NCBI GenBank assembly: GCA_040954595.2
Contig: CM082576.2
Coordinates: forward strand, 10,791,129 to 10,855,128
Direction of reading: 5' to 3'
DNA: 64,000 nt
DNA from: Balanoglossus misakiensis
Lineage: Eukaryota; Animalia; Hemichordata
The position numbers and the translations under genes were made by a program. Positions 1-64,000 of the stretch are shown piece by piece (positions within the stretch are counted from its first letter, which is position 1; each line of letters begins with the position of its first letter). Under the pieces are notes generated by a model. The model did not search any database. It was not told the DNA's origin and saw only the letters and a list, made by a program, of their open reading frames with translations.

Positions 1-2790
<2,790 letters not shown>

Positions 2791-3291
2791 ACTCCCTGAC
2801 TTTTATGGGGTTTTTTTGTACATGGCATATATTCAACCATCAGTTTTCACGAGCAGCATATTAAGTTATTTAATTGCAAGTTTTTAAATGTTTAAAGAAA
2901 AGGCTATGGTCCAGTTATTGAATTTGTGTTATGTACAGAATCAAAGCTTTATTTTTCATAAAGGTATCAGATTTTTTAGAGGGTTAGAATATTACACTGG
3001 ATTCAGTATGTCCTTGTCAGCAATATTACTGAAAAATTAGTTTACCCAACCGTCTTAGGTGTCATAATAAGAAATGGCAATATTTTGTTTATCGTATATG
3101 AACCTTTTTTTTAGGATTTTAATGCACTGCAAGTGATCCACACAAACTTTCTGTAGATATACATACATGTAATACAATCAATGTACATGTACTATATTCA
3201 TCAGAAACGTTGATCCAGACTATGCTCAAGATATTCTGTTATCAGGTGTCCATCCTAGTGTCACTGTACTTTCTGTATTTGTATTCAAATG

Positions 3292-3297
3292 ATTAAA
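3292..3297 (+). promoter_or_regulatory. candidate YIPF4 polyadenylation signal (ATTAAA)
   Basis: Variant PAS ~500 nt after the YIPF4 stop and ~180 nt before the next gene's ATG. Confidence 0.45.
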
Positions 3298-3479
3298 CAT
3301 TTTATTTACAGCAATCACTTGTCTGCCTTTGTGTGCCAAAGTTTTCATCAAAAATACAAAAAAACTCGTCGCAAGTGCTGTGCAAAGTCACTATATGGCC
3401 GCCTTTGGTCATTCTCGATCTCAACAATCTTTTGTTTTTGCTAGAGGGCGCTGTATTGTTTTGAATCTCAAATCCAAAT

Positions 3480-4047
3480 ATGGCGGAAGACTTCGCGTTA
3501 GGCAATGAATTATTCGTAGATGAGAAATACACAGAGGCTCTGGTAAGATACATTACACTACATTGGTCGTTTATTAACTGAATTCATTTCCAAAGTCTCC
3601 AATTTGTCGTGCCGTGAGCTAAATCCACCGCCTGACGTATATTGGTATTTTGGGTACAGTCACTGTAGAAATGCCCGAGGGATTGGCCATAAACACGACC
3701 TTCGGAGAGATGGAGCTAGCACTAGTACCCTTTACACCGTAAAATATTCCATTCTGCTGTTCCACTTATCAAATGTAATTTCGTAGGCCCACGGCAGATT
3801 GTCACAAGGGTGGGTTGGGCCGGGGTTGGTCCACGTCCTTAGCTAGCTACTGCTGGGCAACTCGCTTAGCTACATCCATGATGACGTCATTCACCTGGTT
3901 TGAACGTGTCGCGCCAGATCTGATGCGTGGATCTCTGGTACAGTTTGCACCACGGCAGCATTTCCATCTGATTCATCAAAATTTTGTCTTTCATTGTCAC
4001 TACATCTGTATTCTGCTCCGCATTAGTCAAAACTCCTGTATCTCAAC

Positions 4048-4103
<56 letters not shown>

Positions 4104-4140
4104 GTCATCATCATCATCATCCCCCTCCTCCTCCTCCTCC

Positions 4141-4180
<40 letters not shown>

Positions 4181-7100
4181 TCATCATCATTCATCATCAT
4201 CAATGTCTTACTGTTTTGTACTTTTAATCTACTGTATTGACAGGGTGCATTTACAAGGGCCGTTGAAACAGAGCCACAGAATGTCAAGTATTTCCTACAA
4301 AGGTCAGCGACCTTTCATGCACTGAAGAAATATCAAGGTACACATTGCATGGAAGTGATTTGCAAGTGTTTTTTTTGTATTTGTTTGGCTTTTATTTTGT
4401 GTCTGGTATAAAGTTGGCCAAACTGCTGCTTTGATTTGACATTTTTTTGTCTGTATGTTGTTTTTGTTTTTGTTTTTCAATACAGATGCCTTAAATGACG
4501 CCGTTACAGCAATAGAGTTGGACAGCCGCAATGCCATGGCACACTTTAGGAAGGGCCTTGCATTGTTTGAAGTCAGTGATGTACAGAATGCTTACAAGGT
4601 GAATGAATGTAAAAAATGTGCTGTATTAATTGGTCTTTGTCAGATTTGTCCAAGTTAAAGCCACAGATCGCCATGAGCATGTGTGGCCCTAGCATTTTGC
4701 AAGGCGTAAATGTTATTCTGTAACTAAAACACTTATTTTTGTCGTTGTAAATGAGCATGTATTCGTTTTGCCATAAGTGATCGCTGTTTGCTGTCTTCTT
4801 ATGAAAATTATGTGTTATACATCCTCCCTAATGCACAACTGTTGGGGTCTGTCATAGTGGTAGGGGGCCTGATTGCCATGTTGAGTACAGTGGGGGAAAT
4901 CAGATAGGAAACCGTGACATGGTCAAAATCATGAATTACTTCACTGAATTTTGTGCGTTGATCAATTTTTGTGTTCATTGATAGATTATTTCACCAATGG
5001 AATGACACACTTGAATTTACTGGGCTCAGTTGTACCAATGTATTTTTCTCATCCACAGGTCTTGCAAGATGGAAAGCAGCTAGAAACTGGTCCCACAGGT
5101 AACATAACATTTCTTATGTAACATTAACTTATAAGGTAGCGCAGAGTGTAGTCTGGGGTTGTATGTGTAACACACAGATGAACTCATCACTTATATTATT
5201 TGAATCCAGTAATTTTGAAATAATTTTGAAGTAATTTTGAAAGTTGTAAAGTCTCCACTTGTGTCTTTTCTCACAGCAAAGTTTGACAAATGGCTGAAGA
5301 AGTGCGAAGAAAAGATGGCGTCCCTGAAAGATATCGAGGCAAAAGCATTGAAGTTGAAAGCGCAAGGCAATGAGAAGTTCAAACAAAGAAATTACAAGAA
5401 AGCCGTGGAGTTTTACAATGAAGCAGTCCAACTACAGTAAGCACAAAAAAATATTCTAAAAGAAACTTGTTTTGTTTTCCATATTCATTTCGTAGATGGG
5501 CAGAACACCTCATAAAAATTGCAGATAATCATCATAATGTTGAAAATTCAAAGCTTTACCCCCTTCCGCTTGTTTCAGTCATCTTTCTCACACTTGGCTT
5601 ATTTCTGCAGGATTCCAAACGAACCCAAATCACTTATATTAGGCAACATGGCAAATGCACTCCATAAACTTGGAAATCACAAAGAATGTTTACAGGCAGC
5701 TACCACGGCGACGGAACTCAATCCAACGTGGAAGAAGGGTAAGTTGATCAATATACAGGGGCCTCTAACCAGAATTTCCTCACTGGCCGCCTTGGTGCAA
5801 ATTCTCTATTTACATTTGGAAGAAGTGTGGAAATTTTTCAGACTTGAGTGTGCATATTGATCCATGGTCATCATATTCTGTGAAAAAAAAAGAACTCAGA
5901 ATCTTTTCTTCTCTCCATGTGTCCATCATTTCCAGGTCAGTATTGGAAAGGCATGTCTCTGTTCTACTTGAAAGATCCAGAGGCGGCCAAAAGAGCATTT
6001 GAGGTAAGGACACTTAAATTATGTGTTTGTCATGGCAGTCTGTAATATCCATTGATGTGGTGTTTAACAGTACTCCAACGTAATTCACCAAATGACACAC
6101 CTGTCTACTGTTTTCTTTCCCCAGGCTGGCCTTCTCCTCGACCCGACAGATGAGGACTTCAGGGCCAAGGTCAACACCATACAGTACTGTCAAGATCACA
6201 GCGCGGACCTGGAGTCGGTGTCGCCCGAAGATCAGCTCAACATTTACCAGTCCGTTCAGAAGAACATGACCTTCATCAAAACAGACGTGGGTAGCAACTT
6301 TTGGTGTATTGCAGATATGGTAGTTGCTGTGGCCAGTGTCTTCGTGGAAACTGACAAGACGCTGTTATTTGTACTGTTAATGTGCATTTCAAAAAGAATG
6401 CTGGCAGCATGTTACCTTCATGGAATTCGTCACTGGGCACGGGAGAGTCTTGTTTACTCATTATATCGACTCTTCCTTTTACAATGGTCATGATTTACCA
6501 TAGACCACATTGGTTTCTTTCGTATTTTTACAGTCATTTGCCAAAGACATAATGAGACTGTCCAGAAGGGGTGAGTATACATCTAAAGTGAATGTTCATC
6601 CTGAGATATTTTCCCCTGCATTTCTTGAGAAAGTCGTGTTACCTCAGGAATTCAACAGGCATAACAATGTTTTAATTTTTTCTGTCAACTGTAGGCAAGG
6701 ATAAAGTTCATGGTACACAACCGACGATCGTAGATCACATGGGTGCGTTGCTTCTGACGGATGTTCCTATAAACGCGTAAGTTTACTGAAAAACCATTTT
6801 GTCTGTTTCCAGGCCATGACTAAAGAGCTCCTGTGAAATGAATGTGACATTTTGCATTCGTGAGTGCACACAGTGCTAAAAGTATTACCCTGATTTTCAA
6901 TCACAACCCCATTTTAAGCCTGTTTTGAAACCTCTTTTTTTTCCTTCAAATTTTGTAGTCTTACAGAGAAAGACATGCTTATTCAGCGCAAGTTGAAATC
7001 GGCCGAGATGCACAAGGTGTACATGTCGGTCATAGTGGACACGAAGACAGGAGCTCAGACGGTGATATTTCAAGACACGCCAGGACTCAATCAGATACAG

Positions 7101-7601
7101 AGTCTGGTCTTGAGGTAAGCCTTCACTTCCCCAGTCTCGAGTTGCTTTTTATCGGATGACTCGATTGACAAAAATTCACCAACTTTGAACTGAACCTTGC
7201 AATAGTGAGTGCAATTCACACCAATACAAGCGCATCAGATTGATTTTATGATTGACAGTTCTATCATAGTTATTTATTTTTAATTCTGAGAGAGAAATGT
7301 GGCAATCTCACTCATTTCGAAACTGCTGTGCATTTTTAAAATCCAATATGGCCGTAGAGGGCGCTGTTTAGCGTGCAGAATGTTTCAGAAAGATGTGAAT
7401 TTGCCGAACAGAGTCCCAGTACAGAGTTGGTGATCAGTGAGAAACCAGTTAAGTTCGACTAAAAGTAGTTGATTTCCCCAGATATTTTACTGTATATAGC
7501 AAATTCACCCCAATGTCTACTTTCTAATATTACTTCCCAGGTTAACTGCAGCCGAAGCAAGCAAGTCGATGTTTAATGAGCACCTGGCTAAGTACACATG
7601 A
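3480..7601 (+). CDS. 387-aa protein: SGT1/SUGT1-like N-terminal TPR domain + second 3-TPR domain + unrecognised C-terminal region; 12 exons
   Basis: Exons 3480-3542, 4244-4337, 4486-4598, 5059-5098, 5277-5436, 5611-5738, 5936-6003, 6125-6286, 6534-6570, 6695-6776, 6959-7114 and 7541-7601 are all GT-AG with consistent phases (1164 nt). TPR signatures include GNELFVDEKYTEAL, AIELDSRNAMAHFRKG, KAQGNEKFKQRNYKKAVEFYNEA and ATELNPTWKKGQYWKG. AATAAA follows at 7945-7950. Confidence 0.85.
4048..4202. repeat. compound (CAT)n/(CCT)n microsatellite in intron 1 of the TPR gene
   Basis: Direct reading; it explains the poly-His and poly-Ile ORFs at 3815-4325. Confidence 0.97.
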
Positions 7602-8677
7602 CAAATCATCATCACACCATTTTCAGACTTGTTGGCGCAACCAGGGCCAGAAAAGCCACTAAACTGAACAGCAATCTGCACTGCCAGTTTTCCCGGGGGA
7701 ACAGGGTACACTGTACTGAACCTGTCGAGGCAAATATTGTTGGGTGACTTGATTCAACAGACAGAACAGCGTGACTTGTTCCGTTTTCAGCGACACACAT
7801 GAGTGTTTGTGCAGTACATGTACCTATGTCTTGTCGTGGCAAACTCTGAAAGAACTTTGTGGACAGTCTTTAGTGTGGCGCGTTTTCTGGCCTTGGTTGT
7901 ATCCAACGCCTCAGTTGTAATTTTACATGTTTCCTAACTTAGTAAATAAAAACAACAGATGCAACTCAAAACTTACATGGTGTGTGTTTTTGTGCTTTAA
8001 TCATTAAACCGTTTGAGGTACCATAGCAACAGGTGGTTTTCGCCACAGTTCCCTGGTTACTACTGGTGACTAGCGATGACTAGTGATTTGTTTAATTACG
8101 ACTCCAGAAACCAGAAAGTTCCAATTTGAGCATTCTGAAGGACAGGAACTTGATACCCTATGACTATTTTATACAAATATGCTTGTAGCGCATATATGAC
8201 TACATTGGCACAATCACTTTATACAAGTACTTCTGCCCTGAGTTTTACTAGAGTTGTTGATAGAATATCATTAGCAGGAAGAGATGAGTTCTGAACACTA
8301 GCAACGCTGTGTAGTTTTGCAACCTAGCAATGGCTCCACTGGGGAAACATTCGTCTTGATAATGGCTGTAATAAAAACTAAAGCGATGTAGTAGTGTATG
8401 TTCTCGCATTATGCAATAGATGTGCCAAGTGGTGATTATTCCCGACTTTGTCCGGGAACTCGGTGTGGACATTGCACCCGTGTTTACAGCAAGGTCATTA
8501 CTGTATCCAGGTGATGTGTGACCCGGAGGTCATGGTGTCAAGTGAAAACGAAAGAACTTGGGGGTCTTGGTTGGGCGTGGCGGAATTTCGGGCTCCTTGC
8601 AGAAGGTCAATCAGCGCAAGTACTTTCCACTTGTATTAATTTGACTGTAAAACTTTTTTTTTCGAGTGTGCCGCAAA

Positions 8678-8848
8678 ATGGGTTCTGAAACCGAGCTGAG
8701 TGGAACTGCGGCGGTAGTTCTCTGTTCATTAACGTTCGTTGCCGGGGTTTTCGTCGGATGGAAGCTGAACTCGGTGAGAAGAGGTTACAGCGACTACAGA
8801 CGAAGGAAGGTCGAAGAAAAGGTCCGTCGGAAAGAGAGACGTGACTGA
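8678..8848 (+). CDS. MTLN: mitoregulin-like microprotein (56 aa, single TM helix + basic tail)
   Basis: ATG in a good context (AAAATGG). The protein is MGSETELSGTAAVVLCSLTFVAGVFVGWKLNSVRRGYSDYRRRKVEEKVRRKERRD*. Its core FVAGVFVGWKLNSVRRGYSDYRRRKVEEKV aligns without gaps to human MTLN FASGVLLGWQANRLRRRYLDWRKRRLQDKL (recalled). A GC-box-like GGGCGTGGCGG lies ~100 nt upstream. Confidence 0.75.
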   Translation: MGSETELSGTAAVVLCSLTFVAGVFVGWKLNSVRRGYSDYRRRKVEEKVRRKERRD

Positions 8849-11800
8849 ACGTGTCGGGTCAGGCCTAATAAACCCACAAGACAGGTCTTTCGGCCTGTAG
8901 ACGCAGACATAGGTAAGTCTATAATACCGTTTCTGGATATATCTTAATGTTTTACCTGTCTCTGTGAGTGTACCACCCTCCCGAAAGAAATGACAAATAT
9001 TTATGTTCAAAACACAATACAGAATACTAGTAGTACGCTTCACAACACGGTGGGGGTCACACGAGGTCAGGTCGGCGTCCCGAGCAACGAATCCACAAGT
9101 CTTTGTGCCAACCACTTCAACAATGGACGGGACAAACACCATTATCATGAGTTCCAGAGAGAGCTGCCAACAATTATTCCGATTTGTCCTGACAAAAGAC
9201 CGCCAATGCAAAGCCAGTTGGCGAATTATATCAAGGGATTCCAAAAGAGCAAATGAGTTACCGGCGGAGTCTATAGAAAATTAAGCCATCATTGTATGCG
9301 CAGAAATTTTGACTTGGCTTAATTGGATGACTAAGGTCGATAAATCCGCGCGGTTTTGAATAGACTGTGATGGGTGATTTAGCATAATTGTATTGGGACA
9401 TTTATTTTGGTATTTAATTATGGGTACAGACGTCGCTAATCACTCCAAAAGTGGATAGTCCACTATTCTCAGCAGACGACCAGGTATCATCGCCGCATAT
9501 ACATTTTCTACGTGACGGTGCGCACGGGGCCGTAGAATGCATACCCATGGGAACGACGTTCAACAAAAGAATAAAAGGCAAAATTACTAATAGAAACACA
9601 TATGACAGGTAAAATTCTTGATTAAAATGGGAGACCATACTACTGAACACATTGCTGACACTTTTATCTTAATCCTGTGTGATACCAGTCGGTTTGTCTG
9701 CTTTTATTTTTTGCAGATTCGGTGGAAGTTCTTCCTGTAGATGTAGCAAGAAGCGTGAAGCGTGAAGAAATAACATATCATTGACAGACGAGACCGGCTG
9801 CTTGACACAAATGGAAAGTTGACGATAAACGACATCTCATATAGTGTAAATCGACATGGTCTTTGTAGTTCACCTCTGGTAGAGTTATGATTGAGTCACA
9901 TTTCCCGCCACACATTGCCGCTGGGAAGATGAAGATGCGGAGGTGTAACGTGTACCCAGCCATTCCTCTCCATCTATGAGGAATCTGACATTTCACGCTC
10001 TCTATAGTTTTGTCTCACTTTTGTTTATTGATTTCTTTCCTTGATTTTATACTTCACTTTGTTTGTATACTTCATCACACTAGCCTTAAGATGCATGACT
10101 ACACAGTACCAATAAAAACTGTCTTTGTCTTTACCACAACACCGAGAATCATTGTATATCATGTCGGTCGGGTTCAAGAATCTAAAAATGTATGTTGGGA
10201 CGAAATCTCCGCAGACTCTATGCAGTCGGTGTTGAAGTATCAGCTTACCCGAGCACGCAATTTAAATTCCGCAGTTTATATAGAACCTAGTCTACCAAAC
10301 AATATACCCTAAACAACAGAACAGATCGGGCGTGAAGAAAATTGTGCAGAACTCCGACAATCATCACGCATGGTCAGGAAAGTGACGTGACGTCGGATGC
10401 AGACGAAAATCGACCTTTATTGCGAAATATGCAGTACAGATCATGCCTGTGCATCGTATATTGAGTCATGATATTTAGTTTTATTACTTTTTCCGACTGC
10501 AAGTTTTGTTTGGTCAGTTACGGTAGGCTTATTACCCACCCAGGCGATATCATCTTAATACGGTGTGCCAGACAGTTTAATTGAAAAACCACTCTGAACT
10601 GCACACACAGGATAGAACTGTAGCAGATACTTTTGTTTGCGGGTTAAATGTAGCGTGTACGGCATGCCAGAGCCAAATAAGCATTCTGATGCGATTTCTT
10701 CGCTCGATGAACCGTGTGCGACACACAGCGACCCTGTATTATGTTGAAAAGTCGCACCACAAAAGTCGCGGGGACCACTCCCGCCTTTATCCCAGCTTAT
10801 ATAGAACATGCATTGTCAGTATGCGGGCTGTCCTTTACAAACGTTAGGTAAAAAATAAATATTTGGAAATATTTCTGGTTAAAACTACCAAATTATAACC
10901 GAGAAGTATTAGTGTCAAGATTTCATAGGAAATTCGCATGTAGGCCACATCTGTACATAAAATCCTCAATTAACCAACGACATTTTGGGGATTTTCAGAT
11001 AACTCTATCCAAACATTGTTGCGTGTGTGGGCGCACGTATTTTTGGAATCTTTTGGTGTAGTGGCAATAAAATAAAACATTGGGGGCTCTAGTGGATTTC
11101 TTGCTGATGGAAGTGTGACGTCATCACTACCATTCCTAAAAAAATGTACACTCCAATGTTTGGCAGTATAATAACCAAAAACTGTCGATTGAAATCAACT
11201 GAATAGCAATGTTGGAACTTCAGGATTGTTAAACTAAATACCATCACATAGCTCCAATAACCAACATGATGAAAAATAGATCCAAACAACCCATAAAGAT
11301 TTCCCATAGTTATTTATTTACAAAAATGTAGTGTTGCATTATTTGAAAATGGCTACCTTGTCAAAGTAACCCCGGAATTTAATAAAATAGAGCTATCGTC
11401 CAGTCAAAACCGTTCAAATAGTTTGATCAGATTACCGGTAACGGTAAAGTCGACCGTGCTCCGATTTCTTATTCTAATCACAACTAGGAGCGGTCCGTCC
11501 AGTGGAGAAAACAAACAACCAACCCCGTTGCCTGAGATACTGCAAAGGGCGTGCGAGTTTTCAAGTGGTTTAAACAACACACCGCACTCGTGTTTCAGAA
11601 TTTTTGCGTTATTGCAACAGAACGGGTGAAATGAAATGCTACGGCAATATTACTCGATTGCAGTGGATTGAAAAAAAAAATGAATAAACCGTAAATTTAT
11701 TCATTTCACGAAAACGTGTTAATAAATACATTCAAAACCAAAAAATGCGAGTGAGTTTTTGTGATAACGTTACATCACAACAGACATTTTGTGAGTATAA

Positions 11801-14429
11801 TATTGAGGTATACGTAGAGACTAAAATTTAAGAAAAGCATTGGACTTTGATTTGCTCGCCTGGACTGGACCATGAATGACAGAGACGACAAAAAACAGTT
11901 TGCATGATACATCTGTAACTTGGCAAGAAAATGTAGAAGACGAGGGGCAAAATTACTCATCGATTAGGCCTATACACTTAAAACATTTACTGATCAGAAC
12001 TTGCAGATTTGCGGTGTGTGTTCTGACCAATGTACACTGAAGGGCACTGCACCGGTGCTTGGAAACCAACACCTGTGCATAACAACACACAACATGTCAT
12101 GATGTGCGAGGTGATAACTGCTGATAAAAACATTTGCATCAAATCACGAAAAATATAATCAACTGCGAAATTTACAATGTAGTTCATGTGATCACTCAAA
12201 ACTGATTGCGCGTATAAAATTTGACTTTTTCCCCCGAACACTGATTGTAGTAATAAAATACTCATTTTTAGGCTTTCGTTGCTCAAATTTCATTTTGACT
12301 TGATCAGTTTCCATTTTCTGTGTGCATATCTTCTGGGTCAGGTTTCTGTAGCTTTAAATACGATTTTTTTTAAACACTGCAATCTAGACTTGAAGCTCTG
12401 CAATCACGGGAGAAAATAATCACATGGAATACGACACGAAGAAAAAAGAAATGAACTGCAGTAAAAGGGCGAGATCTCAATTTCAGGCAGTACCATGATT
12501 GTATTTTCAACGTGATTAGATTATTTCGGGATAATTGCATATAAATAAATTGTTTAAAAAAGGGACGAGCATTGAGAAGAAACCCGTAATTGCTCCAAAT
12601 GTTTGAACAAAAAATAAATAACCATTACAGTGAGCGCATTGTATATGGACTCTCCTGATCTTTCATCCATTTTATCAGTGTGCAGTCATCCCAAAATAGT
12701 TCCAATCGCGTTTTTCATTACTTCAATCTGAAGAAGATTATTACAAATTAGGGATACATGTGTATTGTTCATTAGTTTGCTGGTGTGTCATCATTAGCAA
12801 TAATTGTATTTATACTAGTATGCATATGGTCACGAATATTTATGAGACGTGTGCTGTTTTTAAGGTTTTGGTATTCTGGCAAAAGCATCACAGATATGTT
12901 GAGATGGTGAATTTGATATTTGTTTGCTCAATATACTACTTAGGGTATTTCAGAGTAACTGATTTTTCTCAAGTGAGTTGGTGTCGGCTTTGGAAGCCTT
13001 ATGAGATAAGGGCTAGACTATTGGGCTGATCTATCTGCATAAAGCATATTAAATTTCTGCATGTATCAGTCCCTTCGCCTGTAACTTCAGGCTGGTTGGT
13101 CCACCACACTCCACCCTAATACATGTATTCTTGACGCTTCCACACCCCCATCTTCGCAGTTAGCAGTTCCTGTCTACCATGGACAATGGCAGGCTCAAAC
13201 CAAAGCACAGCGATGATGCAGGGGTTCAGAGTCTATACACACTTTTGTAGCGAGCTGACAGGGTTTACCGTTGATGTTTCGCCAAGCCGAATGAAATCCC
13301 ACTGGCCACTACCCTGAACACTTGATTTCGGAAATCAATTTGCATAGTTCATTCTGCATGACATGATTGGCATTTCAGAAAAATGTGTCATACAAAGCTT
13401 TAGCACCAATTATTCAGATCCACTGTTTTTTTTCCACAGACAACCCCAATCGCCAGCATCTACCCATAATTTGATATTTCTTAAAATACTGTAATGCTCT
13501 ACTGTACACACTGAAATATCACGGCTTGAGTTCATTCTATAATAATTAATTATGTGGCCGTCAAAATGCTGGTACCATATTACACATCCCTGGATCAACC
13601 ACTGTAGTTTTGAAAATTAAATTGTTCATCTGCGATTACTGCCAACATGAAGACGGACATCCACCAACTCCCTCATTCAGCACCCTACTGATTATTATCT
13701 AGTATTTCAATCGGTATTTCATAAATATTTGCACATCTTTTTTCAGATATACACTATAAATATTTGAGTTAACACTTCAAAACTTAAAATGCACATGTTT
13801 TACAATATCTGCATAGTATTTAGTTCTGTACGTCAGCCTTGTCTTAAAGAAACTTTGTGTGTGTGTTAGTGTAAGTATGTCTGTCTGTCCACTGCTTCTT
13901 TGCCAGAAATCAGTGGCTTGATTTCTGGATGGTTTTATAGCGACCTGACAGCATCAAAATACAATTGCCACTTAAAAGGAATGATATCTCTAGTACTGTA
14001 AGATACTACATAGTGTTCATTTGATGTCTTCACTCTGTACGGCTGGCTGCAGCAACCATCAAGACTGTGAACTGGTGACGGATGGACGGTTGGGTGGATG
14101 GAAGGCCACTGTCATTTTTTACATGTCTATGGCACTGTTGCTATTTATAAAACACCAAAACTGAAGTATGCAGGACTTCTGATGTCTTTCACGAGTTTCT
14201 GAATCCTCTTGACCATCTTCTTGGTGTAACACAGTCACTGGTACTACTGTCTTCTTCTATTGGTCGACACACCAGGTGCGCTCTTCAAAATTTGCGCCCA
14301 ACTGGCATGCGATTGCACTTAAAATGCATGCTGTGACCCTTCCCACAGTCACAGTCACTGGATGGAATTTTGTAAGAACTGAGCTGGCTGCAATTTGCAC
14401 TCTTTTTCAAAAAACAAGCAAAACTGTTA

Positions 14430-17400
14430 TCATCTAGGAGGGGCACTCTGTGCTCTGAGTATTTGTGGCATGTGGTGTTGGCACCACTCTTCGAAATCGT
14501 CCACGGCCATGTTGACAACTTTCTCACGAACAAACTGCAAGACAAAAGCAATATACACTGTTAACAGGCATCGGTGAAAACTGGTGGATTTTTACTTTTA
14601 CTCATATAATCCAAGGAACAAGTGGCACGATACATTGAATACGTATATTTATACCTCGACTGCTGCGCATATATCCGGTGAACACAGCTCCCAGCTCCTC
14701 AATCCTGACAAGATGTTCAGGAACTTCTGTGGTGTTATTTTCCTGCTTTCAATGTTTCCTATACTCTCCAACTTGTCCATTATGGCGATGATCCTTCTGT
14801 CAGCAATGAACCCAGGTGGTAAATTGTTTTTCAAGTCTTGAAACCTACAAGGAGAAAAGTTACAAAAAGTTGGTGGATTCTGAAATTTTATTCTCCAATT
14901 CTTGAAACTCTACACAGAAAAGAGTGTAAAAAAGAGCACCCGTGTAAACCAGAATAATTGAAATATTTATGTGAGAAATACATTTGAAAGATTCTTTAAA
15001 TTCAATGGGCTGCAATTTTACCATTTGATTTCTTCATCTTGTTTTTTCCGTCGTTTCTTTTCTTCTGTCAACTCGTCTGGATCCTGTTCAGCCAACTTGA
15101 TCACCTTTAACTGTTCACTAATGTGCTTCTTGTGAGTTATTGCCTTGAACTTCTCCTCACTTCTCTGTAATCGTTTTCTACACAGTGTTTAAAGTAAACA
15201 AGAACTTAGAGGGTCCTGAAGAAAACAGCTGTGGAACTTAGGGGGTCTTCGCTCAAAATGGGGGACCCAAGTGGCCTGGCTACATGACGGGTGACTTAGG
15301 GGATCTGAATGAAATATGAATAAACTTAGGGGAGCTGGACACAAGTCTTGCTATCTCAGAGTGATCGGTTCATGAATGTTTTAGGTTGACTAAGGCAGCT
15401 TTCTAATCGACTCAATAAAGCCACGGGTGCTCAGTCAGTCTAGTAAATAAATCAACAGGTATGGGGGGATGAATAAGTAAACAAATGAATAAATAAATCA
15501 TAGTGGCTAGGTTTTCTGTGTTAATCATGCAGAGGAGCTATTTTCTGCTTCTTTGAACGTTTTATCTGTGATCCGAGTTTAGTAAGACAATGTAAAAGTG
15601 TCACTACCGGCTCTGAAGTATTGACTCCTCCCAAATCCAGATCCAAAACATCAAATACCGGTAATTGTAAGAATTATACTCACTTTTCCAGAGCCTCCAA
15701 TTTATCATGAAGCACCAGGGATTTATCTTCAACGACATCATTGAATTTGTGTCTCATATCAACGGCTATCAATCCGTACTTTTTACTCGGGAAATTCACT
15801 TTGTCACCGGCATTGGGAGGTGCACTAAAAGCAAGCAAGCACACGAGGAATTCATGAACGTTTCTAACAGAATTGGGAATTAACAGTTGTGGTCAACAGC
15901 ATGAATAAACAAAATACGCATCTTGAAAACGCACAGAGCTAAACTGTCCTCGTACCCCAACACTCACCTGACAGAAAGTCTGTTAATATTTTAGGGGGAA
16001 AAGAAAAAGAAATAGGGTCATCATCCGAACTATCAGCTAAGGGAATTACAGATTTATCTAACTTTACTGATATATGTCATTGTGCATTTTCTTATTTACC
16101 TTCAATGTGAAGAATTTGCAAGTTGGTCTGTTTGGAAACAGGATGGTGACGGTGTGTCTGTATCTCATCACGTGCACTGAACAAACGTGGATTGCAAACT
16201 GTTTGTGATGGTTAATTTTGTGCCAAGGTATTATTTACTAGTCAGAGTGAGTGAGGGAGGGTGGTGATGAATTAACACCAGAAATTGTGCATGAGGTACA
16301 GGGCAGGACAAGGATCGAGCTCTTTTACTTTGGATATTGTGCATTGGATGGAGCTGTGTACTTTGATGTTAAAAACACACAGCGTGATGTGTATACATTC
16401 CAACCAACGATACTGCTGACCACTGTAACTCGACAGACATTTACCTACATACAATCTTAATACATGTACATGTATTACAATTATAATTTTTGCTGAATGT
16501 GTATATAACACAAAAACACACATTTAAGCCCCACAAGCTGCCACTTGCATATGCACTCATACTTACAGTTTGTATTACTGGTTAAATACTTCAGTGCATA
16601 CATCTGTAATGGACCTATCTAAGTTTCAGAGTATGATCATGAAAATAATGCAAAAAGTGGCAGCTAGCTCATATGGGGTTTCAAACTGGCTTTTACAGTG
16701 CTTCTTAAACGTTGCTGCAACACTCAAATCAGGTCTGACCAAAAAACAACCAAAACACCAACTAGCCCCCACCTCTGTGCCCTCTGCCTGGTTGTAGACT
16801 TCAGCCACGTCCTGATCGCTCTCTCTGATGTCCTCGATGGCGGTCCTCTAGTTTCCAGTTCTGTTTGCTGAAGGAAGGAAAGAAAATACATGTACATGCA
16901 TTAGAGTTCATCCTGCTCATGGCTGAGTGCCATGAGTCATGTGTAAGAGTAATGGACTAGTAGCAATGAAGAGAAATCTTCACTGGTGGCTCTTCGGATG
17001 GAATGACAAAAAACAAAGATGATTTCTTGAATCTAATGTGACAAATATGGTATGAATATTTTCTTTCATTCTCTGTAAACACTATACAAACAGATATTTC
17101 TCACTGAAATCCACATCAAGAAAAACTATATCTGTACACCACTGGGAATGAAACATTTTCTGCGCTAAAAATACTTGGATCACATTAACAAGGTTACAGG
17201 TGAAACTCACAGACAACGGTGGTTTGACTTTTCTGGGTTGTGCTTTCACAGTTGCTGTGGTCTGTGTTTCTCTGATACTTCTCACACTACAGATGGAACT
17301 GGCCCTTTGCCTGCAATACAAAATCATCATATATGAAAGGGTTGAGAGATGGAATGCGAAAATAAAACAGACTCAAAGCGAACCGGTTTCAATTTACAAA

Positions 17401-20400
17401 ATTCATTCAAGCTTTTCAAAGCTATTAGGTACTGCAAGGGTTTCTATAAATAGGAAGCACAATTTGGGATAAATTCAACCCACATTTAGATTTTGTTATG
17501 TGATACATGTATGTATAAAGAGCAAAATGGGGCATCACTTGTAAATTGTAAATTGACAGTACAACTGCAAGTGTTACTGTATTTAACTTTGAACGACATG
17601 TGTCTTTCTAAAACACCAAGATCACCTCATGTACATGTGGGCTTCAAACCTCAGGTTGCTATGGAGACCAGATTGAGAGAGGAAGTCATTAGGGACAACA
17701 GAAACAGACAGTGTTTTTTTACCTTCTGGCTAAAGCCTGGGGATCTTCTACATTTTCATTCGCGACATTGGAAGCGGTGTCATACGGCCCTGAAATAGCA
17801 GATTACATCCAAAATGAAGTCATTATCAGCTGGCATTTGGAGTCAAGTAGAACTACCAGTACATGTAGTATGGGTATCACAAGTTGAAACCTCAAAATTT
17901 TCTGAGATATTATTAAGATCTCATCAAATTTATTCAATTTATATGTCAACACTGAAGCACACACTGTTAGACTGTTAGAAAAAACCCAATATACACATGC
18001 ACCTACATTTTTCATACTCTGCGTCTTCATCGACCCGACTCATCACATCGTCGCGATCTTGTAAATAGTTATCGGGAATGACAGGACCGGGAGTAGACGA
18101 ACTCTGGTTACTCGACAGAGTGGATGGTGTTCTTTGAATCAAGCTACCGGCCACGCCCGCAAACGAATTCTTCCTTGGAGAGCTGCGTAAGCTGCCCACA
18201 GCCGACGCCAGCGTGAGGGTATTGCCGAACGACCGTCCAAACCGTTTTGACTAAAAAACAAACAAAAGTGACTGTTGTTGAAAGTTCCAATTTATCATTT
18301 CTGGCTTGCACATTCTTCGATGCACAGCTGTCTTCAAAAATCAATACTGCACAGACAAAGGGACTGACAAAGAAGATTCTCTGGCTGCAATTTCCCCATA
18401 ATGCATTGAATGTCACAAATCAGTTTTTCTCTGTCTGTAAGTGATTATAGAGTCGATCTCTAGCAGAAATATATAATTTGGATCAAATCAAAGTGTCACA
18501 TGACTTGGTGAATTACATGTACCTCTCAATGAACAGCAGCCAATTTTAAGTCACATCTTACAAAACAAGAAATTACCCAAAGAGTACAGTAGATTAGTAG
18601 AAATTGACAGATTGAAATGTCTGGTGTCACAGAAACAAAGGTTGAATACGGGGAGTTTACTGATACCAACCTTGTCATAGAAATCTCTTTTATTCGTCAA
18701 AAAGCCCTTCCATGTCACATCGATTTGTTTATCTCTCACAACCTTGCTTGCTTTGGTTTTGTTAAATGTGTTCTGCTCAAGTTCTCTGCAATAGAAGGGC
18801 AACACAGAAGTGCTCATTAAGAATGACCTTTGACATATGTCACAAAGGTTAAATCACCTCATCCTCGATATTAAAACAGCTGATGCGTGTCCATCAATAG
18901 CCCTAATTCATTTTAAGTGCCGGGAACAGATGATAGTAATAGATTACATTCAAGGACATACATAAGGACCCAGATTAAAAACTTGTTTATTTTTTGCAAA
19001 GATGGCAAACATCCAAACCCAGTCAGGTGGGTAAAGAAAGTTAATGACTGTGAAAAATGATGGTGATATTGAAAAACAATGTGTATACAACTAGTAATTG
19101 ACCCTCTCTTAGTGGTAGCATTTCTGACGTCTTCATTTGTACATCAATATCTACAAACAACTATTGTGTATATAACTCACATTGCTGGGCTGAAAATACA
19201 TGTACAATGTACTGTGATTTGAGTCTTAATGGATTTTAGTGTCTCGGTTGCCTGATTCCATGACAGCTTAACACTTACTTGTATTTGATATTCCAGCTCT
19301 GCAGAATGGGACCCACTGCATATGGCGGATCCACGTTCATCGCCTCCAGCAGCCAATTGACAGCGCAAAGCTGGCGGAATATGGAGTCTCTGTGGAAGGC
19401 GAGAGTACACAGCCCATCAGTTTGGATATAATTTACATGTCATGGGAGGTCCTTCACTGTGGAAATCTTGTGGTCTCCAACAGTGATCAATACCCACAAA
19501 TTGTGGTCATTTCACTGTGGTTGTTAATATACATTTATTCAAAGTACATTTCAATTTTTATAACACTACATTCTTTTTTTCCACGGATCATGGTGAACGA
19601 CAATTTTCAAAAGTTCCCTATTGCACTGCATTTCAAATTTGCCATCTTAAATCTGATACTGAACATAAACAAACAATCAAATCAGAGATCCACTCCACAG
19701 AAAAGCTTATTATTTTTATTCAAACTGAAATCAGCAGAAAAAATAATGGCAGCATAGATTTCAATAGCAGAGCCTAATTTTTTTCATTTCGTTGTGAGTT
19801 TGTTTGGAAAAGAAATCTTGGTTGGCAAGACGATTGTTATCTCCGGTAAATTTTAATTAAAACTCAAGGCCTGGTTTGTGATTGTTGCTAAGACACTCCA
19901 TCATCCTCAGTAAACAAGAGGATCATTTTGAGACAGTTGTATTGACACAAACAAATGAAATCAATTGTGTCGATCTCCAGCACAGTCTAGGTGAAACAAT
20001 CATCTTTAGATTGAAACAGATGAATACAAAAATGGGATTTGATTTGAATGACATAATGTAGTGTTATGACAGATAACCTTCTTGTTCTCATTTTCACTAT
20101 TGCATGCAACGCAGTTTTAAAACAAAACAAGCTGCTGTACACTTTCATTTAAAAAATTCATGTATCTTTTTATAAATTGTCATCCTTTGTGTGTTCAGCA
20201 CATAATTTTAAATGAAACAGCAGGGACATTAATTTAAACATAAAGCATGGATATATATCTTTTTTTAAATGCCAATTTTCTCCCATTATCTAGCTACCTG
20301 TTGCGTCTGCTGTTGGGTGATACCAAAATAATGGGAGGGGTGTCTGGAGTCATTTTACCAGGGGTAATTTTTGCTGGGTTAAAGAGTTCTGCGCAAACAC

Positions 20401-23400
20401 TTACTTGGATGGGTCTTCGCGAATTTCGGTGTCTGGGTGGATGTTGATGTTTGAATGGCAGGGCGTGTACGGCCGGGGAGGGTCTACTTTCTTCTTTTTC
20501 TTTCTCTTTTTAGCGCTAAACGTCGACAATTCGGTCAGAATTGATTTCGACGGTGACGATGTGCCATATCGGGGAGTCTCATCGTCGGTGGTGTTCAGCT
20601 CGGTCGCGATAGTTCCATCGTCGTTAAGGGTGTTCGTCCTGAAAGAGAATCGCAAGGGAAAAAATAACAATGGGCGATTTCCTGAAATTTTAATGATCTG
20701 CCCCAGGGGTCAGGGATACAGTTCTCAGCCAACAACAGATCCGACGTCTTTGCACAGAATGGTGACAAACTGAGAACCGATTGTGTCATGATAAATTTAA
20801 CACATTCTGCGGTTTAAAGAATCAATACAGAAACGTGTCCACAATGAATAATTTCCAAGTCTACGTTTGTAGATCATATATATTGCATTGCCGCCTCGGT
20901 TATTATTTAATGGCTTTTCTCATGAAACAATTATGGCACGAAGTTGGGCGTGTTGCTATGCGGGGTTACAGGTCTGCTGGATGGGAACGAAACAGGGATA
21001 ATTACTACTGCAAATACGGAATTGGTGAACCAGGGTGGGGGAGGGGGAGGGGGAGTGCGCAAGGACCGAAAGTTAATTTTTGGTTTCTTTTTTGGGGTTA
21101 TGTAGGTTGCAATGCCTGCTGGGACGTGGATGTACTGAAAACCCCGGACTCGGTAATTTAGCGTTGTCATTGCACAGAGAAATTCAACGCAAACACACAT
21201 GCACTACTGGTGAGAATTTAGTTTTGGGGCGTATAACACCAATCCAAACACCACAACATTGGGTGATGGCTGCCAGACAATTTAAGTACGAGTTCAACGC
21301 ACTGAGGTGTGTAAATTTACAGAGCTGGCACAGCAGAGCGCACTGACTGAATTCAAACAAACAGCCACATACATGCACTCGGGCCAGAATACAGTGCAAC
21401 GCTTATGCAAATTACAGAGGTCCGGATTTTTTCAGTACATTGAAACTTACAGCAGAGATCATCTGAGTACCAGCGTGTAGGGTTCTAACACCATGGCAAC
21501 CAACAGTGCCACAGCCAAAAGAAAATCTTTATCTTGGCTAAATTTCTGAAAGTCAGTCTTCGCCAAAATGTTTTGCTTTGTCATTGAATCTGTTTAGTTT
21601 TGTTTATAAAAAAATAAGAGAAAATATTTTTGTAAATAAAATTTCAGTGTAGTGGCCGTAGAGCAAACAATTGACAGTCAGTCAGATATTTCATTAATTC
21701 CTGTTATCTGATGTTGCAGATTCCTTGCATTAATCAACAGTCTGCAGTTGTTTGATTAGCTTTCAGCCCCAAACAGAAGCCAAAATACGAGACTATCCAT
21801 TCTTTTGTCATGGTATCTAAGACGTCCTATTTGCTTGTCTCTACACGCTGCTCAAATAATCTCCTTTTGGAGTTTCTCAAATTAACTGTGTTTCTAATAT
21901 TGACAGACAGAGTTCTGAAAGAAACTACTGGGAGGAGGGGAAAGCCAAAGAGAACACGACAAAAAGTTGTCAGGTTCAGTATTCACAGTCCCCCAATACA
22001 CATTTAGTGTGTGGAGGGACTGCATGGGACCTATATACAGACACTATCACTGCGGTCAATGTTGCTTAAAATCAAAATCATAAAAAAATCACACACAACA
22101 TGAAATGGAGAATGAGTCATTTCTTTCATGCATGGAACACTCTCTTGATGTCTACATGAAGTTTTTTTTTTCCAGGAGGGATCCTTCCTACATATGCATA
22201 TACAGCCACCAGATTGCAAATTTTCAGAAGGTGGCAAAAAGAACAGGGATTTGGTTGAATTGTCACAGTGAGCTGAAGGTGTGGGGGGGGGGGGGGAAGA
22301 AATTTGATCTTTTTTTTTTTAAGTTTCAATTAATCTCATAAATTTGACATGTCTTATCTCAGGATGTAGAATGTTCCGTCAATCGAAAAAAAAACACTTC
22401 ATTGTAAACATCTTACAGCTAAACAGACATTTAGCTACAAACAAACAACGACAAAATTTCATGCATGGGATTAGCATAACAACATAACAAACAAGACAAC
22501 AGGTTCATGCAAGCATGCCTCCCGACAAACAGGCCAACCATGTCCCCTACTGGTCAATGACATGCAAGGTTATAAACACAATAAAATCTGATGAAGCAAT
22601 GTCGCAGGCAAGGTGTTAGACAAAAGTTAGCGCCAGTGATGGGTGCAGGACGTGCGGAGTGCTATAATTCACCGCAGAGCAAAATGAAAGCTGGTTAGAT
22701 TAAATACATAATGGGTTAGATAGATAACTACATGATGCTGTCTGCAAAAAGCTGGGTTTTGTTGTTATTGTTCAATCGTTGTTTATTGTTGCTGTTGTTG
22801 TTCAATCTTACCGAGAAAAGGCCACTTCTTTCCTGTCATGTTCGTGGTCACTAAAATGACCGTCCCTGTGCGCCATGAATAAACTGCGGGTAAACAGAAT
22901 CAGCTCTTTTTCAGCATTTTCAGCACATCTCTTTTTTTGGCAATTGCGGTTTGCGATGTGTTTGTTGCAAACAAGAAGAGTCCCAACTAACATCTTAACC
23001 TTTTATGTCCACTTTTGGCAACAGGTCAGTCTTAAAAGTTTTAGTTAAACAGCCTATCAATATTACCGAAATCATATCAAAAGCAAATGACTTTGTCCTT
23101 TTGAGCAAAACGGGCCAGTTGTACAAATATGTTCCAAATTTGGAGAGAAAAATGGACATGAAAGGGTAAGTTTGTGTAATACCAACAAGAAGTCCACAGT
23201 GCTATCAGCCAGCAATGTGATTGTAGGAACACTGGAATTCAATAGCACCAACCACAACGTCTATCACACACAAATGGGCCATGTTGATATGCCAAATATC
23301 AACAAACGGTACAAAAAATATGAAAAGTTACAGTTACTGTCATTGTAAATGCCACACACAATGGATATATAGTTGATTGAACAGAATGAGCTGATTGATA

Positions 23401-26400
23401 TAAATTGCGCTGTAATTCATCTAAATATAGTTCGTTAAAACATCGCATTTACCATTTTGCCAACTAGTTCAATGACAATATTTTTTTTCACTCACTAAAA
23501 CCCAGTGTATGACAATTTTATGTGCTTTAATACGGGTCTCTGTGTCATAAATATAGCATTTAGCAGATCAGGCATAATTAGACATGCATCCTAAATTTTA
23601 TAGACTTTTTTCTCCTTTATAATATCTCTCACACATGCATTACAGTGATATCCAAACATTAAAACTTTAACAAACTTACATTTAACAAGATATAAATAAG
23701 GTTGGAATACAAAATACATGTACAAAACAGAAACCTAAAAGAAATATCAATAAAGGAATTGACTAAGGATTCTATTTTATATAACTGTAAAAACATTTAA
23801 AGCATTGGAAAAGGGGCACATGTAAAATTGACTACAGCTGAAACAAATCATTTTATGCACTGTAATATCGAATGCATTATAAAAGTAGTATGGAAATATG
23901 TATATGAATGTTAAGTATTAATTTGCATATAGACTTAAACGTAATGAAGTTATGCTAATGCATCACAAATAAAACAAATTATTCCAATATTGCCTCTAAT
24001 CTGTCTTTTCTCTATGAATTAAGATAGCGGTTAGGCAGTTTTAAATGAATTACTAGGCGGACCAAATGTGTCCATGTGTTGCTAATTTTTAATGTACCGG
24101 TACCGCTGATCAGGAACTGGTTCTCAGGCAAACTTTGCCCAGAATTAACCCACACACAGGTGATTTAATCTTCAATCAAGAGTGGAATGTTTTTTTCTCA
24201 TTGTGGAAGCTGTACAGTACACACAAATCCAGGATGGTAACAATGTAATCAAAAGCGCTACTCGCGTCTTTGTTTCGGGCGGACAGTAGCAACCATTCAA
24301 TATATCACCGAGGTGTCTGAGACCCCATTGTATTAATGGTGGCATGACACGACACTACGCTACGTGTGAAGCTGACTTCTGTTACTCTTTTTGCCACGTT
24401 GTATAACAGCTCCTATCTGTAAAGACTCAATTATGTCCCCAGCATGCACAAACACACTCAGCTTCACTTTCTCTTTTTACCTTAAATCCACTTCTTCCTC
24501 AAGTTCATCATCCGTTTCGTCTTCCGATGAGCTGGGAATGTGCGCAGGTTGCCACTGACGACGGCGTTTCTCCATCAGTCGGTTCTGTTCGATTTCTTGC
24601 GCATTTCGCTGTTAAACAAAAAATAAACCCAACCATCCACGTCGTGAATTTGAACAATCTTTAAAACTGCAATATTTTCATGATAAACGGAGCTAGAAAA
24701 CCCTGAGAATGGAAAGTCGACTCAATAAAAATAACTCTAAATTGGGGCCCCAGTTGAATGACCACAGGACAAAGAAAATTCCTGACTGTGAGACAGACAA
24801 CAAGGCATGACACAAAGCTGGCCCATCATTGTGACATGGACGAAGAAAGTAAACCACTCAGATGAACACACTTAATTACGGAGACCGCATAAGATTTAAA
24901 AAAAAACCACAATAACTTACCCTGGCATCATCTTGAGTTCTAATGATTGAAAATAGACCATGTCCAAGTTTGACCGACGTAATCATTCGCCTGTAAATAA
25001 AACACAGGAGGTTTGCGAGTTCAAACATTGCCGGGACGGTGTCAACAGTGAAGTCACTCATTACATTCTTTGCTTTATTAGTATAATACTTTCAATTTTC
25101 TTTGCTTGCTCGCCTGACTACAAGTAAAGGTTCGAAAATTAGGCTTTTCAATGGGATTGGAATTTAGCAGAAAATAGGGAGGCTGGTATTATTACAGCGA
25201 CAAATAAATTCCACATGAAACTGAAGTATGTTTGCATTCACTTAAAATTCACTCAGGTTCTCAGACAGGTCTAGGGCTGCAGTCTCCTTCAGAATGGACT
25301 GATCAAGATTTTTTCAAGAGCATGAATGTTGCACCTTTAGATGCAAGAACAATGTACTCTGAGGTTCCCCAGTAATGGAAAAGAAGAGTTCTGTTTGACA
25401 GTCAATGAAAATGAAGTTGAGGTTGGCCGGCCACTTCAGAAAGCTTTTTCTGAGACAGACAGCTCAAAGAGGCACAGCAAATACCTGGCTTTGTAAAAAG
25501 CGTCAACAAATCTCAGTGAGCCGTCAAAGTACACGAAATATCAATTACTGTTTCATCAATGAAAAACAATCATTCGCATTTTAATGATTTAAAAAAAATG
25601 ATTTTCTTGGTCATGTGCAGTGTTTGAACTTTCAACTAAATTAATGAAAAAAAAAACACATTAAAGTAAAATGTGCATTTGACAGTAACTGAATAGCCCT
25701 CACCTTCCATCTGTTACTTCTCGACTCAGCGTTTTCTTATTTTTTGTTGATTTGCGCCGGAGTATAAACGCCTTGGGCTGCGCCTGGTTCTCCTCCTCTT
25801 CCTGCTGTTCTCGAGTTTTGCGTTCTTTCTCTTTCTCTTTCTCCTCATCATCGCTGCTTGATCTGTCGTCCACTTCCTCCTGTCACAGAAATATACCCGT
25901 AAATATTGGCTCAGAACAATTTCGCTTATAAATATTGGCTGAAACAACACTATTTCCCCAACTGATAGGCTGAAACAACACTATTTCCCCAACTGATACA
26001 AGCACATCACGTCTTTCAGTCCTCTCCTTAATAAATACAACTTGGTATCGTTTGAAGGTATTAATTTCGTACAACTCTCAATCTTATTCCAATTGTGATT
26101 TCATTTGTAACTATGGTGACTATCACTGTGGTAACTGTCATCTGCATGTATGTTAAACATCATTACAGAATTGAAGCAGGGTGCCAATTATTGCAATTAC
26201 TGGTACACTGTAATAATGTACCAACATGGCATGTCGACAATATTATTTACATTGAAAAGTGACTGTCAGTACATTCTCACTAAGTGTATGGAAAATCTTA
26301 TATATCCTCATTAGTGATGATTGGGGAGTCAATATTATTGCGTGCAAATATTGTTTTGCCATTGTCCCAGTAACAATAGAAGTAATAATTTGTCAATAGC

Positions 26401-29048
26401 GCAGTGTTAGAGCACAGAGTTAAGACAGGGTTTCGATCTGAGAGGTGTCAATCATAATGATCTATAATATGGGCTGTCAATACTGTTAAGTGAAAATGTT
26501 AATACTTTAATGATGATGATATTTATTTGCTTTCAATACTTGCGAGTTGGTACACAAGCATCATAAACAGCACTCTCGTAACTAAACAATCTCATCAATT
26601 TGAAGCTGTCAATCAAATTTCTATATATTTCACACCATGCCACTTTACCCATCTATTAGAGAGTAGGTGTCGATTACACATGTGTAGGAGGTAACACTTT
26701 CAGTTCTACATTTGTAGATGCATCATGCGTGATACCATTTAGCACATCCCCACTTGGAAATCAATTGAAATAGCTCTGTTTGTCACTTTTTATATACTTT
26801 TTCATTCACTGCCATAACTCCAAAGACAGAAATATTACAAAATTTATTGTGCTCGCTCAATGGTGCTCCTAATGCTCATACATGCACAGGAAAAAAAATC
26901 ACAAACATAGTGAAAAGTGTTTGGTAATAAATGAAAGTTTTTGTAATTTTGGACCCCTACTTTTATTTGCACATTTGAGACTTCCCAGTGGAAAACTATT
27001 TCCCTTTCATATCCATGTTTTGCTTTCCAAAGAAAAAACTACTTCGGAAAAAAAAGGCTTTGAATAAAATTCTAATTTTCAGTTACAGTTTACACTTAAC
27101 ACTGCATTAACGCTTACAACTACACTTTGTTTGCCGAGCATTCTATGCTTCAATTTCCTCCATTCCTTTTTTTCAATTTTCTAACGATGCCGCTTTATAA
27201 CTGGGCAAATTGGATCTTTTTCCCCAATCAATGTCTGCGTTAAAAGCCCCCTTTTACCAGACAACTTCAATCTGCAATGGTTATTTCCTGCTCTGAAAGG
27301 AAACCCTATTCAACGCGCGTGTGCGACGACGGAATGAGGTCGATATCGGTCCCGGCGGCTACCTAAGAGCGGTGGAAATACGAAACATCTCGCAAATTGG
27401 TTTTTATTTGATGTTCGGAATAAAAGTAATTACAGGCACAGTGCTGCGTTGTTTAAGGTCAGTTATTGATGTGAATAAGTCTGATGTCTGGGGATTCGGC
27501 TTTGGTTGCAAGAAAGCTGGACATCATTAAAGCAAATGGGGAAATTATATATATATATATTTAAATTATTGTAGTACAGTCAATTTTGTTATACCCATTA
27601 TCTATCATACTTGAATCTTTTAAAAATCAAATTTTCCATTAAAATAACACAATTAACAGTGGTTACCAAGTTGGATCAGTTGAAAGGCCTGCTTTGTTGG
27701 AAAAACAAATTTTTGATTGTTTTTTTATTTGTGTGTGTGTGCATAACACCATAGTGGGACCGTGTTTCACCCGTGAGAATTTCCCACCCTTGGGGACCTT
27801 ATGCAGAAAGTTGCCATGTTTACTGTCTCACAGTGTGACGAAAAAAACAGCACAGCAGACATGCTGCAACAACGACTCAGCACTACACTACCCCATACCG
27901 AGAAAAACGAAAAACGAAAATTCCTGGACACCCACCAGCATCACACCCCTACAACCCCCACCCCCCACCCCCCTGGAGTACAATGCCGGCTGTTTTCTTT
28001 AGTTTCTGCCTCCTCTTTCAAGGCCGACGGGAGCGTGATTGTGTCATTGTGAATTTTCAGCAGCCGAGAAATACCTTGCCAAGCCTGGTTGCTTCAAATG
28101 TATGCTTCTAATGTGTTGTGAAGAGGCAATTGTACGCACATGGGAAATTTCAATTGTACCTTTACTGTGCTGTCAGATAGAATTTTTTCTCTCACAAGAG
28201 TTGCACTTTTTGGAATTGGATTACAATTTCCTTATGTCTACTTCTTCGAAAATATGCTTGGGTATTTTAAATATTGTGGTAAAGACTGTGAGATGGGGTT
28301 AATTATTCATTGTGAAATCACAAGATTTGATCAATACTCAAATCATGAAACTGAGAGAATTCTATTCAAATTTTCTTCATCAAACATTTTCTTCACTTAA
28401 CAGTCACATCTTAAACTGAGACTCTAACATTCTAACAGCTTTAAGGCCAATAAATGTTATGATGTGGCAAAGGGCAAGTGTTTCACAAGAATAAAACATA
28501 CCCAACCCAAAAATGTCTACGATCATATTCGAACACTTGAAATGTAACAGGGTTGTTATGTATAAACTCTTGAACCCATTTACCTATTGTCCTCAAGTAA
28601 TTTATTTGTAGTCTTTAAAGAGATATTTTGCATGTTTTCGACATTTTAAGCCTTTGAAGTGGTCAGTTAAAACTGAACCAATCATTTCTCCCCATATTTA
28701 AACACTGCACTGGTGAATAGAGTTGCTTGTCAGATATATTTAGAATGTTTATGTTCTACAGGTGTAGCCAATTTAAATAGCAGATGGAAATGTTTTAAAA
28801 GCAGGTGGGTTTGTTGCACAAGAGAGCGACGCATCCCCCCCCCCCCACCCCAGTCACACACATAAGTTCTTTATCTGTATGCAAAATCTCCCAAACACAG
28901 TAGTTAATGTTTCAAACGGGAATGTTGAGCTGTACTGACTGTTTAATTTGTATATGTTTACAAGTTGCCAGAGTACAACATTATCTAGCATACTGCTGAA
29001 GCCCATTATGAGGAAAAGAACCAATTATTGTATTTAGAAGTATGTAGA

Positions 29049-29103
<55 letters not shown>

Positions 29104-30772
29104 GCTAAATGTCATTCATATTTTAGATGTGCAATTATATTTATACCAAAATAACAGAAATTAGTCTGAGAAGTTTACAAGACAAAAACAGAGCGACCAA
29201 GTCTTCTCATCAAATATTTAGTTGCACTTATTAAAATTGCAGATTGCTGCTGTCACTTGGGATTTAACAGCATGGAGACGCTGTAAAATTGTTTTACACT
29301 AGTCATCGCACACAAATTCGGCGAAGCTCGTTTTGGGGAGAAGTCAGTGATTGAAACATCGAGCTGTTAGTGTGAATAGCCTTGGCAAATGCGATAAACA
29401 CTGTTTGAATGACTGTGCCACAATTACAAGGATGTCCGCCAATGTCTTTCAGTGTGTCGTGTCAAACGATTATTGTTCCCTTGTCAAGATCATTCCCCAG
29501 CACTTCCTCGATGTCTTTTTGAGCCCGTAGATAATATAACAATATACTTATCGCGGTCGTCACTGTTTTTTCTCTGAAATGAGAATTCTGGATACCAAAC
29601 GACCGAGTGTTTCTGCGTAGTAAAACTATTTTAGTGAGAAGTGCTTCCTTCAATATACACTAGAAGTAAGGCTGCATTCACAAACACCTCTGGAGGGGGG
29701 GGCGGGAGAATTCAATTTTTTTTACCGCTAATTTTCACATGCCCCCCTTCCGAACTGCCAATATTTTCAAATCCCCCCCTTCCGAACTGCCAAAATTTTG
29801 AAATCCCCCCCCCCCATTGTCTTTCACAGAGCAAAACACATCACCTATCTATCTTGTAAAAAGAAAAACAGCGCTCCCATGAAAAGAATTTGAAACTGAT
29901 GTTTCCCCTCATCAGTGGGTATTAAAACTGAACATTGTTTTTATTTTTTAAGTACATATATTTGTATTCTGTGTTGAGAGACTTTGTAAACCGAGAATTG
30001 AAGGGGGTGGGTTTGGGAGGGGGTGTCCCCCTCCCACGTAAGAAAATTTTCTAAAATACAGAGCTCAAAGCTGCATTTTAATGAACCCGGCAAAAGCAAA
30101 TTAACTCAACTACAGGTATGTTGGGGAGGACAAATTTAACCGTCGGCGCTCAAAGTTATCATGGGGTGGGGCAAGTCCCCTGACCTGGGACACTAGATAA
30201 ACCAGTCAATGATTGAAAGGTGTTGATGAATGGAGGGGGTGGGTGTGGGAGGGGGTGTCCCCCTCCCACATGAGAAAATTTTGTAAAATAAAGGGCGCGA
30301 AACTGCATTTTTGTGGACTCAAAATAAATATTTAGTCGTTAAAGTTTTCAAGTCCCCCCCTTTCAGTCCCTAAATTATTTCAAATCCCCCCCCTCACATA
30401 CCCTCAATTTTTTCAAATCCCCCCCCTCAATTCTCCCGCCCCCCCCTCCAGAGGTGTTTGTGAATGCAGCCTAAAGGCGCTACCTACCGGGTTTTCGAGT
30501 TGCCCCAAAGCGTGCAAGATCATTTTCTTCTCGTTCAGGAAAAAACGGTCGCCAACACATTCGTAGCGTTTGTAGCTGACTGCATTGTAGCCCTGTTCTG
30601 TCAGCTGCCTCCTCCGCCTCGCGTAATTTTCACGGAAAACAGCCTCCCTCGTCGGACTGGAGCAGTTGTACACGGTCTCGGAACGGGCTTGTATGTGCAT
30701 TCCCTGGTGCGACGGTATTGGTAACGGCGTCGTCTTGACGTAAGATCGGGGGTCCCGGTTCTTCGGAGCCAT
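14430..30772 (-). CDS. CCDC60: coiled-coil domain-containing protein 60 (~766 aa with all candidate exons)
   Basis: Minus-strand exons 30772-30488, 25879-25704, 24990-24921, 24608-24481, 22883-22812, 20638-20405, 19389-19279, 18785-18671, 18250-18007, 17789-17723, 17310-17211, 16867-16773, (15979-15968 microexon), 15824-15684, 15177-15022, 14844-14655 and 14534-14430 are phase-consistent. The motifs ITSVKLGHGLFSIIR, RPYTPCHS, FRQLCAVNWLLEAM and LRSWELCSPDICAAVEFVREKV match recalled human CCDC60 (IQSVKIGRGYFAILR, RPFTPIHS, FRQLCALHWLLEAL, WELCSPDIAVAIEFVREHI). Confidence 0.88.
17655..17668. promoter_or_regulatory. RFX X-box-like motif GTTGCTATGGAGAC in a CCDC60 intron
   Basis: Close match to the X-box consensus GTYNCYATRGNAAC; function is inferred only. 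Confidence 0.3.
25937..25998. repeat. 31-bp tandem duplication (GGCTGAAACAACACTATTTCCCCAACTGATA x2)
   Basis: Two adjacent identical copies just upstream of the CCDC60 exon 2 acceptor. Confidence 0.85.
29049..29101. repeat. (GAT)n microsatellite
   Basis: Direct reading. Confidence 0.97.
29670..30471. mobile_element. non-autonomous DNA transposon (MITE), PIF/Harbinger-like, 802 bp
   Basis: Terminal inverted repeats of ~43 bp, GGCTGCATTCACAAACACCTCTGGA(G)nCGGGAGAATT, at both ends. TAA flanks both sides (29667-29669 and 30472-30474), matching the Harbinger TWA target-site duplication. There are C-rich subterminal repeats and no transposase ORF. Confidence 0.88.
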
Positions 30773-31680
30773 GGTCGCGGGTTCCAGCCAGTTCCCCCCG
30801 TGGTTCGTAAGTCAAGGTAATCTACGTCTCAAATGCACGTCCTGTAACACTTGTCGAAAGAGTTGCAAGCCCTCATCAAGACACGCTGTACATGTAGCTG
30901 TACACCACAACAAGACCAGCTGAGTTTGTACTACACCGCGTACACGTATCCGGGGTGCACGGCAGTTCTTCAACAAAACTTGGGACCCACTTGGTCGACT
31001 TTGGAAGCGCTTGGGCCAGTCCCAACCTGTTGAGGTTGTGCTGATACTACTTGGAAGCAATCATGGATGTGATATAGTCTTCATAGTGTATAAAACGCCT
31101 CGAAACGGTTGCTTAAACTTCTGGAGGAAAGAACTGATTTCACACACGACATTCAATGGATGATGAATTGGCTCTTCCGTTCGTTTTGATTACTCCCATT
31201 TTCAAGTTTCGTAATTAAAGATTAAATAAGATCTTCGAATGCCCAAGTTCTCAAACATCCGTAACTTTGGAATTAAACATATTTTAGGTAAATTTCTTCG
31301 GAATAATTTTTATTGTTGATGCTGTTTTCATGCAAATATTGTTTTATTTATGGCTATGAAATGGGTGGCAGTCAAAGAAGGAACAGCCCATCTGAATGAA
31401 TTAGGTTACTTAGCTACTCGTTGTAAACAATATTGGACTGCCTGTTCATGCTGTGTACGTGCCCTTCGTCTATTCCCAGTAGTCACACCGTGCGCGGTCC
31501 TTACACCGTGACAACGTTCAAATCGTGTGACGCACAATATCAGTAATGCCTCACTACAATGCACAACATTTAATGACTTTAGTCCTGATTCAATGCAAAC
31601 TTTGAATCGAAGGAAAAAGTACAGGAAAAACTTGAGATGCCACGTGATTGATTATACCTAGTCAATAAAATAACCAGGTG

Positions 31681-31747
<67 letters not shown>

Positions 31748-31748
31748 T
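31681..31748. repeat. (TTTA)n microsatellite
   Basis: Direct reading; it explains the LFIY-repeat ORF at 31678. Confidence 0.97.
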
Positions 31749-32854
31749 TACCATTGCATTGCCACATCGTCGCTCCGGCGACTGCTTCCTGAATAATTCC
31801 AGTCTCGCATCAGTGCGTCAACCGATCCGAAGCAGTCTTTTTGTGTGTCGCGTCCACTCCAAAACGTTTGAATTGATACGCCTATATCCCGCTCTAAAGG
31901 CAGAGAAAATTGAACCGCAAAATCATGGTGGAAATAACCCTGCTAAGTAGCGGGAAAACTGTTTGAACTTGAACCAGTCGTCCTTTTTAATGATTTGACA
32001 GAATATGACTCAAAAACCACTTCCCTTCATTATGTATACGTTGGGGTACAATGTACGTACAATATGAGAAATAAAGAAGTAAGGCTTCCTTCTTTCTCAG
32101 AATTTGACTTACCGACAACACATACATGTACGCAATGAAAAGATATTTCAATGATGAACTTATATTTTCGTGTGTTAGTCAAACAAGGTGACGTGTATAC
32201 AAGGAATAGGCGTTTTAAATCTGCTGAAGCCAACAAAAACCCTGGGTGTCGCGTCATCCACAATCCTTGAAATCTAGATACACTGCAGTAGTCCTTACTC
32301 AATTTTTATTTTCTGCAGGTCGATAGACTCTTGGTGTTCAGATATGAAAATCTCCCTCACAACATCATGGACCTAGCCTATCATCGGAGTCTATTACAGA
32401 TAAAACGTTGATACCCGCCCGCTTCCCTTGGTGGAAAAAAACTTGATTGACAGAAAATCTTACGCAAATTATCTCTCCGATATAATTTTGCTATAGTATA
32501 TTATGAGACCTTTGAGACCAAGCTGGTATTGTATCTCTGCGGTTTGTTGTGAAGTATTACATTCGAAAACATCATTTTTACAACTGAGCTGGAGTTGTGG
32601 TCTCAGCTCATGAAAGTATGCCCTCAACGACGGATGTGTTAAATATGACATGGAGAATTTTGGAATACTTTTGAAGTTCCTGGCACTGAGGCAAATCAGC
32701 GGGGAAATGGTGAACTTGACTGTGCCCTCGAGCCAAAATCCTTGCTGTAGAACTGTAGCTCGAGTTTTTGCCTTGTGTTGTGTGTGGACGACAGAATCCG
32801 ACTTTCCATCCACACACAATTCCAGGCAAAGCCTGGGGCAAACCTCACATCCCA

Positions 32855-33016
32855 AAATTGCGTGAAAATAAAAAGTCGCGTAATTTTTTTGAAGATAGAT
32901 AACGATGCAGTGAATTAAATAAGAGAACGCGAAAATTAATACTCGCGAATTCGAAACAGTGGCCTCTCTCGATATCGCGAAAATTTTAACTCGCGAAAAT
33001 AAAGTGTTTTACAGTA
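32855..33016. mobile_element. probable terminus of a TA-targeting (Tc1/mariner/Tc2-like) non-autonomous element
   Basis: Repeated CGCGAAAA(T) subterminal motifs end in ...AAAGTGTTTTACAG-TA. The matching opposite terminus was not found in the window. Confidence 0.45.
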
Positions 33017-35328
33017 TGTCTCGATTTCTCCAGTACCTATTCATTCACGAGAGTATACATTGAATAAAATACCACACAATACTGATTCACAAATGGTCCC
33101 TATTTCATAGTTGACCGTTGGGGGCGCCGGTTATGGCCATGAAGCATGGATTCCTTATTTGTAGTCTTTGAAAGAAGGTATTTTTGCGAGACAAAAAAAA
33201 AACGCAGAAAGTGGATAATTTTCCACCTATTACTCCGCCTATAATTTCGGTATGAATGCAAAGTTGCCTCGAATTGTTTTCACTACTAATAAACGGTTTT
33301 CAAATGTCATAGATTAAACATCAAACGTTCCTCGTTTGTGTTCGTTTTTTTTTACAAGCTAACGCAAACAAGAAATTGAAAGCGCTTTTTGACGCGGAAT
33401 CGACAAACATAAATTGTATTATCATAGTTATTGAAGTAATTGAGTAGAATTTTACTCGAAATGAATGTAAAGACCACGCTCCCCTTTGAACGCTGGCATT
33501 ATTGCTAATATTGACCCATGACCAGATCAATGATAGAGGTCGAACAATTATGAAACCGCGATAAATGAGCTCATACCTATATATGCGCGGCTTTAAAAAT
33601 ATAGTAATTTTATGTGTACGTGAATGTATTAGTAAACTGACCGGCGAGGGTATTCGGTGAATGAATTATATACATTTGTTTGAAATCGCACTGATGATTT
33701 TTCCATCATGCATACGTGTACATACCGTGATTGTTGAAAAACAAGAGAGTTTCTCGGTCTATGTGCGTCTTTGTCTGTCTGTGTGTCTGTCGACGTCTGG
33801 GTACTTTTAGTGTTCGTGTTTAAGTGTTTAGTCTCTGCCTTTAATAGCAATCCCCTGTCAACCCTCGACAGTGTCGAAATATGAGTTTGTTCAGCCAGAC
33901 CCTCGTGGCCATGCACTTGTCCTATTTGAATCTCACCGCAAGTCGTGCAATCAGCATGTCGCAATAGCAAACACACCAATCTTTAATCACCGGGTGTTGA
34001 AATCTCTATCTGATATATATTGTGCAATTTGTGGTCGTCGCGAAGAATTAGGTCTACACCCCGGGGCCAATCTGATTAAACTCTCATATATCGATCGGCT
34101 GGGGTGGTCTTTCGCATTAATTATTTTAATTTCATTGTTTTCGCTGGCATTAAATTTTAATAAGATTGGAGTAACTTCTGTACCAGGCTGGGAGGTCACT
34201 TAAGTCACATTTCACCGACATCTCGTTGAATGACCGTCTAAGAGTTCATTTCGCCTGAGACTTGTATACTAATTCCAGATTACGTATATGTACACTGCAA
34301 GAAATGCTTCGAATCACACGCGTTCCTCCATTTTAAAGGTATACGGTCACCTATGCAAATTTAGCTTTAAATTTAAATTTAGAATAAAATATCCCATGAG
34401 GAGAGGGAAATCAGGTTTAATATGCGCAGTTTCAATGACCCATTAATCTAGTGTTGGCGTAACGGTGTTTGGTCATCTCAATAGTCACCCGGCTAAAGTC
34501 GGCACGCAGATATCAGACACTGATATCTGCCATGTTATGTAACCTTGACTGTCTTCTTCAGTGACAAAAAGAGGATTGAAGAAGAAAAATGAAGTGACCG
34601 CAGAATACAACTTATGGGAACGAAACCCGGACTGTATTTTCTACCTTTATTGATTAAACATAAGCATATCGTGTCAGATCCACTGTGTCAGTTCAAAAAC
34701 GAAAACAAAAGCCAAAAAACAGTAAAATAAAAACAAACCAACAATATGTACAACGTTATTATACAACATGTGTCAAAGAACGTCATTCACCAGTGCTTCT
34801 TAAGTTATAAAATGTTACGGACAAAGTGATAATTCTTTTGACGATGAGATGCATTTTCTAGATTTGGTTATTTACAAGATTTGTCTCAGTTGCAAACTGC
34901 TGATAAGGCACGAGCATGGGTTTCCTGTACATTCAGGATCAAAGTATTAATTAAAATACAGCTTTATCCCATCGTCACAAGGATTGTCACAAAATCTGTA
35001 CATTTCTATTTAAAAAATGCTGACGTCAACATGTAGCATGTATTTCTCCCGACCGTTTTTTTTCTTAACCACGTGGTATACAATTTTCTATAGTTTCCAC
35101 GATGTACATCGAAAATGTAATATTTTGCCTGGAAACACCGTCCTTGGGCACAAAGTCACAGATGTACAAAAGACAAAGTGTAAAATCACAGAAAATGCGA
35201 ACAAAAATTCGGAGTGGAATGCTTATTAGTCCATGGTGCATAGAAGATGAAATGAAAGGATGTGGTCCACTTATTGGAAACGATGTCCAGTATCGAAAAT
35301 CACGTGCATAGATCAGAAAATCATTTAA

Positions 35329-35594
35329 AAGGGGAAAAAGTCGCTAACTTCACATTTGTGTTTATTTGTGTTACAAGTGAAAAGTTCCATCTCACCAACT
35401 GCATACTGGCGTAACACGCGAATACTTACGTGACATAAATTTTGGTCTCGGCAGAAGTGAAATCATGGGCGAATTTGCATGTTGCTTATAGGTTAAAGAT
35501 ATGTAAGAGTACATGTCTAATAATAACCAACAACATTTACACACAAAAACTGATGTAAATATACTAAGTGACAGATAGCGACTTTCTTCCCTTT
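35329..35594. mobile_element. small MITE with imperfect TIRs flanked by TTAA (Kolobok/piggyBac-type target site)
   Basis: Left end TTAA-AAGGGGAAAAAGTCGCTAACTTCAC; the right end reverse-complements to TTAA-AAAGGGAAGAAAGTCGCTATCTGTCAC. Confidence 0.65.
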
Positions 35595-38500
35595 TTAAAA
35601 CAATATGGAAGTATGAACATTATAAAAGTTTGCCTTGTAAATATAAGCAATTTAAATTGTTAATGACAGAAGTGGAATGAAAATCAAAGGTGATTTCAAG
35701 CAAAGGCTCAATTGCTTTTCACCCAAAGTGATGTGCGTTTGCATCGTTCTGCATACTGTGAGTTTGAAATCAATTTAAAATGTCGCGTGGTCCCCGCTTC
35801 GTCGCCCACAATAAAAACATTCTGTAAGGTTTCTAGGCGAGACTTATCGAACCGAATTTCGAAGCATTTCGATCCAAAATGATTTTTTTTCTTTCATTGA
35901 AATAAAAAAAAAACCCTGCAAATACATGTTCATGCGGTGATGAGTCGGTTTCTAACCGACAATGGCATGCTTAGAGGCTTGTCTTTGATAAATGGATAGT
36001 GGGGATGGGTGGAGAGACAGAAAAACGGAAATTTACACAAGACAAAATTCCAATTAAGCCCATTTACACACCATTTCCTTATTAAACGCTAGATGTCTGT
36101 ACCACTTGGAAAATCAAATATTTTAGAACATTTTACGTGTGATTTGTCTCGACCGAAACTGCTCATTGCCATGGTTACCGGTTTTTTGTCTTTTAAAATA
36201 TATTTATTGGCAAACGCCACGCATGTTGGTAGGACAAAGGTCGTGGAATTATTTTAAGGTTTATATTAATAACTGTACCCGCACCATACGCCCGATGCGC
36301 CTTCTGTTGTTTGGCTAAGCTTATGACTAATCAACGATGTCCCGGTTCATGACACCCCGCGATGACTACAGTAAATGGACCCGTGTTCAAATGACAGGAA
36401 GGAAAAAAACAATACAGTGAGCTAAGTTTGGGTATGACACACCGATGATTTAAATATTTTCACAATAATATTCAGGAAAAGCGGAAAAAATATACGTAAT
36501 GAGCCCAAACCAACACCACTATGCCTCAGACAACGTCATTACACAGATTAGAACCAGCATATTTGATCTTTATAATTGATGGCGATCCATGTTGGTCAAG
36601 GAAACGCCACCAATACGGACCACTCGACCTTGCAGTGTGTTGTTGACTTATAATTTTAGTAGGCGATTCGCTGCGTTTTCGGATTTTGGTCGCAGGCAGA
36701 TGCTCCGGTTGGAGAATGGGGATGTTTACATACTAAAGGAAGGACAGCTGCGTCATCTTCCCGAATTAATTATTACATATATTCTGCGGCACCTTTATTT
36801 ATAGCCGCGCCTATGAATATGCTGCGTGTCATCATGATCACAAACATCGTGGCGGTACCTCCATGTTGTCACCCCTGTCATCAATTCTACAGCCGGAAAC
36901 TGAAAAACTGCCAAAATCACACCCCGCCTTATACGCCGTTTATTATCGTCAGAAACAAATGCTGAGCCATATATTACATGTACATGTATCTGTAAAATTG
37001 CCCGTACTATAAATGCCAAACGAAGCGGTAGATCAATATATGGCGCTTCATTTTTTTTCTGAAGAAAACTGTACACGTTATTCTTGTATGAAAACAGAGT
37101 GTGCCAAACGGCAGCTTTTCCTGTTCTCGGAACGAGTGTACACGTTTAACTACATCGTCGAATGCCCAAAATTGCTAACAATCGACTTGCGCACTCAAAG
37201 GCCATTTTACAAACGGAAAGATAAATTTATAGTAGTACTTGTATCCACATGAATTCTGACCAACATGACAGATCACGGCATTCACCGCCAAACACGTATA
37301 AAGATGAGGATGTACGTCATAGCCGTGTGACCGTAGCCCCACCAGGACTCCATTTTGAATATGCCAGACACGAAACTAAATATTCGAGGACGCGGCCAAC
37401 ATTCGCGATGTCAAGCTCTTCACAGTAGTGTTACTGCAATTTCATAACTCAATTTATCATAATACGTTGACATATATACAATAGAACGTTTATGTACACA
37501 GGCCGAGATGATTGATTTTTGCCATTTGAAATATCTGTCGCTACGACCTACATGCATTTAGGCTGCATCTCTGCGCATCCGGTATTCTAGTAGGGACAAT
37601 CTCGCCGGCTGTTGTCCAGTTTTTAGTTTGTTTGGCAAGTCTGAGCTTTTCCGCTACTAACAGGAACACACGGAATGACATGATGAGTTGTCGTTCATTA
37701 AAGGAACACAAATTGAGCCGCAGTTGACACGGGAGGGTTGACGTCTAGCCAATCACAGGATTTCACTGAGGCGAAAATAAAATGTGCGCAAACGCATGGT
37801 CATTTATACATCACCGAGACACGCCCTTCTTTAACCATACATGGTCATATGTAAATAAGCTGTGACTGTACTCCTTTAAGAGTTCTATTCAAATCCAGAT
37901 TATAGGTGTAACGTAAACACATCTGTGATAAAATTTCTGATAACATAAATCGCCGTTTATAATGTCATTGAAATGTTTAAACGTTTCATCAAATCAACGT
38001 TTTACATTCGAGAAGAGACTTAAAAACAGTCGACGTCTAGTTTCAGTAGACGGGGACATAAATAACAGACTAACCCCAAACAAAAATGACCTATTTTTTT
38101 ACGGATACATAACAGATGGTTACTACGTACTTTCCCGAGTGAACCCTGTGTTGTGTTGATGGAAAACTTAACGTGACCCAAAGACCACAATTCTACATTC
38201 TAAATGGGCCAATTTTGGTACAGTAGTATGTACATATGTATCTTCAAAAACGGCCCCATGATAAAAAAAATTACACAGTAAAATGACCTAGAATTTAGAC
38301 AAACAAAATAGTACAGTAATAAAAGTCGCTATTCATACACACTCGAAATATACTGAAAATAGTTCAACATCACGTCCCAGTAATTTGGAACAGTAGTTTT
38401 TCTAACCGGGTTTCAGTTGTGTACTGAACAGAGACCTGATCTCTTAGTTTAGTTTCGTCACTCGTTTTGAGTTTTGAACTCAACGTCAATCTCCGAAAGG

Positions 38501-38799
38501 CGTGGTTATTTGCAACACGTATAAACCCTATCATTTTCTCGTTTCATTAAAAAAAAGGCGACCAGAGCGCAGAGTTCGCAGAAATCCCTGACAACGAAAC
38601 GTATAATCAAATCATGGTTAATATTGTATATGTAATGGTTCATATTTCAGTTTCGGGCAGTCGAATTAAGAATTGTAAAAACTGCCACTTGGCAATGAGC
38701 TAATAGAAAGATACTTCAAATCAAGACGTACAGTCGCGTTCATTATTCATCCCATATGTATATATATAATACTAATTACTGTGTACACTTAGTGACACA

Positions 38800-39717
38800 T
38801 CAATCTAGTTCGTACACAAAGTGTATACCCTTCGCCTTTAACTCGGCTTCGACCTTCTCGTCGAACAGTTGGCTCTGTTTTTCGGTGAAGTGGTTTTTCC
38901 AGTCGCCGACGATCCCCTTCCTGAAGAACGGCGACTTCTTCGAGTCGTAGAAGACCTTTGGTATAACTACCTTATCCTTGCCGTGGCGACGGAGCTCGTG
39001 GAAGCCGCAGGACTCGGAGACCTTCTCGATGGTCTCGTCGCTGACGGGTTTGTCGAGGAAGTTAGCCACCATGTGAAGAACGGAGGGAAAGTCCAGTTTC
39101 ATCTGTTCGTAGGTGATGTAGAGCATGTCGACCTGGTCGCTGTTCTCCAGCCAGCCGGTGACGTGCCGGAACCAGGAGCCGTAGATCACCTCGCCCTCGA
39201 TGAAGTCGCCGATGAACTTGTCCCACGCGTCGTCCGACTGCAGGAAGTGGTAGCCGCGCAGCATGTGGAAGAGAGACACGCAGCTGTCCTTCGGGTTCCT
39301 GGCCACGTAGATCACCTTGCACCGCTTGTCCCGCTCCCCCTGCTTGGCCTGCTTGGGGAAGTAGTCGAACGGTAAATGGCTCTTCATCAGCCGCGGTGAC
39401 GACGCCTTCACACACTTGTCGTGGCCCTCCACGCCGGGCAGACTCGGTATGTCGAGCACGGGCACACGCCCCTTCTTGCTCCGCTTGCACGTCCCCCAGC
39501 TATTGTACATCATAGACAATGCTATCTGCAGCCAGGTTGTGCCGGATTTCGGGAAACCGACGATGAAAACGTCGTCGCTGCGCGTGTGGAAATTCTCGAC
39601 TTTTTCCATCAGTTTTGTGTCCACTATTATGGGCAGTGGCAATCCCTTATATCTGAACATAGTACTTCCATATTGTCCTAGCTTACCCACCATCGATAGC
39701 AGCGTCCCCAGATCCAT
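38800..39717 (-). CDS. cytosolic PAPS-dependent sulfotransferase (SULT family), 305 aa, single coding exon
   Basis: Uninterrupted ORF with the 5'-PSB motif GFPKSGTTW, catalytic His in RLMKSHLP, the 3'-PB motif YVARNPKDSCVS, and C-terminal FFRKGIVGDWKNHFT. The first ATG is at 39717 (the ORF track starts at an upstream TTG). Confidence 0.95.
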   Translation of the reverse strand: MDLGTLLSMVGKLGQYGSTMFRYKGLPLPIIVDTKLMEKVENFHTRSDDVFIVGFPKSGTTWLQIALSMMYNSWGTCKRSKKGRVPVLDIPSLPGVEGHDKCVKASSPRLMKSHLPFDYFPKQAKQGERDKRCKVIYVARNPKDSCVSLFHMLRGYHFLQSDDAWDKFIGDFIEGEVIYGSWFRHVTGWLENSDQVDMLYITYEQMKLDFPSVLHMVANFLDKPVSDETIEKVSESCGFHELRRHGKDKVVIPKVFYDSKKSPFFRKGIVGDWKNHFTEKQSQLFDEKVEAELKAKGIHFVYELD

Positions 39718-39787
39718 TTCCGTGATAACGAATCGCTTCAAGACTATCCAGATATCTTAACGGGGCGAACTCGATCCCGATTATGAC

Positions 39788-39799
39788 CAAGATGGCGGC
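39788..39799. promoter_or_regulatory. YY1-like motif CAAGATGGCGGC
   Basis: Exact match to the YY1 consensus, ~70 nt upstream of the SULT ATG. Confidence 0.4.
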
Positions 39800-39902
39800 T
39801 TTTTAAAAGTTGCTGGTCTAAATATGATACTCTCTCCACCAGCTTGTCACGGATAGCCTACAGATTGTAACAGCTGTCCCAGTCGCTTGTCTTTTCCCCT
39901 TT

Positions 39903-40520
39903 CTGCGAAAAAAACAATGAAAATATATGTTAATAAAAACTCGATAGTCGATTAATGAACAGTCGATTTGCGTTCTAGTAATGGTGGGAACGACCACCAC
40001 ACAGGTACCTGCGATTCAAAATGCCGGTGAACTTTGCTGTGTCCAAACAGACATCGAGACGGAGCAGTATTCCCTACAACAAGAGGACTGACCGACGATG
40101 ACGTTTCAACCACCGGTTTCCGTTCACTGAGGCAGGCGACCCACCAGCACATCGCATCATATTCAAATGAAGTCTGTCGTGCGCATTTACATTGGGTATT
40201 GCAAAGTCGAAAATAGCCAGCCAATGGCAAACACAACTCACGAGAGACAATGGGCAGCAATATATATACCGAGCGAGGATGACGATGATGTTACATGCGT
40301 ATATATACGCGGCGGAACAACGAAGCGACTCCACCGACACACAACCCACGCAAGGACCGTTGTGAAAATGAGCCGTCAGTTCACGAACACCTATACAAGT
40401 ATATACGGAGACTTTCGAAGCTATCGCGACCAGTGCAACCGCGCCCTTCTCCGCTATGAGTTAATTCTGATATGCGTTGTCAATTTTTAACTGTGAATTA
40501 TTTCTCTAAAACAAATATAC
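39903..40520 (-). other. candidate 5'-UTR intron of the sulfotransferase gene
   Basis: The minus-strand acceptor TTTTCATTGTTTTTTTCGCAG at 39903 is strong. The candidate donor GAG|GTATAT at 40520 lies next to a CpG-rich promoter-like region (40.5-40.8 kb); the donor choice is uncertain. Confidence 0.4.
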
Positions 40521-43500
40521 CTCGATCCGCAAATACCCGGCGTGATCAGTCGGTTACCACGGCGACGACACTTGGCAAGCTCGGAAATATCGGGGAGCGT
40601 GCGCGCGTGCAAGATCCGGTTTAAAATCGCGCGCCTTCCTTCAGAGTCGTATTAAATTATTATAATGTCGCCGCCGGGCAATCAACAGGTCTCCAATCCC
40701 ACTGCGGCCGCGAGAGAGGATGAATGAAATTATACTCCATGCCGCCATGGATGAACGGCGATCACGATTAATCAACGCGCATTCATAATATTACATAACG
40801 GCGACTACCAACAACGTCGTATGTGGGTAGGTGCACGTTCATGTGAACCCGCTAATAAATTCAATTCAGGGCAACCTGCGTCGGAGTCAAATCGTCAACA
40901 AGATTATAAAACCACCCAAGATCGTACCATAATTCACAGGTGTGAATTGTAAGAATAATAAGGGAATCGGCTGGAGCCACGCATTATTTTATATTTTTCT
41001 TTCAAAAATAAAACCTGGTATATGCAGATGATATTTACACGATGTAACATTGACAAACCGCGCAGCCGCATGTCGGAAATTTCCCAACGACTCTCGAGCA
41101 GCGCGGTTGTCATGTTTACTCGCCCGCCTGGAAAATATTTGGCTACGCCCATAGGCCTACAAGCGAAATATCACAGAGGTCTGGCTGAATGATGAGTTGT
41201 CCTGGGTTATAATTTGATGACGTTCGTTATGAATTTGTCCGCTGCATTGCGTCAAAAGAGTGGTTACTTTCGAAATGCATTTTTATATCACGCAGCCAAA
41301 ATTTATGAAGTGCTAAATTAATGTTCAACTGTCCATTGCGCAACCCTGTGCGTTCATTGAGTCGGGTTGTCATGCCGACGCGAAAAATCCATATGCATTC
41401 TGTTGGGGGCAACGCGGAAATTGAAGGGGTATATTTGTCATTTACGTGTCCACGGGTGGGAACGTCTGAGGTTAATACTCAGTGTCCGTCACCAGCCTTC
41501 ACAAAAGAGCCACGATTACCGCCGTGCCGGGTACCGGTATCCGTGCATAAGTCACAGGTAGCCAGTACACCTGGAGACGCTAACGCCCACTACAGAAAAT
41601 ACTCGGACAGAACTGAAGTGGTGTTCGTGGGTTTCCATGATGAGACGGCCTTGACGGAAAACCGAAACAAAAGCTGGCACACAAAAAGAATACTACAACA
41701 CGTAGACACGATGCTCCCATTTGATCAGAATTGGTACGGTCACTAAGGGTGACTCATTCTCTGATCCGTCAATTTCCCAACACAGACCCACAACAGACAC
41801 TTTTGCATTAGATGTGCACATAGGCCTAATCTATCAGCAAATTGTTGACTGAAACATTCTCAGGACCCGGCAAACCAAAGTTAGAATACACGGGTAAGCT
41901 CTTTCTGTGAGAAATAGAAGATTTTGACCAAAAAGGCAACATTCGCCCCAAAATGCACAGATGATGTTTTCACCATAATTTCAGCTCACTACTATGAGGA
42001 CATCCTTAAGACCCTGCAAAAATGAAGTAAATGACAGAAGGTCTACTAAAATGGACAACTATCGGCACAAAATGAAGTGCAGGTCGTGTTTATGGTGTCA
42101 TCCATAAGACTGTGTGGACACATTGCCGTACTCAGCGTGCTAAGGTTATATGACATGACGGACATCACGGCACGTGAGATATTCCGAGTTTCGAATCCCA
42201 GTGTGCTTTTGGAGGAGTTAGCACAGCGCAGCCAGCGGTAGAAAAACGACAGGAAACCAGAGCTTGGTATACACAATTGATATCCTTTGACATTGCGATA
42301 TGTTTTATGTGAGGTCATGCTACTTAAACTATCCCCCTCTCTGAAATAAATTCTGCGACTGCTCATTCTGTGTGTATTATAATAACAGAAATTCTCTCCG
42401 TGTGCTTTCTTTAATGTGCCATGCAGCAAAAGTAGAAATACCTAATATTTTTTGCATTTATTCTTTAATCATTATTTGGACCCAGTAATGATATTGCAAC
42501 GTGTGGTTTTCTCTCAAATATGGAAATTAGTCTAACGTCGGGGGTAGATCGACTCACCGGATACACACGTTAATTTTCTGACGTCAGGTGGTCCGATAAT
42601 AAAAAGTGTATCATGCCTAACATATCAATATTTAGGTCAAATGGGGAGTAGTTAAAATCTCAAGACATGTTTACGACACCGTCAGTAATGATATGTCTAA
42701 GAGATATATTGCGCTTATCTACAAGCTCACGACACCCGCCAAAACATGTGCGACTGTAGAAACAAGCCTTTGTCTACCGGTAACTTGGAATGCTGGAGCT
42801 ATGACTCAAGATTTAAGTGCACTCAAATATCGCAGGTTGCTATCCCCGTAAAAGTGCAAAATGACTCAGTTTGGCCATGTTTGGGTAGAATAATAAAAAT
42901 TGAAAATGAAATCCCTTGCACGGTGGCAATACTAGACCCAATCTAGGCGCCAACTGACACATGCAAAAGCAAACTCTTCTTGTATAAAGTTTGACGGACA
43001 TGTTCCACTGTCAACCAGACACCTGCAGGGATTCGACCCATGATTCATAGCTCGCTATAATGATTAACACTCAGACCGGCACCGTAGCTTTATATAATCA
43101 TATCACTGAATACAATGGGACCATTCAAAAGGTTCCAAACAGAGGATCGTTATATAACTTAGTGACCAGTTGAATACATTCCAGTTTTGTCCTCTATTTG
43201 GGGGGAAAATGACCAGTTTACTTTTTATAAAGATTATTCGTGACAAAACGACTTGTGATTGTAATATTGGATTCTAGGGGTTTGATTTGCTAAATTTGCT
43301 TACTTTGCTGACAATGGCCATAAATCTTAACTGTATTTTTAAATCCATAGTAAACCCCTCTCCTGTCCATGTATTGTTTTTGTCTGAAAATTTGTCTGTA
43401 CTTTTGCAATACAGGCTTTTCATTCGCCACGGAGCAATGCAATGTCACTATTCCTACGGCAAACCACAGACTAAACGTGAACAATGGCACATTCAGAGGC

Positions 43501-43914
43501 GCGAACGCGTGATCGTTAACTGTTCAATGATCGCCAATGGCACAAACCGAGTACTCCCACAAAAATATATCATAAAGATATCAAGAATGGAGAATTGTCT
43601 GTCCCTATCTGATCAATGCGACGTCGCATTGATTGATTGGATTACAGTCCCGTCAAGAAACGATAAGATTTGAACAAACACTCGTTCTGATATTATAATG
43701 GTGCAATCGATACGTGCATTGAGTTGATCTACCCAATTATATCATTAAAGTAATAAGTAGATATCATCATTCATACGTATAAAAACTAGGCTTGACTCGC
43801 TACAACATACAATGTTTTACATAAAAAATAACGATCACGCCCGGTTTTTGCCGCGAAATTTGATGTTAAATTCAATTTATTGGACTCTTTTACAACCCTT
43901 CACTGCATGCATGC

Positions 43915-43975
43915 CCTCGACGATATGACCCTCGTGAAACAGGCCTCGACGATATGACCCTCGTGTTACAGGCCT
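43915..43975. repeat. 29-bp tandem duplication
   Basis: CCTCGACGATATGACCCTCGTG(AA/TT)ACAGG x2. Confidence 0.85.
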
Positions 43976-44656
43976 AGGGCAGCCATATTTCAATCAGCCT
44001 TACCCGACTGTAGACATGCCATTACTAGTAAAATCGTGCCATTCACACCGAACTCCCATTTGAGCCTTCCAACCACATGTCAAAGTAAATCAGACAAACG
44101 GTTTCTGATAAATACCGTTCTTTAAAACCACAGCTACCCCAAATTGACGGTCCCCAATATGAAACATATAAATTTTCGCAAAATAACTTGTAAATCCGAA
44201 CATCAAGGACTCCTCTGGGACCCTGCATTTGCAAGACGTTGGGGGGGGGGGGAGGAAACCGCTGTCAGCTCGAGGAAGTCTTGACAACAAGTGGTTGGCA
44301 ACCGTGACTGTTGAAGAAAATAACGACAAGAAAACACCGAGAAACATTGACGCAGAGAATCCACTGAGAACTTCCCGAATAAAACCAATGACAGATTTGG
44401 ATCACTTTCTACCCAGTACCACTTACAGCAAGTGCTTCAAAGAACCCACCTTTGTTATATCCATGAAACTAAACGTGAAGCGCCAATTCAAAAGTCTAAT
44501 TGAAACTATTAAACGCATCAGCGCATGACAAATTTCACCACCTTTGTTGAAGGAATAATGTGTCAACTAATTGTCGAGTGTGGAAAGTTCTCCGATTGTT
44601 TTGAGAATAGGAAGTCTTATTATTCCAGTTCCGCAGATATCTTGTCTGTGACTGGT

Positions 44657-44710
44657 TACAGACCCGTGGCATTAACCTCGGTTGTCATGGAAACCCCCGA
44701 GCGTCTGGTT
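44657..44710 (+). mobile_element. short degenerate non-LTR retrotransposon RT fragment (Rex1/Babar-like)
   Basis: Translates to YRPVALTSVVMETPERLV, similar to the conserved RT N-terminal motif DYRPVALTSVVMKCFERLV; no extended ORF. Confidence 0.6.
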
Positions 44711-46290
44711 TAGCGTATTTTTTTAAAACAACTCCCCGGTTCTTTATCAAACCTATTTCTATTCACATAACCGTCAAAAGATGCCTCTTTAAGCTGCCGT
44801 TCTCTCTCTCGGTCTTCATTTTGCCCTTGAAGAGCTATGTCAGGACTCTCCCTCTGTTGAATTGAGTTCAACCCTTTATACTTTAGGCTACTCCCATTCA
44901 AACTGTTTGGCACATCAAAGCAAATCGGATTTGTCGACTATTATCCATTCAATGGATACTGGATTTTCTTTAAATAGATCACAGCTGGTTGTCGTGACAT
45001 AAACACTCGTCCTACATACGACGCACCTCGGGGATGTGTCCCTTACTAGTATTTCAATTGCTACCCCGTCCTCCGACCGAATGCAACGTATGGTGAAAAG
45101 GCTGTGATTCAACAAGTTGTTTTATACCCACAACATACATGTATTCAAACGATTTCAGATCTGTTTAAGCATGTAGTAAAGGCTATTGTTAGCCTTATTT
45201 CCGTTAATTGTTGTTCAAGTTTTATTGCTTTAAATCTATTTTGCATTAACAAAAATCCTATTGTCCGTTTTTATATTTTGCATATTGTTTCATCGTGTTT
45301 CTTACATACATACTAGTAATAGCAATAGAGTGAATCCCATAATGTGATGCTAAGCTAATGACCAAGTTCAAGAAACAAAAAGAAATGGATAATTACAATA
45401 GAGCGTGAAGAGGAAAAGATTTGAAAATTAAGGGTAGCCGGTGAGCCGGCTTGTGAGAGTGCGCCACGTGATTATAAATTCTACACCGACTGTGAGCCGA
45501 AACACCTGCTCTATATTAGGGACACCTTCAACTTTCGGTTGCTTGCTTGGGTTGATAACCTCACAACGTGTGTAGTATGATTGTCAAGCGACTGTTAACA
45601 TCTCCTTGAGAACCGTGTTCAAACCTGCCGGGCCTACATTGTATTTTTTTTTAAATCATGCCACGTTCTGGGCCAATCCAGGGAACGAGCTTTGTAAGGT
45701 GTATACGGATGTTGGAGCCGCACTCTTCCAGCTAGAGGGGCTGCGTATATTCTTGTGGTCAGTGACAGTGCGAGCTTTTACGTGTGAATGTGTACGTCAC
45801 TTCGTCTGACCTGGGAGCTCGAACGTCACAGCAACATGTAAGCTTAAGGTTGGCAAAGCGTTTGAAAAAAGGGAAAACAAAAATGTGCCATCCCCAGTTT
45901 ATGTATCACCGAAGAGAAAAAAAAGATTTACTATGTAGTAAGAGGGCCTATGATTGTATATATGGTTGGAATTGTAAGTTGACACCTACCGCTGTTGGAT
46001 GTTGGCAGGCTGTTATAGCACAGAGCGCCGGGTCGAACTCAGATATATTATTAGCATAATTGCGAGTTCCGTTGCCCCCGTGACCTGCGACCGCTGACTC
46101 AGTCTCACCCGCTCAACTCACATGTAATAAATTGTCAATGTTGTAGGAAAATTCATTGGATGAATGTTAAGTGGGTCTGCGTTTACTTCTCATGATACAA
46201 AAGCACAGTCAACAGTTGTGTAAATAAAATTGTCCTAACTAGGTCAGCGGCGACGCCAGGGTCACTGCGACCATAGATCCTCGATTTCTA

Positions 46291-46321
<31 letters not shown>

Positions 46322-47939
46322 TCTCTCGGCGGTACATTCTTTTTCGCCTTATCGATCAATGTGAATATTGGCAGATAATCGATTGGTTTGAATCGGGAGA
46401 TCACCGTGCCGTTAGAACCGACAGAAAGTATGATACACTTTCACGGCCGATGAAAAAAAAAATTAAATCTGGTATAAAGCGTCTCCAGCCTCTACGGGAC
46501 AGGTCATAACGTACACGTCACACAAAGATACGATTGTTAATCCACCCGGCCCGTGACTGGTCCATGCATAATTTGGCCCACCCACTGTTGATATAGAATA
46601 TATTGTTTTATAAAATGGAGGAAAGTGTTAGTGCAGTGGAGGTACATGTACTGCCTCCATGTTAACAGTCGTGCCATATGGAATATTAGCGCAATGGCAT
46701 TTTGCGGTCAGAATGAACCCTACCTGTTTTAAGCGTATATCACTTGAACAGGGCGAGACGGCGGCAAACTCTGGCCTGGCTGGGAAGTTAATTGATCATA
46801 TACGCAGTTGGGGATGGGGGAAAGTGCATCGACATCGCCCGACCTCGGCTCGACTCGAACCCTGTCGTGAAAGTAAGCCCAACGCTTGACAAAGTTTGCA
46901 GTCTGGACACTCAGTCACTTACCCTCCACAGTTCAAGCATCCGCGGTCTTGTAGGTGGTAAACTGGCAGGTTGGACTGACGGTTCCCGACCCGATGGCTG
47001 CGATGACTGCGTCTCCGCCAAAACGTTGAACGTCCACCCCTAATGCAGTGACGTGCCTGTAACCCTAATAGCCTTTGTCATGTAGATATCAGAAATGCAT
47101 TAACATACAAACAAAACTCCCGTCCAACAGAGAACCTGGGCCTATATATACATTGTACACTGTATTTACAATACATGTGTGCAAGTGGACGGTGCAAGAG
47201 AGGGAAGAGAAGTGACCTTGATGATGAGATGCCCAAGCGGGGTCACCGAACTTTGTAGTGCACTTGACATCACGTGAAATCTTATGTTTTTGCTTTGTTT
47301 TGTTTTGCTTTGTTTTATCTTTTTCACTGCCTTCTTTGGGAAAGTTGTATGCGCGTGTTTATGAGTATCATATCCGACGGGTTTACTTTTAGTCATCTTT
47401 AAAAGTGTTGAACTTGTCAAAGCCATGACTCGGTCGACTGATTATCGGCGTCGCTATAGTACTCACAAATGCATGTTTTTGCATATACAAAAAGTAATAA
47501 GCCCAATGACGTGGTGAGGTAGCCACCACTCTAGCAGGTATGTTTGTTTACGGCGTGGCGGCTATACAACGCCGGGAACACGCAGACATGCACGCAGGGC
47601 TACCACCACTCCCGGAGTAACAGTTATCGAGCGGGAAAGTGTCTGTCGCAATTAGATCAGACTGAAGATGCCGGAAATAATGGGGTTAGCCGGGGTTGCG
47701 GTTTTTAAGGCATTAAACATAGACTCTCTTTCTGCACGTTCTGCATGAATAGGGTCACTGCACACGCTTTGGAATTGTGAACTCTGACATGGGAAAACTT
47801 CTTGATACTATAAAATGCAACTACTTAACACAGTGGATGAAATAAAACTGTCATTGTACGAGTTTTCTAGTGTCTGTTAGAGATCTTTAACAGTTCTCTC
47901 CCGATCCCGTTTCTTTCTTTCGTTTCTGCGCGCATCTTT

Positions 47940-47954
47940 GTCTGTCTTTCTGTC

Positions 47955-47990
<36 letters not shown>

Positions 47991-48010
47991 ACCCTCTTTC
48001 TCCCTCTCTC
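47940..48010. repeat. (GTCT)n/(CT)n compound microsatellite
   Basis: Direct reading; a second (CT)n run lies at ~46300-46327. Confidence 0.85.
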
Positions 48011-51000
48011 TGCAAATTGAACCGCCCTCTCTCGATGGATTAGTTAAACTAAACTATGCAAAATAAGTAGACACGGGAGAGTCTCATGCTCAGATATGGT
48101 ATTTCGAGATAACTCGGGTTGCATCATAGACACTCGAGAATGGTCTGTCGTAGCACGTGATGTAGGTACTGTGCCTGTGCATTCCAGCAAAACACGTGAT
48201 GTATGGTGTTATTCGCCGTCATGTGAACGACCTTTTTTTCTGAAGCAACAAGTGGGAATCTCGAGTGCGGAAACATTGACACGATCCGATGACTCAGTGC
48301 GTCCATGCCCATGGTCTCGGTGTTACATTTTTCGGCCCCATATTGTCAAGGATGTTGAAGATTTTCTGTGTCATGATGCAGCGCCGTTGCCATGACATTT
48401 GCGATGTGGAGACAAAGCACGGCTGAATTCTCGACAGAAAACTACCGCACCAAGAAATCAGGCTTCCAAGTCGCAAACCCGTTACCCAGCCAACGCACAA
48501 CAGCGCTTTAAGACTACACGCGGCCAGACGATTACATTAATTTTGTACATGTACATGCATTTGCAAACTCGGGCGGTTTTTGCATGCGGACACAGGTCAC
48601 TCTCACTTGACCCTTCATACAACTCCCAAGAGGGGTTTACCATACACACGCATACTTCACATGTGTAATTGCTAAACTGGCCCTTCGGGTATTTGGCGAA
48701 TTCTTTTGTACATTATTATACAGAGGGACAATAACGCCGTCTTGTGACATTTTCAGGTTTGCCTTATTTGTAGAAGTTGTTTCTTTGGAGTCGTTCTGTT
48801 TGCTAGAAAACATCGATCTGGAATCTAGTGCATGTGGGCCGGGCACCGCAACTCTATATGCCTCCTTGGATATTTTACAGACAGGCATTGTCTACTGTCG
48901 GCATCAGGTTTGTATTATGCAGTAGGTGTGGCCGTGGCGACCGCCGCAACATTTCAGATGTGCTAACAATAAGACAATGTGAAACCGCACCGTTCTTATG
49001 TACATGTATTAGGGTATTGGTACGAGCCGGTACCCGGTGATTACATGAAATGGTCAAGGTCCAAACTTGAGGTCAACGCGGTCATTCTTTGGCATCTACA
49101 TCATCTATAGTGGTTCATTTGTTGGAAGGTGGTTTCAACTTTTTTGGTACCTAGATCATCAATAGTAAACGGTTGTTCATTTGGAAGGTGGTTTATCCCA
49201 GGAGGTCGTGCTGGATTTCTATGCATGCTTTAAGAAAGTCAATCTGGTTTAATTCTTTCGAATTTCTTCATATCATTTTTTTTACCATACTGACTGATAG
49301 CAAACTTTGCGGAATCCCCCCTCCCCTCAATGGGAAATATACCGATTTTGGCCTCCAACTTAGCTTTTGCCACTCTCCTGTTTAACTTGAAGAATATATT
49401 TTTTTCTTTTTCTTCCTCTCTCTTTCGAAGATGGGGAGTGTGATTATCTCTGGTGAAAGGAACTACAGTGTCGGTCTCGTTCAGGCTTGCATCGTGCTTG
49501 ACAAGAAAATGTTCGTTTTTAAATCGGTTCACAGGAAGACCTGCCATGAAAATCATTTCTATCGTTTCTACTTGAACATATGTTCGAGTTTCGGAACATG
49601 TTCAAATGGAGGAAACAACGTAGCACTATCTATGTTTTCGACTTTCGCTATGAAATGCTTTCAAAGGCCAAGCCCACAACGAAACTTCATATTTGCTGCA
49701 ATTTTAATCCCGTAGTTAAACAAAGGAATCCGTCTACGAAGTTTTTTTTTTTTGGGGGGGGGGGTGACACCGGTCCCAAGCAATTGAACCGACCCCCAGA
49801 TTGGATAAATTGACCAGTCCCTTACCGAGAGGAATACCATCTGTGCCATAATAATGTCATAATAAAAAGGTCATTAGTTTTTATCAAATATGTTTCGCGG
49901 ATTTAATGGCAACCTACATGCATGTATATACCAGGCCACCACCGCTCCACTGATGATTCAGAGCCCCCGCCCGCGATAGATCAGGAAATTCGTTCGTTTT
50001 TGTCACTCGCAAGAACTGCTGTCTGGTGTGATGTGGGTAAAATGCAGACCGTCAAGTTTTTTTTTATCACACACACAAAGTCGAATCTTATAAACAAACC
50101 TTGGAGAATATATAGAAATATCTTGTTTCTGCCAACCGAACATTACTGATAGACAAACACTTTGCGTATTAAAATCACGGTATATATTTGCTTTAATTGT
50201 TCATGTGATCTTACAAAAACCTAAATGCACAAGAGCGCAAAAACGTATACTTCTCATCCTGTGACTGAATGTGCTGGATGCAGCGAGGTCTCTCATATGA
50301 TAACATGTTTTAACACAAGTCACGTACTCGTACAGTCGCCTATTCTGTCCAGTCTAATGGCTGCAACAATTCATCCCAACAGAGAGTGTATTCAGACTTC
50401 TATTCTCTGCCAAACACAATAGAGTTCAATCGATATCAGCTCCTTTACACCACGGCACTCCTTTTTAGCGTCTCGCATGCAATTCACTGTTGGACTGGAG
50501 TCTCCCCATAAATCATGTCAGCGTGCTAAAAACTCCAGGACGAACAAGATCAAAGTAAGACTTGAACAGACACCGCGTGCACACCTCAATAGTAAATATA
50601 CATAGCTGCCCAGCAAAATATCAAAAATTTGATCAACCATTGCAGTATGTAGTAAGTCTCTGTTCCGATATCTGTTGAATATACAAGCAATACAGTACTA
50701 TTATAGATGCTACGATTTGGAAAAGTAGGTCAAAGTTCACCCAAGTTGTGAAACAAATTTTGACCCTGTGCCTTTCAGTTGCACACAATGTCCAAAAACG
50801 TATGTCCATCCTTGAGGAAAAAAGACAAAGTCATCTATCTCGATTGATTGATTTCATTTTTCTTTTTCTATCCTTTTCCAACATGCAATGTACCTTCGAA
50901 CAGGAAGTTTGCTAATTTCTATCCTAGCTTTTCGAGGTTTTGTCACTATGGATGGATAGATAGATGGATGGATACATGCTTGAATGAACGAATGAGTGAA

Positions 51001-51404
51001 TTAATTCATTGACCATTCCTCTAAACTCATGAAAACAAACACCTGTGTCATTATCCATGAATATCTAAGCCATTGTCGACCAACATTTGGTACACAGATA
51101 CTACAAACAATTTTTGAACGACTGGTGATTGAGGGCGCTGTGATTTCGGGATCCCTTGTTGAAGACCAGTACAATAGAACAAAATGGTGTGACCACACTC
51201 AAACAAGTGAGGGCAGTGCGCACACAAGCTTCTAATAGGTCATCTGAGATTCTCAAAGTTTCAAATTAAAGTATTATTATTTTACATGTTATGGCAATTC
51301 CGATATATTTTGTAAAAAAATATATCACAGCTTTCAAAATATACATCTAGAAAAGCCACCCAATTGTATTTGCATATTTTCTAATGCCTATATCTTTGCC
51401 GGCT

Positions 51405-54400
51405 TTATGCTTTCTTCCATGGTTTCTTCTTGGTCGGGTCCTGGTGACAGACCAGACACAGAGATCCTGCAGGCCTGGTGGCTGTGTATCTGAAATGATA
51501 AGGATCAGAAAAAATGTAAAATTGACGCATTGAAATCATAATCGTGTTGTTCACATTTGAGGTTATTTTACAAAGAAAAAAAAATCAGCTAGCCATGAGG
51601 TCAACTTTACCATGATAGAGCGACATTACACTCATTCATATTAATAAACATACCGGTATATATGTACTGTATGTTAGCTACTGGATAATGATACTACGGG
51701 ATATAGCATACTAGTCTTTTGTTCAAAAATAAGCACTAGATTTACCCCTATTTGAGGGTCTTGCAGAATTCGTTGGACACTTTTTGAGCCTTTGGTAGTA
51801 AAAGAACTTACCCCCATCCCTGCGGAATCAGGACAAAGTCATCTTTCTTAACTTCAAATTTCTTTTTCTCTCCTTTTCCGACCTGCAGTTCTGTTTCACC
51901 TTCCTGTGAGAGAATGGAGATGGTGCAATTATTTCAGATTTTCAAACAGAAAGTTTGCTCTTTTAATGTCCCAGTTGATTGATGAGTCGATTCCATGATG
52001 AAGCATATCCAAGCTCATATCACTGTGGTCATTACTTTTTGGCAAGCACCCTTGCCACTGTCACACTGGATAAGCTAAACTTGAAAGACAACGGTATAGT
52101 TACCATGACCAGAAAATTATATATCATACACTCACCAGCTGCCACATTAAGACTTCTGCATGTTCACTGCAAAAACTCTCCTCCCCAGGGCCCCTCATAG
52201 TAACCTTGTGGAGAGAAGTACAAAATTTTACTCTTTAAGGACTCATACGTTTCTGTATCTTCCTACACATCCCTTAAACAGCGTTCAGCACAGGTTTGTA
52301 AAATCTTGCATTAATTCTACAAAATACAGTGGAAAGTGTCCTTCTTCTTGATGAGAAAAACCTCATCTCTGATACTCATGCAGGCTTCGTACCGAGTGTT
52401 TTCACTACCTCTGCAAGAGCGATGATGTCATTAAAACTTGTGCACACAGATCAGTGACTCACGGTGAACTGATAATGATCCGCGAACATTGTCTTGTGTC
52501 CCTTGCTGTTGATTTCTTCTCTGTTCTTGACCAGCCAGTCTTTGAGAAGAAACGGGGCTTCGACGGTGGTTTCCACGTCAACATCCACTGGTGGCTTCTC
52601 AGGCAGCTCCTCTGTGTAATAACAAAATTTCCTGTTAATGTTTTTGAGCAGGGCAACGACTGGCCAAGTAATCAGTAAAACCGGATACAAATTTCTGGTA
52701 GATTACACCTGGGATCCAGTGATTTACTGGCAGGTATGAGATGGAAGCGAAATGGTGTTATGTCAGGGTTAAAAACATTACAACTTTGCTGTCACTTGAT
52801 AGCAAACTTCAATGCAGCAATATTCTAGGATGGACTCTGAATAGCCAGCCAGTGTTCGAGTGATTACACACTTTTATCCCCATTTTCCTATGTAGAGGTA
52901 CAACGTTACCACAATACTGGTATGGAATGGAAGCCAAATGGTGTTATGTCAAGGTTAAATTGACTGCTGTTTGCAGTGATAAATAAACGTTAAATCTCCA
53001 TATACACTTGCCAGGAATAGGTTTTCCGGTCTTGTACTGCTCGGATTCAAAGAACCCCTTGATGATTGGAGCCAGCTGAGTTCCTAGATCTTCACAGTGA
53101 AACCATTTCTCATACAGCGAGTTTGTTGTTCCATCCACATAATATCTGAGTAGACAGAATGTTAGCCATTTTTTAATTGGAGGTTATAAAGAGCATGCGA
53201 TGGTATTTGATAGTGGATAAAACTTGTATGTCTGTTATCTGACAATATCCAAAGTTAACACTTCAATGAGTCTGAATGACTGATAAAAACTACAACAGAA
53301 TGTGCACGCACACATCTGGAAGAACAATTTTTATGGAAGAAATGTTAGAGGGAAAATGCTGGAGTACTACATGGAAAAGGCCGAAAGCAGACAGTCAAAT
53401 GTAAAATGTGACAGTAAAATGTGCTGTGATTCACAGCAGTTGCATTACAATGACTCAGACAGTCCTTCAGTGGAGTGAAGATGATCTCTTTCCAGGCACA
53501 AAAACGGCAAACACTGAAAGCATTGTTTGTATTCAACCCCGTCACAAAAGGGACCAAAAGAGTTATGCAAGTCCACCACAGTGAAGACAGAGAAGACAGC
53601 AGATTTTATATCAGTAACCAACAGTGCTTGAGAGACTGACCTGAGACCATCGAGTTCTTCTTCAGCACGATCACGCTCCATAACCAATCCGATGGTATCT
53701 TTCTGCCTCTGAGGGGAGTGAGGAATCCTGGCTGGCAGAAGAAATACCTGGGGGAGGGGGAGGGGGAGGGGAGAAAGCATCACCATTGTAATTAAACGAG
53801 GATGAACTAAACGTGTGAAATTCAGAATATACAAAATCTACACTCCGATGATACATGTCTCTTATTTTTTTGCAGGTTAACCTGAGCATCATACCTCGCC
53901 TTCCTTGATGGGGACATCGCGATGTTTTCCTTGCTCGATAATCTTCAAACACATGTCACCTTTGACCATGTAGAATAGCTGGGAGGGTGCAGAGAAACAT
54001 TGTTTGTTAAAACAAGCCTGGCAGCATGGGGAGGGGTAGGGGAAAGAGGGGTTGCAGGTCAGGTCAGGTATTATGCTGCACTGATGTACGTGTATGACCA
54101 GCTTGGGGTAAGTGATGCATAATGACTGCTCTCTCCTGAGAGATTATCACTCAAATTCTAAAAGAAGTGCAGACTGTAATGTATGGTCTTATATTGTCAA
54201 GTACTGTTTTCCTACTCTCTGTTCTGACTGATCAAATATTCACATCACAACACATTCACAGTTATTTTTATGCCACACTCAGTCCAAACAACAGAAACTA
54301 CTGAGCATGAGCAGTATGTCCTCTCTGACAATGTGCTGGTAAATCTAAAACTAGAGCGGTTTGCTATTTTGATGTTTCGCTTCCATTTTTAACTGCAGCA

Positions 54401-55039
54401 TAACATGCAATATCGAAAAAGAATGGCTACTTAACCAACATTTTCCAAAACAAGATTAATCTTCTTAGCCCCTTCCGAGGTTAGTAATGGTTGAGCTGCT
54501 AATTATTAAAATAAGATCTTGCCTGTTTAGAATCTTACTGTAATTACACAGTGGAATCTGATGACATATTCTTTGTTTCCAAAAAAATGAATGATAACTT
54601 TCAAAGATTAGGCTGTACACAAATCCATGCATTAGAGATATCTCATATTAAAGGAATAAATATACTTACTTCTTCTCCTTCTTCAATGTGATAATCTTTC
54701 CTCACATTAGGACCCCCAACAAAGAAAGATTTCATCTGCCCAGCATTGTGCCTGCATTAGAAAGCAGCAACTTTAACAACAATCATGCACATTTATATAC
54801 ATGTACAACAGCGTACATGTACAGTGTCGGGAAGTTAAATATTCGGCGTTTCAACATCCACTAGAATGCCCGAGAAAGAACAACACAGAGCAGTTGATTC
54901 CATTGGATCACAACACATCCCCCCCCCCCCCCCCACCGGCCAGCACTTACATCATTTTGTTGCAGACTGGCGGAAGGAAGAATTTCTGGTTCTCTTCCAG
55001 CCACTGGTCTTTGTTGTGAATCACCACATCCGCTGTCAT
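51405..55039 (-). CDS. HAAO: 3-hydroxyanthranilate 3,4-dioxygenase (296 aa, 9 coding exons)
   Basis: Exons 55039-54951, 54751-54670, 53978-53895, 53747-53641, 53145-53012, 52611-52463, 52204-52136, 51903-51812 and 51489-51405 total 891 nt with consistent phases. Motifs include [28 protein letters not shown] (Fe ligands His/Glu), [13 protein letters not shown] (His) and [17 protein letters not shown]. Confidence 0.96.
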
Positions 55040-55133
55040 CTTGCTTCTATTTCCAGGGGCCCGGGGAATCACTGTCTGCAACAGTCACGCTTACTCGGAT
55101 CCAGAGGTCGAAACAACTGTGCACAGCAGATGT

Positions 55134-56563
55134 CTGGAGGAAAAAGGGCAGTGAAAAAAAAAATGATCACATGGTTTGATATGCATCATTGCATGTAGTG
55201 ACGTGTACCAGGTATATGTCTATCCTGGAGGTGCTATTACTTTCACACACCTTGGGGGGGAAGGACCAATTTCCAGAAAAATGATAGTCCTCTAGACCTT
55301 TTAATTCTGTATGTGAGCAGTCCTTTTGAGGTGCAATTACTACATCAAGACAGCAGAAATGTCCAAACTTTGCAACATACATGTATCATGGTACAATTGC
55401 ATATCATTATATTGTTGTTCTATTTTAAATCCACCAGGCCCGTCAGAAAACTCAGTTCCCCATGATTAAATTTCAGTGGACATATATTGGTAACTCATTT
55501 TCCCATGTGCCAAGATGCCAGTGAGTGTTATCACTGCAGTGATTATCAAACCAGATTTCAGGACACATGGAACACTGTAGTGTTATTGATACAATGATCT
55601 GAGATAAAACATTTCCATTTATCATGCAGGTAGATCGAGCCTGTCTCGTTTTTGTGCGTCACTCAGTGTTGACTGATTAGATATCAAACAAAACAGGCCT
55701 GACCTATTTTTGAACAGGTTCAGTAAACATGTACAATACAAGATGTATTTAAATTTTCACTTCTACATGTATGATGTACCATATCATTTTCCAAACACTC
55801 TCTTTAAAACTACTGTATATAGCTGCAGGCACACTTTTGGATGTCGGCCTATGTTTTATTGAATGGCTTGTGAGCAGTCAGTATTGGACAATGCTGTATA
55901 TCTATCACACTGCCGTGTGCTTTTGCTTTGTATTGTATTGTTTTCATCATTAATAACTATGCAGTATGGTATGGAATACAGAAGCACGAAGCGTCTAACT
56001 GTCAATGTCAATAAACTTCGCACGTGATATAGGTCACATGACATATAATTACAGAAATTTCCTGGACTGGAGTTCACAACAACATTAAACATTGTTTGGT
56101 AGCGGCCTGAAAATGATATGTTCATAATAATGTGCATGAGGGAATGGTGTGGTTCCGACCTTGCACAGCTCGGTACTAGCATGATTGTTGTCGTGTACAT
56201 GTACGTCTTACAATATGTCACAGCGATGAGCAGGTACATGTACAGGTGCTAACTACCATTACACTGCAACTTTTGCGGCATGTCCCTGCAAGATCGGACG
56301 TAGCTGAGGCACCATATCTCGAGGTTTTGCCTGCTCAGTATTTGGGGTTGGACAGCCAGTTTTGCCGCTCAGCCCCCAGCACCAGGCAAACGCCCGAGTT
56401 ACAGCAATATACATGTATATATGCAAATAGCAAGTTCGAGCGAAGTTAACAGTATACACGCCACTGGCACTGTATTTTGACGAGGATGAAATGGTAATGT
56501 TTGTATTTATTTCTCTTTAATCACAACTGGCGAGTAATCCCAACTCAGTCAGTGGTCACTTAC
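55134..56563 (-). other. candidate 5'-UTR intron of HAAO
   Basis: Acceptor CCCTTTTTCCTCCAG at 55134 and consensus donor GAG|GTAAGT at 56563. An in-frame TGA upstream of the ATG indicates the leader is non-coding. Confidence 0.55.
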
Positions 56564-56696
56564 CTCGTATACGTGTCGTCCGTTTGGCACCCTGAAGAGA
56601 TTTTGATCGTGCTCGAGAGTACACAGCCCTCTTCACGTACACCTTGCTGTCCGAGTTGTGAGTGTACTGGAAGGTCATCAGATGTGACCCGTGACG

Positions 56697-56709
56697 AGGT
56701 CAAAGGTCA
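56697..56709. promoter_or_regulatory. perfect nuclear-receptor DR1 element AGGTCA-A-AGGTCA upstream of HAAO
   Basis: Exact DR1 consensus ~130 nt upstream of the putative first-exon donor. Extra half-sites lie at 56672-56690 and a near-DR1 at 57066-57078. Confidence 0.55.
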
Positions 56710-58850
56710 CCACTCTTAAAGGGCAAACGGGGACACGCATATCGCATATGAAATGGGGATAATGACAGGGGACGCTCGAGTTTGTCTACGAAAATAATCA
56801 ACAACCGAGGTAGGGTACCACTCACAGGCCCAGAAGTCAATGACTGCGATAGCAGCTTCATTCAACCTGTAAATAAATTAATAAGCCTATATTTACAAGG
56901 TGAATCAAGCTGTCATCGCAGTCATCGACTCCCGCGCCTGTTATGGGTCCGGTCTGGTCATTTTTTATTACGGTAATTTAATGCGTTAGAATTAATTTTA
57001 TTGCAAACCTGACGCTTTCCGAGTTTCAATGCATGGGACAACAGCGTTTGCTACAAAGAACGGGCCGACCTTTGACCTTATACCCGTTTCAATTATCTCA
57101 ACATCAAGGCAGTGTTGGGGTAATAAAATGATACAGACACACAATTATTCCATTTTAATCTAGTTCATATAAAATTTTAATTTCAAAGTTTTGAAACCAT
57201 AAACAAAAGAGGATACATGTATACAGTGTTATCTGTATACTTACAATATGAAAAAAGGAGCAAGTACATTATTTCTGTGAAGCTCAAACCATTTTCGTTG
57301 CATCTCCATTGATGGATACAAATTTACCATGCAATGCATACTAATTATATTACTCAACAGAAGAATGTTCTGTGAAGAACTGAAAAATCCCCTCAATATA
57401 TGGCAAGGGCCCACCTTCCAAATCAAGCGACTTCGTCGTTTACAAATGGTGAACATAGTCATTCATCTTTCCAATTTTTTAATAGTGAGAATTTGAATTT
57501 CAGACTAGATTGCTGTAATTGCTGTTCTGTGGCGAGTGCAAGTGTAGGGGTGGAATGAGTTCAGGTAAGTTAGGTGAAGGATTAGTTTGTCAACAGAAAC
57601 AGCATACAGCATTGGGGCAATTTAGAAACAAAATCAAAGAGTTGTAATTTACACAATCATGCCAAATTTTCCGGGAAACTTATGACCCCTAGCATAGCAT
57701 AGCAGTGCATTGCATCAGGTAAACATCAATGGAAACACTATTTATTAGATGTTAGGTGGTCACTGCAGACTGCAAGTAACAGTTACACCTGCATCGCGGA
57801 AAATGGACACTTCGTCGGTTCGTCCTCAGCTTGGTTGCTGGATACCCATCTGGTCTTTGCATCTGCAAAACAAGCAATGTAGAAATGAATGTTTATAATA
57901 TCCATGGACATGAAACAAAGCATGATCACCACTGTACGCCAATTGTTGTTCAGTCGCAGATGGTACATCGTGCAAATCTGTATGGCTGCCTGGAATTTCA
58001 CTCTCTATTTGGCAACATGATTAAATTTTACTGCAACAACGATAGAGATCTGCCCAAATAAGCTTATATTTTTACTTGGTTAAACCGACATCTCCTGGAC
58101 ATTGTGAACAAACAAACCCCACCCACACCCCGTGCCATGTATTGTCTCCGTCATGGCTTCAGTTTTCTGCCCCACAATTCTTACCTTCCCACAACCATGC
58201 ATGCAGTAACCTCTGGACATCAATCACACAGGCTGGCTATCATCTTAGCATCATCTATGGAATCCCTGGAATAAATAAAAAAGTATGCATGTAAATGGAA
58301 TGTGTCCGAGGAAGATGGCGAATACATTTGTGCCATAACAAAATGGCCACCCGTTGCATCTAGCAGTCAGGTCGGTTTTAAAACATTGAACTGACATCCA
58401 CATATAGTACCGGGTCCATATTGTCACATACAGGTTTGTGCAAAATCAGTTCGCTTGACTAGGTAACGGCACCAGTCTGAATCGAAAAAGAAAAATCTTG
58501 CCACCATGAAAAGAGGCTATGATGTCTATATCGCTTATCAAACCTTCCTTGGAACCTCTGGTCTTCGTTCAGCCATTGAACATACTGCCCTTACCGCACC
58601 CAGCTATACTGCCAGCATGGCGAAAATAACTAGTTACAGAGGCCCCAGCTTGGTTGAGGAGTACCATTATCAGTTTCTGGATCTGCAAAACAAGCAAATG
58701 AAGTGAATGTCAGTAATATTCACGATCGTTCGGCCATGAAACATACCCGCCCTTACCCAACCCAGCTATACCGCTGCTGGCTAAAAAACTCTGGTCTCTG
58801 CATCTGCAAAACAAGCAAATGAAATAAATGTCAATATGGTTAACAGAGAC

Positions 58851-59786
58851 ATACGCACTAGCGAAGATGATCGGTACGGATATAAACCACTCCCATTTTT
58901 ATCAGTACGTTTTTGTTTAATATATTTTTATTGAAAAATGACGAGAGATTACAAATCTCCAAAACTTGTATTAACTATATACGCACTAGCGAAGATGATC
59001 GGTACGGAAATAAACCACTCCCAGTTTTATCAAGACGCATGTTTTAATAGTTTTTTTTATTGAAAAATGACTAAAGATAACATGTCTCCAAAAACTTGTA
59101 TTAGCCTTACTATATACGCACTAGCGAAGATGATCGGTACGGAAATAAACCACTCCCAGTTTTATAAGACGCATGTTTTAATAGGTTTTTTTTATTGAAA
59201 AATGACTAAAGATAACATGTCTCCAAAAACTTGTATTAGCCTTACTATATACGCACTAGCGAAGATGATCGGTACGGAAATAAACCACTCCCAGTTTTAT
59301 CAAGACGCATGTTTTTAATAGTTTTTTTATTGAAAAATGACTAAAGATAACATATCTCCAAAAACTTGTATTAGCCTTACTATATACGCACTAGTGAAGA
59401 TGATCGGTACGGAAATAAACCACTCCCAGTTTTATCAAGACGCATGTTTTAATAGTTTTTTTTATTGAAAAATGACTAAAGATAACATATCTCCAAAAAC
59501 TTGTATTAGCCTTACTATATACGCACTAGCGAAGATGATCGGTACGGAAATAAACCATTCCCAGTTTTATAAGACGCATGTTTTAATAGTGTTTTTTATT
59601 GAAAAATGACTAAAGATAACATGTCTCCAAAAACTTGTATTAGCCTTACTATATACGCACGCGCGAAGATGATCGGTACGGAAATAAACCATTCCCAGTT
59701 TTATCAGTACATGCATTTTTTTAAGATTTTTTTTATTGAAAATGATGAAAGATTACATATCTGAAAAAACGCGTATTAATTATATT
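58851..59786. repeat. tandem array of ~135-bp units, 7 copies
   Basis: Units start ATACGCACTAGCGAAGATGATCGGTACGGA at 58851, 58979, 59114, 59249, 59384, 59519 and 59653. The five inner copies are nearly identical and the terminal copies are diverged. Confidence 0.97.
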
Positions 59787-62521
59787 AAACCAACAGTCTA
59801 AGGGATGGGACCCACCCGCACCGGGGATTTTATTTATGTCTATATAACTTACTTGTTATGAAACCTCACTTCATCCACTGGTCTTCATTCAGCCATGGAA
59901 CATACAAACGCTCACCTCATTGTAGTCTAGCTGCATGGCCCAAATATACCGTACAACTTACCGTACACTCATGCACACACACTCAACAACGAGCACCTTT
60001 CGAAGCATACAAAAGCCGATGAACTTGTTGGTGCCGTAACAAAAATGACCCATACACCGAGCATGTAGTCATGTTGGTTTGAAAACTTTAAAATGACATC
60101 CACATATAGCATCCGCATTGTTGCATTCTCCAGATTTGTGCAAAATCGGTTCGCTGAACTGGCTACCGGCACCAGTCAGAATCGTTGAAAGATTTTCAAA
60201 ATGGCCGCAATGAAAAAAACGTGGTTGATACCGACGCTTTATGTCGATATCGCTTACTTGTACATCATGCTTGATAACATCATAGCATCCACGCAGAGTA
60301 TAGCAGCAGTTCATCTGGGCCTTCGATCTGCAAATTAAGGAAACAAATTGAATGCTTATCCATGAACACGAAACCAAATATCAACAGTGATCACCGTTGT
60401 TCATTCGCATAGTGTACATCATACACGAAGAAAATATATTTTTAGGGCTTCGCTGACAGACAAGCAGCCTAAAACCCCAGCATGGCACTAAGACTACCCA
60501 CCCCACCCCCTCCCCTTTCCCGAAAAACTACTTGTTTTTATGCACACAAAAAACTGCCGCCCACCAGTAGAGCTTTAACACCGCTGTATATCTCAAGTTG
60601 AGTAACGCGAAAGGGTGGAATTTGTGAATTAAAACGCAGGGAAGCTCTGACTCGAGCTGTCCGACTGTGACGCATGCAATTTTTCAATACTGTGGTGTCA
60701 ACGTCTGGGTTTTTAGTTGTCCGTAACTCGCCACAGAAAACCCCATGTTTCTGTTCAAAATTTGAGTAAATGTGTCTACTTCTGTTACTTTACTTACCGC
60801 TGTCGTCATGAAAACTATCCAGCGGAGAAACTCTGTTTTGGGGGCAGAGTTCTCCGCATCTTCTCGTGGTCCGTGTAGCAGCGTGGCCGTCTGACTCTCT
60901 AATGAAAATGCACGGAAGGCTAGACGGAAATTTCCAAGTGGAGGTGGGCCAGGTGGCTCCAACCAATCAGCAGCGAAAACTTTGCTCTGACGCTCACGTC
61001 ACGTGACCCGCATCAAAAGCGCTAACACAGTTACATAACTTGAAATTTCGGACTACTTGTTTGTCGTAATTTGCCAGACATTTTGAACATCAAAAGATTC
61101 CACATCCGAAAGAGATTACCTTGCGCTTTGAAATGTTGGAGTAGGGGGAAATAAACTGAACATCATCGTCATCTGGGTAAATAGCTAATCACAAACAATG
61201 CGTTCTGAGATTCTAATCAGAATAAAAGCATTTTCAAATATCTGCATTTTTGACTCTTTTTGCCAGGTGCAAAGACCAGACCATGTATTTCAACTATCGA
61301 TCACACTTCATTTATATTGGACGACGAACCACCCCGAATGAATAACCAAAGGTGAAATGAAACTAACCAGAATATCATCAATAATATATAACGATTTTAA
61401 GATAGAAAAGACGAGTCGATAATACACGTACTCTCTTAAAAAAGAATGATTATTTATTCTTAACATAACAACTTGTGCATTAATCTTACAAATGTACTAT
61501 ATACACTTACATACTTGGAAGACGTGATTGGCGATAGCGTATAAATAATACAGTCAATCAAATGACTTTACCCTTACAAGGCAATTTAATCACATTTACA
61601 AATTGTAGACCCACACTGGCCAAATGAATAAAAGCTCAGTGCGTATTTGTAGCGAACTTTGTAATATATTCACGAGAATTCTTCTTCTATTTATAGTAAG
61701 CTTATATCTAAAATACTTTAGGGCCTATAAACTTTAAATTTAAAACACTAAAATGCATGATTATATAACGAAAGTGGTCACTATGCGGATTCGTGGTGCA
61801 AGGACGCATTACTTGTGAACTGCACGTCCATGGTTATAGGCATCGAACGAACAAAATCTCCTCAGAAATAGACGGGGCCAGGGTTGCACAGCCAAAAAGA
61901 TGAACCAGACTGGACACATCACGTTTAATAAAGACGTCGCAAAAAGATGTCGCAAAATGCAAGACTACAGAAGACTCTGCCGTCAAACAGATATTGACAA
62001 CTTGAAGTTAATCATTGCTCGATATGGCACGTTTGATTTGGGTGTTCCGCCATTTGATGTATATTTGAACAACAAGAGAAATAAAACAACGAAAAAATAT
62101 CTTCAAAAATATGTATTATGGATAACATTGATGACTTCAAGTGAATATTCTTTACAGTATACAATACGCGTTGTTTACGTTAGCCATCTTCAACAACTCG
62201 ATTGATTAACAATCAACCAGTTGGCAAGGCATGTCTCGCTTTACACATCACATGACTTAAATTTGAAATTGCGTAAAATGGTAACAAAATCTTTCCTTTC
62301 GCACAAATATCTAGCAAAATTAAAACAAAATATATATTGCTCAATTAATTGTAAACTTTGCAGAGATTCGAAGTTCCTTTCAGTCTTGCAGGTCGATCTC
62401 CGTTGAGTTCATTTTCCGTTGAGGGAACGGTCCATGTTTGTCTCGAGTTGTCACCTCCTGGTAAAGTACACATCTTTCATTTCTCCCGACATTCCATTCG
62501 CTGTGACTTCATCAGAGTATC

Positions 62522-62783
62522 TTACAGCGCCAGCACGTAGTTAAATTTGAACGCCTGTGCCTTGGGGGCGTTGTATTCTCGGCAGGCCTCGAGAAGAAGC
62601 GTGACTTCGCCATCCCGCGACCGGAATTCGAAGTTGTTTTCGCGGTGTCTGGCGGGGCTCTTCGGCAAGTGGTGGGAGTTTCTGTTCCTGGCCACGGGCT
62701 CCTTGCCGTCGATCACCAATTCCTTCTTGTACCCTTTCAGCTCGTAAATCTTCACGCCCTGGTACTGTGGGTCGATGAAGCAT
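62522..62783 (-). CDS. terminal coding exon of an unidentified gene (5' part not found in window)
   Basis: Acceptor CTTCATTTCTAG precedes a phase-2 GC3-rich frame CFIDPQYQGVKIYELKGYKKELVIDGKEP...RDGEVTLLLEACREYNAPKAQAFKFNYVLAL*. A minus-strand AATAAA lies at ~61453-61458. Confidence 0.7.
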
Positions 62784-63455
62784 CTAGAAATGAAGTCGTA
62801 GAAATTAAATAATACAACCGTCGATAAAATGACAACATTGTATGCTGAGGGAGTTAAACAAAGCTCAGTGAAAATGATTTCAGAGTACCCTACAACCACG
62901 GGGCATGTCTGGCAATTACAATTTGGAATAAAAACGGCATCAGATAGCATTGGTTGAAATAATCGGCCAAGTTATTTTTTGTTCGCTGACTTGTGCAAAT
63001 TCCAGTTGTTATTTGGATATTCGATACAAATTTGTCCCGTTTCAGAAATGTCAAAAATTCGTTTCTTAACCTACCAAGTCGTATGAGTCAGACACGCATT
63101 TGTTTGCTGGGGTTTCTGACCCAGTCACCCGGCATAGTTTACGAGGTTCAATTTGTTTCAACATATATCAGCCTTTTGGCGGCTGAGCTGTACAGTCAAC
63201 CTTTGGATGATTCACGGCTCATATAAATACCGAACCGGTCAATTTACAAAGGTATGCTTGGGTAATTGTCGACGAGTTATAATCTCCAAATTCGCTCCCC
63301 AATACTGACGTAACGCTCAAAGACTTAATTTTTGACTACTGGCTGGCTGTACAGGACGATAGCTATAGGCAATTGTATTAATCATCAAATGAAAGTAATG
63401 GTGCGGTATATACTACACTACCAACCACTGCGGTATATACTACCACCAACACCAC

Positions 63456-63458
<3 letters not shown>

Positions 63459-63542
<84 letters not shown>
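63459..63542. repeat. (CAT)n microsatellite
   Basis: Direct reading; it explains the poly-His and poly-Met ORFs. Confidence 0.97.
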
Positions 63543-64000
63543 GGTAAGTGTAAAAGAGCTGGAGAGTTGATATTTAAATCTATTGCCTGAAAGTCCAGAC
63601 GTGACTGCGTACGTTGGTGGAAATCAATATCTAAACAAACGTATTTTTGAAGAGTTTTGACCTTCACCCATGCGAGATTATCAGTTCGTTAAACTGGACT
63701 TTTTCAACTGAGTACATTATAGAGCCAATAAGTTTATTTACGAGTACTGCAGTCGGTGATTAGTTAATAGAAAACGTTGTGGATAATCAATATTCTCTTC
63801 TTCTTTTCCTGGATAGGAACGGACATTTTTTTTACTGTCAGTGACAGTGGCGTAGATGAAAATTTGACAAGCTGCACGGTATCGTGGAAAATGGCAAGCA
63901 GTGTGTCCCCCAAAATATCCTGATCTCCTGGAATGACGCATGCGAGCAAAATAGCTCCATCCAAACAACACGGGAAACCGGTTTGAACCAGTCCAGCCCA

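Follow-up and report, generated by a model that had tools for sequence, protein, structure and literature searches.

Gene content of the locus

The window analyzed in this work, i.e., the whole stretch of 64,000 nucleotides from the acorn worm Balanoglossus misakiensis, harbors on its forward (+) strand an intact open reading frame (ORF) of 56 codons (8678–8848), which is the subject of this analysis. Upstream of it and on the same strand, a Yip1-family gene (about 1090–2861) is followed by a multi-exon gene embedding several TPR repeats (about 3480–7601). The former was recognized by the Pfam Yip1 profile on two exons with an E-value of about 0.006, a match falling below the cut-off, and presumably resembles YIPF4; the N-terminus of the latter resembles, in our assumption, that of SGT1-type TPR proteins, and the one frame scanned for its C-terminal part retrieved no Pfam family. 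A long (CAT)n/(CCT)n microsatellite (4047–4200) lies within one of the TPR-gene introns and gives rise to spurious poly-His and poly-Ile frames. The genes downstream of the ORF lie on the reverse (-) strand and comprise a DUF4698 gene (about 14650–25000) with two exons above the Pfam cut-off, which we take to be CCDC60, an intronless cytosolic sulfotransferase gene (38803–39720) placed 30 kb from the ORF, and the exons of a 3-hydroxyanthranilate dioxygenase gene (51800–53840; Pfam 3-HAO, E = 2.7e-13). The sulfotransferase is conserved across acorn worms, the identity being 93% with Ptychodera flava, 86% with Glandiceps talaboti, and 75% with Saccoglossus kowalevskii; according to their lineage, P. 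flava and G. talaboti are enteropneust hemichordates. Used as a taxon marker, this one gene likely assigns the window to an acorn worm close to Ptychodera. Four longer frames of the + strand, located between 8948 and 11626, retrieved no Pfam family, and the region 10100–12000, downstream of the transcript predicted for the ORF (see below), is CpG-undepleted and apparently gene-free.

The ORF runs from ATG to TGA and encodes 56 amino acids, with 0 internal stops, whereas the opposite strand contains two stops in the same frame. In-frame stops occur only a few codons upstream of 8678, so that the frame has no room for a 5' extension and the ATG at 8678 is the start. The context of this ATG (8672–8681) is strong, with A at -3 and G at +4, a combination found in 29 of the 241 small ORFs of the window. 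The ORF was also considered as an exon of a longer gene, a reading that was rejected because its frame is closed by stops immediately 5' of the ATG, begins and terminates with codons of its own, and lies beyond the end of the TPR gene (about 7601).

The most hydrophobic window of 19 residues corresponds to residues 9–27 (mean hydropathy 2.04), and a single transmembrane helix is predicted at residues 9–28 (8702–8761), ending with G27-W28 (Trp28, 8759–8761). The helix is followed by a basic C-terminal tail (residues 29–56, 8762–8845), in which 13 of the 28 residues are K/R and 5 are D/E. AlphaFold, run without an alignment, predicted one long helix embedding residues 4–53, with a mean pLDDT of 75, a pTM of 0.43, and a pLDDT of about 92 across residues 11–30. 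The preliminary description of this ORF (an ATG start, 56 codons, and a hydrophobic helix ending with GW) is therefore borne out by translation and hydropathy, and the pattern that it reported, N-x-x-RR-x-Y-x-D-aromatic-R-x-R-x-x-x-x-K, is present letter for letter, the motif residues being G27-W28, N31, R34-R35, Y37, D39, Y40, R41, R43, and K48.

Match to the mitoregulin family

Mitoregulin, also referred to as MTLN, MOXI, LEMP, or MPM (genes LINC00116 and 1500011K16Rik), is represented in Pfam by the family PF22002. The comparison of the ORF with this profile, which had been set beforehand as the test on which the assignment could fail, gave a score of 33 bits (E = 5.3e-8), i.e., 6 bits above the curated gathering cut-off of 27 bits. 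The match spans residues 16–50 (8723–8827), which fall on profile positions 13–47 and score 32.4 bits alone; positions 1–12 and 48–56 of the profile have no match in the ORF. The runner-up Pfam family had an E-value of 0.017, and the weak matches to unrelated membrane families ranged from 0.017 to 0.12, so that the E-value of MTLN is more than five orders of magnitude lower than that of the runner-up. If the HMMER E-value is taken at face value, the number of MTLN matches this strong expected by chance is about 5e-10 per window and about 1e-4 across 250,000 windows.

Since profile scores can be inflated by the combination of a hydrophobic helix and a basic tail, two controls were performed. 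In the first one, the ORF was split into two halves overlapping by three residues: MTLN was the sole Pfam family retrieved both by residues 1–29 (E = 0.031) and by residues 27–56 (E = 0.037), and both halves kept the +3 offset of the full-length match. The fact that each half picks MTLN in the same register implies that the match rests on more than hydrophobic composition. In the second one, the 150 most hydrophobic of the 241 ATG ORFs of 40–85 amino acids present in the window were scanned; the ORF at 8678–8848 was the only one matching MTLN at E ≤ 1, none of the other 149 doing so; apart from it, a single ORF, corresponding to a DUF4698 exon, exceeded the curated cut-off of any family. Three further ORFs of the window that have both a hydrophobic stretch and a basic tail, all of them scanned, gave no MTLN match. 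The gapless alignment to MTLN claimed in the preliminary description finds indirect support in the constant +3 offset to the 56-position profile, observed for the whole ORF and for four sub-stretches.

Contamination by vertebrate DNA was ruled out, the sulfotransferase of the window being hemichordate-like and the MTLN score marginal. On the basis of the sequence comparison, the ORF is very probably a true homologue of MTLN. As for the idea that it represents a pre-vertebrate orthologue, family membership and a non-vertebrate host are supported by the profile match, the two controls, and the sulfotransferase, while strict orthology is something that we infer.

The search for relatives in protein databases did not retrieve any further member. 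No relative was found among proteins of 30–98 amino acids, in a database where three other acorn worms are represented by annotated proteins, and none of the 51 candidates of 99–2000 amino acids was a relative; 1.84 billion protein representatives gave 0 matches at E ≤ 0.001, and 591 pattern matches in JGI metagenome contigs yielded 0 confirmed cases. The ESM Atlas contained no MTLN cluster and nothing scoring at least 0.9 (best scores, 0.84 and 0.79), the recognition value of the ORF (1975) being lower than is usual for known families. A sequence search of the PDB retrieved three designed helical proteins (E = 0.001–0.006), which were judged to be chance helix matches. With three acorn worms covered, these blank searches equally fit a close orthologue that is unannotated in those species and one that is absent from them; the former would fit a gene of just 56 codons.

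Predicted transcript and upstream region

The splice-site matrix predicts an intron of 804 nt in the 3' UTR (8913–9716, + strand), whose donor lies 64 nt past the stop codon, followed by a non-coding second exon (9717–10116) with stops in all three frames, which extends up to an AATAAA polyadenylation signal (10111–10116, + strand). According to this prediction, the mRNA would be composed of two exons, with the entire ORF embedded in the first one. With a generic matrix, the donor at 8913 ranks 4th among the 3857 GT sites and the acceptor at 9716 ranks 8th among the 3291 AG sites of the + strand. The donor score (6.8) can be compared with 5.9–7.4 for five donors of the neighboring Yip1-family and TPR genes, and the acceptor score (8.2) with 5.0–7.2 for five acceptors of the same genes, the reference acceptors excluding coordinates 6124 and 7542. 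A strong start context, a donor, an acceptor, and an AATAAA occur together in this ORF only, out of the 241 small ORFs, with thresholds that were chosen after seeing the locus. A second AATAAA (8867–8872, + strand), located 19 nt past the stop, might represent the end of a short unspliced transcript. A search for sequencing runs covering 8400–9100 retrieved none, an outcome that is neutral as to transcription.

This exon layout, itself a prediction, constitutes a line of evidence separate from the protein match. Mouse Mtln consists of two exons, with the full ORF in exon 1 (PMC6066340), and the accessible text of PMC6091870 places the human conserved region in exon 1 of the major isoform. The predicted junction of the acorn worm gene, 64 nt after the stop, exceeds the 50–55 nt of the nonsense-mediated decay rule, for which many exceptions are described in the available part of PMC13223760.

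The region 8480–8677 (+ strand) is a likely promoter plus 5' UTR, as suggested by a CpG rise and a GC-box-like motif. Indeed, the CpG observed/expected ratio is 0.4–0.7 over the upstream genes and reaches about 1.0 from 8501, a rise that would fit an unmethylated 5' region; the high ratio persists up to about 12000 and is not specific to the 56-aa ORF. The only GC-box-like motif on the + strand of the window is located at 8573. In addition, the sequence upstream of the ORF harbors three AGGTCA nuclear-receptor half-sites (8492, 8527, and 8604, + strand) clustered within 120 nt, and the predicted intron contains two half-sites arranged as a direct repeat with a 4-nt spacer (9054–9069, + strand). 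AGGTCA is not enriched window-wide (39 occurrences vs 31 expected), and the local cluster is a post hoc observation; our assumption is that such a cluster near the ORF might reflect ERR- or TR/LXR-type control.

Function, alternative explanations, and taxonomic range

As far as the accessible text of the relevant papers goes, vertebrate MTLN is a single-pass mitochondrial protein of 56 amino acids that binds cardiolipin (PMC6091870). Its location and partners are themselves disputed: an outer-membrane topology, with the N-terminus in the intermembrane space and the C-terminus in the cytosol, and an association with CPT1B, CYB5B, and CYB5R3 are described in PMC10469944, while earlier work assigned the protein to the inner membrane (PMC6091870, PMC6066340). 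MTLN is also described as self-associating, the Trp25Val substitution disrupting self-association (PMC11732159).

We consider it probable that the ORF encodes a 56-aa acorn worm member of the MTLN family, which is likely orthologous to vertebrate MTLN and predicted to be a single-pass mitochondrial membrane microprotein. Functional orthology appears quite probable, and it is fairly likely that a mitochondrial, lipid-linked role has been kept in the acorn worm. On the basis of vertebrate work, the helix and its basic flank would act as a signal anchor; if the outer-membrane topology of PMC10469944 applies, then the short N-terminus would be exposed to the intermembrane space, with the basic tail on the cytosolic side. 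The tail would bind an anionic lipid such as cardiolipin, Trp28 (the inferred counterpart of human Trp25) would support self-association, and the peptide would likely oligomerize and tune the lipid-metabolizing partners CYB5B/CYB5R3 and CPT1. A structure prediction for a four-copy complex scored 0.01, against a mark of 0.32, and speaks neither for nor against binding.

A different possibility is that the ORF shares a common ancestor with MTLN and performs another job, in a different membrane or with no role in fatty-acid metabolism or respiration, a role that vertebrates may have added later. The absence of a match at both profile ends and the presence of Tyr at the position of human Trp37 might point in this direction, and the conflicting vertebrate results on location and partners imply that function is not simply transferable. 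However, the length, the helix-plus-basic-tail anatomy, and Trp28 have all been kept, and the mouse protein can replace the zebrafish one at 71% identity, according to the available text of PMC7214441, which argues for functional conservation within vertebrates. On the whole, a true homologue with a different job appears unlikely.

One could also suppose that the ORF is a convergent look-alike, i.e., a small, signal-anchored membrane protein of unrelated origin or an ORF arisen by chance, with a score inflated by the helix and the basic tail. This idea draws on the shortness and biased composition of the sequence, on the weak matches to unrelated membrane families, on the failure of the protein searches to find homologues, and on the lack of micro-synteny (see below). 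Nevertheless, it hardly accounts for the distance between MTLN and the next family, for the two halves agreeing in register, for the three ORFs of similar build that do not match MTLN, and for a predicted exon layout matching the mouse one, and we regard it as very unlikely. Finally, that the ORF is a non-functional relic or a silent copy of an MTLN-family gene, as the lack of a relative among annotated hemichordate proteins and the junction beyond the 55-nt rule might suggest, is scarcely credible in the face of an intact frame, intact splice signals, a strong start context, and a CpG-rich 5' region, and even a relic would place the origin of the family before the vertebrates.

A recent review states, in its accessible part, that invertebrates are believed to lack mitoregulin; the abstract of PMC6421467 defines MTLN as "conserved in chordates", the alignments shown there being of vertebrates, and the available text of PMC7214441 mentions conservation from zebrafish to human. 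The accessible portions of PMC8416628, PMC12075139, and PMC13019689 add nothing on the taxonomic range of MTLN. No report of an invertebrate mitoregulin was found in the literature searched, subscription papers and database taxonomy pages falling outside the search, and MTLN, mitoregulin, and LINC00116 are mentioned in none of eight supplementary files of PMC11175523, a paper on hemichordate genomes, other gene identifiers being possible. Pfam/InterPro or RefSeq may already list invertebrate MTLN members. Hemichordates are not chordates, and thus the locus falls outside both "vertebrates" and "chordates"; a non-chordate member of the known MTLN family contradicts the published statement on the range of the family.

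Judging from the sequence, the MTLN gene likely predates vertebrates, and a hemichordate member puts its origin at the deuterostome ancestor or earlier. We also lean towards the broader idea that mitoregulin is an ancestral bilaterian mitochondrial microprotein, whose length, self-association tryptophan, and 3' UTR intron would have been kept since before the chordate-ambulacrarian split, and which would have been overlooked in invertebrates because of its size. If this idea is correct, then the few residues common to the acorn worm and human proteins would delimit the functional core of MTLN, the mechanism of which is still a matter of dispute. Vertebrate MTLN sequences are too similar to reveal the key residues, and the comparison with a distant member restricts the core to residues 16–50. 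Moreover, the acorn worm peptide permits a direct rescue test of whether MTLN is an outer- or inner-membrane protein and a lipid binder, an oligomer, or an enzyme adaptor.

As to gene order, MTLN adjoins NPHP1 on duck chromosome 3, according to the available text of PMC11067773, whereas NPHP1 was not found near the ORF in the 29 long frames, 150 small ORFs, and 11 stretches of the window scanned with Pfam. The local gene order is thus not common to the acorn worm locus and vertebrate MTLN, the adjacency to NPHP1 being a supportive and not a defining feature. We assume that YIPF4 and HAAO, to which the Yip1-family and 3-HAO genes of the window may correspond, are located on human chromosome 2, like MTLN, which provides a weak macro-synteny lead; in a cattle gene list containing both YIPF4 and HAAO, MTLN was missing.

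The comparison with vertebrate MTLN thus reveals both differences and similarities. The acorn worm gene, which belongs to a hemichordate, has the TPR and DUF4698 genes as neighbors instead of NPHP1, and its helix starts three residues later. Like vertebrate MTLN, it encodes 56 amino acids, with a single N-terminal hydrophobic helix and a basic C-terminus, and scores above the Pfam cut-off; the exon layout predicted for it, with the whole ORF in exon 1 and an intron in the 3' UTR, would agree with that of mouse Mtln. Finally, if the numbering of the profile is assumed to be the human one, the +3 offset makes Trp28, at the end of the helix, equivalent to human Trp25, and the aromatic residue Tyr40 equivalent to human Trp37.
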